Of a stretch of 64,000 nt of DNA, positions 1 to 64,000 are shown one piece after another. The notes beneath the pieces are model-generated. The model was given only the letters and a program-made list of their open reading frames with translations, did not search any database and was not told where the DNA came from. Within the stretch, counting starts at the first letter, position 1, and each line of letters starts with the position of its first letter. Origin of the DNA: an uncultured bacterium (GTDB lineage: Bacteria > Hinthialibacterota > Hinthialibacteria > OLB16); NCBI GenBank assembly GCA_964422415.1, contig CAYRBI010000003.1, positions 10,607 through 74,606 on the forward strand. Reading direction: 5' to 3'. Both the position numbers and the translations under genes were made by a program.

Positions 1-173
1 ATATCTTCCTCGGAAACATGAATTCCATCCCCCTCGCATAGCCCCATCCAATTCCGCGAGGGTATGGGAATGGCCTTATCCGATGATAGAGACAGGGCGT
101 ATGACCTTACTTCCACCTGTTTCTCCATGGGAAGTTCCCGAACAAGTTTGATAATATCATCCATCACGGTCAT
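1..173 (-). CDS. hypothetical small protein (3' end runs off the window start)
   Basis: Minus-strand ATG at 171-173 with a GAGG-like RBS about 8 nt upstream. It reads MTVMDDIIKLVRELPMEKQVEVRSYALSL... without a stop to the window edge. It lies 92 bp downstream of folD on the same strand. Confidence 0.3.
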   Translation of the reverse strand, partial: MTVMDDIIKLVRELPMEKQVEVRSYALSLSSDKAIPIPSRNWMGLCEGDGIHVSEED

Positions 174-265
174 TCTGATTCACCTCTTCATAAAGAGGAT
201 AACGCCCAGAACAAAATCGTGAAAGAGAAAAAAGGCCATGTTTCAAAATATGGAGGATAAGGAAT

Positions 266-1135
266 CTATCCTACTGCTTTTCGCTCCGCCGAAAGCAAGG
301 TGTTCTTTAGAAGCATCGCAATGGTCATCGGGCCCACCCCGCCCGGTACCGGGGTGATCAGAGAGGCCCGCTGGGAAGCCTCCGCGAAAGCGACATCACC
401 CACCAGCTTCTGTTTGGTCATGCCCTCCACATCCATGCGGTTGATGCCCACATCAATTACCACCGCGCCGGGACGGATCCAGCTGCCTTGGATCATCTCC
501 GCCTTGCCGACCGCCGCGACCAGAATATCCGCGGAGTGACAGGCCACCTGCAAACGCTCGGTCCGCGAGTGACAGACCGTGACTGTGGCATGACGGTTGA
601 GGAGCAGCATGGCCATGGGTTTTCCCACCATGTTGCTGCGTCCCACCACCACCGCGCGCTTGCCCTTGATCTCCACCCCTTCCCTATCGAGCAGTTCGAG
701 AACTCCCGCGGGAGTGCATGAAACAAAACGGGGATTTCCTATAGCGAGCAGCCCGATGTTCTCGGGATGAAGCCCATCCACATCCTTCTCCGGAAGAACC
801 GCTTGGACCACCCGCTGTGCATCAATCCCGGCGGGAAGAGGTAATTGGACCAAGATCCCATCCAGGGTGTCATCGCGGTTGAGCTTTTCGACCTCGCCGA
901 TCACCTCTTCAGTGGTAACAGTCCCCGGCATGACGATTTCGACACTCTTGATTCCATTCTCTTGACAGGCCTTACCCTTCTTGGTCACATAGATCCGCGA
1001 GGCGGGATCATCTCCGGCCAAGATCACCCCGAGTCCGGGCTGACGGAAACGGGATGCAAGCGCTTCAGCGGCTTGACGGACCTCTTCGTGAATCACAGCG
1101 GCCCAACGCTTTCCATCGATGATTCTAGCTGGCAT
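266..1135 (-). CDS. folD: bifunctional methylenetetrahydrofolate dehydrogenase / methenyltetrahydrofolate cyclohydrolase
   Basis: 289-aa ORF with end-to-end FolD architecture: the N-terminal catalytic region (IYVTKKGKAC, DGILVQLPLP), the Rossmann segment VVVGRSNMVGKPMAMLL, and a C-terminal PVPGGVGPMT motif. Confidence 0.9.
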   Translation of the reverse strand: MPARIIDGKRWAAVIHEEVRQAAEALASRFRQPGLGVILAGDDPASRIYVTKKGKACQENGIKSVEIVMPGTVTTEEVIGEVEKLNRDDTLDGILVQLPLPAGIDAQRVVQAVLPEKDVDGLHPENIGLLAIGNPRFVSCTPAGVLELLDREGVEIKGKRAVVVGRSNMVGKPMAMLLLNRHATVTVCHSRTERLQVACHSADILVAAVGKAEMIQGSWIRPGAVVIDVGINRMDVEGMTKQKLVGDVAFAEASQRASLITPVPGGVGPMTIAMLLKNTLLSAERKAVG

Positions 1136-1430
1136 GAATCCAACAAGCTCCCCTCATTTGCAGGATGTGGATACAACAAGCCTGAACGTACAATCAGTGG
1201 GAGAGGACTGGAAGGGGGCTGGAGTTCCCGTTTCGTTCACTCTCGCTCTGGAGTTCACCTTTTCGTACACTTACAGAAATGCACAGCGAGGGGCCTGCGG
1301 GAAAAGTACACCTTTCCCGCCCCGTTTTAGCCGCATCCTGGGATGGTATGATCCTTGCGGCGACCCAAGAGAAGTAAGCCGCCGGTCAACACAAGAGAGT
1401 TACTGGGCGGAGTGAGAAGGAGCTTGGAAG

Positions 1431-2036
1431 ATGGCGAAGTGGACTCTACCGGTTTTATGTCTGGTGGGAATGGTTGTTTTGTTGTTACCGGAGTTCTTTT
1501 CTCAGTCAGTAATGAATGGTGGCATTCAACCCCCCGGGCCACCCCGGATGGACTGGCGGTTATCCATGATGGATCCGAATGGCGATGGCAGTGTCACCTT
1601 GGCGGAAGCGCAATCAGTGCGTCCCGAAATCACCGCCGAAGATTTCAAGATGCGTGACACCAATGGAGATGGGGTCTGGAACGCACAAGACCGCAGAGGC
1701 AGCTACCGGACCATGGCTGGCCGGCGGAGTATGGAGGAGGTCGACAAGAACTCTGATGGCAAGGTCACCCTGGAGGAATATGTGACCGCTTGCCAGGAGG
1801 AGTTCAAGACGTTGGATGTGGATTCCGATGGTGGGATTATCGAGGGTGAATGGCCCCGCCGGTTCTTTCCGGGACCGCCCCCGATGGCTGGTCTAGGACC
1901 TTGGGGACCGCCCCTTGAAGGTCCCCAGGCCGGCCCACCTCCTGGACCACCGCCAGGAGACGAGATGGAGAACCAGCCCCCAGCTGGCTTTCCACCGGGA
2001 GTAAAAGCAGCGGAGGAAAATCCGTCCACCCAATAG
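1431..2036 (+). CDS. secreted EF-hand calcium-binding protein with a Pro/Gly-rich C-terminal tail
   Basis: N-terminal hydrophobic signal-like segment. Four canonical 12-residue EF-hand loops are present (DPNGDGSVTLAE, DTNGDGVWNAQD, DKNSDGKVTLEE, DVDSDGGIIEGE). The C-terminus is low-complexity PPGPPPG. Confidence 0.7.
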   Translation: MAKWTLPVLCLVGMVVLLLPEFFSQSVMNGGIQPPGPPRMDWRLSMMDPNGDGSVTLAEAQSVRPEITAEDFKMRDTNGDGVWNAQDRRGSYRTMAGRRSMEEVDKNSDGKVTLEEYVTACQEEFKTLDVDSDGGIIEGEWPRRFFPGPPPMAGLGPWGPPLEGPQAGPPPGPPPGDEMENQPPAGFPPGVKAAEENPSTQ

Positions 2037-2043
2037 GCTCCCC

Positions 2044-2070
2044 TTCACTCCACTCTTGGCATGGAGTGAA
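2044..2070. terminator. stem-loop between convergent genes (possible bidirectional terminator)
   Basis: ttcactcca-ctcttggca-tggagtgaa forms an 8-9 bp perfect stem, 8 bp after the EF-hand gene stop and 28 bp before the stop of the converging minus-strand gene. There is no clear T-run. Confidence 0.35.
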
Positions 2071-2097
2071 TCCCGGCAGACCAGGTAGGGTTCTTTC

Positions 2098-3507
2098 TCA
2101 GCGTGCTCCCCGCATCAGGGTCAGGATGGTTCTGCAGATGATGGAGAAGTCCAGGAGAATCGACCAGTTCTTGATGTAGTAGAGGTCATACTGGAGTTTC
2201 TCTTTGGCCTCGCTCAGGCTGGCCGCGTATTTGTAACGGATCTGGGCCAAGCCAGTCAGTCCCGGGGGGGCTAGCAGACGGAAGTAGAAGGAGGGCAGCT
2301 CCCGCTCAATACGCTCCTGGATCTCCGGGCGTTCCGGACGTGGTCCAACAAAGGACATGTCCCCTTTCAGGATGTTGTAGAGCTGCGGAATCTCATCCAG
2401 ACGGGTTTTACGAAGGAAACCTCCCACTTTGGTCACGCGGGGATCTTTATCGGTGGCCCATTGTTCACCAGCTGGCTCGGCTCCCTCCACCATCGAACGG
2501 AATTTGTAGATCGTAAACTCCCGCCCGTACTGTCCATAGCGCTTCTGTGAATAAAGGACTGGTCCGGGGGAAGTAAATTTGACCAGGAACCAGATGAAGG
2601 GAAAAAGCGGCGCCGATAGAATCAATCCGGTTAAAGCAATACCCACATCCATGAGCCTCTTGGTCAGAACTGGGAACCGCCGGCTGATATTGACTTGCGA
2701 GGAAAAGAACCAGCTGTCATCGATATGATCCACCCGGATCTGTTCATAAAATTCCTCGAAGAAGCTGACTTCATCGATCAACACACACCCCAAGCTCAAC
2801 ACATCATAACAGTGTTGAAGCACCCCTGGTGTCCCCACCGCGCCCGCTCCAATAATGACCATATCGACCTGGTATTCCTTGCACACATGGGTCAGATTCT
2901 CCACACTTCCCAGATAGCCCCCATTCCCATTCTCCCCCGCTGTACAAAACCCGATGAAGGTGAATACGGAACGTTCCTGGCGGAGTTTCACCGCCAGCGT
3001 GGATTTATCCGGGGCTACGGAAACCAGGAGTACCTTCATGGGAAACCGCCGGATCAGGGAATGCACCACTACACGCGGGAGCAGGCCACCCACGAAAATA
3101 AAGATTCCGGTCAGGCCGAAAATCCAACGTCCCACCAGGCCAAACAACAAGACCGTAACCAGTAGCATGAATAACAAGATCGCGGTTACTGAAGCTTGGG
3201 CTTGAGCGAACCCATAATCATGGAAGCTTCTCAAGAAGCGTTTCTCATACAGGCCCGCCATCAAGCCGCCAATCACCACCGAGATCGCGATACACAGGTA
3301 TTGAGTCAGATCGGCGGAGGACCGGCCTGCTTGCGGTGACAACTGATAAGAGAGCCCTAGACTGACAATGGAGACAAGAAGATCGTAGGCAATCCAAATC
3401 GACGCCGGGATCTGGCAACCGATTCGAAACATGCTATTCGTGGTCTTACGCAAACCCAACAAGTCCTGCGCATCTTCAGGGATCTGTTGGGAGGGAGATA
3501 ATGCCAT
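2098..3507 (-). CDS. undecaprenyl-phosphate sugar phosphotransferase (bacterial sugar transferase family, WbaP/EpsB/WcaJ-like)
   Basis: 469 aa with N-terminal TM helices and a CoA-binding-like central domain. The C-terminal bacterial sugar transferase domain carries conserved blocks (KFRSM, [29 protein letters not shown]). Confidence 0.85.
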   Translation of the reverse strand: [469 protein letters not shown]

Positions 3508-3736
3508 ACACTTGTCCGGACCAGTGGCGGCCTGAAGTTCCGGGTTGCGTTTTCCGCTCAGAGGTGATTCAGGCTACAGCCGCTTTTTCTTTAAAAAAAA
3601 CCATCAGCAACCTTCTCTGGATGGGCCTGTATTCACTCAGCCATCATCCAGTAACGATTGCTCGTTGAACAGAAATACAGTACCAAAAAAAATGTTATAT
3701 GCCTCTCACCTACCCAGTGTCAACCCCGCCGGATAT

Positions 3737-4600
3737 TTATATCAATCCCTGGCTCCGGTAAAAGAAGAGCCCCAAGGATTCATATAAACAATTCCAAAAG
3801 ACTCCCCAACGGTACCGGTGTTCATTTAGCCGGGAAAGGTTGTTGTCGCGTTGCGGACAAGCACTCACCAGTGCGGAAACACCCGCCCGCTGGAAGACCG
3901 CTTTCGTGCGCCGGGTGTGGAGGGGAGAGGTGACCAGGATGATCTTCTTGCTTCCGCTCTTTTGGAGGTACTCGATGACCGCCCGGCTTTCATCAAAAGT
4001 ATTCTCGGAGGAGGCGGCGGTAACCAGATTGATTCCCACCAGGAGGGGTGCCAGATTGGCCCGGTCCAGTTCAGGAGTGGGTGCCCCGATAGCATAGGCC
4101 GCGGTGATGATAGTCGAGGCGTACCCCTTCTGGGCCAGTTCAATGCCTCGTAGCAGACGGTTCATGCCTTCATTGCTGAGGTAACCACTGTCGCTCACAT
4201 AGGTCCCCAACACCACAATTGCATCCGCTTTCTCCAATGGGTCATCCTCTATCAGGAAGTTGACCATGGTGGGTACCAACGGTGTGTAGATGACCACAAA
4301 GGTGAGTATGCACGCGGCACCGACCAAAAACCAAAGGATGACTCTCAGGCGAGTCAGGTAAAGCAGGCCGCTCAGTACCACCAGGGGGAAAAGGAGCCGA
4401 AAGGCATCAATCCCCTTGGATCCGAGCAGTGACGCGCCATAGGTGGGAATCAACAGGGTTGACAACACAGCTCCCTTGGTGAAGTGAAGCAGCCGGTCAT
4501 GCCAACGAGAGAATCCAAGCCGTATGGAACGAGACATAGCGAGAAGCGAGGATAGCCAATGATTCCGGATTTGGAAACAGAACTGGCCCAGGAGAACCAA
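3737..4600 (-). CDS. DUF218 (YdcF/ElyC/SanA-like) membrane-anchored protein
   Basis: 287 aa with N-terminal TM segments. DUF218 blocks are recognisable (ADAIVVLGT, SNEGMNRLLRGIELAQKGYASTII, ENTFDESRAVIEYL, KKIILVTSPLHTRR). It sits next to the sugar phosphotransferase gene. Confidence 0.6.
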   Translation of the reverse strand: MVLLGQFCFQIRNHWLSSLLAMSRSIRLGFSRWHDRLLHFTKGAVLSTLLIPTYGASLLGSKGIDAFRLLFPLVVLSGLLYLTRLRVILWFLVGAACILTFVVIYTPLVPTMVNFLIEDDPLEKADAIVVLGTYVSDSGYLSNEGMNRLLRGIELAQKGYASTIITAAYAIGAPTPELDRANLAPLLVGINLVTAASSENTFDESRAVIEYLQKSGSKKIILVTSPLHTRRTKAVFQRAGVSALVSACPQRDNNLSRLNEHRYRWGVFWNCLYESLGLFFYRSQGLI

Positions 4601-4664
4601 TCCCGGGCCAGTCTAGTTGACAATCCATTGTGAATGCAGCTCTCTGGAGATCCAGGAAGAAGGG

Positions 4665-6407
4665 TCAGGGCTTCTTGAGAGTCGCCATCGCCTCATCAGT
4701 TATTTTCTTTATCAAATCCTTGCGCGTGTCCTGGCTGCGTTCCGAAACAATCTGCCGGAAGAGAGGTTGGAACATCTCCTCGAAGGTTTTTACCCGTTCT
4801 GGTTCAAGTTGAACGACTTTAACAAGATCAACTCCTTTGTCGGTACGGAGTGGTTTTGGGGTCCAACTCCCCGGCATGAGTGTCTGCAAGGATTCCCACG
4901 TATTCACATCGAATCCGATTCCCTTGGCTAACCATTTGGTTTCGATCTTGAGGGGCCGCTTTTCTGACTCCGTAACCTTCACAAGCACCTCCGGCGAGGC
5001 GCCCTGGGTGACCTGGGCGAGAATCCCGGCCAGCTGTTTCTCGCCTTCACGATAGAGGAATTCGATCTGGGCGCGATTGACATCCTTTTGTTTGAGTTCC
5101 TCCATTGGGAAGGAGATGATCGTCATCAAGTAACGGTCGGTGATCCGGTACTTGTCCTTCCCCTTCTCGTAGACCGCACGGACTTCATCAGTGGTTGGTT
5201 TTGGCATGGCCGAGGTGAGACGATTCAGTTCCGTGGATAACCATGCTCCCGCGAGGACCGAATTCCGTTCAAAACATGCCCGGGCCTGTTCGGTGACACT
5301 GTTAATGTATCCGGCCTTCACAGCCTCCTCGTGGAGAATCTGCGGGAGCACAAACGCACGCCAGACCAGAGCGGCTGCCTCTTTCTTCTCCTTGGCCCGC
5401 ACCCATTCCCGTTTGCAGATATTATCCAGAAACTCCTGCAATTGCTCTCGAGAATAGTAGGTCTTTCCGACCCTTACCACCGACGTTGCGGATGGTACCT
5501 CGAGGTGCGCGCCAGGAAGCAACTGGACAAGACTGTCCTCGAAGATGTCATAACGGGACTTGTCATCCTGCAGGCTCTGGATGAAATCCTTGGCCCGCCG
5601 CATCTTGTTGGCATTATCGAGTTCCTGCCGAAGCGAGGAGACCGCCTTCTCAAACTCCATGGTGGTATCCCGAACACGATTCTCCAGACGTACGATCTCG
5701 AATCCATACCGGGTGGAGAACACCGGGCTGATCTCATTCACCTTGAGGCTCAAAGCAGTGTTTTTGATGATGGGCTGAAGCGGTTCATTCAACTTGAACG
5801 GACCCGCCACACGCCCCGGATCGCCCTTCACATCGGAGTATTTCTTAGCAACTTCAACAAAGCGGTCTGTCTCGACAATCCACGGCCGTTGCGGTTCTGT
5901 CCCCAGGTCCGCCAGAAGCTCCTTATGAGCTTGCTGGATCTTGGCTCTGACAGCCTCCACCTCGGCGGGAGACTTGCACTCGGTGGTGTCGGAAAAAATA
6001 TAGCGGAAACTAAAATTCCCCGGAGTCACATATTTCGAGAGCCGTTCATCATAGGCCTTATGGAGTTCTTCGGTGGTCACACTCACTGTCGAAGCTATCA
6101 AGTTTTCATAAAGCGGCTTTCCTCCCAGGCCTTGTTCGACCATCCACAACCGCCAACGGACCAAGGCTTCGTTTTGGAGGCCCAACTCAGTTGCTTTTTG
6201 AGCACCCAATCCATCCCGGGCTATCTGCTCAATCAAGGCCTCATCAGTCGTTCCCTCCGGCGAGGCTTGACGGGCACACAATAACTCAGCCTGGGTGATC
6301 TTCCCCCAAGCCCCCTCAGCCACCACCGGATCTTCCTGAGCGGCCACTCCCCACGAGGTCAACAATGCCATTAGGCAGAAGAGACACACACGCATGATCC
6401 TGTTCAC
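4665..6407 (-). CDS. SurA-like periplasmic chaperone / parvulin-type peptidyl-prolyl isomerase
   Basis: 580 aa with a cleavable signal peptide (LTSWGVAAQE). A PpiC/parvulin domain is present (FVEVAKKYSDVKGDPGRVAGPF...EISPVFSTRYGFEIVRLE), flanked by long helical chaperone-like regions. Confidence 0.65.
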   Translation of the reverse strand: MNRIMRVCLFCLMALLTSWGVAAQEDPVVAEGAWGKITQAELLCARQASPEGTTDEALIEQIARDGLGAQKATELGLQNEALVRWRLWMVEQGLGGKPLYENLIASTVSVTTEELHKAYDERLSKYVTPGNFSFRYIFSDTTECKSPAEVEAVRAKIQQAHKELLADLGTEPQRPWIVETDRFVEVAKKYSDVKGDPGRVAGPFKLNEPLQPIIKNTALSLKVNEISPVFSTRYGFEIVRLENRVRDTTMEFEKAVSSLRQELDNANKMRRAKDFIQSLQDDKSRYDIFEDSLVQLLPGAHLEVPSATSVVRVGKTYYSREQLQEFLDNICKREWVRAKEKKEAAALVWRAFVLPQILHEEAVKAGYINSVTEQARACFERNSVLAGAWLSTELNRLTSAMPKPTTDEVRAVYEKGKDKYRITDRYLMTIISFPMEELKQKDVNRAQIEFLYREGEKQLAGILAQVTQGASPEVLVKVTESEKRPLKIETKWLAKGIGFDVNTWESLQTLMPGSWTPKPLRTDKGVDLVKVVQLEPERVKTFEEMFQPLFRQIVSERSQDTRKDLIKKITDEAMATLKKP

Positions 6408-6799
6408 TCCTCGTAATCCTCCAAGCCCTCCAAAAGGCTTTCGACCTCCCGGAGGTTTTCAAAGTCCCTTTTCTGGGACATTAACTCCTTGGCCTTTAAT
6501 AATGACTCCCGGGCACGTTGCGGAACACCCATCTCCAGGCAACACTTCCCCACCTGGATGTGGACACGCATCCACGCCGGATTGACCGCCAGGCAGGCCT
6601 CATAATGAGGTAACGCCTGAGCATACTGTCCCGCCTCACAGAGCTCATTCGCCAACGAGAAATGGGCCAGCTCATTGGCGGGGTCCTGCTCAAGCGCTTT
6701 CCGGAACAACTCGATACGGCTGGATGGCATCAGTCTGCATTCCTTCAAGGAAAGCCCCAACACTCCCCTTCGGTATACCCGCTTGCCCAGGGAGATCAT
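6404..6799 (-). CDS. TPR-repeat protein
   Basis: 131 aa with tandem TPR-like helical pairs (AHFSLANELCEAGQYAQALPHYEACLAVNP...). Its stop overlaps the upstream gene start (ATGA). Confidence 0.5.
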   Translation of the reverse strand: MISLGKRVYRRGVLGLSLKECRLMPSSRIELFRKALEQDPANELAHFSLANELCEAGQYAQALPHYEACLAVNPAWMRVHIQVGKCCLEMGVPQRARESLLKAKELMSQKRDFENLREVESLLEGLEDYEE

Positions 6800-6817
6800 T
6801 GGGTTACTATTCTGTGG

Positions 6818-7726
6818 ATGGAACCCCCACGATTCAAGGTCACAGTCCCCGCCACAACGGCGAATTTGGGAGCCGGGCTTGATTGCCTGGGATTGGCCTT
6901 AACACTGTATAACGAAATCGAGATCTTTCCCTCCGAATCCCCTAGCCTAGTGGTGAAAGGGGAGGGATCAGAAGAATCCACCCCCAGCGTGAACCTCATC
7001 CAGAAGACCTTCGAATCATTCTTTCATCGCTTGGGAGAAGAACCCCCTTCAGTGGGAATCATCTGTACCAACCGGATCCCATTCGCGCAAGGTTTGGGAA
7101 GCTCGGCGGCGGCACGGATCGGGGCGCTGATGGCGGCCAACCATTGGCTCAATAACCGGTTGAGTCAGAGGGAGGTGTTGTATCTGGCGGCTGAAGATGA
7201 GGGCCATCCGGACAATGTGGCCGCCGCGCTCTATGGCGGGTTGGTGGTCTGTGGCGGAGCCAGCCCGGATCTGGTCGTGAAACAAGTCCGGCCCGCACCA
7301 GGAATCCGGGTGGTCTTACTCAGCCCCCAACACCCTCTCAAGACAGAGGTGGCCCGCCGGGTGCTTCCGGAATCGGTTCCCATTGTGGATGCGGTGTCTA
7401 ATCTCCAGAACACCGCACTCACCATCCTGGCTTTTATTACAGGTGATTACCAGATTCTTACGCGGTCCTTATCCGACCGGCTTCACCAACCTTACCGGCA
7501 ATCTCTGATGCCAGGCTTTAAGGAGGTTCTCGCCGAAGCATGTCAGGCGGGAGCCTACGGTGCAGCCCTCTCAGGCGCCGGCCCTACAGTGGCCGCCTTC
7601 ACACAGGGGCACGAGCCAGAGGTGGCCATGGCAATGACAGAGGCATTTATCCATGCGGGAATAGGTTCTTGCCGGACTCAGGTCTTGGATGTGGATTATT
7701 CGGGAACCCGGATCAGTATTTCCTGA
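6818..7726 (+). CDS. thrB: homoserine kinase
   Basis: GHMP-kinase motifs are present: ANLGAGLDCLGLAL near the N-terminus and PFAQGLGSSAAARIGA. The start is trimmed from the tracked ORF (6662) to the ATG at 6818 (MEPPRFKVTV), the position at which homoserine kinase homology begins. Confidence 0.85.
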   Translation: MEPPRFKVTVPATTANLGAGLDCLGLALTLYNEIEIFPSESPSLVVKGEGSEESTPSVNLIQKTFESFFHRLGEEPPSVGIICTNRIPFAQGLGSSAAARIGALMAANHWLNNRLSQREVLYLAAEDEGHPDNVAAALYGGLVVCGGASPDLVVKQVRPAPGIRVVLLSPQHPLKTEVARRVLPESVPIVDAVSNLQNTALTILAFITGDYQILTRSLSDRLHQPYRQSLMPGFKEVLAEACQAGAYGAALSGAGPTVAAFTQGHEPEVAMAMTEAFIHAGIGSCRTQVLDVDYSGTRISIS

Positions 7727-7974
7727 GATATTCTTCGCAGATGATGGCATTGGGGCGTTCCCGCCGGCGGCAGGCGCTCCCATAATTCAACTTGCAACTG
7801 TCACACAGAAAGGACTGCCCGCCGATCAGAGTCCTGAGGCGCGAGCGGAAACGTTTCCATTTGACTACGAACCAGTTCAACGGTGAACTCCCGGGTATGG
7901 GTGTCATGCCCCCCATGTGGAGCTCGACATGGGAGTGTTGGGCAATGTCTGGAATGTTAAGGAGGATGGAGTCA

Positions 7975-10359
7975 ATGTCCAAGTCCAATGTATTTCTTCC
8001 GGTTGTAGCCTGTCTCACCATCGTCATCACATGTGTGGTATTCCCATCCGGGATGGCAGCCCAATCCCAGACACCCCCTGCCGAAACCCTGGCCGGGATT
8101 GGCGCACGGTTATCACGGGAATCGACAGAAGCCTACGCCCAATGCCCATTCTCAGTCCTGTCCAAGGACTTCTTCTCGCGTTTCAGCCGGGACCCGGAGG
8201 CGCATGTGGAGACCGGCGAAGTGGAAATCACACCGGAATGGCGGATCGTGACAGTAAATCCTTCCAGTCTACTGGCTGGTCTGATGGCGGAACACTTAGC
8301 GGTCTTTCTGGATCAGCGGATGGGAGTCAAACTCACCATTTCCGCTGAAGATCCGGGAGTTGGCTCTGGAAGGAAACGCATCGTCCTTTCCGAATCCGGA
8401 GGGGGGACTCCCACCGTGCCCGGTTCGTTCACACTGCATGTCCAAGATGACCAGATCGAAATCAGCGGGATGGACCCGGAGGGACTCCGGGATGGAGTGG
8501 TCCGGCTGGTCCATGAGACCGGACTACGGGAGGCTCCTTTTGCCACCAAGGGAGAACAGATCTTCAGCCCACGCATTCCGGTCCGCCTGGGCTCGGTTCC
8601 TCAAATGGGTTCCTACCGGGACCTGGTGTTCATGGGATACAACACAGTCTTCGTGGGCGGCGGAAGTCTCTATGCCCTCTCAACCAGTAATGCCATCCCA
8701 GAACTCGTGGAACGGCGAAACCCGGGAAGCCTCGCAGCCACCCGCTCCGCTGTCACGGAGGCAAAGCGGTATGGCCTCAAGCCATACGCCTTTATCGACA
8801 TCCGCCAGAAGTTTCCCAAAGACCACCCTGTCTTTTTGAATCATCCGGAGATCCGTGGAACCCTGACCTGGAAGGCGGATGGAGAATATGTCCTCTGCAC
8901 CGAGCACCCTCTTGTAAAGCAATACTTAAGCGAGAGTGTGGAAGGATTGTTTCGTGAGGTGCCGGGGCTGGAGGGGATTACACTCATCATCGGAGGCGAG
9001 GGTTTCTACCATTGCTTCATGCGCCCGTATAATGTGGCCAAGGGGCACACCAACTGCCCGCGTTGTGAACCACTCGGCGCGGAAACCGTGGTCTCTAACC
9101 TGTGTAACACCCTCGCGGAAGCAGCACGCCGGGTGAATCCCCAGGCCCTTGTGATTGCTTGGCCGTACTCAGCGGAACATGTTTGGTCGAAAGACAAGGC
9201 CCAAGCTGGTTTCATCGAAAAGCTCAACCCGGGAACCGCCATCTTCACCGAGATTGAGAAGGATGAATATGTTGAGAAACCAGAAGGGGTACGGAAACAC
9301 CTTTGGGATTACAGTATCGACCTGATTGGCCCCGGAGAACGCGCCAAGCAGCAGATCGCGGCCTGCCAGACCCGGGGGATCCCCATCTTCCTCAAGAGCG
9401 AACCAGAGATCAGCTACGAGGCTCCCCGGCTGCCCCACATTCCTTGCATGGACCGCTGGGCCAGCCGCGCCGAGGCATTGGCATCATGTGGCGCGAGTGG
9501 GGCCTGGGTCTTCCCCGCTTTCAAACCCAATTATGGAACCAGCGCCGCCGAGCTCAACCGCTTCTTCTGGTGGAACCCCGTGGAGCCGGAAGATGAGATC
9601 CTGACCCGTCTCGCCCAGCGTATCGCGGGGAAAGCCGCCGGGCCTCATCTGCGGAAGGCCTGGGCGCTTGTGTCCGAGGCCATTCCCTTCTCTCCCGAGC
9701 TGCCCTCTTACTACACCGGCCCCTATTACCTCGGACCGGCCCACCCCATGTGTGCCGACCTGAAGGCCACCTTGCCGGAGGTCTTCTATGGATACTATCT
9801 GTTTATGGCGGAAATGACTGATAGCGAGGGAGTCAAACTGCGTCCCACCTTCGTCACCTCACCAACTGGGAATGTCCCTGTCTTTGGAGGGATGTACCGT
9901 AAGATGGAGGGACTTCTCGGCCAGGCGACGGCTGAACTCGATCAGGCTGAACCCCTGGTCGAACAACGTCACCAGCTCACCTTCCGTGCGGAGTCCTCAC
10001 CTCTTCGCTGGTTCTACCATACCGCCAGAACGGAAGCGAACTTTTATGAGTCCTGCCAACTGCGAGACCGTCTTGCCGCTCTCTCGGATGCGGGTGTGCC
10101 CTCCGGAACCCAAGCCATCGAGGCTGAACAGGCCTGGCGGAGGTGGAAGGATGTGCTGGAGAATGAGCTCGAAAACACGCAAGAAGCTCTTCCAATCATG
10201 GAAGCCGACATGCGGCTGGACTTCTATTTCGGAGGCGATCACACCTTTCCACATGGATCTGATATGCTAAAGGCGAAGCTGGAGATCCTACACAAGGAGG
10301 TTGAGGAGTATCTCCCGGGCATCGCTGGGAAGCTTGGGATTGGAGAGCGGAAAAAATGA
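7975..10359 (+). CDS. large secreted hypothetical protein (possible carbohydrate-active enzyme; not identified)
   Basis: Start moved to the ATG at 7975, which has a GGAGG 9 nt upstream and yields the signal-peptide-like N-terminus MSKSNVFLPVVACLTIVITCVVFPSGMAAQS. The ORF is about 795 aa and shows no recognisable family motif by eye. Its stop overlaps the start of the MntA-like gene. Confidence 0.6.
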   Translation: MSKSNVFLPVVACLTIVITCVVFPSGMAAQSQTPPAETLAGIGARLSRESTEAYAQCPFSVLSKDFFSRFSRDPEAHVETGEVEITPEWRIVTVNPSSLLAGLMAEHLAVFLDQRMGVKLTISAEDPGVGSGRKRIVLSESGGGTPTVPGSFTLHVQDDQIEISGMDPEGLRDGVVRLVHETGLREAPFATKGEQIFSPRIPVRLGSVPQMGSYRDLVFMGYNTVFVGGGSLYALSTSNAIPELVERRNPGSLAATRSAVTEAKRYGLKPYAFIDIRQKFPKDHPVFLNHPEIRGTLTWKADGEYVLCTEHPLVKQYLSESVEGLFREVPGLEGITLIIGGEGFYHCFMRPYNVAKGHTNCPRCEPLGAETVVSNLCNTLAEAARRVNPQALVIAWPYSAEHVWSKDKAQAGFIEKLNPGTAIFTEIEKDEYVEKPEGVRKHLWDYSIDLIGPGERAKQQIAACQTRGIPIFLKSEPEISYEAPRLPHIPCMDRWASRAEALASCGASGAWVFPAFKPNYGTSAAELNRFFWWNPVEPEDEILTRLAQRIAGKAAGPHLRKAWALVSEAIPFSPELPSYYTGPYYLGPAHPMCADLKATLPEVFYGYYLFMAEMTDSEGVKLRPTFVTSPTGNVPVFGGMYRKMEGLLGQATAELDQAEPLVEQRHQLTFRAESSPLRWFYHTARTEANFYESCQLRDRLAALSDAGVPSGTQAIEAEQAWRRWKDVLENELENTQEALPIMEADMRLDFYFGGDHTFPHGSDMLKAKLEILHKEVEEYLPGIAGKLGIGERKK

Positions 10360-10670
10360 TAACAAACGTGGCCGAAATTCAGGACAAGGTTATTCATTCT
10401 TTTTGCCGGAAATGGAGGATTGTGGAATTTTCCCTCTTTGGATCTATTTTGAGGGATGATTTCCAGTCCGACAGCGATGTAGATGTCCTCGTCAGCTTCG
10501 ATCCAGATGCTCACTGGGGTTTGGCGGATCTGGGAGAAATGACAGACGAGTTGCGCTTGATCTTAGGGCGGGATGTGGACCTCGTGGAAAAGGAAGGCCT
10601 ACGTAATCCTATCCGACGCAAAGAAATTCTTGGGACATGCCAGGTGCTTTATGCCCAACAAGACGCCTGA
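10356..10670 (+). CDS. minimal nucleotidyltransferase, MntA-type antitoxin-like (HepT/MntA toxin-antitoxin family)
   Basis: 104 aa carrying the NTase signature LFGSILRDDFQSDSDVDVLVSF (GS...R...SDxDxxV). The ATG overlaps the upstream stop (ATGA). Confidence 0.7.
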   Translation: MITNVAEIQDKVIHSFCRKWRIVEFSLFGSILRDDFQSDSDVDVLVSFDPDAHWGLADLGEMTDELRLILGRDVDLVEKEGLRNPIRRKEILGTCQVLYAQQDA

Positions 10671-10745
10671 TCTAGCGCTTCTGTGGGACATGCAACAGGC
10701 CGCAAGGGAAATCTCCGATTTTATAGAGGGTGTCACATACCCCCT
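10651..10745 (+). pseudogene. HepT (DUF86) toxin gene remnant, truncated after about 30 codons
   Basis: The ATG at 10651 overlaps the MntA 3' end, as in intact mntA-hepT pairs. MPNKTPDLALLWDMQQAAREISDFIEGVTY matches the DUF86 N-terminus (DxALLLxDILEAxxxIxEYTxGxxYEEF). Homology then stops abruptly where the CheX-like gene on the opposite strand ends (10745). Confidence 0.4.
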
Positions 10746-11278
10746 CACCCCTTGCCCGGTGTCCCCCCGATGGCCACAAACAGATCGAGGTACACTCCCT
10801 GGCGGGATAGATGAAGAAGTACGCTCAGACAGATCACTGGTGCTGAGCTCCCATCACTGGAACCCACCGCCATAGGTATATTCCGGTTCATACGGGGCAG
10901 TCCCATCTTGACCGGAACGAATTCACAAATCGGCCCGATGGCTCCCCCCAGAACCACATTCAATAGCTCCTGTAGGCAACCGAGCACCAATTCATCATCT
11001 TCGATCTCCATCCCCATCATATGTGTGGAGAGATGATGGGCCTCCTCGCGTGGCAGCCCACAACCCACAAGAACAATGAGATCCCCCTCGGTGCTCACCA
11101 CCCCAGTATAATCCCACACCCGTGAGAGGAATCCTTCTGGGACCGGTTGAACCGTCACATGGCACTCGCCCAAGCCCACCATCATCTGGAAAGAGAGGTC
11201 TGCTTGGTGCGTGACGGCATCAAGAATTCTCTGGAGGTCAGAGGGATCAGCCAAACCAGCGGGCAATGGACCTTCCAT
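10745..11278 (-). CDS. CheX/CheC-family chemotaxis phosphatase-like protein
   Basis: 177 aa. STHMMGMEIEDDELVLGCLQELLNVVLGGAIG aligns with the CheX core SAMMGGMEYNQLDELALSAIGELGNMTAG, including the ExxN(I/V)xxG motif. No other che genes are nearby. Confidence 0.55.
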   Translation of the reverse strand: MEGPLPAGLADPSDLQRILDAVTHQADLSFQMMVGLGECHVTVQPVPEGFLSRVWDYTGVVSTEGDLIVLVGCGLPREEAHHLSTHMMGMEIEDDELVLGCLQELLNVVLGGAIGPICEFVPVKMGLPRMNRNIPMAVGSSDGSSAPVICLSVLLHLSRQGVYLDLFVAIGGTPGKG

Positions 11279-11547
11279 GTTCGTAACGGTTCACTAGCCT
11301 TTCAGTTCTTTATTTCCAGAACCAACGAGAATCCAAATAGCTCTGATCGCATTCAGAACAATCGATCCTCACTCTCACAGAAGAGCTTATTCGGCGGGGA
11401 GCATAGCACACAGCAACCCTCTCAGGACACAGACACGCCCCCATGGCGTGGCAGATTTGTTCACATACTCTGAGTATTGAATCACGGAACATCAAGGAAA
11501 CACAGAAGAACGAGTCACAATGGATTGTGAGTAACCCTCCTGAACCC

Positions 11548-11576
11548 TTGACACAAGCCGCCGCAAGTCCTATCAC
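11548..11576 (+). promoter_or_regulatory. sigma70-like promoter upstream of the HAD hydrolase gene
   Basis: TTGACA (11548-11553), a 17-nt spacer, then TATCAC (11571-11576). The ATG at 11595 would give a very short leader. Confidence 0.35.
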
Positions 11577-11594
11577 CTTTACCGAATTGATACC

Positions 11595-12356
11595 ATGACT
11601 GACGGATCCACCACACCCGCCCGGGGCGGACTCACATACCTCCGGGCAATCATCCTGGATCTAGACGGGGTTGTGGCCGAAACCGAAGACCTCCACCGGC
11701 AAGCTTACAATCTCACCTTCGAGGAAGCAGGCCTTCCCAACCGTTGGACTTATGACGACTACCGCGCCCGTTTGATCCTCTCAGGGGGCAGCAAGTTCAA
11801 GGAGGTCCCCGCGCCAGAGGGATCAACAGATCCAAACACTTTCCATGCCCAGCTCTATGCACGGAAACGCCGGCATTATATTGACCTGATAGGGAAGACC
11901 AACCTACCCCCACGCCCAGGAATCCTCCCACTTATCGATGAAGCCCTTGGCACAGGAATTCTTATCGGAGTCGCCAGCACCTGTGACAAGCAGGGAGCCA
12001 TTACAATCTTGAAAAGCTGCCTTGGGGAAGAACGGTTGAGTCAACTCTCTTCGGTCCGTGCCGGGAATGATGCGCCCCAACGAAAGCCCGCACCAGATAT
12101 ATACCTGCTTGCCATCCATGATTTGGGAGTCCCAGCATCGGCCTGTGTCGCCATTGAGGACACCCTCCATGGCGTCGAGGCCGCACAGAGAGCGGGTCTG
12201 TGGACTCTAGTGACTCCCAGCCAGTACACTGTGGGCGATGACTTCGAACATGCCAGCCGGGTGGTGGTGGATCTAGAAGTGGGTAAGGTCAACCTGCATT
12301 GGTTGGATAATGAGCTGAGAAAGACTAAGGAAACCACACTACAATCGGTTCCATGA
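11595..12356 (+). CDS. HAD-superfamily hydrolase (CbbY/beta-phosphoglucomutase-like subfamily IA)
   Basis: HAD motif I AIILDLDGVVAETE is present. Motif III/IV is KPAPDIY...VAIEDTLHGVEAAQRAG. Confidence 0.75.
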   Translation: MTDGSTTPARGGLTYLRAIILDLDGVVAETEDLHRQAYNLTFEEAGLPNRWTYDDYRARLILSGGSKFKEVPAPEGSTDPNTFHAQLYARKRRHYIDLIGKTNLPPRPGILPLIDEALGTGILIGVASTCDKQGAITILKSCLGEERLSQLSSVRAGNDAPQRKPAPDIYLLAIHDLGVPASACVAIEDTLHGVEAAQRAGLWTLVTPSQYTVGDDFEHASRVVVDLEVGKVNLHWLDNELRKTKETTLQSVP

Positions 12357-13459
12357 ACGCACCAGTTGTTCTAGAGCAGGGGATGGAAAGCACGCCCGGT
12401 CTCCGTACGGATAACCACCCCCGCATATCGAGATTATTATCGGAGCCAGTTCCTCCGAATATCGAGTTACCAGGATTCTGGTCCCGGATGCCTAGACTTT
12501 CGCATCGCTCCTATTTCCGGCAATTCCACCGTGAACTTGCCTTTCGTGGCATTGTATTGCTCGCCAAGCTGGTCTTATCGATGGGGATCGAGCGATCCGC
12601 GAAGATCGCCGCCTTTGTTGGCAGGTGCGGTTACTATGCTCAACGACAGCAAAGAAAGGTTGCCTTAGATAATCTGCGCATCTGTCTGGGGGACAACACC
12701 ACCGAGGAGCAGAGGCGGCAGATCGCCAAGACTGTCTTTTCCAACTTCGCCGTCGCCGCCTTGGAGGTCGCCTGGCTGAGCCGTTGGCGTGACCTCTTTT
12801 CCTGGCTGCGAATTGAAGTGGAAGGCCTGGAGAAACTGGATGCCGCTCTGGCCACTGGACGGGGAGTAATCGCGCATAATGCCCATTTTGGGAACTGGGA
12901 GGTCATGTCAGCGGCGGTCGCCAAGATGGGGTATCCCGGTTATGTGGTTGCACGGCGTCAGAAAGACCCGCGGCTGGATGCCTGGCTGGGGGCGATCCGC
13001 GAACACAGCGGCTTGAAGATTGCGATCCGGGGAGAGCATCCTGTCCGTATTCTCAGATGCCTCAAGAGTGGCGGGCTCCTAGGTTTGATGACTGATATCG
13101 ACACCCGTAGCAACGAGGGTGTTTTCGTGGATTTCTTCGGACGTCCCACGTATACTCAATCGGGTCCTTTCGCCCTGGCGCGTGCCACGGGCGCGCTCAT
13201 GATTCCGGCGCTCTGCTTCCGCGAGGGTTTGAATCATTTGCGTTTTTATTTCGGTGACCCTTGGGAAGTACCGAAGACAAACGATCCGGAGGACGATATC
13301 CTCCAAGCAGCGCGGAAGGCCAACTCGATTCTTGAGCAAAAGATACGTGAACGGCCCGAACAATGGGCCTGGTTTCATAAACGATGGAAAACCACACCCG
13401 GAAAAATCGAACAGTACCGGCGAGACAACGAGCAGGCAACCGAGGAATCGCGGGGCTGA
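12353..13459 (+). CDS. lipid A biosynthesis (Kdo)2-lipid IVA acyltransferase family protein (LpxL/HtrB-like)
   Basis: HX4E acyltransferase motif in AHNAHFGNWE. The C-terminus PEQWAWFHKRWKTTPGK matches the LpxL ending PEQYMWLHRRFKTRPEG. Confidence 0.75.
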   Translation: MNAPVVLEQGMESTPGLRTDNHPRISRLLSEPVPPNIELPGFWSRMPRLSHRSYFRQFHRELAFRGIVLLAKLVLSMGIERSAKIAAFVGRCGYYAQRQQRKVALDNLRICLGDNTTEEQRRQIAKTVFSNFAVAALEVAWLSRWRDLFSWLRIEVEGLEKLDAALATGRGVIAHNAHFGNWEVMSAAVAKMGYPGYVVARRQKDPRLDAWLGAIREHSGLKIAIRGEHPVRILRCLKSGGLLGLMTDIDTRSNEGVFVDFFGRPTYTQSGPFALARATGALMIPALCFREGLNHLRFYFGDPWEVPKTNDPEDDILQAARKANSILEQKIRERPEQWAWFHKRWKTTPGKIEQYRRDNEQATEESRG

Positions 13460-14175
13460 TCCCCTGGTTGGGAGGAGTCTTCTGGTTGGTCCTGTGGGGT
13501 TGGCTCCTAATCCCACGGCAGAGGATTGAGGTACCCAACGAGATGGATCTCCTTTCCCGGACTGAGTCCACCATCAAGCTACAGGGCTTCCGAGTCCGTC
13601 AGGAAACCCGGTACACCGATGGAAGTTGCACTTATACAGACCTGCAAGCTGAGCGCGGTTGGAACCTCGAAGAGACACGGGACTCACATGTCCTGGTCAA
13701 TGTGGATGTCCGTCTGGTTCCCAAAAAGGTCCCTCAGAACGCCACGGCCACGGAAGGACTTGAGAGCATTTCAGCCCAGGCTGATGTCGCCTGGGTGCTC
13801 ATCAAGGCCGCCACTGGAATCTGGTCAATCAAGACTCGCAATATCGACCTGATGGGGAATGTCCAGATTTTTGGATATTCCATGCAAGGTGAACTCTCTG
13901 AATGGATCGCCACCGAACGGCTCTCATATGATCAAAAAGAAGACATGGTCCGCTCGCTTTCTCCCGCCACATATGAGGGGAAGTCCTTACAGATTGGCCA
14001 AGCCTACCGTTGTTTTGTGGAAACCGATGTGGACTTGGACGAGCCCAGAATCACCGATATTGAGACCCTGCCGAGTGACTTCCCTACACCTTTCCAGCAT
14101 CCAGAAATGATGCCGCCCTATTCGCCACCCGAGGCATTGCGCTTCCTCTCTGAGGAACCACAGGCTCCCTCTTGA
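13384..14175 (+). CDS. membrane-anchored hypothetical protein (start uncertain)
   Basis: 263-aa ORF with one N-terminal TM helix (GIAGLIPWLGGVFWLVLWGWLLIP) followed by a soluble domain. The ATG at 13384 overlaps the LpxL-like gene by 76 nt. An alternative TTG at 13468, just after the upstream stop, is possible. Confidence 0.45.
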   Translation: MENHTRKNRTVPARQRAGNRGIAGLIPWLGGVFWLVLWGWLLIPRQRIEVPNEMDLLSRTESTIKLQGFRVRQETRYTDGSCTYTDLQAERGWNLEETRDSHVLVNVDVRLVPKKVPQNATATEGLESISAQADVAWVLIKAATGIWSIKTRNIDLMGNVQIFGYSMQGELSEWIATERLSYDQKEDMVRSLSPATYEGKSLQIGQAYRCFVETDVDLDEPRITDIETLPSDFPTPFQHPEMMPPYSPPEALRFLSEEPQAPS

Positions 14176-14272
14176 GGATGTCAGATTGAGTTGACGCCAT
14201 TATATGTGTGGATACAATTTCATCAGTGTCGCTGCGGCGGGAAGAGAATCCCATCCCAGCGGTGGGAGATAC

Positions 14273-17200
14273 ATGCGTTCCGCAACTTTTCGATTCATAC
14301 TTTTCTTTCTTGCCTTCACAAGCATTTCATCCGCACAAAACGAAGAAGTTTTTTTCCGTTGCCGGGGGAAAAAGGTCTTTTTACGCCTGGCCCCCTCTTT
14401 CATGGCGATCGAGTCCTCCCAAGGGAAGGAAGATTCAGTTAACTTTCTTCTGGAGGAAGAGGTTGTGGAGCCCCTCTATTGGAGTCCCACCGAGGGGCGG
14501 TACGTATTTCATTACGAATCCCGAGAATTTGTCCAGCGGATAGCTTCCAACAAGAGTGTGGTAAGCAAGACCTTCCCGGTCTATCTCCCCGTGGATGGCG
14601 AAAAGCCGCTCTGGTGTTTCGGAGAGGTGATTGTCCGATGGGAGGATGAAACCCCGGAAGCTACTATCCAATCCGTGTTCGCGGGCTTGGGTTTAGAGGT
14701 TAAAAGCCAGTCACTTTTTGACCCCACTGTCTTCCTAACAACTTGTCCGGAAAATGGGGAGAGGGATGCCTTTGAGATGGCGGAAATCCTGTCAAGTGAC
14801 CCCCATGTCCTCTGGGCAGAACCCAACCTATATGGTGGCCAATCACTCTCATCCAGTGATCCCTACCGGGGAAACCAGACTTATCTGGACATTGTCCATG
14901 CCGGTCAAGCCTGGGCAGTAACCAACGGAAGCCCAGATGTCGTCGTAGCTGTCCTGGACGAGGGAATCGATCTGGATCACCCGGATCTCATGGATAACAT
15001 CTATGAGAATCCAAAGGAAATCCCTGGTGACAGTGAAGACAACGACGGCAACGGATATGTGGATGATCTCAATGGGTGGGATTTTTTTGATAATGACAAT
15101 AACCCCAGACCCATAGGGGAGCTCCCGATCAATGCTCATGGAACCGCTGTTGCTGGCCTGATCGCGGCGGTTCAAGGAAATAATGAAGGCATCAGCGGAC
15201 TGGCTCCTGGCTGTAAGATCCTACCTGTGCGGATCTTCAGCGGAAGCACTTACGGTGGCAATTTTAAGGCCGCTGAGGCAATCCGCTACGCAGCAACTCT
15301 TGCGGATGTGATCAATTGTAGTTGGTCAGGTGAGAGTACGAGCAATGATTTAATGAGCGCCATCGATTTCGCGGTTTCCAGTGGACGTCGTGGCAAGGGA
15401 TGCGTGGTGGTGTTCGCCTCGGGAAACGGAGGGAATCCAGTTTCGTTTCCGGCCAGTTATACCTGGACAGTGGCGGTGGGAGAAACCGACGAAAATGATT
15501 TACGCAATCAGGGAAGCAACTTCGGTGAAAACCTGACTCTCACCGCGCCTGTTGCCGCCTGGACTACGGATAATAGCGGAGCCGGAGGCTTCGATTCTCC
15601 AGATCTAGATTATACCAATCAATTCACAGGCACCTCCTCCTCGGCTCCACTCGCCTCCGGTTTGGCCGCGCTCCTTTTCTCCGCTAACCCAGACCTGTCT
15701 GGAGCGGAGGCGGTCATGGCCCTCCTATCTGGATTGGATACTCCCATGACAGGGATCACACCTAGTGATTTATTTGGAAGGAGCCCCGAACTGGGTTGTG
15801 GCCGGTTGAATGCTGGAAGATCGGTGCTTATCGCTGACACTTCTCTCGATGACCGCCTGGAACCCAATGACTGCCCAGGTGTGGCGCCAACACTGACAAG
15901 AGGTTTTTATCCGTGGCTTTTCATGGATGGAAGCGAAGACTACTACCGGTTGGAACCGGCGGCGGGAACGAAGCTCCAATGCACCGTCCAATACCTGTCT
16001 TTCCTTGGTGATCTCAACATGATGCTTCGTGAGGAGAGCGGCGGTGTCGTCGCCACTCCAACCGAAACCCTTACGGAAAACACCCGCACCCTGACCCTCG
16101 AATACACACCTCCCTCCAGTGGGAAGTATTACCTCATGCTTTATCCAACCACTGGCGAAGGATTTCCTTACACCCTACGGGTAGATGTGATGGGATCTGA
16201 CGACACCTATGAGCCCAACCAAACACGAAGCCAGGCCAAGATCATCGCTCCAGGATCTGGAAAAACTTATCAGGGTTTGGTCTTAAATGATGACGACTAT
16301 TATTCTGTCTATACCGATGAAGAACAGTATCTTTACGCCCTGTTGTCATTCGATCAAAGCCAAGGCAACCTGGCTCTTCAAATCCTAGATCCCCAGGGAA
16401 ACGTGGTGCGGACCTCCGATAACAACAGTTATGGAGAGCAGGTGGATCCATACCAAGCCGCCTCATCCGATCCCCTCTATATCCGGGTGTACTCAAGCAG
16501 TGGTGAAACCAACCGGGAGTACTCCCTCCATTTGGCGATCTCATCCACCCCACCCATTGAGGGTTCTGGAAATGATGATTCTTTTGAGGATAACGATACC
16601 GCTGCCACCGCCACGGCGATCTCGACCGTTTTCCAACCCAACCTCTCCCTGGATGACACGGGTGGAGAGACTACAGATTTCTACCGGTTTACAGTTCCTG
16701 GCCGGAAGCGTCTCCGTGTAACAACGGGATGGAATGGACTGCCCGATATCGATCTCAATTTGTATCCAAGCGGTATTATGGCCTCAACCGCCACGGAGCC
16801 CGTGGCCAGAAGCATGTTCAGACTCCAGGATCTCGAGTCGGTGTCCATCCCCTCCATCCCCACGGCCACGGAGTATTGGATCGAGGTCTCCCGGTATGAT
16901 TCAGTGGGGCAATCGCCTTACCGGCTCGCGGTGGAGGTCCTCGATCCTCTCGACACCTGCGTGGCCTTCTACCGGCTATGCGAGGGTGTGATTGGAACTC
17001 CCTTTCAAGGAGAAGCAGTCCGGGATTGGCGTGGACCGCTCATGAGTCACCATCCCAGCGCTTACAGCGGGATCGGGAATTGGGTCGAGGGACCTTCCCC
17101 GTTTTCGCATCCGGGGTCTGATGGAATCGCATTGGATTGTTCCAGCGGGGGGCTTTACTTCGCGGGGAATGGTGCGCGGGGGGAACTGAATCTGGGAGAC

Positions 17201-17650
17201 CATGATTTCACCCTCTGGGCACGGGTCAAGGTTCAGGAGGGGGGAGAACGTATCATCGCGGGGATTCCAGGAGTCTGGGAGTTCCTCGCACGCAGCGACA
17301 ATACTCTCGATTTTAATGCCAATGGAATCCCTGTGTTGAATGGCGCCGGTCCCACCGTACAGTCCACCCAATGGCAATCCCTGGCCTGTGTGTGGGATAA
17401 GACCAACAGTCTACTCCACATCTACCTGAGCGACGATGAGGATTGGTTGGAGGCATCCGCCTCCATTAGTGGAATCACACTGTCAGGATCTGGTCTTTTC
17501 CATGTGGGATCAACTCTGGGCGGGAGTGGTGGAGCCGGGTTGGTGGAGCAGGTACGCTACTTCGATTCCGCTCTGACCTCGGATGAGTTGCGGGGATTCT
17601 CGATCGATGAACCCATCGCTGGACAATCCCGGTGGGCACTCTATGAATAA
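14273..17650 (+). CDS. secreted subtilisin-like serine protease (peptidase S8) with PPC-type and C-terminal LamG/concanavalin-like domains
   Basis: Start set at the ATG at 14273, giving the signal peptide MRSATFRFILFFLAFTSISSAQ. The catalytic triad blocks are VAVLDEGIDLDHPDL (Asp), HGTAVAGLIAA (His) and GTSSSAPLASGLAALL (Ser). About 700 aa of beta-rich repeat domains follow downstream. Confidence 0.85.
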   Translation: MRSATFRFILFFLAFTSISSAQNEEVFFRCRGKKVFLRLAPSFMAIESSQGKEDSVNFLLEEEVVEPLYWSPTEGRYVFHYESREFVQRIASNKSVVSKTFPVYLPVDGEKPLWCFGEVIVRWEDETPEATIQSVFAGLGLEVKSQSLFDPTVFLTTCPENGERDAFEMAEILSSDPHVLWAEPNLYGGQSLSSSDPYRGNQTYLDIVHAGQAWAVTNGSPDVVVAVLDEGIDLDHPDLMDNIYENPKEIPGDSEDNDGNGYVDDLNGWDFFDNDNNPRPIGELPINAHGTAVAGLIAAVQGNNEGISGLAPGCKILPVRIFSGSTYGGNFKAAEAIRYAATLADVINCSWSGESTSNDLMSAIDFAVSSGRRGKGCVVVFASGNGGNPVSFPASYTWTVAVGETDENDLRNQGSNFGENLTLTAPVAAWTTDNSGAGGFDSPDLDYTNQFTGTSSSAPLASGLAALLFSANPDLSGAEAVMALLSGLDTPMTGITPSDLFGRSPELGCGRLNAGRSVLIADTSLDDRLEPNDCPGVAPTLTRGFYPWLFMDGSEDYYRLEPAAGTKLQCTVQYLSFLGDLNMMLREESGGVVATPTETLTENTRTLTLEYTPPSSGKYYLMLYPTTGEGFPYTLRVDVMGSDDTYEPNQTRSQAKIIAPGSGKTYQGLVLNDDDYYSVYTDEEQYLYALLSFDQSQGNLALQILDPQGNVVRTSDNNSYGEQVDPYQAASSDPLYIRVYSSSGETNREYSLHLAISSTPPIEGSGNDDSFEDNDTAATATAISTVFQPNLSLDDTGGETTDFYRFTVPGRKRLRVTTGWNGLPDIDLNLYPSGIMASTATEPVARSMFRLQDLESVSIPSIPTATEYWIEVSRYDSVGQSPYRLAVEVLDPLDTCVAFYRLCEGVIGTPFQGEAVRDWRGPLMSHHPSAYSGIGNWVEGPSPFSHPGSDGIALDCSSGGLYFAGNGARGELNLGDHDFTLWARVKVQEGGERIIAGIPGVWEFLARSDNTLDFNANGIPVLNGAGPTVQSTQWQSLACVWDKTNSLLHIYLSDDEDWLEASASISGITLSGSGLFHVGSTLGGSGGAGLVEQVRYFDSALTSDELRGFSIDEPIAGQSRWALYE

Positions 17651-17806
17651 CAGAGCTGGTGCTGCCCCCCATGAGCAACCAGACACCTAACGCTTTCCCC
17701 TTAATCGCTTTATTCTTCCATTGTGTCCCGTAAAGAGTACTTCCATTTCCGAGGCATCCCCCCTACTGGGGGCATATCAATACGAGAACGCCATGGGGAG
17801 GAATCC

Positions 17807-18460
17807 ATGAAACCGGCCCATTTTCACCACCGCCCCCCCAGGCGAGGATTCACCCTCATCGAATTGTTGATCGTTATTGCCATCATCCTGATCTTAGTCG
17901 CCATCGCTTTGCCCAACTTCATGGAGGCCCAGATAAGAGCCAAAATCGCCAAGGTCAAGGGTGACCTCCGGTCCGTGGGCATGGCCATGGACAGTTATCT
18001 CCTCGACTTCAAGATGTACCCCACCGATCATGATCCCGACGACAAGACACAACAGGGGCTTTTCCAGCTCTCCTCCCCTATCAAGTACATCAAGAACATT
18101 CCAGCGGATATCTTTAACAACAAAGGGTCTGGCATGACCCTCGACGAACCCTCCTTTGAAATGGCCTCCACGGGTTTCACCATTCTCGATGCGAAAAAAA
18201 AGCGTCCCAAGGTCAATGCTTTCGTGGTCTTCAGTCATGGGCCGGATAGGAAGGACGATTTCGAAGGGAACGATACCTGGCCCTATGGCCCCTCCCTTCC
18301 CTGCCCATATGTCATGTGCTACCTGAACTATAATCCCACCAATGGAACCTACTCAGTGGGGGATTTAAACCAGCCGGGAGGAGAATTCCGTTCGGGGAGT
18401 TATTGCATCGACCGCTGGCAACTTGTCCGCGGTTATATGCCCCCTAAAGCAATGCAGTAG
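17807..18460 (+). CDS. prepilin-type N-terminal cleavage/methylation domain protein (type IV pilin / T2SS pseudopilin-like)
   Basis: Start at the ATG at 17807, with GGGGAGG 7 nt upstream. The signature GFTLIELLIVIAIILILVAIALPNF follows a short basic leader. About 190 aa of C-terminal domain remain. Confidence 0.7.
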   Translation: MKPAHFHHRPPRRGFTLIELLIVIAIILILVAIALPNFMEAQIRAKIAKVKGDLRSVGMAMDSYLLDFKMYPTDHDPDDKTQQGLFQLSSPIKYIKNIPADIFNNKGSGMTLDEPSFEMASTGFTILDAKKKRPKVNAFVVFSHGPDRKDDFEGNDTWPYGPSLPCPYVMCYLNYNPTNGTYSVGDLNQPGGEFRSGSYCIDRWQLVRGYMPPKAMQ

Positions 18461-18472
18461 GGCCGCTTCACC

Positions 18473-19558
18473 TTGGCCCTATGGGAGTTGTACAATCGTT
18501 TGCCTGGCCAGAAGAGCTCACAACTGATGGGGGGAGCGCATTCTCCTGCCCTTTTCATCTGTTATCGGGAGGGATGTAATCTCGTGGGCCGTACATTTTC
18601 TTACCCCGCTGTACGTGCCGCCCTGGCGCTGGCGGGTGTTTTCATTGTGGGGTGCATCTTCAATGCGGATGGAGCCTTCCTCTCATGGGGAACCCACCGC
18701 GACATGCTACGTCAGGCCTCGGAGTTCGGAATACTGGCGTGCGGAATGACCGTGGTCATTCTAAGCGCGGGCATCGATCTCTCCGTCGGGAGCATATTGG
18801 GTCTGGTTGCCGTCTCTTTCAGCATCTTCTCCATTCACTGGGGCTGGTCGGCCCCAATCTCGATAGCGGCTGGCCTGGTGGTAGGGGCCATGTGTGGACT
18901 GGCCTCGGGCAGCTTGATCGCCTTCACGGGGATGCAGCCCTTCATCGCCACACTCGCCTTGATGACCTTCGCCAGAGGACTGGCCAAGCAGGTTTCAGGA
19001 GGGCAGAAGATCACCCAAGCTGTCCAGCACGCCGATGGATCTTTTGCCTTTGTGGACCTCCCCCCCATTTTCGGAACTATCGATAACCGTATCCTGGGGG
19101 GCAACATTGCGGTCATCACCCTGCTTTTCCTCCTGGTGGTCATCCTGGTGGGAATCGCACTGCGGTATTTACGGACCGGACGGTACTTTTATGCCGTGGG
19201 CGGTAATGAGCTGGCGGCACGTCTCTCAGGCGTACCCGTGGCCTGGACCAAATTGTTGGCTTACACGCTTTCGGGTCTGTGTGCGGGAATGGCTGGAATC
19301 TGTCATGCGGCACAGGAGCAACAAGGAGATCCCGAGGCCGGCGCCACCTATGAGCTCTCAGCCATTGCCATCGTGGTCATCGGCGGTACGAACCTCAATG
19401 GTGGCCGGGGAGGAATGCTCCTGACCCTGCTGGGAACACTTACCATCGGGTACATGGAGAAGATCCTCAGTATTAATAATATCGGTGAACCGGGACGTCT
19501 CATGCTGACAGGTTTTATCATCGTGGGCGCGGTACTACTGCAAAGAAATCCAAAGTAA
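18473..19558 (+). CDS. ABC transporter permease (ribose/sugar-type, inner-membrane translocator family)
   Basis: Multi-TM protein with the RbsC-like core (FGILACGMTVVILSAGIDLSVGS) and a C-terminal LLTLLGTLTIGY...IIVGAVLL segment. No ATPase or substrate-binding gene is adjacent. The start may instead be the internal ATG at 18527. Confidence 0.7.
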   Translation: MALWELYNRLPGQKSSQLMGGAHSPALFICYREGCNLVGRTFSYPAVRAALALAGVFIVGCIFNADGAFLSWGTHRDMLRQASEFGILACGMTVVILSAGIDLSVGSILGLVAVSFSIFSIHWGWSAPISIAAGLVVGAMCGLASGSLIAFTGMQPFIATLALMTFARGLAKQVSGGQKITQAVQHADGSFAFVDLPPIFGTIDNRILGGNIAVITLLFLLVVILVGIALRYLRTGRYFYAVGGNELAARLSGVPVAWTKLLAYTLSGLCAGMAGICHAAQEQQGDPEAGATYELSAIAIVVIGGTNLNGGRGGMLLTLLGTLTIGYMEKILSINNIGEPGRLMLTGFIIVGAVLLQRNPK

Positions 19559-19573
19559 GCGAGGTTTCCAGAG

Positions 19574-20758
19574 ATGAAACGACGGCAATTCCTGCTGAAC
19601 TCAGCCGCGGCATCCCTGGCGGCCGCTTCGCTCTCCACCTTGACCAAGGGGAGCCGCCCGGTTCATGCCGTTCCCGGTCCAGCCAAGGATGGCCGGAGGA
19701 TCACATATGCCGGCTGGCAGGCTGGCATCACCTACCAGGTTCCCGATCCCAAGGGTGTCACACGGGACTATCTCATGCGGCTGCTCGATGAGATGGCCAC
19801 CCACCGCATGAACCTGCTCAGCCTGATGATGATCAGTTATGGCATCTTCGATCCCGTCCATGATGGATATTGCTGGCCAGTACGCAACGAAAAGCTCAAG
19901 CATTATGTCGACACACCCGCGCTCAATGCGAATCCCTCCACGGAATATGTCAAGGAGGTGATCAAAGCGGCGGGCGACCGTGGCATCATGGTCAACCTGT
20001 TCATGAATTGCGGCATCTGGAACGCGGAGAAGATCCGCCAAGGCTATCCCGGGGCTCTGCAGCAACAGACACGCAAGGAAGCGGAAGAGAACCTTCCCGG
20101 TAGTTGGGTGCATTGCTTTGATTCCTCCGGCGGCTGGCAGGCGGCGCTGGATGAAGTAACGGATCTGCTGAGTTTTTACGACTCGCCCAATGTGACCAGT
20201 TATGGCCTGGAACGGCTCAGTTATACCAGCCCGGAATCTTGTTACTGCAAGGCGACCCAGGAACGTTTCCTGCGTGAAACCGGCCACCCCCTGCTCGAGG
20301 CCACACCGGATAGTTTCGAAGCCTGGAAGACCGGGAACATCACACGGTATCTGCGCGAGTATACCCAGCGCATCCGGCGGTTGCGTCCGAATCTGGAGGT
20401 CTGGCTGCACACGCAATGCGCACCCGGCTGGGGACATGACCCGAAACAACTCGCGGCGGCAGGCATCTCTGGGCTGTTACCGCATTACATCCAATTCAAG
20501 GAAAGTGAAGCCCAAAACCATCAGCGCTTGCAGCGCCTTGCGCCCAACCCATGTGTTCTCCATTTCTGCTCGCGCGACCAGGCGCCGAAAAACTATCCAA
20601 TCTGGATCAAGACACCCGAAATCATCAAAGAGGCCACCGATTGGGCCCTCCGCTACCCCGGCGATAACCTGAATGGCCTTTTGTTCTTCAACGAAACCGC
20701 CACCTCAGCCACAAACAGAAGGGCGGTCTATGAACAAATCAAACGCTTTTCATGGTAA
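19574..20758 (+). CDS. Tat-signal secreted hypothetical protein
   Basis: The N-terminus MKRRQFLLNSAAASLAAASLS is a twin-arginine-like signal, with GAGG 9 nt upstream of the ATG. The 394 aa show no motif recognised by eye. The antisense 282-aa ORF (19601-20449) is judged a GC-shadow ORF. Confidence 0.6.
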   Translation: MKRRQFLLNSAAASLAAASLSTLTKGSRPVHAVPGPAKDGRRITYAGWQAGITYQVPDPKGVTRDYLMRLLDEMATHRMNLLSLMMISYGIFDPVHDGYCWPVRNEKLKHYVDTPALNANPSTEYVKEVIKAAGDRGIMVNLFMNCGIWNAEKIRQGYPGALQQQTRKEAEENLPGSWVHCFDSSGGWQAALDEVTDLLSFYDSPNVTSYGLERLSYTSPESCYCKATQERFLRETGHPLLEATPDSFEAWKTGNITRYLREYTQRIRRLRPNLEVWLHTQCAPGWGHDPKQLAAAGISGLLPHYIQFKESEAQNHQRLQRLAPNPCVLHFCSRDQAPKNYPIWIKTPEIIKEATDWALRYPGDNLNGLLFFNETATSATNRRAVYEQIKRFSW

Positions 20759-20803
20759 GTGGCCAGACCACCGGAGCACCACCACATAAAACACCATTAA
20801 ATT

Positions 20804-21760
20804 CTATTTTCGAGGCCGTCCATGGGTGGAACCGGTCTTGTGTGCCTTTCCCCGGATTCCTATTCCTGGCTTGGCTGAAGGCGCACTCCTCTCTGGACGT
20901 GCATTCCCCGTTGAACGCACCTTACCCACTGAGCGCGGGGTGGATGGCCTGCGTTTGGGAGGGTGGACTACCGCGGAGTTCACTCTTCCATTCGGATCTT
21001 TTTTCTTGCCTTTGGATCTCATCCGGATCAAGGCTTGGTCTTCCTCAAGGGTGGTCTCCCTCCAGGCTCCCGGTGCCAGAGAACCCAGGACAAAGGGGCC
21101 ATAGGAAATCCGCCGGAGATCCAACACCTCCAATCCCACCGCCGCGCACATCCGGCGCACCTCGCGGTTGCGTCCCTCCTGAAGTGTGATGAGAAAGCGT
21201 GAGATGCCACCCGAGAAACGCAGCATCTCCACACGCGCGGCCCGTCCCATGCCATCCTCCAGTTGCACTCCCTCGAGCAGGGCCTTGGTCCGCGAGGACT
21301 CCAGTTCTCCCTTCGCCTTGACCTGGTAAACACGTTCGATCCCGCCAGAAGGGTGCTCAAACAGACGGTGGAGCAAACCATCATTGGTCAGAATCATGAG
21401 TCCCGAGGAGTCAAAATCGAGCCGCCCAACCGTCTGCAAGGAGGTGTTCGCCACCTTCTTGGGAAGCAGATCGAACAGGGTCTTGCGTCCCTCCGGGTCG
21501 GAGCGCGAGCAGATCACCCCCTTGGGCTTGTGGACAATCAACGTGAGTGCATCCTCAAAGTGGAGTACATGCCCTTTGAGCCGGACGACATCATGGTGGG
21601 GATCGACATGGAGGCTGGGGTGATCCGCAACTTCACCATTGACAGTCACCAGCCGGGCGAGGATGAACTCCTCGGCCTTGCGGCGGCTGGCGGCCCCACA
21701 ACGTGCCAGGAACTGATTGAGGCGGTAGACCACAGGTTTCCTCTCTCTCATGGCCGCCAC
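20804..21760 (-). CDS. rluB: 23S rRNA pseudouridine synthase, RluB/RsuA family
   Basis: An S4 domain (YRLNQFLARCGAASRRKAEEFI) plus the catalytic block GRLDFDSSGLMILTNDG. A basic Lys/Arg-rich C-terminal tail is typical of RluB. Confidence 0.8.
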   Translation of the reverse strand: MAAMRERKPVVYRLNQFLARCGAASRRKAEEFILARLVTVNGEVADHPSLHVDPHHDVVRLKGHVLHFEDALTLIVHKPKGVICSRSDPEGRKTLFDLLPKKVANTSLQTVGRLDFDSSGLMILTNDGLLHRLFEHPSGGIERVYQVKAKGELESSRTKALLEGVQLEDGMGRAARVEMLRFSGGISRFLITLQEGRNREVRRMCAAVGLEVLDLRRISYGPFVLGSLAPGAWRETTLEEDQALIRMRSKGKKKDPNGRVNSAVVHPPKRRPSTPRSVGKVRSTGNARPERSAPSAKPGIGIRGKAHKTGSTHGRPRK

Positions 21761-24192
21761 TCATTCTCCGCCTTTTCGGTATCCAGCATTAAGCGTTCTC
21801 CATTCCATGCCATTTGAATGGCGCCATCGTAGCGGTTTGTCAGAATGGTGGTACCCACATCCTCAAACCGCTGGAGGGTCTCCAGGGCGGGATGTCCGAA
21901 GAGATTGTCTCCACACTGGATCACCGCAATGGCGGGGTGGATCTTCCGGAGAAATCCGGGACCGGAAGAGAAGCGGCTGCCATGATGGGCTACCTTGAGA
22001 ATATCGCAACTTAGGTTGGGGTACTCCTCAATGATCTCCCTCTCCACATCACCACAGATATCGCCGGGTAGGAGGACCTTTAAACCCGCCTGCTCCACCA
22101 AGAGCACCAGAGAGCGTTCGTTATGGGTTCCAAAGGGGTGCTGGATCTGTTCCATGCCTGGATACAGAACAGTCACAGTGGCATCGCTGATCCCTCCAAT
22201 CCGGTCCCCCGCCAACACCCGTCCGGTGGGTAACTGGCAAGACTTGAGACACCGCGCAAGGTCTTGGAAGGAAGGGCTCTCATTCGTATCTCCCGAGGCC
22301 AGAAGTGTTCCGATAGAGAAGGTATTCAAGACCTGCGGCAGTCCCCCGGCATGATCCGCCTCGGGATGGGTGAGCACGACCGCATCGAGATGACGGATAC
22401 CAAGCGAGAGAAGCGAATCTGTTAACGCACCCAGCTGGTTGGGTAAACCTTGTGTGGGAGGCCCAGTATCGACCAACAGTGTCTCGCCGCGTGGGAACTG
22501 GAGCAGGCAAGCATCCCCCTGGCCCACATCGAGAAAGTGGAGGCGGAATTCCTTGGACTCCGGAAGCAATGGCCACCAAGACAAACAGGCCAGCAGAAAG
22601 AGAGCGGTCACCCTCCGGCTGAGAAGCGGTGGATGAAACCATCCGGTGGGAAGAATCAATACGAGTCCCACCGACAATAATAGGGCAATGGTTACAAGAT
22701 CAGGAGACAAGACCACCTCGAAACCGAAGGACCAGGAGGAGACCCATGTCATTACATCCAAAAGAAGGCGTGACAGGAAATCCAGGGGAACACTCAAGAG
22801 TCCACTCAAACCAGGAAGAAAGGCCAACCCAAAGGCCGACAAAACTCCAAGGACTGTAATCACCTCGGCCACTGGAATCGCCACCAGGTTGGCGAAAACC
22901 GCTTTCCAGGCCACGGTATGAAAGAACCAGGCACTGATGGGCGCGACTGCGATCGTGGCCACCAGACTTACCCACAGTCCTTCACCTAACCGGGATACCG
23001 CACTCACCAGGGAATGTACAAACACACCAGGTTTGATCCATCTCTGGAGGAGAAGCTCGATCTGGAAGGAACGCACACAGTCTGGAAAGCCAGCCAGGAT
23101 CAATGCAGCAACAGTCACGAAGGAGAGCAGGAATCCGGGTTGATGTACCTCGGAGGGAAAGACCACCAGAATGATCAAGCCAGCTGCAGCCAGGAAGTTG
23201 AGGACATCGCCTGGACGGTCTAGGAAGAGCGCGAGCATGAACATGACCCCCATGAGAGTAGCGCGCAACACCGAGACCTGCGCCCCCACTAAGGCCAACA
23301 ACAGGAAAGCCAGCGGAATACCCAACAAGGCCCGCCAGCGCCGTGGTACACACAACAGATTCAGGAAAAGCGGGAGGGTGAACAACACAATAGTCACATT
23401 CAATCCGGAAACAGCGGTCAGATGGTAGAGGCCGGACTCCAACAAGTTGCGGCGGACATCTTCATCCAAATATCCCCGTTCTCCAGTGGTCATCGCCAGT
23501 GCAAGTCCGCCTGGTTGGCCGGGAAGCTGAGAGAGCATCCAGTCACGCACCTTGCCACGCCAGTAATCGCGGGCACGGATCAGCCTGGCCAGAAATGGAA
23601 GGCACTCAGGTTCATCCAGGCGGGTAGGGCCGCCCTTTGCCCTGAAAGTCCCCACCATGCCAGAGGACTGCATCCATCCATGGAGCGCACTCTGTCCCGG
23701 TGAGGAAAGTCCCGCGGATCGCCAGCGTCCTGTCACCTCCACCTGCTGCCCGGCTTCGCCAGCGGGTTGGGAGTGCGTAATGGAAACCACCTCGACTGGC
23801 CCAGACAGAGCCCCCCACTTTTTGCCATCCCACAGGCTGGGTTTTGTCACGCGAGCGCTCCAACGTCCCTCATCGGCCCGCTGGAACTGGGAGGCGAGAA
23901 CACCACGGACATAGGCGGGATCAGTGGCAGTCAGAGAAGCGCTTCGGTCCACTCTTCGCTGATAGGCCTGTTCGGCCAGAGTGTTGCGTAGGAACCCCAG
24001 CACAATCATCGACAACGCGAGGAGACGCAGGAGGTCTTGTTTGCCAGAGCACCGGCCTGATAAAACCGCGCCGAAGAGGACTGTTACAGATACCACAGCC
24101 ACGAGAAGAAGGGATTCCGGACCATGCAGCAGGTCAGCCAGGAGAAGACCGGCCACCCAGGCAAGGAACAGAACCAGCAGCGGCCTTCTCAT
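21748..24192 (-). CDS. comEC: DNA internalization-related competence protein ComEC/Rec2 (with C-terminal metallo-beta-lactamase domain)
   Basis: 814 aa comprising an N-terminal DUF4131-like region, a polytopic competence channel domain, and a C-terminal MBL fold (HFLDVGQGDACLLQFPRGETLLVDTG ... VLTHPEADHAGGL). Confidence 0.85.
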   Translation of the reverse strand: MRRPLLVLFLAWVAGLLLADLLHGPESLLLVAVVSVTVLFGAVLSGRCSGKQDLLRLLALSMIVLGFLRNTLAEQAYQRRVDRSASLTATDPAYVRGVLASQFQRADEGRWSARVTKPSLWDGKKWGALSGPVEVVSITHSQPAGEAGQQVEVTGRWRSAGLSSPGQSALHGWMQSSGMVGTFRAKGGPTRLDEPECLPFLARLIRARDYWRGKVRDWMLSQLPGQPGGLALAMTTGERGYLDEDVRRNLLESGLYHLTAVSGLNVTIVLFTLPLFLNLLCVPRRWRALLGIPLAFLLLALVGAQVSVLRATLMGVMFMLALFLDRPGDVLNFLAAAGLIILVVFPSEVHQPGFLLSFVTVAALILAGFPDCVRSFQIELLLQRWIKPGVFVHSLVSAVSRLGEGLWVSLVATIAVAPISAWFFHTVAWKAVFANLVAIPVAEVITVLGVLSAFGLAFLPGLSGLLSVPLDFLSRLLLDVMTWVSSWSFGFEVVLSPDLVTIALLLSVGLVLILPTGWFHPPLLSRRVTALFLLACLSWWPLLPESKEFRLHFLDVGQGDACLLQFPRGETLLVDTGPPTQGLPNQLGALTDSLLSLGIRHLDAVVLTHPEADHAGGLPQVLNTFSIGTLLASGDTNESPSFQDLARCLKSCQLPTGRVLAGDRIGGISDATVTVLYPGMEQIQHPFGTHNERSLVLLVEQAGLKVLLPGDICGDVEREIIEEYPNLSCDILKVAHHGSRFSSGPGFLRKIHPAIAVIQCGDNLFGHPALETLQRFEDVGTTILTNRYDGAIQMAWNGERLMLDTEKAENEWRP

Positions 24193-26213
24193 CCACGTGC
24201 CTGCGTGGCCTGAGCCTTTCTCGCTTCTTCATAACGCGGCTCAAACTGTTCGAGGTACTCGCCCTGTGCCTTGGCGCGCGCCGCCTCGGTGGTCCGTCCC
24301 AGATCATAGAGCAGACGGCTCCGATGGAGGTGGTAGTTGTATTTGACGGGATGCAATGCGATGGCCTGATCGATCTCTTGAAGCGCCTCCTCGCGTCTAT
24401 CCATGCGCGCAAGCACCTCGGCCAGGCTATCATGAAGAAAGCCCGCTGTGGGATTCCAATAGAGCGCGGTGCGCATGCTCCGCTCCGCATCAGGCAAGTT
24501 CCCTATATCCAACAACATCTCACCCAGATAGGAGTGGGCCTCGGCCAGTGGCGGCCAGACCAAAACCGCGCGTTCCAACAAGCGGCCAGTCCGGGGGACA
24601 TCCCGCTGCCTCTCAAAACTATCCGCCGCCTTCTCATAAAGGGCCTGCCCGGCCTCACGAAAAGCACAGGGAATCCCCACTGCTAGAAGGACAATGACGA
24701 CAAGACACGGACGGAGGTGCGAATTGTATGTATCTCCAGGCTGTAATTCTGTTGTTCGCCGGGGGTAAGGTAACGGCAGCTCATCATTCATACAATCTTT
24801 AATGCCGCCACCCCCGGTCCCTGGTGTTGGAGGTTCTTTCTTCATCATCCACCGGGGGCGGTGGCATTGCATCGTAAGCAGACGATTGAAAAACGTTGCC
24901 TTGCCCCCGGCTAACAACAGATTACGGAATGTACCATTGGAACGAGAAAGGATTCTCGTTCCAGCGATGCCGCAGCTGTCCGGCTCCCCCCCCATCCCCG
25001 CGATCACCCCCACAAAACCGGCCAGGTAGAGCATATCCTGATGAAATCCCAGCAATGTTGAAATGAAGAAACAGACCAGAGCGCTGGAGCACCAGACATC
25101 CAAGAGGGTACTCCCACGGAGTGGCAAATTCATTCGCCATACGCGGCGAAAGAACTGAAAAAGCACGATCAACAACAGTACCAATCCCACCGCCCCCATA
25201 TCCGCCATCGTCTCAATCAACAGATTGTGAGCATAGACGGTCTGATGAGTGGTGAGATCACGGAATCTGGGATAATTCGAGCCATACCCTCCGATACCGA
25301 AACCGAGGAGGGGGTTCTCGCGCGCCATACGCAGCCCTGCCTCCCAAAAGACCAGCCGTGCATGAACCGTCTCGGTCCTTGAGAGCATCTCGCGCCCGGT
25401 AGGAGACAGACACAGAACTGTAGCCCCCAGGAAGATGGCGAGGATGACTGCCCAGACCATTCGCATGCCACCTTTCCCCTTCCAAGCCAGCCAGACACAG
25501 ATACCCGCAAACAAGCCCACCAGCGAGGTTCGTGAACGGGTTCCCAATAGGATGTAGACCTGCTCGCACGCCGAAACCAGGCTACCCATGATAAAAACCC
25601 GGGCAGATCGAGAACGCCAGGCCCTCTCCAATAAGACCGGCGTGGCCAACAGGCTCAGACTCAGAAACACCCCCAGGTCGATGGGATTGCCAAAAGGGAA
25701 ATGAAAGCGGTTCTGCGAAGCTGCATGGAGGATGGCTTGCTTGTAGCCCTCATCGTACATCTCCCCCTGAAGGCTTTCCTCCATGACCTCCACCGGGACA
25801 GTCCAGATCGGGTTCACGACCGCGATTGCCGTGGCCAGCCCCCACAGGAGCAAGCAGAAAGCCCAAGGAAAACTGGGCACATGGCGGCACAACTCATGGG
25901 TGATCAGACCGAGTATCAAGGCACATCCCCAGGCCATAAGCAGACCGAAACTCCGGTCCCATTCCGGGGTACGGAGAACCTGAAAAAGAATCCAGGCCCC
26001 GAGCGCCAAGGGTGGCCAGGAGATCCGCCAGTTCACCGCAGCCACCGGGAGCACCCACAATCCCAGTACAAGGGTAGCGGTAAAGAACAGAAACCTTCCC
26101 CAGAAGAACCAGGCTCCCATGATCTCAATGAAGGGGAGGACACAGATAAGGACGAGCAGGAACGAAGCCTGGATCCAACGCTGAAAGGGAGTGCCAAGAG
26201 ATCCGATGGGCAT
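24189..26213 (-). CDS. O-antigen ligase (Wzy_C) family membrane protein fused to C-terminal TPR repeats
   Basis: About 12 TM helices with the Wzy_C block GFGIGGYGSNYPRFRDLTTHQTVYAHNLLIETMADMGAVG. The C-terminal roughly 170 aa are TPR-like. The stop overlaps the comEC start. Confidence 0.75.
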   Translation of the reverse strand: MPIGSLGTPFQRWIQASFLLVLICVLPFIEIMGAWFFWGRFLFFTATLVLGLWVLPVAAVNWRISWPPLALGAWILFQVLRTPEWDRSFGLLMAWGCALILGLITHELCRHVPSFPWAFCLLLWGLATAIAVVNPIWTVPVEVMEESLQGEMYDEGYKQAILHAASQNRFHFPFGNPIDLGVFLSLSLLATPVLLERAWRSRSARVFIMGSLVSACEQVYILLGTRSRTSLVGLFAGICVWLAWKGKGGMRMVWAVILAIFLGATVLCLSPTGREMLSRTETVHARLVFWEAGLRMARENPLLGFGIGGYGSNYPRFRDLTTHQTVYAHNLLIETMADMGAVGLVLLLIVLFQFFRRVWRMNLPLRGSTLLDVWCSSALVCFFISTLLGFHQDMLYLAGFVGVIAGMGGEPDSCGIAGTRILSRSNGTFRNLLLAGGKATFFNRLLTMQCHRPRWMMKKEPPTPGTGGGGIKDCMNDELPLPYPRRTTELQPGDTYNSHLRPCLVVIVLLAVGIPCAFREAGQALYEKAADSFERQRDVPRTGRLLERAVLVWPPLAEAHSYLGEMLLDIGNLPDAERSMRTALYWNPTAGFLHDSLAEVLARMDRREEALQEIDQAIALHPVKYNYHLHRSRLLYDLGRTTEAARAKAQGEYLEQFEPRYEEARKAQATQARG

Positions 26214-26226
26214 GGAGGAGATGGTT

Positions 26227-26961
26227 CTACCAGTCCTCTTTGAGATTTTTGACAGTCACCGCATCGGCGGATTCATAGGGTTCCAACCACTGGCCCGCCA
26301 CTTGATACCAGAGAGCCACCCCGAGAGGTCCCTCGGCGAAGGCCGTGGAGTCTTCATCGGTGATCTGCAGGGGAAAAGTTACGGGCTCTTCATCGACTTG
26401 AGCCCAGATCTTGGCGCGGACCTTGACCGGCGCCTGTCCATAAATCTGGATCCAGACCTTGTTGAACTGGTCCGCTTTCACCGCAACCGGACCACTCTGA
26501 AGGGCCGATGACCGCCAACGGCCCTCGCCGGAATGTTTCTCCAGCCAAGCCTTTCCCCCCTCGATCCGGAGCCGGTATCCCGAGTAGGTTTCCTCACCGG
26601 TACCAGCACGGACCACCACACAGACACCGGTACGGTGCAACGGCCAGCGCAGCATCTCGATCCGGAACTCATAGTCCTCGGACCGGAGCGGACCGGAGGC
26701 GATACCCGCCGAGGCCTCGTAATCAAACGTGTTCTTCCAGGTGACAGTACCGGGATGATTGAAGAGATCAAGTGGGTGCTCACCCGTCCAATGCTTCCAT
26801 TTATCCAGATTTCCACAACAGAAGGCATCATGAAAAAGTAAATCAGGAGAAGGCTTGCCTTTCGCGGGCGCCTCACACACAGCGGGAGAAAGCAGTGACA
26901 GACACAAGAACAGGAACGACAGACAGTGTTTTCTTAGCATAGAAATCCGTTTAAGTGACAC
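26227..26961 (-). CDS. secreted hypothetical protein (jelly-roll/DUF1080-like guess)
   Basis: 244 aa with the signal peptide MLRKHCLSFLFLCLSLLSPAVCEA and a beta-rich sequence. Family assignment is uncertain. Confidence 0.5.
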   Translation of the reverse strand: MSLKRISMLRKHCLSFLFLCLSLLSPAVCEAPAKGKPSPDLLFHDAFCCGNLDKWKHWTGEHPLDLFNHPGTVTWKNTFDYEASAGIASGPLRSEDYEFRIEMLRWPLHRTGVCVVVRAGTGEETYSGYRLRIEGGKAWLEKHSGEGRWRSSALQSGPVAVKADQFNKVWIQIYGQAPVKVRAKIWAQVDEEPVTFPLQITDEDSTAFAEGPLGVALWYQVAGQWLEPYESADAVTVKNLKEDW

Positions 26962-26992
26962 GGATTCATGTTAGGACCAAAGCCAGCACCTG

Positions 26993-29350
26993 TCAGCCAC
27001 AACGCCGTTCGCGCAAGCTCTTATCGAGTGGTTCACGTAGCACCTGACGGATCGCGCCGAGAGAAGCGATAGGCATCAACAGGAAGCCGGGAATGAGGGT
27101 CCGCAGAAAGTCCCCCGGTTCGGCAACCAGAGTCACGGCGAACCAAGCCTCAGAGACCTTACCATTCAAGAAAACCGCCGTTCCATACCCCACCGGAACC
27201 GCCAACAAGACCGCCAAGGCGCCCAAAACCAACACCTCGAGGATGATCGTCAAGGCCACGGTGGTGTCACTGAATCCCAGAATGCGCAACATCACATACT
27301 CACTTTTGCGCTTGAGGACCGTGAAGGAGACGCTACAGAAGATAAACAGGAGCGCGATGAACACGCTGAAGACCGCACCGATACGGATGATGCCGATCTT
27401 CTCGCCGGTGGTCTCCAGGACCTTGGAGACAATCTCGGACTTGAGGGTCACCTGCGCCACATTGCCTTGCGCCAGAAGCGCTTGACGGACCGCCTCATGA
27501 TCTCCCTCCAGCATCAGGAAGAAGGCCATGCACATATCTCCCATGCCGAGGATCTCCTGCGAGAGCGCGAGGGGCATATAAGCCTCGCCCGGTAAAGCGC
27601 CGGAGAGAATCCCGGCCACTACAACCGGAAACTCCTTGCCGAAATAGTTGATTGTGGCCGGATCGCCCACCTGAAGGCCACACTGACGCGCGAGGTTGCG
27701 TTCTAGAATGACAGAGCGGGTATCCCCCTCCTGCAGGGCACGTCCCTCCAGGATCTCGGGATTGCGGATACCTGATCCCGGGGGAACCCCACCGATGGCG
27801 ATGTTGCCCTTCCCTGCTGGCCCCACCAACCGCGCCGAGAACTTGCAGATGGGGACCGCCTTACGGACTCCCTCGATGGCCTCGTACTGAGCGCCATCCA
27901 CCACATCGACCGGTGCGAAGAGCTCCAGAATGGCATCCCAGGGATCGCCCTCGGTCATGCGGACAGCGGTGGTGGCATTGGAGGTAAGGTTGATGAAGAA
28001 GGAGACAGTCACGCCCAGTCCCATACCCACCGCCAGGATAGTCATTGCAGAGAGCGGTTTATTCCGTAACAGGTTCCGCGCGCCATATCGAAGCCAGACC
28101 TTCCCTGGCAGCCATGCCAGAAGCCGTCCGGCAATCCCCAGATGATCCCCGCCGCCGCGTTCGGTATCCCGCACTGCCTCCATGGGAGTGAGTCTGAGAA
28201 GCCATGTCAATGGCCATAGGGCCGCCAACAACAGCACCAAGGCCACTCCCAGCATTCCCCGTAGAATATGGACAACACCGAGCGAAACCTCCGGAACTGG
28301 GAAACCGATGGATCGGGCATAATTGGAGGCGAACAACGTCGCGGCGGTCCAAGCCACCACCAGCCCCACCAGGATGGCCCCCACCAGGATGCACAGAAGG
28401 GGAACCGAGAATGCCAGGCCAATCCGGACCCGGCCATACCCCATCGCCATCAAGGTTCCAATCTCCCGCCGTTCTTGGGCCACCCACTGGAAGATGAGAA
28501 AGAGGGTGACCAGGAAAGCAGTCAGGTCAAACACGATCACCATCGCCGGAAGGCAGACCCGGAATGCCCTCAGACTGAGTTCGAGAAAACGGCTGCCGAA
28601 CTGTTCGGAGGCGGGAATCACCTGGTCCAACAACAACGCCTTCTCCAGCTCAGATTGGATCGCGGTCTGAACATCCTCCTGATTGGCGCCCGGTTGCATC
28701 GTAACCAGGAGGCTATTGGAAAGGGGGAGCCCAACCCGGTCTTGGATCAATTTCGGGATGGCATAAAGAACTCCAAGTGAACCCTTGGAGGGGATGAAGA
28801 TGCGCGGGTTGGCGGGAGCCAGGAGGAACTCGGCGGACATTCCAATTCCAGCGACCTTCAGGTCATAAGTCTCATCGGCCAGGACCAGTTTCAATGGGTC
28901 CCCAGGATGGAGATGGTGAAAGAGAGCTAGGTTGCGGTCGATGACCACCGCTTCGGGGTGAGTGGGAGCGAGACCGTTGCCCTCCAGGATCTTGATCCGG
29001 TTGATGCGCCCGCCTGTCTCCGGATCGGAGGTGACCAGCATGGAGAACAAGGGGGGGCTGGAGGGGAACTGGAGCTGCCCCGGAAAGGCCAGGCGGTTCT
29101 CAGTTTCAGCGATTCCTGTCACCTTTGTGAGATCAGGCATACGCTGAAGGTCCTCGGGCGCGAAACGGAATTCCAGGCCGGCGAGATTCCCCTCGCTGAA
29201 GGCACGATCGCGTTCAGCCAACAGACTGTCGATAGCCGAGTAAACCCCCACATAAACGCCGAAACCCGCTGCCGCCACCAGGCTGAGGGAGAGGAGGCGG
29301 TAGCGCATTCTCCAGGCGCTACGCAGGACTGTTGTTGTCAGAAGACTCAT
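26993..29350 (-). CDS. ABC transporter permease with tandem FtsX-like domains (MacB/LolE/YbbP-type)
   Basis: Two copies of the four-TM FtsX architecture, each preceded by a large periplasmic loop. The start is set to the internal ATG (MSLLTTTVLRSAWRMRYRLL), which has AAGGTGG 10 nt upstream. The first ATG of the tracked ORF (29380) lacks an RBS. Confidence 0.8.
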   Translation of the reverse strand: MSLLTTTVLRSAWRMRYRLLSLSLVAAAGFGVYVGVYSAIDSLLAERDRAFSEGNLAGLEFRFAPEDLQRMPDLTKVTGIAETENRLAFPGQLQFPSSPPLFSMLVTSDPETGGRINRIKILEGNGLAPTHPEAVVIDRNLALFHHLHPGDPLKLVLADETYDLKVAGIGMSAEFLLAPANPRIFIPSKGSLGVLYAIPKLIQDRVGLPLSNSLLVTMQPGANQEDVQTAIQSELEKALLLDQVIPASEQFGSRFLELSLRAFRVCLPAMVIVFDLTAFLVTLFLIFQWVAQERREIGTLMAMGYGRVRIGLAFSVPLLCILVGAILVGLVVAWTAATLFASNYARSIGFPVPEVSLGVVHILRGMLGVALVLLLAALWPLTWLLRLTPMEAVRDTERGGGDHLGIAGRLLAWLPGKVWLRYGARNLLRNKPLSAMTILAVGMGLGVTVSFFINLTSNATTAVRMTEGDPWDAILELFAPVDVVDGAQYEAIEGVRKAVPICKFSARLVGPAGKGNIAIGGVPPGSGIRNPEILEGRALQEGDTRSVILERNLARQCGLQVGDPATINYFGKEFPVVVAGILSGALPGEAYMPLALSQEILGMGDMCMAFFLMLEGDHEAVRQALLAQGNVAQVTLKSEIVSKVLETTGEKIGIIRIGAVFSVFIALLFIFCSVSFTVLKRKSEYVMLRILGFSDTTVALTIILEVLVLGALAVLLAVPVGYGTAVFLNGKVSEAWFAVTLVAEPGDFLRTLIPGFLLMPIASLGAIRQVLREPLDKSLRERRCG

Positions 29351-29397
29351 CCCCGCGGGCCCACCTTCCGCATAGTCCACTGAGCTGGGGGTGCAGT

Positions 29398-29480
29398 AAT
29401 GGATTGCCGCTTTCGCGGGAATGTCGATCCACAGTGGACATCCCTCACACTGTCATTCCCGCGAAGGCGGGAATCCATAT
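29398..29480. mobile_element. MITE-like palindromic element, degenerate copy (family of three copies in this window)
   Basis: aatggattgccgctttcgcgggaatgtcg ... tgtcattcccgcgaaggcgggaatccatatg. The inverted arms match the 86-bp elements at 35778 and 62052. It sits in the 159-bp gap between the ABC ATPase and permease genes. Confidence 0.7.
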
Positions 29481-29509
29481 GAATCCACAGGTTTCTCTTC
29501 ATCATAGGA

Positions 29510-30193
29510 CTACTGGATTTCAGAGACTCGTCCATTATGGAGATAGAAGGTCCGGTTCGTGTGTTTGGACAGGTCCGGGTTGTGTGTGACCAACACAAAG
29601 GTCAGCTGCCGTTCCGCACGGAGTTTGTCGAGGAGTTGGATGACCCGGTCGGCGGTCTCCTCATCCAGGCTACCGGTAGGTTCATCAGCCAACACCAGGG
29701 GCGGCTCTTTGGCCAGCGCACGTGCGATGGCAACCCGCTGTTGTTCACCCCCTGAGAGTTGCTCCGGGAACTTCCAGGCCTTGTCCATCAGGTCCACCTC
29801 CGCGAGGTACTCCTCGGCCATAGAGCGGGCCTTTCGTTGGGGGATCCCGGCCGCCTCTGGCCCCATCATGACATTCTCCAGGGCGGTCAGTGTTGGCATA
29901 AGGTTGTAGAACTGAAAGATGAAGCCGACTTTTTCACGCCGGAAACGGGTATACCCGGCGTTGTCCTTGAGATCGAGACGTTCCCCACAGACCTCCACAG
30001 TTCCAGCGGTGGGACGGTCAATCGCGCCGAGGATATTCAGGAGCGTGGATTTTCCCGAACCAGAGACACCCCGGATAGCGACCGATTCTCCAGCGGAGAT
30101 GGAAAGATCCACATCCTTGAGCACCTCCACCGAAGTCTCACCAAGGGTATATGTTCTGCGTACATCTTGAAGGGATATAATGAAATCTGACAT
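29510..30193 (-). CDS. ABC transporter ATP-binding protein (MacB/LolD-like)
   Basis: Walker A GVSGSGKSTLLNILG, ABC signature LSGGEQQRVAIARAL, Walker B LVLADEPTGSLD, and an H-loop. Confidence 0.9.
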   Translation of the reverse strand: MSDFIISLQDVRRTYTLGETSVEVLKDVDLSISAGESVAIRGVSGSGKSTLLNILGAIDRPTAGTVEVCGERLDLKDNAGYTRFRREKVGFIFQFYNLMPTLTALENVMMGPEAAGIPQRKARSMAEEYLAEVDLMDKAWKFPEQLSGGEQQRVAIARALAKEPPLVLADEPTGSLDEETADRVIQLLDKLRAERQLTFVLVTHNPDLSKHTNRTFYLHNGRVSEIQ

Positions 30194-30253
30194 AGGAGCG
30201 GTGAGAATGCTAACCCATGCCGCTTCCGGTGACTACACAAGTGGACAAGGACC

Positions 30254-31189
30254 ATGCTGAGAACCGCTGTCATCCAGATCCCCATGAGTTGGAAAACAGG
30301 CGAAGACAGGCTGCGGGGGATTGCGGATCTCCTCGAGGAGGCCGCGCGGGGTGGCGCAAAGACAGCCATCCTGCCAGAGGTTTCATTGACTGGCTATGAC
30401 GTCAGTCACCGTAACTACACCATAGCCGAACCAGTACCCGGACCCTTGACTGACTGGTTGTGTCAGGTAACCAAAAGGTTGGGGATCGTAGTGGTGGCGG
30501 GTATGATCGAGCGGGAAGGGCGAGACCTTTATAATGTTTTCGCGGTAACCGATTCCACCGGCTGGCGTGGTCATTACCGCAAGATCCACATCTCCACTGT
30601 CGAAAACTGTTGCTGGAAACCGGGTTCCACTCCAGGAATCATCGACACCGGGATTGGACGGATTGGGTTGGGGATCTGCGCCGACATGGTCTACCGGGCC
30701 CCCTGGGAATTTTATCGCAACGGGGCGGTGGATCTGGTGGCCATTTGCGCAGCCTGGCCGGATTTCCGGAAACTGCGGGGATTGCCAGTCAGCCAGCGGT
30801 TCAGACAGCTCCACGCTGGTTATACCCGGGATCTGCCGGAGAAGATCTCACGTGTCCTGGGGGTGCCGGTTTTGTTCTCGAACTACTGTGGCGAGGGGCT
30901 TGTCTCACGTCCGGTCCTCGGTGGCACATTGGAGTGCTCCTTCTCCGGTGGTTCACGGATCATCACGGGGGGCCGCACAATCAGCGGGGGCGACGAGGAA
31001 AACCCCGGCATTTTCTACGCTGACATTGAACCCGGCGCGGGAAAGGTGGATCCCCATGAGTGGGATGGCCCCTGGCTACCCCATGCGAGTTTTCTCACCC
31101 GCTGCCAGTTCTATGGAGGCGAGGAACTCTCCCGCCTTGGACTCATGGGCGTCTACCGGTACCGGCGGTGGAGGTATACGCGGGGATAG
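30254..31189 (+). CDS. carbon-nitrogen hydrolase family protein (nitrilase/amidase superfamily)
   Basis: CN-hydrolase fold blocks: N-terminal VIQIPMSW...AILPE (Glu), RKIHI (Lys), and ICADMVY (Cys nucleophile in a GLGICAD context). Confidence 0.75.
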   Translation: MLRTAVIQIPMSWKTGEDRLRGIADLLEEAARGGAKTAILPEVSLTGYDVSHRNYTIAEPVPGPLTDWLCQVTKRLGIVVVAGMIEREGRDLYNVFAVTDSTGWRGHYRKIHISTVENCCWKPGSTPGIIDTGIGRIGLGICADMVYRAPWEFYRNGAVDLVAICAAWPDFRKLRGLPVSQRFRQLHAGYTRDLPEKISRVLGVPVLFSNYCGEGLVSRPVLGGTLECSFSGGSRIITGGRTISGGDEENPGIFYADIEPGAGKVDPHEWDGPWLPHASFLTRCQFYGGEELSRLGLMGVYRYRRWRYTRG

Positions 31190-31240
31190 GAGTTTTACCT
31201 TTGGTATGGGTATGGAGTTCAACCTTCAGGTTGCTCCAGG

Positions 31241-31257
31241 CACGCTAAAGCGTGAAC
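31241..31257. repeat. copy of the dispersed palindromic motif CACGC-TAAA-GCGTG-AAC
   Basis: cacgctaaagcgtgaac lies 52 bp after the CN-hydrolase stop. The same motif occurs at 40802, 52607 and 52636. Confidence 0.6.
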
Positions 31258-31287
31258 TCCGAACCGCTCAGCACAACCCCTAATCCA

Positions 31288-31692
31288 TTAGTTCGCCCCA
31301 TGCCCATGGCATCCGCAGGTGGTCATTACTGCTTCCTCTAATTGTCCTCCTGCTACCAGAAGCGCGGCGGCTTGAGCATCATCTTCCTTTGTGAGGTACA
31401 CAGCGATCCCTTTGGAGCGAAGATCCACGAGGAGCCGTGGTCCAAGGCCACCCACCACGACTGCATCACAATCTGTGAGAGCTTCGAGCAAGGAACTATG
31501 GGTATGAGAATGGTGCGTGGAGTGCGCTCCGCTGCCATCACACAAACCCTGGGCATGGGCGGTCATGGTATTCTGGCGGAACGTCTCCTGCTCCACTCCC
31601 TCTCCCGACCCGCTGAAGATCACAAAACCACTGCACCGCCCCATATGCTGCGAGACGGACTGACCATCATCCGAAGGAACCGCTATACGCAT
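31288..31692 (-). CDS. dinitrogenase FeMo-cofactor-binding domain (NifX/NifB/NafY-like) protein with His-rich insert and Cys/His C-terminus
   Basis: MRIAVPSDDGQSVSQHMGRCSGFVIF matches the start of the Nitro_FeMo-Co domain, and DAVVVGGLGPRLLVDLRSKGIAVY matches its end. The insert HSTHHSHTHSS and the CGCHGHGAN tail are present. The start is trimmed to MRIAVPS. Confidence 0.6.
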   Translation of the reverse strand: MRIAVPSDDGQSVSQHMGRCSGFVIFSGSGEGVEQETFRQNTMTAHAQGLCDGSGAHSTHHSHTHSSLLEALTDCDAVVVGGLGPRLLVDLRSKGIAVYLTKEDDAQAAALLVAGGQLEEAVMTTCGCHGHGAN

Positions 31693-31717
31693 TGTGAACA
31701 TACACCTCCAATGAATT

Positions 31718-32257
31718 TCATCCGGTGATTTCTTCGCCCGGTTCTTTTTCTATATCCACTGCAAGGAACCCTGAGGAGTTCTCAGCTCTTTTCCGCCTTC
31801 CTCGCCGACAGCATCCAGGAGCACCGGAGTACACCATTTCCTCTCCCTGGCATCTCACGCGATGGACACGGTCATATGAACAAAGGGGACATGTTTCTGG
31901 ACCTCCCACACCGAGGGGGACCTCAAAGGTCTGATGGCACCCCTCACATTCGTAGATCCTCACCAGATCCTCCCGGATGTGGCCACCCCGGAAGATAATC
32001 GTCTTCCCATGGATGAGTGCATCCGCGACCTTCCGGTGGGCAGAGGCGAGGACTCTTCCAAAGGTGGCGCGTGAAATCTCCATCCGCTCCGCCGCCGCCT
32101 CATGGTAAAGCCCCTCCAGGTCGGCCAATCGGAGCGCCTCGAGCTCATCCCATCCAAGGACTTGCTCCTCCAGCATCCAGACCGGGACACCACGCGGTTT
32201 ATAGACCGTGGCGGCCGGATCCGCATGGACACACCGCCCCTTGACTGGTCGCGCCAT
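31718..32257 (-). CDS. DUF134 (UPF0251) predicted DNA-binding protein with C-terminal Cys-rich zinc-ribbon-like extension
   Basis: MARPVKGRCV...KPRGVP...LGWDELEALRLADLEGLYHEAAAERMEISRATFGRVLASAHRKVADAL is the canonical DUF134 sequence. It is followed by CEGCHQTF...CPLC...C. Confidence 0.6.
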   Translation of the reverse strand: MARPVKGRCVHADPAATVYKPRGVPVWMLEEQVLGWDELEALRLADLEGLYHEAAAERMEISRATFGRVLASAHRKVADALIHGKTIIFRGGHIREDLVRIYECEGCHQTFEVPLGVGGPETCPLCSYDRVHRVRCQGEEMVYSGAPGCCRRGRRKRAENSSGFLAVDIEKEPGEEITG

Positions 32258-32374
32258 TCCCTTTTCCCTTGGCTCAGTATTATGAGTATATACTCATAAC
32301 AGACTGACTGTCCAGAAACCACCCCTTTCAAACAGGAAAAAGAGAGAAAGAAGACTTACTAAGAGGAGCCGATT

Positions 32375-35300
32375 TCAGGAGATTGACGAAATAGGAGAGC
32401 CGGGCGGTGTGGTAAACAAATCCGCCTGGCGCTCGATAACCACAACGGCTCTTATCCCACGCAGGCTCTTGAGCCGGTCTAGAAGAACTGTGGAGGGGAC
32501 TACCCGTGGCGACCCAAGCCGCGAGATCAGACGCCGCACCCCTGACCGCTTGATGATCCCCGCGCCGTTCTCAAAAACAAGAGGAATTCCTCGTTCTCCA
32601 CCGGAAAACCATCGTAAAAAGAGAGAGAGTTGTTCGAGTACCTCGGCGGTGGAGTCCTCCAAGACCACCTTAATTTGACTCCAAGACTCACTGGCATTCC
32701 CTAACAGCGCGGGTGTTTCGCATTCCCGCAACAGATACTGGGGGAGGCCCTGCCCGGTGTAGGGGCGCGAACGGACTTCACAGAAGAGCGGCCAAGGCTC
32801 TTTGAGGTGCATCCGGTAGCCATCCAGCCGCGCGGCCTCTGGGATTGGATGAGGGAGAAGGCTGAGCACCTTGCCGGATTCATCCACCACCCGGTAGACA
32901 GTCTCTTGGTTGAAAAGAAGGAAGGTCACCCAAGGTGATTGGGACACACCACCCGGTTGCGGTTCTCCCGCGGTAGCGAACACATCCACCTCATGGACCC
33001 AGCCCATTTGAAGCCAATCCGGCTGCCTGGCAAGACCCCCCTCAGCAAACCATTCCTGGGGAAACCATTCCCGGAAAGGCTCAAGTGGATTCTGGATGAT
33101 TCCCAGGCGCAACAGGCTGAGTTCGAGGTGTTCCTCGTGATGCAGGCTTAAACTATCCGGACCAACAATGGCGGCCGTTGTTGAATGGGCTTGCCCGGGG
33201 CGGACAGGGAAGAGGGTTTGCTGCGCGGCCCCACCGCCCTGAGCACGCAAGGAGAGGTGCCGGGCGCGGGCCTCGGTAAGGAGTGCTCCGGTGTTATGGC
33301 CGAAAGGCTCGAAAACACCCAGACGGATCAGTTGTGAAAGGAGGTTCCAACTCAGCCGGTGTTCAGGCCAGGACTTGAGCCATTCCTCCCACGAGAGATC
33401 CGGTACCGTTGGGGGCGGCTGGAATAGATCCCGTAAACCACCCCCCTGCAAAGAGCTGGGATAGGATGCCTCCAGGTCCATGGAAATCTGCGGTCCCACC
33501 CCAAGGATATTCTGTGTCCCCAAACGAAGCTGCCCTGTAGATGGTGAGAAATCATAACGCCCACCCGGAACCGCGCGAGGCGGGTCGAGCCGCGTGCCGC
33601 GCGCTCTCAGCAGGCTGTAGAGTTCACGGCGATCCTCGGTTTCACCGGGATAGAGGTAAGACAGGATCGCAGTCATTGCCGCGGGATCCCGCGCAAAGGC
33701 ATCGGCCATGGCCAGCAGCTGCTCAGCCTTCCTTAAAAACTCAGGACGGGATGGAAGGGGGTTGGGATTACCCAGGAACTGGACCACCGTTTCCCTTGTG
33801 TTCCGGTCCCACACATGTTGATCCCGGCTGGAGACCGGGTCCGGTTGCGGCCCCCCCTCTTCCAGGGAGAGCCACAGATCCATCTCCTCCGCTGTCAGGC
33901 GAAGAGCAGCGGTTCCCACCTGGTGGATCTGCTCCCGGTAGAGGAGCCAACCTCCCGTTCCTTGAGTGAACCGTTCCAAAGCTGCGCCAACATCCCCACG
34001 GATCCTGGCATCGAGGCCACTCTCATCAGCGGATCTGGTCCAATCCTCCCACCAGGGAGGCACTCCTCCTTCGGAGCGGAGAGGGTGTTCTCTTTGGACT
34101 GCGATCAGACGCAGATTCTCCCGCTGGGTCCAGAAGGACCAATGCCAGGCTAAAGCGAGCAGGTCCGCCAGCTCACCAATGAATGTGGGCATGGCCGCAC
34201 AGATCCACCTCCAGAGGAGCGGACGGTAACCAGTGGAACCGGGAATGGTCAACAGGCGCAGGAGCGATGCTGAAAGGCCGAGAACCTCGATCTTGCCAGT
34301 GTCATCCGCATACCCCTGATCCCGGAAGACCTCGCCGCGATGCTTCTCGATCCAGGTGGTAATCGATTCACGGGATTCTTCGCGGCGGGGCAGGACCGGG
34401 ACAGTGTCCCGGTAAAACGGCGCGCAGGAGAGGGTCTGAGTATTCGATGCCAAGAGCCGCAGAACCAAGGTTCCCACGGTCAGGGCATCGATGGGGTCTG
34501 TGTCCAATTCTGGATACCCGGTTTTCGCGGGCGCGAACACCTGTTCGAGGTTGACCGCAGAGACAATCAGCGAGGCCGGAGCATCACTGGAGGTGGAGCC
34601 TCCCCCTTGATCCAGGAAAGATGGGAGTGGAGGAAGCTTATCCGGGGGATCACCGGGAAATTCCAGATCCTCCCAGTGGGCAAGCAAACGGTAGCCAGCA
34701 TGGACAAGATCCTCATGGTCATCTGGGGCGGGAGCCGCGAAGCCACATCTTCCTTTCCCCAACAGAGCATTGAGAGACGCGAGTACCTCCTGCTCCCATT
34801 GGTGAGGGCAATCCACCTCGACTGGAGCATGAAGAGAGTCTTGAACTCCAGGATGGAAGGAGATGCCTTCATGGTAGGGATCGACACGGGTCAGGCCGAG
34901 GAGATGCGCGAAGAGCGAGGAGGTGGTCCATTCAGCTGTAGGCCGGAGTGTCCCCGGTGGCAGCCCCAGCCGCTTACGAACATCCCACAGGAGAAGCCAC
35001 ACAGTGGGCCAGCGGGTCTGTTTGAGGTATTGGAATTCTTCGACCAGCCGCTCCTTGACCCCTTCCCGGCGGATATGACCGGTGGCGATGGCGGTTTCCT
35101 GACCTAGGGTCCAAAAGAAGGAGGCGGCATCGGTACCCCGTGGAACCGGGTAGACCGGGAAGGTCAAACCACTGTGTTGATAGGGATCGAAGGGTTTGGC
35201 GGTCAGCTTCTCGACACCACGGAAGGCAGGAGTAAGCCCTTGCAGGAGCCTTACCACCCGCTCCGCATGGGGAATACGCCCTGGCAGATCTCTTGAACTG

Positions 35301-36163
35301 GTGACATTTCCCTGCCCCGTAAGCCGTGCGGCACATCCCCAGAAACGGTCATGCTGTGTCCGGTAGGCGGCTTGTACACACGCGAGCGGCGGAATTGGAA
35401 GAGGCGACCGGGAGGGAGAGGTTGTGGCGGTTTCTATAATCCCACCCGTTCGTGAATCAAAACAACAGAGACCTACTTGATCATGTGGCCACTGTTCCAG
35501 AAATGTGGACATCCAAGCAAAGCGTTCTCTGTCTGCACGGTTGGTAGGAATCCGTTGAAGAGCTGATCCAGCCAATCCCGCCACCAGGAAAACTCCCTCA
35601 CAGAAATTCAAAAGAACCTCGGGATGAACACCCTTTTCCGCCGATAGATCCCAGGCTTGTTTGATCTTGAGCAGATTCCGGAAGCCGGCATGGTTGACCG
35701 CAAGCAGGGCGGCCCGCTCACAAGCACAAGCTGGAGTACCATTAGCAATCCGTTGAATAACTCTTTGTTCTTTTGGCACCATGGATTCCCGCCTTCGCGG
35801 GAATGACGATTTCCGAAGAATTTCGCTTATTCTGTCATTCCCGCGAAGGCGGGAATCCATGGTCACGTTCTCTTTCAACAGGCTGTTGGGGGACAGTAAG
35901 AGATCGAAGACATCGGGACTCCGGATCTCTGCTAGGCCTGAAGGGGGTGTAATGAGAACTGTCATCCCGGCCAGACCCAGCATGTGGTTTCTGGCGCAGG
36001 CCTCCAGGAAGCTTGGTCCTCCCTGGAGGGTACCCGTGTCCACCAACGCGGCTACACGGTAGCCCACCTCGGCGGCCGCCTGGACCAGCAGGTTGGGTGG
36101 CACAATCCCCCCCATACGGTCATGGGAGGACTGTAACAGGATAAGGGGCCCATGGTTTGGCAT
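32375..36163 (-). CDS. DNA polymerase III alpha (DnaE)-like protein with degenerate PHP and palm catalytic motifs (putative pseudo-polymerase)
   Basis: PHP-like N-terminus: [46 protein letters not shown] against the DnaE sequence [54 protein letters not shown] aligns with LLATNNTGYQNL. The palm block is [24 protein letters not shown] against [22 protein letters not shown]. The PDFDxDF site reads HAPVEVDCP, and FDFLGL reads IEVLGL. There are no stops across 3.8 kb. The start is set at the internal ATG at 36163, which has AAGGA 10 nt upstream. Confidence 0.55.
   Translation of the reverse strand: [1262 protein letters not shown]
35778..35863. mobile_element. 86-bp MITE-like palindromic element inserted in-frame in the DnaE-like ORF
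   Basis: accatggattcccgccttcgcgggaatgacgatttcc ... gtcattcccgcgaaggcgggaatccatggt. The 30-bp inverted arms are near-identical to the copy at 62052-62137. It translates (minus strand) to ...[28 protein letters not shown]... inside the PHP-like region. Confidence 0.75.
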
Positions 36164-36317
36164 ACACGGGAATCCTTGGGAAAAGGGAGCAAAATGACAA
36201 GACACCCCCATTCCCATATACTGCTCGAGCCGGTATAGTCACTTTCAACACCGGGCCCATGAGGATGCAGGATTTCCCCATGCGGCTCAAGACAGGCCGA
36301 TTTCCCCGGAGTAAAAA

Positions 36318-37307
36318 ATGGCAACCAAACGTACCAAAGACCAGAAAGGCACCTGGGTCACCTACCGTCCCGATATCAAGGTAATGGACTGCACGGTCCG
36401 GGATGGTGGCCTGATTAACAACCACAACTTCGAGGACTCTTTTGTCCGCGCGGTCTACCAAACATGTGTCGCCGCGGGTATCGACTACATGGAAATCGGC
36501 TACAAAGGAGCCCAGCGCCTCTACTCCCCCACCGAGCATGGCAAGTGGAAGCATTGCAGCGAAGACGACCTGCGCCGCATCATGGATGACAATCCGGCCA
36601 ATCTGAAAATTTCAGCCATGGCCGACGCGGACCGGTGTGATTACCACGTGGATATTCTCCCCAAAAAGGAGAGCGTCCTCGATATGATCCGCGTGGCCTG
36701 CTACATCAATCAGATCCCCACCGCGATCGACATGGTCAAAGATGCCACCGATAAGGGGTATGAAACCACAGTCAACATCATGGCGGTCTCGACAGTCCAT
36801 GAAAAAGACCTGCTGGAAGCCCTCGAGGTCCTGGCCGAAACCCCCGTCGGCTCGGTGTACATTGTGGACAGCAACGGCGCCCTTTATTCAGAGGAAATCC
36901 AGGATCTCACACGTCAATTCCGCCGGGCCTTGAATGGGACGGATAAACTAGTGGGGATCCACGCCCACAACAATCAACAATTAGCCTACGCCAACACCAT
37001 CGAGGCCATTGTTTGTGGGGCGAGTATGCTCGATGCAACCATCAACGGTATGGGACGTGGCGCGGGGAACTGTCCGCTCGAACTGCTCATCGGATTCCTG
37101 CACAATCCGAAATTTAAGCTGCGTCCCATCTTGGAGTGCATTCAAAACGTATTTCTTCCCATGCGGGACAAGATGGAGTGGGGGTATCAGCTGGCCTATA
37201 TGGTCACTGGCCAGCTCAACCAACACCCACGCTATGCCATTAAGGTACGTGAGAGTTCAACCCCGGATGATATTGTCGGTTTTTACGACCAAATGACAAA
37301 CGATTAA
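36318..37307 (+). CDS. HMGL-like (pyruvate carboxyltransferase domain) aldolase, 4-hydroxy-2-oxovalerate aldolase-like
   Basis: DCTVRDGGL resembles the DCTLRDGxQ metal-site motif. The C-terminal GIHAHNNQQLAYANTIEAIVCGASMLDATINGMGRGAGNCPLE matches the HMGL-like signature. Confidence 0.7.
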   Translation: MATKRTKDQKGTWVTYRPDIKVMDCTVRDGGLINNHNFEDSFVRAVYQTCVAAGIDYMEIGYKGAQRLYSPTEHGKWKHCSEDDLRRIMDDNPANLKISAMADADRCDYHVDILPKKESVLDMIRVACYINQIPTAIDMVKDATDKGYETTVNIMAVSTVHEKDLLEALEVLAETPVGSVYIVDSNGALYSEEIQDLTRQFRRALNGTDKLVGIHAHNNQQLAYANTIEAIVCGASMLDATINGMGRGAGNCPLELLIGFLHNPKFKLRPILECIQNVFLPMRDKMEWGYQLAYMVTGQLNQHPRYAIKVRESSTPDDIVGFYDQMTND

Positions 37308-37324
37308 TTACTGGAGGATCCCTG

Positions 37325-38050
37325 GTGCTGATGAGAAATCTTAGTCTGGCTATGCTTGTTTCACTCTCCGCCGTGTCTTTCGCGCAAGGCGAGGGGGAAA
37401 AGGCCAAACCCATCCAGCAGGCTTGCACCTTTGAGAAAGAGGTGAAGGTGACCCTGCATTACCTGCTCTACCTGCCAGAAGATTATGACAAGGATCCGAA
37501 CAAGAAGTGGCCCATGATTTTGTTCCTGCATGGAGCGGGCGAGCGTGGAAATGATCTGGAAAAGGTCAAGAAGCATGGCCCACCGAAGATGATCGCCGAG
37601 GGGTCGAAATTTCCCTTCATCGTGGTTTCTCCGCAGTGTCCCGATGACCGGTGGTGGGATACCGATAGCCTCTTCCTTCTACTAGATGAGATCCAAGACA
37701 AGTACCGGGTCGACAAGAACCGGACCTATCTGACAGGGATAAGCATGGGCGGTTTCGGAAGTTGGGACATGGCCAGCAAACAGCCTGAGCGTTTCGCTGC
37801 AATCGCTCCCATCTGTGGCGGTGGTAATCCCTTCTTCGGACCGCGTTTGAAAACTGTGCCGATCTGGGTTTTTCATGGTGGCAAGGACAGTGTGGTCCCC
37901 TTGCAGAAATCACAGGAGATGGTGGATGCGGTCAAGAACGCCGGTGGCGATGTGAAGTTCACGGTCTACCCAGACGCCGATCATGACTCCTGGACTGAGA
38001 CCTACAACAACCCAGATCTTTACGAGTGGTTTTTGAAACACTCGCGGTGA
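37325..38050 (+). CDS. secreted alpha/beta-hydrolase (esterase / phospholipase-carboxylesterase family)
   Basis: Signal peptide MLMRNLSLAMLVSLSAVSFAQG. The nucleophile elbow is GISMGGFGS. LFLHGAGERG and a late HGGKDSVVP...DHDSW suggest a catalytic triad. Confidence 0.7.
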   Translation: MLMRNLSLAMLVSLSAVSFAQGEGEKAKPIQQACTFEKEVKVTLHYLLYLPEDYDKDPNKKWPMILFLHGAGERGNDLEKVKKHGPPKMIAEGSKFPFIVVSPQCPDDRWWDTDSLFLLLDEIQDKYRVDKNRTYLTGISMGGFGSWDMASKQPERFAAIAPICGGGNPFFGPRLKTVPIWVFHGGKDSVVPLQKSQEMVDAVKNAGGDVKFTVYPDADHDSWTETYNNPDLYEWFLKHSR

Positions 38051-38093
38051 TTTTTTTAAATAACCTCGCACTCTTGCTGGGTGCGAAGTCCTT

Positions 38094-38148
38094 CTCCCCC
38101 CCACCCCAACCCTCCCCCGCCAGGGGGGAGGGTTGGGGTGGGGGGGAG
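38094..38148. repeat. long C-rich/G-rich perfect hairpin (REP-like; possible terminator)
   Basis: ctcccccccaccccaaccctccccc-gcca-ggggggagggttggggtgggggggag, about 44 bp after the esterase stop and 44 bp before the MBOAT start. Related hairpins occur at 40764-40863. Confidence 0.7.
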
Positions 38149-38191
38149 GTTTACAGGATTTAAATAAGAGACCAATCCCCCTTCCTCCTCC

Positions 38192-39625
38192 ATGACCTTT
38201 AACTCTTTCACTTTTGTTTTCTTCTTTCTGATTGTCTACTCGCTCTACCTGATTCTCAACCATCGCGGGCAGAACCGGATGCTCCTGGTAGCGAGCATTA
38301 TCTTTTATGGCTGGTGGGACTGGCGCTTTCTCTCCCTGTTGTTTGTCTCGATCGGGATTGATTATGTATGCGGGTTGGGGATGGGATCGACAGAATCTCC
38401 CACGAAACGGCGCCTCTATCTCCTGATTGCAGTGTGCGGTGATCTAGGAATTCTATTCTTTTTCAAATACTTCAATTTTTTCCTGGAAACGGGGGCCGAG
38501 TTTCTCACCTTCCTGGGATTTCAGGCTCATCCCAAAACCCTAGGGATCATCCTCCCCATCGGGATTTCCTTTTACACCTTCCAGGCCATGAGCTACACCA
38601 TCGATGTCTACCGGCGGGAGACTCAACCGATCCGTAGTATCGCGGATTTCTGCTTGTACATCCTGTTCTTTCCCCAGCTGGTGGCTGGCCCCATCGAGCG
38701 TTCCACCAACCTGCTGCCCATGATCTTGAAGGAGCGGAGTTTAAATTGGCCGCAATTCAGGGCGGGGCTTTCGTTGATACTGATGGGGTATTTCAAGAAG
38801 ATCGTGGTGGCCGACAACCTGGCGCCAGTGGTGGATTCCGTCCTGGATTCTCCCGGCGTAATGCTTCTTTCTGGGGTAAATATCCTGATCGGGGTATATG
38901 CCTTCGCCTTTCAGATCTATGGTGATTTCGCGGGTTACAGCGATATCGCACGGGGAATGGCCAAGATGATGGGCTTTGAGCTGATGCTCAACTTCAACCG
39001 CCCGTATTTCGCCACCAATCCCTCGGATTTCTGGCGCCGTTGGCACATCAGCCTCTCCACCTGGCTGCGGGATTATCTCTACATTCCACTGGGCGGCAGC
39101 CGCCATGGAACCTTCGCCACCTACCGCAACCTCATGGTCACGATGGTGCTGGGGGGACTCTGGCATGGCGCGGCCATCCATTTCGTCCTGTGGGGTTTTT
39201 ACCATGGTCTCCTCTTGGTCCTCTACCGTCCGGTGGCCAATGGAATCACCCGTTTGACATCGGGATTGCCCACACTGTGGAGACAACCACTGACAGTTGT
39301 CTCGATGATCTTCATGTTCCACTTGAGCTGCTATGGCTGGCTGCTTTTCCGTGTGTCCACCTGGCGGCGGATTGGGATCATGACCAACCACCTCTTCACC
39401 CAATTCTCTCCAGGCACGATCCACCTGCCCTTCGTGGCTCCACTCCTGTACTTCGCGCTCCCACTCCTGCTCTATGAAATTATGCTGGAATCGAAAGCCC
39501 GGCCAGGTGGCCCACACCAGCCTATTCCAGTCTGGCTGAACAGTCTGATGCATGTGTACATGTTCACGATGATCCTGTGTCATGGAGTTTTGGAAGGTGC
39601 CCAGTTCATCTATTTTCAGTTTTGA
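38192..39625 (+). CDS. MBOAT-family membrane-bound O-acyltransferase (AlgI/DltB-like)
   Basis: 477 aa, polytopic. The conserved MBOAT block FWRRWHISLSTWLRDYLYIPLGGSRHG includes the catalytic His. Confidence 0.85.
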   Translation: MTFNSFTFVFFFLIVYSLYLILNHRGQNRMLLVASIIFYGWWDWRFLSLLFVSIGIDYVCGLGMGSTESPTKRRLYLLIAVCGDLGILFFFKYFNFFLETGAEFLTFLGFQAHPKTLGIILPIGISFYTFQAMSYTIDVYRRETQPIRSIADFCLYILFFPQLVAGPIERSTNLLPMILKERSLNWPQFRAGLSLILMGYFKKIVVADNLAPVVDSVLDSPGVMLLSGVNILIGVYAFAFQIYGDFAGYSDIARGMAKMMGFELMLNFNRPYFATNPSDFWRRWHISLSTWLRDYLYIPLGGSRHGTFATYRNLMVTMVLGGLWHGAAIHFVLWGFYHGLLLVLYRPVANGITRLTSGLPTLWRQPLTVVSMIFMFHLSCYGWLLFRVSTWRRIGIMTNHLFTQFSPGTIHLPFVAPLLYFALPLLLYEIMLESKARPGGPHQPIPVWLNSLMHVYMFTMILCHGVLEGAQFIYFQF

Positions 39626-40748
39626 ACTCATCCGCGAGCTGGCCAGCTCAATCCGTGCCCACTTCTCTCCACAGGACCGGTGGACCATTACATGGTGCAC
39701 TGTGTTCTTCCTTCCAGCCTTCGCGGTCTCGCTTCTGTCACCCATTGAGGTAGTCTCATCGAGATTCTTGAAATCCAATCCCATCCGTGTGGTCCATGAT
39801 CCCATCACGACCCCCAAGCTGGGGTTCTGCGAGGTGACTGAAGATGGCCTGGTCTACTACCCCACGGAGATCGAGGCCAACGCCTCGGTCCTTGTGATTG
39901 GGAACAGTCATTCAGACTGGATCATGTACCCACAGTGGATTGAACGGGAAGGACGTAACCAGAACCACCGGATCGCCGTCTACAGCGCGGCGCGTCCAGC
40001 CTGCTCCGCCATCGAAATGCTGGATACGCTCATTTATCTTCTAAAAACCACCTCACGGCGGTTCGATGCAATCCTCATCAAACCCGGCAATCCCTTCTTC
40101 GATGATATCGCCCATCCCTTCGAGAAGGAGAAATCAGACCCACTCATCGGGAGTGGCTTCTCGGTCATCTACACAGGGATGCCGTTAGCTGAATCTCCCT
40201 TCAGTTGGAGAGATCACCTCCAAACCGTCCTCCAGAAGCGGAGAACCGACCTGACCTTGATCGAACGCACGCACCGGATGAAACAAATGCACGACCAGAC
40301 TCTGCCTGGACCAGAGGTGGAACTTGTCACCAGCCTCCCCGCTGAGCTGCAGGCACTCATGGACCAGGAAGCAAACCGTCATGAACATGTTCTCACGGAG
40401 ATGGTCCGCATTTGCAAGGCGGCTGGAATCCCGCTGGCATTGATGACTACACCGGGAAGGCAATTCGATCTGACGGATCCAGAGGTCCTTGCGATGAAAT
40501 CCACCACCCCAGCCTTTTTTAATCGATATAGCCTTCTGGGCCTCAATCACCTGCTGACCGGGCGTTTCAATGCCTGCGTCCGGAAAGTGGTCTCCCAGGA
40601 GGGGAGCCAGATCATTGACACAGAGGCCTTCGTGGAGACCTTGCCGAAAGACGAGAACCATTACAGTGATTTTGTGCATCTCAACTTCAAAACCGAGGAG
40701 ATGCACGGAAAGTATGTATACCGCCGGCTGCGGGAGATGGGATTGTAG
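39582..40748 (+). CDS. membrane-anchored accessory protein of the MBOAT (DltD/AlgJ-like SGNH-type)
   Basis: 388 aa with one N-terminal TM helix. It is placed directly after, and overlapping, the MBOAT gene, as for dltB-dltD and algI-algJ pairs. LVIGNSHS resembles an SGNH block I. Start is uncertain because of the 44-nt overlap. Confidence 0.5.
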   Translation: MEFWKVPSSSIFSFELIRELASSIRAHFSPQDRWTITWCTVFFLPAFAVSLLSPIEVVSSRFLKSNPIRVVHDPITTPKLGFCEVTEDGLVYYPTEIEANASVLVIGNSHSDWIMYPQWIEREGRNQNHRIAVYSAARPACSAIEMLDTLIYLLKTTSRRFDAILIKPGNPFFDDIAHPFEKEKSDPLIGSGFSVIYTGMPLAESPFSWRDHLQTVLQKRRTDLTLIERTHRMKQMHDQTLPGPEVELVTSLPAELQALMDQEANRHEHVLTEMVRICKAAGIPLALMTTPGRQFDLTDPEVLAMKSTTPAFFNRYSLLGLNHLLTGRFNACVRKVVSQEGSQIIDTEAFVETLPKDENHYSDFVHLNFKTEEMHGKYVYRRLREMGL

Positions 40749-40763
40749 AATTGGTTTCGTATG

Positions 40764-40863
40764 CCCCCCCACCCTCCCCCGCCAGGGGGGAGGGGGCAGA
40801 ACACGCTAAAGCGTGAACAACTTGCAACGCCCTCCCCCCTGGCGGGGGAGGGTGGGGGGGGGG
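40764..40863. repeat. composite C-rich/G-rich hairpin pair flanking a CACGCTAAAGCGTGAACAAC motif
   Basis: The outer arms cccccccaccctccccc (40764-40780) and gggggagggtgggggggggg (40844-40863) enclose two inner hairpins, ccctccccc-gcca-gggggaggg and ccctcccccc-tggc-gggggaggg. The motif copy at 40802-40821 sits between them. It lies 16 bp after the DltD-like stop. Confidence 0.7.
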
Positions 40864-40932
40864 ATAAAGAACACAAGTTACACTAATTCATTCCGCCTTG
40901 TTCCTCACCTTCTCAATCCCTAAGATCAATCC

Positions 40933-43185
40933 ATGTCGCCCTTGCGTTCAAGAAAACTCACATTGCTCTTCCGCTTCTTCATCATACTTCTCCTTCTCGC
41001 GGGAATCGGTTGGTGGGTGGCCGGCCAGCTGACACGGGTGCCGGTGCGGGAGCCGGCCCGGAAGGTCTTTGTCCTCGGCTTCGATGGGGTCGATCCGCGT
41101 CTATGCCGGGAGTACATGGAGAAAGGATTGATGCCCAACCTGACCGCACTAGCCAAGGAGGGGACCTTCACGGATATGGGAACAGTGAATCCCTCACAGT
41201 CTCCAGTGTCCTGGAGTTCCTTCGCGGTGGGGGGTGACCCCGGTCAACATGGAGTCTTCGACTTCCTGACCCGGACGGGTCAGGACCCAACCTATCTCCC
41301 CAGTCCAGAGTCTTTTGTGGGACAGATCGAGGCCCGCTTTTTCGCGGGCATCCCCATCCGCCGTCCCCAGGCCATCAACAAGCGTGGGGGACGGGCCTTC
41401 TGGGATTACGCGGCTGAGGCGGGTATCAAGACCGCATTGGTGATGATTCCCGTCACCTTCGCGCCGCCCCGCCTCCCCAATGGGCTGGCTGTGTCGGGGC
41501 TGGGAGTCCCGGATCTGTGCGGAACCCAAGCCACTTATTTCTATCTCACCTCGAATCCCCGAAAGCTGAGTTTGGGCAAGATGACCGAGATGGGAGGAGT
41601 TGTCAGCATCCTGTCACGGAATGGAGATGTGTACCGGGGACAACTCGCGGGTCCTCCTTCCCCGCTTTGGAAACAAGAACGCTCCAAGAAAGCAGCGCAG
41701 CTGGCCAACGCCAAGGAACAGACCAAACAGACAGGTCTTCCCATTGAAAAGAAGAAGGCCCTTGAAGGTGAGGTGGCCCGGCTCCAGAGTGGATTGAACG
41801 CCTTCGCGGCCAATCCGGAACGGCTCTCCATGCCAATCGAGATTACACCACTGCCCGGCAAACAGATGGCTCGGGTGCAGGTGGATGAGGAGGCCCAGGA
41901 AGTCACTGTAGGGACATGGAGCGGCTGGTTCCGCGTTCACTTCAAAGTAACCCGCTTGATCTCCGCTTACGGTATCTGCAAGGTGCTCCTCCAATCGGTC
42001 ACTCCCGATGTGAAGATCTATGTCTCTCCAATCGAAATCGACCCCGAGAGACCGGTCATCCCGATCTGCTGCCCTCAAGACTACACCCGGCGGCTGGCCA
42101 AGAAGATCGGGCTCTTTAAAACCCGTGGCTGGGAGGCCGACACGGCGGGACTGAAGGAGGGCGCCATCGATGAGAAGGCCTTCCTCGAGGACACCTTCGA
42201 AGTGATGGACAAACACACGGAAATGGTCCTGGAGACCCTGGATGAGGATGACTGGGGCTTGTTTGTGGCGGTCTTGTCCGAGACCGACCGGATCAGCCAC
42301 CTGATGTGGCGGCTGATCGATCCCACGCATCCCATGTATGACCCGGAACTCGCGCGGGATTATGGAGACTCAATTCAAAAGGTCTATCAGAAGATGGATT
42401 CCGTGGTGGGCAAGTTCCGCGCCAAGGTCGACACCAGCAAGACCGATTTCTATGTCATCTCGGATCATGGATTCCGGTCTTTCCGGACTGGAGTTAATTT
42501 GAATACCTGGCTCTCACGCAACGGCCCGGGAGCGGACTCCACACGGCCCTTCATGAAGCTGCGGCTCCCGGCCAACCGGAAGTACACTCTTGAGGACATC
42601 TTCGGAGGAAACACCGACTTCTTCAAAACCAATGTGTATGACCCGGTCGAGGGAGTTACCAAGAGTGAGTATTATGTGAGTTGGAAAGACACCAAGGCTT
42701 TCGCCTTAGGGCTGGGATCGATCTTCATCAACCTCAAGGGACGCGAAACCTGGGGGTGCGTGGCCAAATCCGAGTACAACGCCGTACGCGATGAGATCAT
42801 CCAGGGGCTTGAGAGCCTAACCGATCCGGCCACTGGACAACGGGTGGTCCACAGGGTCTACCGTGGAACCGACATCTATCATGGCCCTTATGCCAATCCG
42901 GATAGCGTTGCTTTCCCTGACTTGGTGGTAGGATTCGAGGACGGCTACCGGGTGGGCTGGCAATCGACCTTGGGTGGAATCTCAGATGACATCCTGACCC
43001 CCAACCGGGAAAAGTGGAGTGGCGACCACTGTGGAGTAGATCCCACACTGACCAGTGGCATTCTGTTCTGTACTGGATCTCTGGCGGTCAAGGATCCCAA
43101 CATCATTGATCTGGCAACCACGATCATGGCCACGCTGGAGGTACCTCATCCGCCCTTGCAGGGACGGAATCTGAGAAGCAAATAA
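40933..43185 (+). CDS. alkaline-phosphatase-superfamily phosphodiesterase / nucleotide pyrophosphatase family protein
   Basis: 750 aa with an N-terminal TM/signal anchor. FVLGFDGVDPRL and NPSQSPVSWSSFAVGG form a type I phosphodiesterase-like metal/nucleophile region. C-terminal HCGVD-type and SDHGF metal ligands are present. Confidence 0.65.
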   Translation: MSPLRSRKLTLLFRFFIILLLLAGIGWWVAGQLTRVPVREPARKVFVLGFDGVDPRLCREYMEKGLMPNLTALAKEGTFTDMGTVNPSQSPVSWSSFAVGGDPGQHGVFDFLTRTGQDPTYLPSPESFVGQIEARFFAGIPIRRPQAINKRGGRAFWDYAAEAGIKTALVMIPVTFAPPRLPNGLAVSGLGVPDLCGTQATYFYLTSNPRKLSLGKMTEMGGVVSILSRNGDVYRGQLAGPPSPLWKQERSKKAAQLANAKEQTKQTGLPIEKKKALEGEVARLQSGLNAFAANPERLSMPIEITPLPGKQMARVQVDEEAQEVTVGTWSGWFRVHFKVTRLISAYGICKVLLQSVTPDVKIYVSPIEIDPERPVIPICCPQDYTRRLAKKIGLFKTRGWEADTAGLKEGAIDEKAFLEDTFEVMDKHTEMVLETLDEDDWGLFVAVLSETDRISHLMWRLIDPTHPMYDPELARDYGDSIQKVYQKMDSVVGKFRAKVDTSKTDFYVISDHGFRSFRTGVNLNTWLSRNGPGADSTRPFMKLRLPANRKYTLEDIFGGNTDFFKTNVYDPVEGVTKSEYYVSWKDTKAFALGLGSIFINLKGRETWGCVAKSEYNAVRDEIIQGLESLTDPATGQRVVHRVYRGTDIYHGPYANPDSVAFPDLVVGFEDGYRVGWQSTLGGISDDILTPNREKWSGDHCGVDPTLTSGILFCTGSLAVKDPNIIDLATTIMATLEVPHPPLQGRNLRSK

Positions 43186-43196
43186 AAGGAAACCGC

Positions 43197-46031
43197 ATGA
43201 CCGAAGCTGTCACCACATCCAAAGCGCCGGGCCTCGATCCCATCGTCCTGGAACTACGCAAGTTCCATCAGGATGGCCTTGAGCGTATCGCCAACCGGCA
43301 CCGGTCCGGGACAGGCGGAACCCAGATCGTGGATGAAACCACGGGCCTGATGGACCAATTGGTAATGAAGATCTGGCAGCACGCGTTGCGGGAGGGCTCA
43401 CGCAACTCGCCCATCGACCTGTCAGCCAATCCGCCACGGGTCTCACTGGTGGCCATCGGCGGATATGGACGCGCGCAACTACATCCCCGCTCCGATGTGG
43501 ATATCCTCTTTCTACACCGGAAGAAGCTCACGGAGCTCGAGGAGGAGCTCATCAAATCCACCCTGCGGACCCTGTGGGATGTGGGACTGGATATTGGTCA
43601 CGCGGTACGTACCACCACGGACTGTATCCGCATGGCCGGAGCGGATCTGGATACCCAGACCTCACTTATGGAGAACCGCTATCTCGCCGGCAACCGTCCC
43701 CTCTACGAGGAGTTTCACCGCCGTTACCGGAACTCCATGGCGGGACATGGTATCCGCAAGTTTATCCAGAACAAGGAAGCGGAGCGCCAAGAACGCTACC
43801 GCCGGCATGGGGACACCATCGCCATCCAAGAACCCAACATCAAGGAGAGCGCAGGCGGACTGAGAGACCTGCACCACGCCATCTGGCTGGCGCTGGCCAT
43901 GTATGACATCCCCTCCTTGGCGGGTATCCGCCGGAGAGGACTCGTACGGGAACCCTTTTATGGCCAGTTGCATGATTCGGTGGACTTCATGTTGCGTGTC
44001 CGCAATGAGCTACACCTGACCCTCAAGACCAACTCCAACCGCCTCAACTTCGAGATTCAGGAACAGGTGGCCAAGTCCTTCCGCTACCGGGATGAGGGAG
44101 GCAATCTCGCCGAGGAAAGCTTGATGCGGGATTACTACACCGCCGCCGCCCGCATTCAAATGTTCGCCGACCGGATGACGAATCACTGTCTGAAGCCGCC
44201 CCGCTGGAAATCGTGGCTCGCTCTTTTCCAACGGAACGAACTCGAGGAGGGCTACCTCCTTCGCGAGGGCGTCCTATCAGTCCGGGAACCGGAAACCTTT
44301 TTCATCAACCACTCTGAACGTATCATCCGGTTGTTCGAGATCTCCCAAAAGACCGGCTGCGCTTTCGATGGTGAGTTGCTCTCGGAGCTATCCAGGATTC
44401 TGAGTGGCATCACCGCAGAGGACTTGTGTAACTCCAGGGAGGTGGGGGCCAAGGTGATGGAGATGCTCTCCCGCCGGGGACGTGTGGGACCTGTCCTGCG
44501 TGGGCTCTACGAGACGGGGGTACTGGACATTCTGATGCCCGAGTTCTCAGTCGTGCGTTTCTTGCCACGCCGCGATCTATACCACCGTTACACAGTCGAT
44601 GAACACTCCATCCTGACCACCGAAATCCTGGATGGGTTGGCGGATGAACATTTTCCAGAGGCTCCCTGCCTGCCGGTGGAGGAGCTGGCCTCACGCTTCC
44701 CCGAGACCAACCGGCGATGGCGGTGGTGGGACAACGATCCGATCATCACAACCCCTCGCGGAGAGGGTGAGTCCACCAAGCGGACGGATATCATGAGCCT
44801 GCCCATCTACAGCCAGACCGGGACCAACATCATCCGCGATATTCGCGCCATCTTCGCGGGTGTCACCCAACCGGGATTACTCTATCTGGCCACGTTCCTC
44901 CATGACATTGGCAAGGGACGCGGGGGCGACCACCATATCAAAGGCGCGACCCTCTCCTACCAGATCGCACGGCGGTTGTGTTTGAATGATCCAGACACGG
45001 ATCTGGTCATCTTCCTGGTCGAAAGACATCTCGAGTTCGCTAAGGTGGCCTTCCGTTTTGACACTCAAGACTTCGCCACGGTACAGGAGTTCGCCAGCTG
45101 GTGTGATACACGCGAGAAATTGGACAACCTGTACCTGCTCACATTGGCGGACATATGGGCGGTTAACACCGATTTGTTGACCGAATGGAAGCTGTCCATG
45201 CTTCACCAGTTTTATAAGGAGGTGTGTGCGTTCTTGGATGACCGGGCGGCAGTGGAAGCGAAACACGCGGAGGAACAGAAGGTCGCGTATACAAAATTCC
45301 TGGCGGAACTTCCCCGGGACATCACGGAGAATGAGGCTGAACGTCACATTAAAAGAATGCCGCCGCCTTATCTCATCAAACAGAGCGAGGACACGATCCA
45401 TCACCACTTGCGCCTCTTACGGAAATACACCGGTGAGAACCCGGTGGTGGGATGCCGTCAGACCTTGCCGAACCTTCTCGAGGTGGCCGCCATACAGCCC
45501 TCCAAGATCGGCAACTTCATGCGTTCCGTTCGTCCCCTCTCGAGCTTGGGATTGAGTATCACCGAGGCACGCATCTTTGTCCGCGATGATGGCGTCACCT
45601 TCACCACCCTGGTGGCACACCACCAGGAGGGGTCGGAGTTCGGCGAAGAGATGATCCATAAGGTGATTGAAAGGACTACGGACTCTTTGCAGGACAAGTG
45701 GGATGAAAGTTGGAATCCACGTCCCGTCAAGCAGCCCGATCGTGGCCGGTCACGAATCACCCCAACCGTGGAGGTCCTCAATCAGGCCTCTCCCAAGTAT
45801 ACCGTGATCGAGGTGCGCTGCGCGGATGCCATCGGAGTGCTGGTACGGATCGCCACGGTGTTCGCCAAGTATGGCTTGGATATTGGATTCGCGCGGATCC
45901 ACACGGAGGGACAACGGGTGATCGACACCTTCTATGTGCTGGACTCCAACCGGCGGAAATTTGAAGAGCCACAAAAGATCAACTGGTTAAAGAACTCGAT
46001 GATCAAGGCGCTCAATGAGTTGCTCGGATGA
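43197..46031 (+). CDS. glnD: bifunctional [protein-PII] uridylyltransferase / uridylyl-removing enzyme
   Basis: NTase domain (AIGGYGRAQLHPRSDVDILFL), HD domain (FLHDIGKGRGGDHHIKGA), and two C-terminal ACT domains. AAAAGGAAA lies upstream of the ATG. Confidence 0.9.
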   Translation: MTEAVTTSKAPGLDPIVLELRKFHQDGLERIANRHRSGTGGTQIVDETTGLMDQLVMKIWQHALREGSRNSPIDLSANPPRVSLVAIGGYGRAQLHPRSDVDILFLHRKKLTELEEELIKSTLRTLWDVGLDIGHAVRTTTDCIRMAGADLDTQTSLMENRYLAGNRPLYEEFHRRYRNSMAGHGIRKFIQNKEAERQERYRRHGDTIAIQEPNIKESAGGLRDLHHAIWLALAMYDIPSLAGIRRRGLVREPFYGQLHDSVDFMLRVRNELHLTLKTNSNRLNFEIQEQVAKSFRYRDEGGNLAEESLMRDYYTAAARIQMFADRMTNHCLKPPRWKSWLALFQRNELEEGYLLREGVLSVREPETFFINHSERIIRLFEISQKTGCAFDGELLSELSRILSGITAEDLCNSREVGAKVMEMLSRRGRVGPVLRGLYETGVLDILMPEFSVVRFLPRRDLYHRYTVDEHSILTTEILDGLADEHFPEAPCLPVEELASRFPETNRRWRWWDNDPIITTPRGEGESTKRTDIMSLPIYSQTGTNIIRDIRAIFAGVTQPGLLYLATFLHDIGKGRGGDHHIKGATLSYQIARRLCLNDPDTDLVIFLVERHLEFAKVAFRFDTQDFATVQEFASWCDTREKLDNLYLLTLADIWAVNTDLLTEWKLSMLHQFYKEVCAFLDDRAAVEAKHAEEQKVAYTKFLAELPRDITENEAERHIKRMPPPYLIKQSEDTIHHHLRLLRKYTGENPVVGCRQTLPNLLEVAAIQPSKIGNFMRSVRPLSSLGLSITEARIFVRDDGVTFTTLVAHHQEGSEFGEEMIHKVIERTTDSLQDKWDESWNPRPVKQPDRGRSRITPTVEVLNQASPKYTVIEVRCADAIGVLVRIATVFAKYGLDIGFARIHTEGQRVIDTFYVLDSNRRKFEEPQKINWLKNSMIKALNELLG

Positions 46032-46993
46032 AGAGAAGCCCAGGAACGATCCCGCTCAGAGAGGCCCTGAGGTTCCAACTGGCCTCGATTCCGGGAATGG
46101 GGCCGGTCTCCTTACAGAGATTGGAGGCCCGCTTCGGCAGTCCGGAACGGATCCTGGCCGCCAGTGAGTCCGAACTACGCGGTGTAGTCCGGAGAGATAT
46201 CGCCGCGAATCTTCTCGAGGCCGCGCGGGATATCCACATTGGCCGGGAGATCCTCGAGGCCCTGGAGTCCTCCGGGACCCATATCCTGTATCCCGACTCC
46301 CCTGGCGTTCCCTCTCGTCTGCTACGCCATACTGGAGAGTGGCATTTCCTGACCCATCTGGGAGATCCAGGACTCTGGGATTCTCCGCCGGTAGTGGGGA
46401 TGGTAGGACGCCGCCGCGCCAGCAATGAGGGAGTCGATTTCGCGCAGGAGTTGGCCGCTGAATTCGCCCGGCGGGGTGTAGTCACGCTCTCAGGTATGGC
46501 CCAAGGCATTGACCGTGCTTCTCATTTCGGTAGCCTGACCGCCAATGGCCTCACGGTCGCGGTCCTACCCATGGGGTTGCTCCGGTTTATCAAGGAAATC
46601 ACCCACTGGACCGCGGTACGGGATGCCGTGGAGGCCGGACGTCTCCTGTTAGTCTCGGGAGCTCCTCCCATGCAGGTCTGGTCGGTTTCCGAGGCGATGC
46701 GCCGAAATCAATGGATTGCCAGCTGGTGTGATGCACTTGTGGTTATAGAAGCAGGAGACAAGGGCGGAACCTGGAAGACCGCCAGTTGCGCGGTCCGCTA
46801 TGAACGTCCTTTATGGGTGGTTTCCGGTTTCGCCAGCTCCGAGGCTGGGACCGGAAATCAAGAGATAATCTCACGCCTCGGTGCACGCAGGCTTGAGTGT
46901 CGAAGACCCCTACCTGACCTTGCGGATGAGATACTCAAAGCGTGTATTCGATTAAAAAAAAACGGGCCCTCTGGGAAACTCTTTGATCTCTGA
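46028..46993 (+). CDS. dprA: DNA-processing protein A (DprA/Smf)
   Basis: Rossmann-like DprA core with GMAQGIDRASH (the GxAxGID motif). It runs ...VGRRRASNEG through ...LVVIEAGDKGGT. The start overlaps the glnD stop (ATGA). Confidence 0.8.
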   Translation: MKRSPGTIPLREALRFQLASIPGMGPVSLQRLEARFGSPERILAASESELRGVVRRDIAANLLEAARDIHIGREILEALESSGTHILYPDSPGVPSRLLRHTGEWHFLTHLGDPGLWDSPPVVGMVGRRRASNEGVDFAQELAAEFARRGVVTLSGMAQGIDRASHFGSLTANGLTVAVLPMGLLRFIKEITHWTAVRDAVEAGRLLLVSGAPPMQVWSVSEAMRRNQWIASWCDALVVIEAGDKGGTWKTASCAVRYERPLWVVSGFASSEAGTGNQEIISRLGARRLECRRPLPDLADEILKACIRLKKNGPSGKLFDL

Positions 46994-47201
46994 GGACTTA
47001 TGATTTTGTATCCACTTTTCCAATAGCGGTGTTGTAACCGGAGTCTGGTTCAAATCCACTTAAAAGTCGGATTTTATTGGGTGATTGAGTTTTTCAGGGG
47101 TTTCAAAATAGTGGCTTGACAGAGTATGTATTGAGGCTCAATGTATTCACTTCAATGCTTTGGCATGTATGGTGTATACCCCGTGGAAAGGAGTCGTAAA
47201 G

Positions 47202-48737
47202 ATGAGAGCGAAGTTGTTTGTAGTGTTACTAATTTCCTTACTAGCAGTACCAGCATTCGCACAGGTCCCTTATGCGAATCCAGCCGCCGCAGGTATCGAG
47301 GTGTTAGTGGCCGAGAGGGTCATGTTTGCAAATGACATGGTCAATCAGGGCAACTGGGAACCGTACGCCTCCGCATTCGGAGATGGCACACTGTGCCTCG
47401 CGGCCAACACGGAAGGACAAGAATCGGAGACTGTTACGACACCCGCAGCTGATACTGAGCGGGTAGCTGTGGCCTTCTTTAATACGGATGGCACGGTTCA
47501 AGAAGTGCCCGGCTTCTACTACAGTGTTTCTCCCGCCAAACCATGGGTGACAACAAATGATACCTTTCGTAGAAATGGAAATCCCCCGCGTATCGGCGCC
47601 GACAAACGTCCCGGCTCTACCAAATATGTGGTTGCCAATGAGTGCACTCCCGCCGATCTCACGGAATTTTTCCCCACCTTTGGGAATGGTTTTACCTACG
47701 GTGCAAACACCTATGGCTGTTACCAGTTGTTGAACAAGACCACAGCGGGTCCGGTACCCATTGGCCCGGTCACCGATCCCACCTATGGGCAATACACGAC
47801 TGGGACGCAGGTGGATGCGATCCGCTACGGTGGGGACGTCCGCGCCCTGTCCAATGGCAACTACATCTCCACTGTTGAAGACCGGAATGCGATCTTCAAC
47901 CCCAACACCAACCGGGTAACCGTGGGCGCCCTCATCAGTGGTGACACGGGATTGGTGATCGGCTCCCCCTTCAACTGCAACATGTTCAATCCCGATAACG
48001 GCACCGATTGCTGGAGTGGCTTGGCGGCCTTTAACGGTGGATTCGCGGTGAAACCGGAACTCAGCGCGGACACCAACTACAGCATCTTCTTCTTCGACAA
48101 CTCGGGCGCTTATCAGGGATCATGGGAGAGAGACCTCCGCACCGAGATCGGAACTCCTCTCCCGCCAGCTGAGGGATACACCTATAACACCTCGATCTCC
48201 TCTGAAGGCCGTGGAGATGATTTCCGTATCGATTCCGATATCCGCAGCAACTATGTCTATTACGCTGGCAAGGGAATGGATGCCACGGGAACAGGCTCGA
48301 TGGCTGTCTATGTCACCAAGATCGATGCCACCACCCGCAAGACCGTCAAGGAAGTCTGTGCGAACGATGGATACAGCACCATTCTGGGTGGTCCCGACCG
48401 TGTCAATGTGTGCGTGGATGAAAACGGCATTGTGTTTGTCTGCTGGAGTGACAAATCCAATACCACTTACAAACAAATTGCTGGCCGTTTCTATGATGCC
48501 GACCTGAATCCGTTATCCGATCTCTTCCTGTGCTTCACCTCCAGCGAAAAAGGTCCCGACCCAGTTAAGGCTTTTGATGTGAATTGCCCCACCTGCGCCA
48601 TGGCTAATGGACGTTGCCTGGTCGCTTGCAGGATTGACAACGAACCCGCTGATGGATCATACCTGGATGAGGATCAGATCGCCATCGTGTTGAAGATCCC
48701 GGTTGCCTCGGCTGTCGGTAACTGGAACAAATACTGA
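47202..48737 (+). CDS. secreted hypothetical protein (Gly/Asn/Thr-rich, beta-rich)
   Basis: Start at the ATG at 47202, with GGAG 10 nt upstream, giving the signal peptide MRAKLFVVLLISLLAVPAFAQ. An AT-rich promoter-like region lies upstream. No family motif was recognised. Confidence 0.6.
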   Translation: MRAKLFVVLLISLLAVPAFAQVPYANPAAAGIEVLVAERVMFANDMVNQGNWEPYASAFGDGTLCLAANTEGQESETVTTPAADTERVAVAFFNTDGTVQEVPGFYYSVSPAKPWVTTNDTFRRNGNPPRIGADKRPGSTKYVVANECTPADLTEFFPTFGNGFTYGANTYGCYQLLNKTTAGPVPIGPVTDPTYGQYTTGTQVDAIRYGGDVRALSNGNYISTVEDRNAIFNPNTNRVTVGALISGDTGLVIGSPFNCNMFNPDNGTDCWSGLAAFNGGFAVKPELSADTNYSIFFFDNSGAYQGSWERDLRTEIGTPLPPAEGYTYNTSISSEGRGDDFRIDSDIRSNYVYYAGKGMDATGTGSMAVYVTKIDATTRKTVKEVCANDGYSTILGGPDRVNVCVDENGIVFVCWSDKSNTTYKQIAGRFYDADLNPLSDLFLCFTSSEKGPDPVKAFDVNCPTCAMANGRCLVACRIDNEPADGSYLDEDQIAIVLKIPVASAVGNWNKY

Positions 48738-48779
48738 GAATCTGTTGCTTTTCTGAAGAAGATCAGATGAAGTTGATTT

Positions 48780-48818
48780 GGGGGCTGGCGGGTGAAAATC
48801 CGCCAGCCCCTTTTGTTT
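48780..48818 (+). terminator. Rho-independent terminator
   Basis: gggggctggcgg-gtgaaaat-ccgccagcccc followed by TTTTGTTT, about 43 bp after the stop at 48737. It is also positioned to stop the convergent larB-like transcript. Confidence 0.75.
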
Positions 48819-48849
48819 GAAGATGTCTCAGCAACGCTCATAAGGGAGC

Positions 48850-49614
48850 TTATGTCAGGGGTGTAAGGTTCACCCGGTTGATGAGCGCCGCCTGATAACC
48901 CGCTCCGAAGCCATTATCAATGTTCACCACCGATACACCCGAAGCGCAGCTATTCAACATGGCCAGCAGAGCCGCCACGCCACCGAAACTGGCGCCATAC
49001 CCCACACTGGTGGGAACCGCGATCACCGGAACGCTCACTAACCCCGCCACCACACTGGGAAGGGCTCCCTCCATCCCAGCTACCACCACAATCGCCCGGG
49101 CATTCTGGAGTGCCTCTCCCTCGGAGAGGAGGCGGTGGATTCCAGCCACCCCGGCATCATTCAAGCGGTGAACCGATGCGCCCATCAGATGAGCGGTAAT
49201 TGCAGCCTCATCGGCGACTGGCAGATCCGAGGTTCCGGCACAGACCACCAGCACATTCCCAGTCCGTTCCGCTTGGGGCGAACGGTCCAACACAAGACAA
49301 CGCGAAGCGGGATGGTAGATGACCTCGGGCACTTGCCGCAGTACCGCCTCCGCCGCCTCCGGGGAGGCATGAGTAGCCAGTACCCGGTCACCGCGCTGTC
49401 CGAGACAGGCAAAGATACTGGCGGTTTGCCCGGGTGTTTTTCCCGCCGCGAAGATCACCTCTGGAAAGCCCTTCCGGAGGGCGCGGTGGTGATCCACCCG
49501 GGCGAAACCCAGGTCCTCGAAAGGCAAACGCGAAAGCTCCCGGACCGCATCCGCCTTGGACAGGGTTCCCTTCTCGTAACGCTCCAGGAGATCCGTGATG
49601 AATGCCGAATCCAT
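48850..49614 (-). CDS. LarB-like PurE-family carboxylase (nickel-pincer cofactor biosynthesis protein LarB / AIR-carboxylase-like)
   Basis: C-terminal PurE-like block AIVVVAGMEGALPSVVAGLVSVPVIAVPTSVGYG against PurE [28 protein letters not shown]. The roughly 100-aa N-terminal extension is typical of LarB. Confidence 0.55.
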   Translation of the reverse strand: MDSAFITDLLERYEKGTLSKADAVRELSRLPFEDLGFARVDHHRALRKGFPEVIFAAGKTPGQTASIFACLGQRGDRVLATHASPEAAEAVLRQVPEVIYHPASRCLVLDRSPQAERTGNVLVVCAGTSDLPVADEAAITAHLMGASVHRLNDAGVAGIHRLLSEGEALQNARAIVVVAGMEGALPSVVAGLVSVPVIAVPTSVGYGASFGGVAALLAMLNSCASGVSVVNIDNGFGAGYQAALINRVNLTPLT

Positions 49615-49622
49615 GCCTGCCT

Positions 49623-51389
49623 CTACTTGCTCTTGGCCTTGCGGATCGCGGATTTAAGCTGGTTCACCGCGGGATCGTTGGCATCGATCTGATAAGCCTT
49701 GTTCACAAGATTCTCGGCTTCATCAAACTTGCGCTGGCGGTAAAGGCCAAGGGCCTGTTCAGTCAGGCGCTTCTTGGTCTCATAGAGTTCCTTTTTGCGG
49801 CTATCATCACGGGAAGTTTCTGACTTCGGTTCAGATTTCGGCTTGATCTCAGTCTTGGCCTCAGTCTTTTTCTCCGGCTTGATCTCAGTCTTGGTCCCGG
49901 TTGTCTTTACTCCAGCAGGTTCCAGCCGCTTGGAATGGACCGCTCTCGGAACGGCGGAACTCCCTTCAGCCACGGCTTTGGTTTCAACCGGTTCAGGAGT
50001 TGGGGTGGGGGTTACCTTGGATTCCGGTACTGGAGTCGGCTTGGGTTTTGGAGTTGGTTTGGGAGTTGGCTTGGTGGTTTTCTCCACCTTGGCCGGCTTG
50101 GGTGTGGGTTTGGCCTTAGTGGCTTCGGGTTCGGGTTTGGGGGTAGGTTCAAGTTTCGGCTCAGTGGCCTTGGTCTCCTCTGGAGAGGGAGCGGTTTGGG
50201 GGGTTGCCGTGGGCTTGCCAGATTCAGGTTTGGGAGGTTCGGTAGAACTCAAGGACTTGAATGTTTCCGCGAAGGCAGCCTCCTTGGGGGCCTTGTCCTG
50301 AATCTTTTCCAGCGCGGTGCGGGCCTCGGTTGACTTCCCCGCGGCAGCATGTCTGACCGCCTCGAGGGTGCCATTCACCAGGAAGAGCACCTCTTTGGGA
50401 TCGGTTCCAGATACCACCGGTTTACCTTCCTTGGCCTTGGCGAGCTGCTCAGTGAGGGATTGGACATCGCTCTTGAGTTTGGCGCCCTCGGTGGCCGAGA
50501 TCATGGCCGCGGCTTGTGCCTGGAGGGTGGACACCTGACCCTGCGCACCGGTGAGGTCCGCCTTGGTCTTGTTAAGTTCATCCTCCACACGTTTCCTCTC
50601 GTCATTGAGGCTCTTGTAATTCTTGTTCAGGGTGTCGATCTCCTGGTTTTTCTGGCTGACCTGGGCGGTGAGGTTCTGTACCGCCGAGGCCGATCCTATG
50701 GTCTTGAGCCGGGTCGTCAGGTCCTCATTAGTCTTGCGGGCCGCCGCGAGCTCGCTTTGAACACGATTCTTGACTTCCTGGGCTTCTTTCAAGGCTCCCG
50801 GTGTAACTGTGTTGGCTTTGAGATTATCGAGCTCCTGTTTCATCGCCATCATCGTGTTCGAGGTCTCTTTGATCTGCGCATCCAGGTTGCTCTTATCTTT
50901 GAGAAGGGCATCATACTTGGCTTGGTCAATCATGCCCTCTTTGGCGGTGGTCAATTCATCTTGGAGCGCACTCACAGCGGCGCGGTCGGCAGATCCCGCC
51001 CGGAACAAGTAAGTTGCCCCCGCAAGAGAGACAACAAAGCACAGCGCCAGAGCCGCAATCGCTATCAATCCCCAGCGTGATCCTCCCGAAGCGATCTGGG
51101 CGCGCATCTTTTCGGCGCTCTCAATCCGGCGGAAGACCTCGGCGTGCTCGGGATCGCATTCAATCGAACGTTTCCACTCGGCCAACGCCATTTCATACAG
51201 ACCCTTCTTGGCGAATAGCGTGCCCAGGAGGTCGTGGTAGCGTCCATCCTCCTGCGAGATGGCGATAGCGGCCTCGACAGCCAGGATGGCCTCATCAATA
51301 CTGCCTTCCTTGGCCAGCTCAAAGCCTTTACGAAATTGTTCCTCGGCTACCGGGTTGGGGCCCGAAGGGCCAAAGGTTTGGGTCTCCAT
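49623..51389 (-). CDS. membrane-anchored TPR / coiled-coil protein with Pro-Thr-Lys-rich low-complexity linker
   Basis: N-terminal cytoplasmic TPR pair and one TM helix (WGLIAIAALALCFVVSLAGATYLF). A long heptad-like coiled coil follows, then PTPKPTPKPKPTPVPE repeats and a C-terminal TPR-like helix pair. Confidence 0.6.
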   Translation of the reverse strand: METQTFGPSGPNPVAEEQFRKGFELAKEGSIDEAILAVEAAIAISQEDGRYHDLLGTLFAKKGLYEMALAEWKRSIECDPEHAEVFRRIESAEKMRAQIASGGSRWGLIAIAALALCFVVSLAGATYLFRAGSADRAAVSALQDELTTAKEGMIDQAKYDALLKDKSNLDAQIKETSNTMMAMKQELDNLKANTVTPGALKEAQEVKNRVQSELAAARKTNEDLTTRLKTIGSASAVQNLTAQVSQKNQEIDTLNKNYKSLNDERKRVEDELNKTKADLTGAQGQVSTLQAQAAAMISATEGAKLKSDVQSLTEQLAKAKEGKPVVSGTDPKEVLFLVNGTLEAVRHAAAGKSTEARTALEKIQDKAPKEAAFAETFKSLSSTEPPKPESGKPTATPQTAPSPEETKATEPKLEPTPKPEPEATKAKPTPKPAKVEKTTKPTPKPTPKPKPTPVPESKVTPTPTPEPVETKAVAEGSSAVPRAVHSKRLEPAGVKTTGTKTEIKPEKKTEAKTEIKPKSEPKSETSRDDSRKKELYETKKRLTEQALGLYRQRKFDEAENLVNKAYQIDANDPAVNQLKSAIRKAKSK

Positions 51390-51562
51390 GAAGGTGTCCT
51401 TGATACAGATTCAGTCTTGCGCGAGCTCGCCCGCGTGGGCCCAGCGTCCGTTGGAAAAGTCCAAGATATAGTGACACCCTGGAGCCGCTTTTCCAACAAA
51501 CCACCTACTCAAACGCCACTCCATTGTAACGAGACTAAGCGCGCGATTGAACAAGCGTGCTC

Positions 51563-52438
51563 TTAACGGTGCGGGGCCCGTCCCAAGGCCTCCAGAAAGA
51601 GGAAAGAAATCCCCCGTAGGGTGATCCCGAAAAGGGTCATGAAATCCATGAGGGGGATCTCCAGGCTGTAGTGCTTCTTGTAAAAGGTGTACATCGAGCG
51701 GTGACGCTCCCAGAGGGCACGGAACCGGTGACGGCGGCTAGAACCACCAATGGAGTGTTGCACTATGGCAGCGGGCTCATAGAGGATCCTGCGGCCCATC
51801 TGGTGCAAACGATAGCAAAGGTCCACATCCTCGGCATACAGAAAGAAGGCCTCATCAAACCCCCCCAGACGCTCGAAATCCGATCGCCGGATGAGAAGCG
51901 CCGCGCCACTGACCCAATCGGCCTCGGAGACCTGGTTATGATCCCGCGTGGTCTGAAGGTATTCCGATGACATCCGGTTACGGGGAAAGAGGCGGGTCAA
52001 CAGCGAGTAGCGGTGCGCCAGGATCGTACAGTAACCAGGAAAGGTCCGGCAACTCAACTGTACCTCCCCATCCGGACCGACATTCATCGGACCCACAGCC
52101 CCAATCTCGGGATCGCTATCGAGCCGCGAAATCAGGTTTTCGATGGTTCCCTCCCGGATCTCCGTATCTGGATTCAAAAAGAAAAGGTATTGCTCTTGAG
52201 CATCCTGGACCGCGCGGTTGTTGGCGGCCGAGAAGCCAACATTATGAGGCATTTCGAGGAGTACACAGCGAGGAAATAACGAGGTGACATCACGAATCGA
52301 GAGGAACGAGGCCGAGTTGTCCGCCACTACAATCCGATAGGGAAGCCGTGGGGGATAGCGATGGAAAGATTCCAGGCAACGCCCAAGCAGTTCCCGCGAG
52401 TTGTAATGAACGATGCTGATACAAACCGAGGCTGACAT
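51563..52438 (-). CDS. family 2 glycosyltransferase
   Basis: N-terminal block ISIVHYNSRELLGRCLES, and DNSAS and FLNPDT DxD-like motifs, match the GT2 / GT-A fold. Confidence 0.8.
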   Translation of the reverse strand: MSASVCISIVHYNSRELLGRCLESFHRYPPRLPYRIVVADNSASFLSIRDVTSLFPRCVLLEMPHNVGFSAANNRAVQDAQEQYLFFLNPDTEIREGTIENLISRLDSDPEIGAVGPMNVGPDGEVQLSCRTFPGYCTILAHRYSLLTRLFPRNRMSSEYLQTTRDHNQVSEADWVSGAALLIRRSDFERLGGFDEAFFLYAEDVDLCYRLHQMGRRILYEPAAIVQHSIGGSSRRHRFRALWERHRSMYTFYKKHYSLEIPLMDFMTLFGITLRGISFLFLEALGRAPHR

Positions 52439-52451
52439 GAATCCTGATTAT

Positions 52452-52656
52452 GGCACAACACGCTCAAGGTTGTATTGCATGTTGTTCATGCTTCAGCATG
52501 TTGGCGAGATTAGTCTCCCATTACAGCGATCCAACCCGTTGTATTGCATGTTGTTCATGCTTCAGCATGTTGGCCTCGTTCACAATTCACTCATGCGGGA
52601 GATCCACACGCTGAAGCGTGAACAACATACGAAGACACGCTAAAGCGTGAACAACG
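52452..52656. repeat. intergenic repeat cluster: two 36-bp direct repeats plus two inverted copies of the CACGCTRAAGCGTGAACAAC motif
   Basis: DR1 is at 52470-52505 and DR2 at 52539-52574; both read ttgtattgcatgttgttcatgcttcagcatgttggc and are separated by a 33-bp unique spacer. Then come cacgctgaagcgtgaacaaca (52607) and cacgctaaagcgtgaacaacg (52636). The DR core gttgttcatgcttcagcatg is the reverse complement of the motif with C-to-T changes at the two CG dinucleotides. Confidence 0.8.
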
Positions 52657-52663
52657 TACCAGA

Positions 52664-55600
52664 TCACACGCCAGCAGCTGAACGTACCAGTTCTCTACGT
52701 CCCAACTTCAACTTGCTGAAGTAGAAGTGCAGGATCTGCTTGTAGTTCGCGCCCTTGGTCTTGACCAGCCCGATGGCGCCACATTGCGATAACCCGACTC
52801 CGTGCCCCATGCCACCACCATAAATCGTCCACCCCGAACGCCAGTCCTCCTTGATGATAATCAACGAGGAATCCAGTTGGAGGGCTTCCCGGATGGCATC
52901 GGCATCCCGCGCTTCCACAGTCTGTTCGGTACCGGTTACGGTCATCCGCGTGGCATGACCCGAGATTGCACGTTCGGTGATTCCAATGGACTTCACTTCT
53001 CCCACTTGGTTGTTCCAATAATCGTTCACCAGCGTATTCATCTGTTCGGAGGTGAGTGTCCGCTTCCAACGGAAGCTCTCTCCCGCGGCCTCCCGGTCAA
53101 AGGTATTGGGTGGAGTCTTCAGCCACTCCTCCAGCAAGCGCTCATCGCCCGCGAAGCCCGTGGCGGGGACCTCGATCCCGACCATCGATGGATCGAAATC
53201 GGGACGCGCCTCCAGATACTCGGGGACAGGTTCGCCACTGTTGCCCCAGATGGACTGTCCATCCGCGACATAACCACCGCTCGAGAAACAGTAAACGGGA
53301 GTTGCCAGGTTGCTGGTCGAATCGATCAAGACCTCACCAAGGGTTTCCTCAACCGCGAGGCGGACATTCGAAGATTCCTTATCACGGCCATAATAGGGCC
53401 ACTCGGAATCGGGATCGCCAGGAATGTCATATCCATACTCGGAACTGCCTCCGCTCTGAATCAACTGCAAGACATAGCAACGGCACATGACCGCTTGGGC
53501 TTTGAGCACCTCGAAGGGGGCCTCAGCTGGGATTTCCTGCGGGACGATACCCACCAGGTAATCCTCGATGTCCACCTGATTCACCAGCGCGAGCCACTCA
53601 TCGCTGGGGGCATAGGCCTGGAAGGTTCCATGGTAGCTGTGGCCACTATACTCAAGCTTGGAGCTGGAGAGTGGCTTCAGGTCGATCACTGTCGCGGGAT
53701 CGGTGACTGGCTTGCCGTTTTCATCAAAGATCTGCACATACGACCGCGCGACCGGTTTCGTGGGGGCCACCGCCAAGGTCCGTCCACCACTCTTACGCTT
53801 AATTGTCGCGGGAACCTCGACTGTCTGATCAGGGGCGGCTGAAGAGGTTTCCTCCGCGCCCGGTTCCTGGACGGCAGTAACTTCAGCCTCCTTGGGTTCA
53901 ACCGGTTCCACTGGCTCGGAGGGACGCGTTTCTTCCGCGACAGAGGGGGTTAAATCCTCATCAATGTCCAGCTGCGGAGGTTCGGAACTCTCTTTCGGCA
54001 GCTCAGCGGGTTGGGTTTCCTCATAGGGAACCACCGTCTTTTCTTCACCCTCTATTTCAGACTCGGTGCTCTTGCTGACAGCGGTGCGTTCACGCGCTTC
54101 ATCGGGACTGAACGGCACTGGTGTGGGAGGAACGCCATTCGCCACCCACTCCGGTTCCACTTTTTCATTCTCTGGAACAAATCCTGGTTCACCTGTCTCC
54201 GCTGGAAGCACAGGCTCCTTCTCGAGGATCACCGGGGGAGCAGGGACTTCCGCGGTCTGGACAGGCTCATTGAGGGCGTTTTCGAATCCACTTTCGAGGT
54301 CCTCGACAGGAGCTGTGGAATCAAGGGGTTTCCCCACCAGAGGTTCCTGCCACCAGAAACGGCGGATGATGGGGAGTGACTTAAAGACATTGGGAATCCG
54401 GAACCGCTCGCGCTTGGGCGTAAAGGCGTATTGTTCCGGCTTAACCTCAGTTTTCGGTGCGGAGGGCTTGGCAACCTTCGGTGCAGGTTGCGGCTTGGGC
54501 GGAATATAATAGCTCGGCACCTTGGGTTCTGGTGCGGGCATGGGACGCAATAATGGCGTGGAATCAGGTTCCTGCTCAGGAACCCCGGCCACCTCTGGAG
54601 GTGGCGGAGGAAGCGGCTTGGTAGACTCAGTCTCTTTATCACTCGGTGCTAGACGCTCCGAACGGCGCTGCGCTGGTGGAGGAGACTCTCGTCTACGTCC
54701 ATCGGCATAACGTGGCCGGCGGTAACGGCGCTCGGTGGTGGAGGGAGGTGTTCCCTTTCCTTTCTGCATAGGCGCAACGCCGGTGGGCATTTGACTCCGT
54801 GGAGGGTACGGACGGGACTTCTCCTGGTGTAAGGTCGAGGGAGCTTTGATCCGTTCCGGGGGACGCGGCAAACGCGACTGAGATGTATCCGTATCTACCC
54901 GATCGGCGGGAAGGGCCGATTTGCCTTTCTTCTCGGGAGCGGGAACCCATCCCAACTCCGGTCCCATGTCAGCGGGTTTTGTTTCTGGGATTGGTTCAAT
55001 CACGGAAGGTTCCGGAGTCGCTGTGGGTTCCGGTTCGAGCCTAAGCATTTCCTCGGGGATCAAATCCAGGGGTGCCATGTCCCCGCCATAGGTGTCAGTT
55101 TGGCCTTCCGGAACCTGCGTTTCAGCCATGGGCTGGAGAGGCTGTGGTTCCGGTTGAGAGGGTGCTGCTGGCGATGGCGCTACAGGTACCGGCTGACCAT
55201 CAGGGAGCAAGCGCCGGCTTTTACGTGGGCTGGGACCCGCCGTGGAGTCTATCGAGGCATAACCAGCCGCCTCCTCAGAACTGGCGAGGCGTGCGGGGAA
55301 ACCCATGCTACGAGCTTTCTCCTCGGCTTTACGCGCCAAATACTCATTCGGGAAAGGGCCCATCTGAACCACAAACTGGCCGTTTTCCTCAAAGGAGTTG
55401 ATACGGCCTTTGAGTTTCTGCCGGGCATCCTTCTCGGCCCGGGCGGCGGTCTCCGAGGAGGGGGTCCGGACCAGATCCACTTTCCATCCACCGGGAGAGG
55501 TGACGATGGAAGTAGTAGCGATGATCTCTTGTGGGGGGGTGGCGATGGTACCGGCCACGAGGGGAGCGGCCCGGAAAAAACTGGGGGCTTCGACAACCCC

Positions 55601-55810
55601 TAGGGTATAGACTCCTGGCGGGAGCTCTTTGGCCTCGCCGGTACGGCTATCGAGGACCACCTCGACAGGGCCGTCACAACGGACCTCGAGTTGGCGGGAC
55701 CGGGCTAACCCAACACGCAGGTTCTCCTCGGACCAAGCCATGGACGTCACCAGGCCTAGGCCCAGCAGCGCCACGATCTGGCTGGTAGTCAGGAATTTTC
55801 TTTTCTTCAT
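52664..55810 (-). CDS. SPOR-domain / SpoIID-LytB-domain fusion protein with long Pro/Glu-rich disordered linker
   Basis: 1048 aa with a signal peptide. An N-terminal SPOR-like segment (GQFVVQMGPFPNEYLARKAEEKARSMGFPARLA) is followed by about 450 aa of P/E/T-rich low complexity. The C-terminal SpoIID/LytB domain includes AQAVMCRCYVL and MGHGVGLSQCGAIGL. Confidence 0.75.
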   Translation of the reverse strand: MKKRKFLTTSQIVALLGLGLVTSMAWSEENLRVGLARSRQLEVRCDGPVEVVLDSRTGEAKELPPGVYTLGVVEAPSFFRAAPLVAGTIATPPQEIIATTSIVTSPGGWKVDLVRTPSSETAARAEKDARQKLKGRINSFEENGQFVVQMGPFPNEYLARKAEEKARSMGFPARLASSEEAAGYASIDSTAGPSPRKSRRLLPDGQPVPVAPSPAAPSQPEPQPLQPMAETQVPEGQTDTYGGDMAPLDLIPEEMLRLEPEPTATPEPSVIEPIPETKPADMGPELGWVPAPEKKGKSALPADRVDTDTSQSRLPRPPERIKAPSTLHQEKSRPYPPRSQMPTGVAPMQKGKGTPPSTTERRYRRPRYADGRRRESPPPAQRRSERLAPSDKETESTKPLPPPPPEVAGVPEQEPDSTPLLRPMPAPEPKVPSYYIPPKPQPAPKVAKPSAPKTEVKPEQYAFTPKRERFRIPNVFKSLPIIRRFWWQEPLVGKPLDSTAPVEDLESGFENALNEPVQTAEVPAPPVILEKEPVLPAETGEPGFVPENEKVEPEWVANGVPPTPVPFSPDEARERTAVSKSTESEIEGEEKTVVPYEETQPAELPKESSEPPQLDIDEDLTPSVAEETRPSEPVEPVEPKEAEVTAVQEPGAEETSSAAPDQTVEVPATIKRKSGGRTLAVAPTKPVARSYVQIFDENGKPVTDPATVIDLKPLSSSKLEYSGHSYHGTFQAYAPSDEWLALVNQVDIEDYLVGIVPQEIPAEAPFEVLKAQAVMCRCYVLQLIQSGGSSEYGYDIPGDPDSEWPYYGRDKESSNVRLAVEETLGEVLIDSTSNLATPVYCFSSGGYVADGQSIWGNSGEPVPEYLEARPDFDPSMVGIEVPATGFAGDERLLEEWLKTPPNTFDREAAGESFRWKRTLTSEQMNTLVNDYWNNQVGEVKSIGITERAISGHATRMTVTGTEQTVEARDADAIREALQLDSSLIIIKEDWRSGWTIYGGGMGHGVGLSQCGAIGLVKTKGANYKQILHFYFSKLKLGRRELVRSAAGV

Positions 55811-55866
55811 GGCATCCCCCTCAAGATGCTGAACAACTCCTCACATAGCGATAAGGCGGAAGGTTG

Positions 55867-56859
55867 TTAACCGCGGACTGGTGAACGTTCCGCGAGAACC
55901 AAGCCAGCGGCCCCGATGATCCCTGCTTCCGTTCCCAGTTGCGCTCCAACCACATCCACCCCCTTAACACGCTGGTGATATACTCTTCGGCGGAGGTCAC
56001 GACGGATCGGTTCGAACAGGGGTTCGCCGAGCTGCGCGCCGCCACCACCAATAATGACAACAGCCGGATTGACCACAATGACCGCCGCCGCGATTCCTAC
56101 GCCCAGATAATAAGCCGCCCGCTCGATGACCTCGTTGGCCAGCTGATCGCCTTGAGCAGCCGCCTCGCCAACCGTCTTGCAGGTAATATCCTCAGCATTC
56201 ATTTTAGACAAAAGCGAGTCATCCCGTACCTCGGCTAATTGGCGGGCATAAGTGGCGATGTTGTTCGCCGAAGCATACGACTCCAGGCAGCCATGGTTGC
56301 CGCAGGGGCAATAAACCCCTTCCGGTTCCACCGTGACATGCCCCAGCTCACCCGCAAAGGCCCAGGCACCATGGAAGACCTTTCCATCAATAATGACTCC
56401 GCCACCCACTCCCGTCCCAATCGTGTAACCAATCGCCGCTGAAGCGCCCCGGCCCGCGCCATAACGCGCCTCGGCCAGAACAAAGACATTGGCATCGTTA
56501 TCGACACGGGTTGCCAGGCCCAGCTCGGATTCGAAGATCGAGCGCATAGGGGTACCGTTGAGACCCGGGATGTTCACCGCCCCGGCAACCAGAGCACCCG
56601 TCTCGAAATCGAAAACACCGGGCGATCCAATACCTACGCCAACAATCTGGTCACGCCTAATCCCCTGGGGCAGTTCATAGAAGATCTGGCGGCAGAGAGC
56701 GATCATCCGCTCTACCACATACTGCCCCCCCCTTTCGGCTTCGGTGGGGGTCTTCCACTCGGCGATCAACTCACCCTTGGAGGAGACGATTCCCGCTTTT
56801 ATTCCCGTCCCCCCCAGGTCAATCCCAAGGGCATATTCACATGATGGGTCTGGAGCCAT
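55867..56859 (-). CDS. ROK-family sugar kinase (glucokinase-like)
   Basis: LGIDLGGTGIKAGIV forms an ATP-binding N-terminus. The ROK zinc motif is CPCGNHGCLESYAS. The second glycine-rich block is IGTGVGGGVII. Confidence 0.8.
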   Translation of the reverse strand: MAPDPSCEYALGIDLGGTGIKAGIVSSKGELIAEWKTPTEAERGGQYVVERMIALCRQIFYELPQGIRRDQIVGVGIGSPGVFDFETGALVAGAVNIPGLNGTPMRSIFESELGLATRVDNDANVFVLAEARYGAGRGASAAIGYTIGTGVGGGVIIDGKVFHGAWAFAGELGHVTVEPEGVYCPCGNHGCLESYASANNIATYARQLAEVRDDSLLSKMNAEDITCKTVGEAAAQGDQLANEVIERAAYYLGVGIAAAVIVVNPAVVIIGGGGAQLGEPLFEPIRRDLRRRVYHQRVKGVDVVGAQLGTEAGIIGAAGLVLAERSPVRG

Positions 56860-57066
56860 TTTATTCTCCTGGGACGAAACCTACATGGTTTTCATTCAAG
56901 ACCACGTAATCGCCCAAGCCACTTTTTTTGAGAAATTACCTTATGATCTAATACTCAAGTTGAAGGATACTGCCATGTTCCGTTCGATACGTCAAGACGG
57001 AATCCTGTCTGTGCCAGGGGTTTATCCCCATCCAGTCCTTCCTATGGTGTTCCATTTTTCTCTTTG

Positions 57067-57096
57067 TTGACGTTCGCGGTGTGAATCCCGTATATT
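57067..57096 (+). promoter_or_regulatory. sigma70-like promoter upstream of the lipoyl-domain gene
   Basis: TTGACG (57067-57072), an 18-nt spacer, then TATATT (57091-57096). This leaves a leader of about 60 nt with AAGGAGAAAGG before the ATG at 57164. Confidence 0.4.
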
Positions 57097-57163
57097 CGCC
57101 TCTTACATTCATGTTGGGTACAGCCCAAATATGCACACACACCACATAAGGAGAAAGGCCATT

Positions 57164-57409
57164 ATGCCTGTTAACGTCAATCTACCAGAACTGGGCGCGG
57201 AAGCCGGTGATGAAGCCACGGTATCGTATTGGATCGCCCAAGAGGGTGATGAGGTCGCGGAGGGGGACGATCTGGTCGAGATGTTGACCGACAAGGCGAA
57301 CTTTAATGTTCCCTCCCCCTGTGCCGGGAAGATCACCAAGGTGTGCGCCAAGGAAAACGAGGTTGTGAAGGTCGGCGATCTGTTGTGCGAGATTGAGACC
57401 GGGTCATGA
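57164..57409 (+). CDS. stand-alone lipoyl/biotinyl attachment domain protein
   Basis: 81 aa. LVEMLTDKANFNVPSPCAGKITKV matches the E2 lipoyl-lysine motif (ETDKA...PSP.AG). The start is moved from the tracked ATG (57131) to the ATG at 57164, which has a strong RBS. It overlaps the next gene (ATGA). Confidence 0.65.
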   Translation: MPVNVNLPELGAEAGDEATVSYWIAQEGDEVAEGDDLVEMLTDKANFNVPSPCAGKITKVCAKENEVVKVGDLLCEIETGS

Positions 57410-58320
57410 TTGTTACGGTCGGCTCGATCGCACTGGATTCGATCGAGACCCCTCAGCATAAAGCGGAGGATGTTCTCGGCGGAAGTGCGACCTTTATCAC
57501 CGCCGCGGCCTCAAAACTGGCTCCGGCGGCTGTCATCGGGATCGTGGGAGATGATTTCCCCAAGCAATACCGGGATCTCTTCCAGAAATGGGGTGTGAAC
57601 ACCTCCGGGCTGGAGGTTGTATCCGGAAAGACCTTCCGCTGGGGGTGTCAGTACCACCCCGATATGATCCACCGGGACACCCTCTTTACCGAATTAGGGG
57701 TGTTCGCCACTTTCGATCCGAAGGTACCGGAGGAGCTACGTGAGGCGCCCTATGTTGCCTTGGGGAACATCCACCCCGATCAGCAACAGTCGGTCTTGAA
57801 CCAGATGAAGGCCCCGCGATGGGTACTCGCCGACACCATGAAATTGTGGCTCGACATCGCCCGGCCTTCATTGGATCAGCTCATCTCCAGGGTAGATTGC
57901 CTGGTGGTGAACGATGAGGAGGCTCGTCAGCTGACCGGCAAGATCAGCCTAACCGCCGCCGCCTACGATATCTTGGACCGGGGCCCGTCCTCGGTCATCA
58001 TTAAAAGAGGGGAACATGGGGCCTCGCTACATTCCCGCGAGGGGATGTTCGTCGCTCCCGCTTTTCCCCTCCAGTACATCACCGATACCACCGGGGCGGG
58101 CGACACCTTCCTGGGGGGCTTGGTGGGGTGGATCGCCAAATGTGGAAAGACCGGTCTGGAGACGATCAAGCAGGGCATCCTGATCGGTTCCTGTTTGGCG
58201 GCGTATACAGTGGAATCCTCGGGGCTGGACCGTCTGGATGCGGTGAGCCTGCCGGAACTCGGCGAAAGGATTCGTGTTCTTAGGGATCTGACCCAAGTGG
58301 GTGAGATATCTCTCTGTTGA
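57406..58320 (+). CDS. PfkB-family carbohydrate/nucleoside kinase (ribokinase-like)
   Basis: N-terminal GG motif (GGSATFI). The C-terminal PfkB signature is DTTGAGDTFLGGLVGWIA. Confidence 0.8.
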   Translation: MIVTVGSIALDSIETPQHKAEDVLGGSATFITAAASKLAPAAVIGIVGDDFPKQYRDLFQKWGVNTSGLEVVSGKTFRWGCQYHPDMIHRDTLFTELGVFATFDPKVPEELREAPYVALGNIHPDQQQSVLNQMKAPRWVLADTMKLWLDIARPSLDQLISRVDCLVVNDEEARQLTGKISLTAAAYDILDRGPSSVIIKRGEHGASLHSREGMFVAPAFPLQYITDTTGAGDTFLGGLVGWIAKCGKTGLETIKQGILIGSCLAAYTVESSGLDRLDAVSLPELGERIRVLRDLTQVGEISLC

Positions 58321-58344
58321 TGTTCCCCAGGGGGGTCAAAGGTC

Positions 58345-59646
58345 ATGGCAAGCGAAGTGAAGGTTGGTTTAGTTGGATTCGGAGTGGTCGGCACTGGCAT
58401 GATCCAGTGTCTGACCGGAAACCGGAGTCAGATCGACGAACGGGCGGGGATTCCTGTCCGTGTGAGAAAGATTGCCGATCTGGATATCACCACTCCCCGC
58501 AATGCCGATCTGACAGGAATCACCCTGACCACCAACGCCAAGGAGATTCTCGATGACCCCGGGATCGATATCGTAGTTGAATTGGTGGGCGGCACTGGGT
58601 TTGCCTATGACCTCATCGCTAGCGCCCTTAAGGCGGGTAAAGATGTAGTCACCGCCAACAAGGCTCTCCTAGCGCATCGTGGCCATGAACTCTTCGATCT
58701 GGCCCGGGAGAACAACCGCCTCTTACTCTTCGAGGCGGCTGTGGGTGGGGGCATCCCCATCATCCAGGCCTTACGCACCGGGTTATGCTCCACCGAGGTT
58801 GAGCGGATCTATGCGATTCTCAATGGAACCGCCAATTATATTCTCACACGGATGGAGGAGGCCCACCTAGATTTCGATGTGGCCCTTCACGAAGCCAAGA
58901 TCAAGGGTTACGCCGAAGCTGACCCAACCTTCGATATCGAGGGACATGACACCACCCACAAGATTGTGCTCCTCAGTCAGTTGGCTTATGGCTGCCGGGT
59001 CAAATTTGAAGATGCCGCCCGTGAGGGGATCACACGGCTGACCTTCTTTGACCTGCAGATGGCCAAGGAACTCGGTTACCGGGTAAAGCTACTGGCCACC
59101 GCCAAACGCGATGGTGGCCGTTTGGATATCCGCTGCCATCCGGCGTTGATCCCACTGGACTCTCATCTGGCCGCGGTGAGTGGTGTCTACAACGCCATTG
59201 TGGTCGCGGGACGGCCCCTCGGCACGGTCATGTTCTATGGACAAGGCGCGGGCGGACCCGCCACGGGAGCGGCGGTGACAGCGGACCTGATGGAAGCGGC
59301 CCGCCAAATTGTACGTGGTCCAGACCGGTGCAATTACTACTCCTTCGATCATCTCGACCTGCCGGTCAAGCCTGTGGGCGAGACCTCCTCAGCCTACTAT
59401 CTGAAGCTCATCGTCAAAGACCGTCCCGGTGTTGTCTCCGAGGTAGCGGCCGCACTGGCTCAAGAGTCGATTAGCATCGCTTCCTTCATCCAGAAGGAAC
59501 GGCGCGAAGCTCACGAAGCGGTCCCGATCGTGATCACCACCCATGAGGCCCTCAAGAGCTCCATGGACCATGCTATCGAGAAGATCGCCACCCTAGATTC
59601 CGTGGTTGAGCGTCCCTTCTTGATCCGTATCGAGGACTTCCAATAG
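58345..59646 (+). CDS. hom: homoserine dehydrogenase (with C-terminal ACT domain)
   Basis: NAD-binding VGLVGFGVVGTG. The catalytic domain includes ANKALLA and GGGIPII. The C-terminal ACT-like segment is YYLKLIVKDRPGVVSEVAAALAQESISIAS. Confidence 0.9.
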   Translation: MASEVKVGLVGFGVVGTGMIQCLTGNRSQIDERAGIPVRVRKIADLDITTPRNADLTGITLTTNAKEILDDPGIDIVVELVGGTGFAYDLIASALKAGKDVVTANKALLAHRGHELFDLARENNRLLLFEAAVGGGIPIIQALRTGLCSTEVERIYAILNGTANYILTRMEEAHLDFDVALHEAKIKGYAEADPTFDIEGHDTTHKIVLLSQLAYGCRVKFEDAAREGITRLTFFDLQMAKELGYRVKLLATAKRDGGRLDIRCHPALIPLDSHLAAVSGVYNAIVVAGRPLGTVMFYGQGAGGPATGAAVTADLMEAARQIVRGPDRCNYYSFDHLDLPVKPVGETSSAYYLKLIVKDRPGVVSEVAAALAQESISIASFIQKERREAHEAVPIVITTHEALKSSMDHAIEKIATLDSVVERPFLIRIEDFQ

Positions 59647-59652
59647 ATCACC

Positions 59653-60759
59653 GTGGTACGGGCCGCGTATTATGTCGATTCGCATGGTTTCGGCCATGCC
59701 ACGCGCTCCATGGCTCTGGCCGAGGCACTCCCCTCCTCCTGGGAGGTGGTGTTCAAAACCAACGCGCCGGAGTGGTTGTTCCGGAAGGAACTCGCCCGGC
59801 CCTACATGCATGTGGCCTCACCGCTCGATATCCACCCCGTACATACCACCTCCTACTTCATCGATCCCCTGGGCACATTCCAGCACACACAAGCCAAACT
59901 CCAGGGCTTGGAAGACCTTGTCCAGAACGAGGTGGCTTGGCTGCGGAAATCCAAGGTGGATGTGGTCATCGCTGATATCCCGCCCTTGGCGATTCATGCC
60001 GCGAAATGCGCTGGCCTTCCCGCTTTTGGAGTGAGCAACTTCACTTGGGATTGGATCTTCAAGCCTCTCTTGGATGGAATAAGTGGCAAACAAGTGATTG
60101 CCACGATGCGGAATATGACCGCCCAGGCCACTGCCAACTTCCGTCTGCCCTTCTCCACCCCAGAGACTTTTCCAGGGGGTTCCATCGAATCCCCACTTCT
60201 GGTGCGCTCGGTCCGTATGAGTCGCGAGGAAGCCCGTAAACACTACGGCCTGACTGTAGGAACCACCTATGTCCTGGTCACATTTGGGGGGATCGAGGGT
60301 CCGGTAAAGAGCCTGGCTCCTCTGATGGATTTTCAACCCCTCCAGTTCGTGAGCGTGGCGAAGGAATCCGGGAATGGACCTCCTCTGGAACAGGGCCTCT
60401 TCCGCCACCCGGAGATCACCAACCTCTGGATTCTCCGGCGCGATGACCTCTATCACCCCGATCTGGTCAATGCGATTGACGCGGTGGTGACCAAGCCGGG
60501 TTACGGGATCCTCTCGGAGTGCATGGCTACCGCCACCCCCATCATCCTGGATGCACGAGATGATTTCCGTGAGTTCATGGCCGTCCGCGCCACAGCGGAG
60601 AGGTACCCTCAAATGGCAATTGTAGACAATGCCCAAATGAAACGGCTCGATCTCGGTGATCCCCTCGCCAAGGTCTTGAATAGCCCAGCACAGCCATGGG
60701 AGGGAGGTCTCAACGGCGCTGAGTTTGTCGCGGGAATCATTGCTGGACATTTTCATTAG
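59653..60759 (+). CDS. GT-B fold glycosyltransferase (MJ1255/UDP-glycosyltransferase-like family)
   Basis: The N-terminus YYVDSHGFGHATRSMALAEAL is the characteristic start of this GT-B family. The C-terminal donor-binding half carries VVTKPGYGILSECMA. The antisense 372-aa ORF is judged a shadow ORF. Confidence 0.6.
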   Translation: MVRAAYYVDSHGFGHATRSMALAEALPSSWEVVFKTNAPEWLFRKELARPYMHVASPLDIHPVHTTSYFIDPLGTFQHTQAKLQGLEDLVQNEVAWLRKSKVDVVIADIPPLAIHAAKCAGLPAFGVSNFTWDWIFKPLLDGISGKQVIATMRNMTAQATANFRLPFSTPETFPGGSIESPLLVRSVRMSREEARKHYGLTVGTTYVLVTFGGIEGPVKSLAPLMDFQPLQFVSVAKESGNGPPLEQGLFRHPEITNLWILRRDDLYHPDLVNAIDAVVTKPGYGILSECMATATPIILDARDDFREFMAVRATAERYPQMAIVDNAQMKRLDLGDPLAKVLNSPAQPWEGGLNGAEFVAGIIAGHFH

Positions 60760-60868
60760 GGCAAGAAAACGCAAGATATTGCCCGGTAAACCTTCCTTTT
60801 TCCAATTGACACCCCCATCTGGAATCTCGATGCTATCAGTTGTTAATTCTCTCAGAGAGGAGCTGTGT

Positions 60869-62008
60869 ATGCATCGTTTCGTTGTCCTGACTCTATTGTT
60901 GGCTTCAATGGCCATGGCCCAGGACCCAGCGCTCAAGTTCGAGCGTACACGTATTGGCCAAGTGACTTATGAGGCGTGTTCCATTTTTGATGTTAACAAG
61001 GATGGTTCTCTCGACATTGTGAGTGGCGAATATTGGTTTCAAGGTCCCGAGTTCACACACTCGCATAAGATCTGCGACATCATGCCCGCCGCCGACTACT
61101 ACGATGATTTCTCGAACTACCCACTGGATGTAAATGGTGATGGATACCTTGACATCGTCACTGGTGGATGGTGGGGAGAATCCCTCCAATGGCGCGAAAA
61201 CCCCAAGGGGCAGAACGTAGAATGGAAAACTCACCTCATTGAGAAGTGCGGGAATGTCGAGACCACCCGTTTCTGGGATGTGGATGGCGATGGAATTGTG
61301 GAAGCCGTCCCCAATGCAGGCGGCAATGTAGCCTTCTACAAGCTCATCACGGATACGAATGGTAAGGGGACCGGAGAGTTCAAGAAATACATGGTCAAAC
61401 AGGGTGAGTGTGGCCATGGCCTTGGTTATGGCGATGTAAATGGCGATGGCCGTGGTGACTTTATCGTCCCCGATGCCTGGATCGAAGCCCCCACCGATGT
61501 CCTCAATGGAAAGTGGACCTGGCATCCTGAGTTTCAACTCGGTACAGCCAGCATTCCGGTCCTGGTGTTTGATGTCAATGAAGACGGGAAGGCCGATCTG
61601 ATCTCAGGCGCGGCCCATCCATATGGCTTAGCTTGGTGGGAGCAGGGTCAAGGCGCGGATGGAAAACGGACCTGGACCAAACATGACATCGACCCTGACC
61701 GTTCCCAGTATCATGACCTGGTTCTGGCGGACATTGACAACGATGGCAAGCAGGAAATGCTCACCGGTAAACGTTACCGGGCCCACTGTGGACATGATCC
61801 CGGTTGGACTGATCCAGTGGGTGTCTATTACTTCAACATCGACGGTGGCAAATTCGAACGTGTGACTCTCGATTACGGCCCGGCGGACAAAGCCAGCGGC
61901 GCGGGTATTTATATGTGGGTCGAAGACATCGATGGTAATGGCTGGAAAGATGTACTCGCCCCGGGTAAGGAAGGACTCTATCTGTTCAAGAACATGGGGC
62001 AGATGTAA
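60869..62008 (+). CDS. secreted FG-GAP / VCBS-repeat beta-propeller protein
   Basis: Start at the ATG at 60869, with GAGAGGAG 7 nt upstream, giving the signal peptide MHRFVVLTLLLASMAMAQD. There are seven Ca-binding-loop-like repeats (DVNKDGSLDIV, DVNGDGYLDIV, DVDGDGIVEAV, DVNGDGRGDFIV, DVNEDGKADLI, DIDNDGKQEML, DIDGNGWKDVL). Confidence 0.75.
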   Translation: MHRFVVLTLLLASMAMAQDPALKFERTRIGQVTYEACSIFDVNKDGSLDIVSGEYWFQGPEFTHSHKICDIMPAADYYDDFSNYPLDVNGDGYLDIVTGGWWGESLQWRENPKGQNVEWKTHLIEKCGNVETTRFWDVDGDGIVEAVPNAGGNVAFYKLITDTNGKGTGEFKKYMVKQGECGHGLGYGDVNGDGRGDFIVPDAWIEAPTDVLNGKWTWHPEFQLGTASIPVLVFDVNEDGKADLISGAAHPYGLAWWEQGQGADGKRTWTKHDIDPDRSQYHDLVLADIDNDGKQEMLTGKRYRAHCGHDPGWTDPVGVYYFNIDGGKFERVTLDYGPADKASGAGIYMWVEDIDGNGWKDVLAPGKEGLYLFKNMGQM

Positions 62009-62051
62009 CAGGTCTTCAGCGGTCTATTGAAAAAAAAACAGTTGCGATGAG

Positions 62052-62137
62052 ACCATGGATTCCCGCTTTCGCGGGAATGACGATTTCCATTAAAAATCCC
62101 CTGATCCGTCATTCCCGCGAAAGCGGGAATCCATGGT
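62052..62137. mobile_element. 86-bp MITE-like palindromic element, intergenic copy
   Basis: accatggattcccgctttcgcgggaatgacgatttccattaaaaatcccctgatccgtcattcccgcgaaagcgggaatccatggt. It has the same length and terminal inverted repeats as the copy at 35778. It lies 44 bp after the FG-GAP gene stop. Confidence 0.8.
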
Positions 62138-62262
62138 CGCGGGACTTTCCCAACCAACGGATAGGGCAGTAGTTGGCCTTTACAGGCTCAGAATCTTGAC
62201 CCCCTCACCCATCACAATGAGTGAGGGGGTCTTTTCATATACACAATCGGGCTCATATACCG

Positions 62263-63600
62263 CTACTCGGAAACTTGAACCACTTGTAACATGCTTGGTT
62301 CCGGCCATGGCGGTTCCCTGGGGCGATCCCGGTTCGGCCCTAATGTTTCCCAACGCAGTTGGTAACGGGTACCCGGCTTGCCGGAACTGCCCAGGTCCTT
62401 GGCCCACCTGACAGCCATGCCGGGGAAGGCTGAGTGAACCGTGCCCGGAATCCGCGGCGCTGATTTCTCGTTTTCTGTTTTCATCACTGTGAGATCCTCT
62501 TCATCAAGTGTCCATACCCCGCTCCCCTCTTTCGCGTGATGGTACCCCAAAGTCAGGCCCCGCTCTGGCGAGTAATGGACTGGCTCCATCTTGATTTCGA
62601 AGTTGATCGTTCCCCCACCAGAGAACTCCCAACGGTAGTTCCACTGACTGGTCTGACGGATAGCCCAGTTGCCGTCCTCCAACCGGGCGGTGAACACCTG
62701 GGTTTTTCCATTCGCATCGTATTTGTGATACGTGAGAATGGGCCGGTTCTGGCTGTCAAACCCAATGGTGTGATTCCCATTCAAGATCCCGCCACCTGGC
62801 GGCACCGGATCGACGATATCCCCGGTCTCAAGGGTGATGGGTAGCGTCAGCGGCTCCCCATTGCTCTTTTCCCAATGGATGAGGTCTTTGCTGCGCGCAT
62901 AGGACAGGTGGTGGTTGCTGGCGCAATCGGGCGTGTCACGCCACACCCAGCACAAGTGGTAATATCCATCTGGACCAACAATGGGCCCATTAAAATACGC
63001 GTTCATGAGGCCTTGGCCATCTGTCAGTGGAGTATCAAGCAAACGGCGCCAAGTCTGCGCGGAGGCATCGTAGATGTTGTAGATCTGATTCCCGGAGCCA
63101 CTTTGTCCATCCCGGTAAGTGAAGACCAAGGCTCCATCCGGCCCAGAAAAGAACTTCGGATAGGTGACCTTCGTTTCTTCGCTTCCAGTCATGCTTGACA
63201 CTCGTTCGAAGGTGGAAAAGTCACGCGGCTCGCGGGTCCGGAAATATACGAGTGGCACGCAGTGCATGTTGCCCGACAGGTGAATCCGTCCCGTGCTGTC
63301 CATGACCATGGTCACGTAATTATGGCTATCCCAGACCAACTGTTCTGGAAGGCGGAACAGACGCCACTCCTTCGAGTCCAGTGTGCGTTGGCCCACAGTC
63401 ATTTTCCGGTCCGCATCATAAAATGCTACGAATTGATCGTTGCCATCCGTTAAGAGGCAGAAACCAACCATGTGGCCGGCCCATACCGGGGCTACATCGA
63501 CTACCTCGACTGATCCCTCCGCGTGTGCACCAGATATCCAGCAGGCAGCCTGCACCATCCCCCACACAAGAAGTACATAAAGAACACCAGGACATCGCAT
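62263..63600 (-). CDS. secreted beta-propeller-like hypothetical protein (possibly BNR-4-type family)
   Basis: 445 aa with the signal peptide MRCPGVLYVLLVWGMVQAACWISGAHA. It is Trp/Gly/Asp-rich and beta-rich with sialidase-like repeat character. Family assignment is tentative. Confidence 0.5.
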   Translation of the reverse strand: MRCPGVLYVLLVWGMVQAACWISGAHAEGSVEVVDVAPVWAGHMVGFCLLTDGNDQFVAFYDADRKMTVGQRTLDSKEWRLFRLPEQLVWDSHNYVTMVMDSTGRIHLSGNMHCVPLVYFRTREPRDFSTFERVSSMTGSEETKVTYPKFFSGPDGALVFTYRDGQSGSGNQIYNIYDASAQTWRRLLDTPLTDGQGLMNAYFNGPIVGPDGYYHLCWVWRDTPDCASNHHLSYARSKDLIHWEKSNGEPLTLPITLETGDIVDPVPPGGGILNGNHTIGFDSQNRPILTYHKYDANGKTQVFTARLEDGNWAIRQTSQWNYRWEFSGGGTINFEIKMEPVHYSPERGLTLGYHHAKEGSGVWTLDEEDLTVMKTENEKSAPRIPGTVHSAFPGMAVRWAKDLGSSGKPGTRYQLRWETLGPNRDRPREPPWPEPSMLQVVQVSE

Positions 63601-63785
63601 GAAAAAAACTCCTTCGGATGTGATTGATACCGCTCCGGCTCAGGCGATTGTCTCCAATGATCTCGCTCAATACAAGAATTTGTGACACTCACATACAACA
63701 CAGTGAGTCATGGAGATGTAATCTAGAATTATTCTCATGGGGTAAAGCGCGCGGAGCGTGAGGGTTGGATTGGCAAGACGAAGAT

Positions 63786-64000
63786 TATTTTTTTTGTGGC
63801 TTCCCGGTCATGGGAACAAACCGGACTGGTTCGATGAAGGTAGTCTTTATCGAGCCATCGGATTGCTTAATCACCAATAGGAGGTCTTGAACCTCATACA
63901 CCTCTCCAACAGGGATACACATCCTCCCGCCGGGACGGAGTTGATCGATCAAGGTTTGGGGAATCTCTGGCGGTGCGCAGGTAACGATGATGGCATCGAA
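63786..64000 (-). CDS. pcm: protein-L-isoaspartate O-methyltransferase, C-terminal part (5' end beyond window)
   Basis: The minus-strand translation FDAIIVTCAPPEIPQTLIDQLRPGGRMCIPVGEVYEVQDLLLVIKQSDGSIKTTFIEPVRFVPMTGKPQKK* matches the PCMT C-terminus (DAIxVTAAAPEIPxxLxxQLKPGGRMViPVG...VxFVPL). Confidence 0.7.

Follow-up and report, generated by a model that had tools for sequence, protein, structure and literature searches.

Probable in-frame insertion of a palindromic element with Ssn-related hairpins in a divergent DnaE-like gene of an uncultured OLB16 bacterium

The RPEs of Rickettsia are palindromic repeats of ~150 bp that are found in frame in unrelated housekeeping genes, where they add a peptide compatible with the fold of the host protein (PMC10969869). 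Correia elements can interrupt coding sequences as well, and the hairpins of their transcripts are substrates of RNase III in Neisseria (PMC10969869). QMITE2 of Coxiella is a small non-autonomous repeat with inverted ends, sometimes present in frame within ORFs or extending them (PMC5896051), and the RS unit of NIME is bounded by inverted dRS3-type repeats (PMC3898611). A 28-nt hairpin sequence called NTS (CGTCATTCCCGCGMAVGCGGGAATCYRG) and a degenerate pattern called SRM were defined in PMC11893778; the NTS/SRM hairpins are the ssDNA target of the GIY-YIG nuclease SsnA and encompass the Neisseria dRS3 (PMC11893778). The terms "in-frame," "intragenic," and "within coding" are absent from that paper.

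In our study, a palindrome was examined in a 64-kb stretch of DNA (the whole stretch analysed, called the window) from an uncultured bacterium of the OLB16 lineage. We found it likely that the palindrome is part of a ~150-bp non-autonomous, MITE-like element inserted in frame in a divergent DnaE-like gene, and that this gene is still translated. The palindrome core was found at 35778–35863 and contained two arms of 30 nt each (35778–35807 and 35834–35863), which were 100% complementary and separated by a gap of 26 nt (35808–35833), giving a perfect palindrome of 86 bp in total, as had been claimed in the preliminary description. The core and the spacer carry no strand assignment; the spacer, which lies between two hairpins, was weakly conserved in sequence across the copies of the element. 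A 29-nt arm pattern was matched five times in the window against 0.00 matches expected from 100 dinucleotide-preserving shuffles, and the inverted repeat is well above chance level. Folded as RNA on the mRNA strand, the core formed an uninterrupted 30-bp stem with a minimum free energy of −66.3 kcal/mol. Each core arm contained one ATG inside a CCATGG motif. The Rfam scan of the region found no RNA family, only a weak FtrB match and sub-threshold generic hairpin matches, the latter being miRNA models that scored 25–36 bits against cut-offs of 65–119. The promoter/terminator scan found no terminator-like site at the element. Two promoter-like sites unrelated to the element were present upstream, in the intergenic region at 36194–36239.

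The first hairpin, CGTCATTCCCGCGAAGGCGGGAATCCAT, was located at 35781–35808 on the minus strand, with 1 mismatch to NTS and exact matches to SRM and to dRS3 (ATTCCC-N8-GGGAAT). The second, TGTCATTCCCGCGAAGGCGGGAATCCAT, was located at 35833–35860 on the plus strand, inverted relative to the first, with 2 mismatches to NTS and an exact SRM match. In the window, three hairpins matched NTS at ≤1 mismatch, and the SRM pattern was matched by 5 of the 6 hairpin arms, the exception being the mutated arm of a third copy described below. One unrelated SRM match was found at 25420; Markov-simulated sequence contained 0.76 SRM matches per window. A 27-mer of the arm was present in more than 120 genome stretches from many phyla, including the genera Povalibacter, Sphingomonas, and Devosia, which have been listed as SRM-rich (PMC11893778). 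The shorter hairpin pattern was also found in metagenomes and viral contigs. Judged by these matches, the arms are the already published NTS / Ssn-related (dRS3-type) hairpin. The arms had been taken at first as the element's own MITE terminus; this does not hold, as the motif is not private to the element and is spread across phyla.

The locus shares with the Ssn/NTS system arms that lie within 1–2 mismatches of NTS, the exact SRM and dRS3 patterns, the capacity to form hairpins, and the occurrence in many phyla. It differs in its arrangement, since here two hairpins stand 26 nt apart inside a unit of ~150 bp with their GTCA ends inward. Both GTCA ends face the 26-nt spacer, and, with the cut-site position of PMC11893778, Ssn cleavage is therefore predicted inside the spacer. 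In three other loci (L040, L042, and L019), the hairpin motif (≤3 substitutions) was found to flank small GIY-YIG genes (PF01541, E-values 2.7e-10 to 1.8e-15), whereas no ssnA-like gene was found in the 64-kb window by a regex scan. The ssnA cassettes of other loci were, moreover, oriented opposite to the element of the window.

The host gene was located at 32375–36163 on the minus strand and encodes a very divergent DnaE-like protein of 1262 aa with a PHP-like N-terminal domain, full length and intact. The ORF was open from 32375 to 36217 on the minus strand; the ATG at 36163, preceded by an AAGGA motif, is the likely start, and no stop codon or frameshift was found elsewhere in the 1262 aa. 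The protein P0001 was 100% identical to the host protein. The host protein scored 19.5 bits against Pfam PHP (cut-off 26.4), 11.7 bits against DNA_pol3_alpha (cut-off 23.9), and 24.8 bits against TIGR00594 (cut-off 434). The profile of the host family matched the DnaE1 of M. tuberculosis (7pu7) among PDB sequences with an E-value of 1.4e-15, and a model of residues 1–500 matched Pol III alpha structures in Foldseek with an E-value of 5.8e-14. These two matches support the DnaE-like character of the ORF, in whose PHP-like domain the insertion had been placed earlier, and the protein is a distant DnaE homologue, not a recognisable DnaE orthologue. Counted from the ATG at 36163, the conserved blocks GMTVLI and LLAVNH started at residues 66 and 153, respectively, which bears out the distance of ~80 aa claimed between the PHP blocks; the corresponding starts in the closest orthologue were residues 66 and 105. 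The preliminary description had given the element peptide correctly, but the strand is to be corrected, as the gene and its translation lie on the minus strand.

The element corresponds to residues ~92/94–141 of the host protein. This segment was absent in all 11 homologues, including two syntenic orthologues with HMGL-like, esterase, and MBOAT neighbour genes in common, and is therefore read as an insertion. Loss in the relatives instead of gain was rejected, as it would need a loss in all 11 homologues of a sequence that is a dispersed repeat elsewhere. The host protein contained 48 additional amino acids (144 nt) compared with the orthologues, and was co-linear with them on both sides, so that the reading frame does run through the element as had been claimed. 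The nearest element-free orthologue was only 65% identical, so this comparison does not fix the time of the insertion; since the arms are still perfect, the insertion is probably recent.

The 86-bp palindrome cannot alone be the in-frame unit because 86 is not divisible by three. The palindrome, taken previously as the inserted element, stands as its core, but the full-length unit is longer, ~150 bp at 35739–35889 on the minus strand, with ends that are approximate to within a few nucleotides. In the coding orientation, the unit has CCAACAGCCTGTTGAA at one end and TTCAACGGATTGCTAATGG at the other. The outer inverted ends were weaker than the inner arms (CCAACAGCCTGTTGAA versus CCATTAGCAATCCGTTGAA in the alignment of the window copies). 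The length was 151 nt by the terminal inverted repeats and 144 nt (+48 aa) by the gain over the orthologues. The flanks outside the palindrome (e.g., NSLLKENVT) were assigned to the element because they recur together with it in unrelated proteins. Only one of the six reading frames of the 144-nt unit was open, and the open frame was the frame in use. The orthologue comparison, which had been suggested for finding the boundaries and a target-site duplication, gave an empty site in the 11 homologues and a unit of ~144–151 nt but no duplication: among the three window copies, inspected by eye and by alignment, no convincing direct repeat was found, and the ends are not base-precise. A metagenome scan with a pattern of outer arm plus inner arm gave zero matches, while a scan with the core pattern gave more than 120 cores, none of them with the outer arms of the window, and the element ends were not sharpened by it.

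Two further copies were found in the window, both likewise without strand assignment. Copy 2 had its core at 62052–62137, with outer arms at ~62016–62175, in the intergenic region between the convergent ORFs 60725–62008 (+) and 62263–63600 (−). It differed from copy 1 by one C/T change per arm, mirrored in both arms, and the near-identical intergenic copy reported at 62052 is thus real. Copy 3, which was not mentioned in the preliminary description, contained degenerate arms (29397–29481) and was present in the spacer 29351–29509 between an ABC ATPase gene and a MacB/FtsX-type permease gene. The stop codon of the ABC ATPase gene was supplied by the end of copy 3. In the orthologous ABC operon of L001, copy 3 was absent and the spacer was 18 nt long. 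With three copies of ~150 bp in 64 kb, the element is small, non-coding, and multicopy, as MITEs are; it contained terminal inverted repeats (perfect 30-nt inner arms and weaker outer ends), and empty sites were found for copies 1 and 3 in relatives that are ≤65% identical. Neither a transposase, with shared ends or otherwise, nor an autonomous relative or parent of the element came up in the window by the regex scan and the ORF map, and an ssnA-like GIY-YIG gene was not found there either.

The presence of the repeat several times in the window, in a sequence that is probably metagenome-assembled (the homologues are labelled MAG, OLB16, and Omnitrophica), would also suit an assembly artefact, in which a dispersed repeat was mis-threaded into the gene. 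We give this explanation hardly any credence, because mis-joining at a repeat would normally link unrelated flanks, whereas the flanks here are parts of one gene, correctly ordered and in a shared frame, with the junctions exactly in the variable loop. In addition, copies 2 and 3 differed from copy 1 in the spacer and the outer arms in the alignment, and copy 1 is therefore not a collapsed consensus.

The peptide encoded by the element was also found in other proteins. A peptide of ~50 residues (PNSLLK..VIQRIAN) recurred in P0013, P0014, P0017, P0019, and P0020. An exhaustive HMMER search with the 51-aa peptide was used, as a word-indexed search yielded no more than 4 candidates, with P0013 and P0014 not among them. 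In these two large multi-domain proteins the peptide was located mid-protein, from residue 408 in P0013 (Wzy_C) and from residue 91 in P0014 (M56 peptidase), and both carried the element in the same open frame as the host gene. The annotated start of P0017 was within, or just upstream of, the copy of the element. Like an RPE, the unit of the window is ~150 bp long and in frame, would add a surface loop of 48 aa according to the structure model, and has its peptide in several unrelated proteins. Unlike an RPE, it has arms that are NTS/SRM hairpins, and its host is OLB16 / Omnitrophica-like, not Rickettsia. The Pfam and NCBIfam libraries include RPE-domain models. In three frames, the element peptide gave no match against Pfam and NCBIfam at E-values up to 10. 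The comparison with the RPEs made in the preliminary description is apt for the behaviour of an in-frame palindromic insertion but fails for membership in the family; by this analogy, the likeness is one of behaviour, not of ancestry.

Members of the family differed in both the sequence and the length of the loop at the insertion site. In the AlphaFold2 model, of mediocre quality with a mean pLDDT of 67 from an alignment of 12 sequences, residues 78–146 had a pLDDT below 50 and were placed between the strands 62–71 and 149–155, the core being otherwise fairly confident. A structure model had been proposed as a check for placement in a surface loop, and the model does put the element in a low-confidence loop between two beta-strands.

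The product could also begin inside the element. Under this explanation, translation restarts at the right-arm ATG (..GAAGGCGGGAATCC ATG GTG..) and the product runs from M128, with the first ~127 residues lost. A purine-rich stretch precedes the right-arm ATG, GAAGG lies ~9 nt upstream of the second ATG, and the annotated start of P0017 is a comparable case. However, the 30-bp stem encloses both the internal ATG and its Shine-Dalgarno-like stretch, while the ATG at 36163 has its own AAGGA; the frame runs on unbroken from the upstream to the downstream part, and the upstream segment was kept in all homologues with complete N-termini. Residues 1–91 were 69% and 62% identical to the orthologues, conserved like the rest of the protein. 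Their dN/dS was 0.19–0.22, equal to that of the element-free pair of orthologues (0.23), where the ratio spans the periods on both sides of the insertion and dS is saturated (above 1). No decay is seen in the sequence of the upstream N-terminus, the scenario of an untranslated upstream remnant, which the preliminary description had named as its own refutation, is unsupported, and a restart inside the element is very improbable.

The same limit on dN/dS, which cannot separate the time before from the time after the insertion, leaves some room for a fresh pseudogene, in which the insertion inactivated the gene and the frame is free of stops by luck, with the mRNA cut by RNase III or the protein misfolded. 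The 100% complementary arms suggest a young insertion, the duplex is very stable (−66.3 kcal/mol), and cleavage of MITE hairpins in mRNAs by RNase III is documented (PMC10969869). Given a length that is a multiple of three, one in six random combinations of frame and orientation is stop-free. Against this, the site is the only loop of the PHP-like domain that is variable across the family, and it is disordered in the model. The remaining ORF of the 1262-aa protein is without a stop codon or frameshift, and the same open frame is used mid-protein in at least two other large proteins, which fits a filter for tolerated insertions, although the set of peptide-bearing proteins is biased towards intact annotated ORFs. 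We consider inactivation of the gene unlikely.

In the preferred explanation, that of an in-frame insertion in a gene that stays translated, the core of the element consists of two inverted NTS / Ssn-related hairpins, 26 nt apart and flanked by weaker outer inverted ends, and two beta-strands of the PHP-like domain enclose the variable loop in which the element sits. The ORF remained open and co-linear because the net gain is a multiple of three and the element is read in its only stop-free frame. The gene would be translated from its normal start into a product with an extra surface loop of 48 residues, basic (pI ~11.5) and presumably disordered. Translation could be slowed by the 30-bp duplex in the mRNA, or RNase III attracted to it. 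In the DNA, the two hairpins may act as ssDNA targets, provided that a Ssn-type GIY-YIG nuclease is encoded in the genome. The mover of the element would most likely be a hairpin-recognising enzyme acting in trans, such as a recombinase that targets dRS3 or a GIY-YIG nuclease of the Ssn-like kind. Rather than an adaptation, the insertion is most likely a passenger that the gene tolerates, with a neutral or mildly harmful effect.

The element resembles NIME in being short and delimited by inverted dRS3-type repeats, but NIME forms intergenic arrays of 200–2700 bp, whereas the window contained single units, one of them intragenic and in frame. The outer arms and the spacer of the window copies were also unrelated to those of the copies examined from other genomes and metagenomes. 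With QMITE2 it shares a small repeat with inverted ends in frame in an ORF, but most QMITE cases are at gene ends or in hypothetical ORFs. QMITE2 is regarded as a different family because neither ATTCCC nor GGGAAT occurs in its description (PMC5896051). The event is clear, but not new in kind.

With this finding, a palindromic repeat that has turned into a protein segment is well documented in a lineage other than Rickettsia, and the repeat is tied to the NTS/SRM hairpin. For annotation, it shows that peptides such as VIPAKAGIH mark translated hairpin repeats, that some database "proteins" consist wholly of them, and that the palindrome flagged here is just the centre of a longer unit. The divergent DnaE-like host gene, with its few relatives, may merit more attention than the insertion. 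The question is raised whether small mobile units, tolerated by coding regions, are the form in which Ssn-type hairpins spread. It is a doubtful but possible extension that inverted pairs of Ssn-related hairpins form the core of a coding-compatible, RPE-like family moved in trans across phyla by enzymes that recognise hairpins, for example GIY-YIG Ssn nucleases. If this were true, the Ssn/NTS system would be transposon-like and would add protein loops in frame besides modulating transformation, and the locus of the window would be a case caught in the act in an uncultured phylum.

The 86-bp palindrome of the DnaE-like host gene (32375–36163, minus strand, 1262 aa), here called copy 1, was found to consist of two arms of 30 nt (35778–35807 and 35834–35863, plus strand), which were 100% complementary and separated by a 26-nt gap. 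Each arm contained a small hairpin of its own (ATTCCCGC-CTTC-GCGGGAAT). A 29-nt arm pattern, with up to three mismatches, matched the window five times versus 0.00 expected from 100 dinucleotide-preserving shuffles; the five matches made up three elements, namely copy 1, copy 2 (62052–62137) and the degenerate copy 3 (approximately 29397–29481). The peptide quoted for copy 1 in the preliminary description was correct, provided that its strand is stated: it is a minus-strand reading, in the ORF 32375–36217. Copies 1 and 2 (35778–35863 and 62052–62137) differed by a single C/T in the small-hairpin loop, and the variant was identical in both arms within each copy, so that the arms remained 100% complementary; this suggests that they derive from separate source copies, or that one arm was corrected to match its partner. 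A 93-aa plus-strand ORF (35781–36062) uses the ATG of the element as its start and lies antisense to the conserved polymerase-like gene; it is very probably spurious, and annotation software could still call a gene there.

The host ORF product was identical to the database protein P0001, for which 11 homologues were found (P0002–P0012; 34–65% identity). In their alignment, a block of 48 residues between the conserved DVFDL motif and an E..LLA strand was unique to the window protein, the interval being 60 residues versus 12 in two orthologues for which DNA was compared. These two closest homologues (loci L001 and L002) are true orthologues: their neighbours, transcribed divergently, are the HMGL-like, esterase and MBOAT genes also present at 36318–39625 of the window. 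The claim of an in-frame insertion was thus upheld by comparison with element-free orthologues, the 48-residue block having no counterpart in any homologue. The 86-bp palindrome had been taken as the in-frame unit; however, 86 is not divisible by three, and the window gene was longer than its orthologues by 144 nt at this point. The discrepancy is accounted for by unrelated proteins bearing the element peptide together with its flanks: it was present from residue 408 in P0013 (a Wzy_C protein), from residue 91 in P0014 (an M56 peptidase), and also in P0017, P0019 and P0020. This common peptide opened with a P, S or A codon (xCC), as would fit an element whose own sequence starts with CC, the base ahead of it being a variable one from the host. 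When the three window copies were aligned, weak inverted ends became visible on the outside, CCAACAGCCTGTTGAA... and ...TTCAACGGATTGCTAATGG, which bound copy 1 at approximately 35739–35889, accurate to a few bases. No target-site duplication was found around the element copies, with ends placed to this accuracy. Two further proteins, P0016 (320 aa) and P0018 (432 aa), were nearly entirely translated hairpin arrays, in three frames, and almost certainly result from repeat arrays having been annotated as proteins.

A second gain was found at copy 3, which fills the spacer (29351–29509) between an ABC ATPase gene (29510–30193, minus strand) and a MacB/FtsX-type permease gene; the spacer contained only 18 nt in the orthologous operon of L001. 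The dispersed repeat was gained at no fewer than two sites in the window lineage. Loss of the segment from every known homologue was considered and rejected as far less parsimonious than gain in this lineage. One end of copy 3 provides the stop codon of the ATPase (..SEIQ* in place of ..SEV*), and at the other end GGAAGGTGG comes to lie about 12 nt ahead of the permease ATG.

The host gene likely starts at the ATG at 36163 (minus strand; MPNHGPL...), with AAGGA ahead of it. The 144-nt unit contained stops in five of the six frames, and the sole open frame was the one in use. Recognisable copies elsewhere used the same open frame, among them those lying mid-protein in two large multi-domain proteins, in a set of element-bearing proteins that is biased towards intact annotated ORFs; a common frame is what would be produced by a filter retaining only stop-free, length-neutral insertions. 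The preliminary description had also named a scenario against its own claim, in which translation starts downstream of the element and the upstream segment is an untranslated remnant. Over residues 1–91, identity to the two orthologues was 69% and 62% and dN/dS was 0.22 and 0.19, respectively, versus 0.23 for the element-free orthologue pair and 0.11–0.15 for downstream segments of the host gene; these figures are rough, as dS exceeds 1 and pre-insertion history is included. Within those bounds residues 1–91 showed no sign of decay and lent the restart scenario no support; the internal ATG, moreover, is buried in the stem. The host protein would still be made from its normal start, carrying an extra disordered basic loop.

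Curated models matched the host protein below threshold (PHP, 19.5 bits versus 26.4; DNA_pol3_alpha, 11.7 versus 23.9). The profile of the host family matched Mycobacterium tuberculosis DnaE1 (7pu7; E 1.4e-15) and Escherichia coli Pol III alpha (E 9.3e-13), and an AlphaFold2 model of residues 1–500 (mean pLDDT 67) matched Pol III alpha structures (E 5.8e-14); the family is a remote relative of DnaE. In the model, residues 78–146 had pLDDT near 30 and were flanked by the strands 62–71 (GMTVLI) and 149–155 (ERAALLA). The insertion point was already variable among homologues in sequence, and in length by a residue or two. The inserted 48 residues were basic overall (pI 11.5; 9 Arg, 3 Lys) and rich in serine (6 Ser), and they likely lie in a surface loop, as judged from a mediocre model. 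The host family was very small, with 12 members found among 5.8 billion sequences (about 1200 aa, extremely divergent and DnaE-like), labelled OLB16 and Omnitrophica. In the alignment, by eye, the Pol III alpha carboxylate positions PDIDIDF and KFDFLGL corresponded to VEVD and KIEVLGL, with Glu/Asp retained, and YQEQ to YREQ.

With one genome scanned per species, the 27-mer ATGGATTCCCGCNTTCGCGGGAATGAC was found in at least 120 stretches; the matches listed belonged to Alpha-, Beta-, Gamma- and Deltaproteobacteria, Chloroflexota, Planctomycetota, Ignavibacteria, Vampirovibrionales, Candidatus Peribacteria and Candidatus Omnitrophus. The copies of other genomes had only an arm of about 28–33 nt in common with the window copies; the spacer and outer arms differed. 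The Neisseria Transformation Sequence (NTS) is a 28-nt sequence, CGTCATTCCCGCGMAVGCGGGAATCYRG, that encompasses dRS3 (ATTCCC-N8-GGGAAT); its hairpin is cut in single-stranded DNA by the GIY-YIG nuclease SsnA, and the same work defines a degenerate Ssn-related motif (SRM) and describes both NTS-ssnA-NTS cassettes and expansions of the SRM across bacteria (PMC11893778). The window arms differed from the NTS by one or two mismatches and matched the SRM pattern and dRS3 exactly; by sequence, they belong to this published class. Similar hairpins enclosed small GIY-YIG genes at three other loci, L040, L042 and L019 (PF01541, E 2.7e-10 to 1.8e-15), whereas a simple motif scan of the window showed no GIY-YIG gene. 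The GTCA ends faced outward in these cassettes, as in 52 of 82 adjacent hairpin pairs up to 1.5 kb apart in other genomes, but inward in all three window copies, where the distance between the hairpins was 26–28 nt, being 26 nt for copies 1 and 2. Inward-facing cores with 20–32-nt spacers occurred at least 120 times in metagenomes; among the matches listed, the spacer modes were 28, 25 and 27 nt and the outer sequences differed. The 25-nt hairpin pattern GGATTCCCGCNTTCGCGGGAATGAC was found in at least 120 predicted IMG/VR viral contigs (L243–L322 and further loci), and phages or prophage regions may help to spread the hairpin between phyla. A weak Rfam match to the Francisella sRNA FtrB (RF02748) was seen at 35803–35875 (plus strand; 23.5 bits, cut-off 66). 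The Northern probe published for FtrB includes GATTCCCGCCTACGCGGGAATGAC, which is the same hairpin apart from its loop; FtrB, originally described as Francisella-only, may be one NTS/SRM-type repeat that is transcribed.

The unit was most likely moved by a trans-acting, hairpin-recognising enzyme. Given an Ssn nuclease, the cut position described in PMC11893778 predicts that either strand, once single-stranded, would be cut inside the spacer. The insertion is probably recent, because copy 1 has perfect arms, in contrast to the decayed arms of copy 3, and it would be a tolerated passenger rather than an adaptation. The 30-bp RNA duplex at the element (-66.3 kcal/mol) may reduce expression or serve as a substrate of RNase III, as described for Correia elements (PMC10969869). 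The likeness to Rickettsia palindromic elements (RPE), palindromes of about 150 bp inserted in-frame in unrelated genes (PMC10969869), held for behaviour but not for family membership, since the element peptide matched no Pfam or NCBIfam model. The terms 'in-frame', 'intragenic' and 'within coding' are absent from the Ssn paper (PMC11893778). What is gained by tying Ssn-type hairpins to coding insertions of the RPE type is therefore modest, and no new kind of system is involved.
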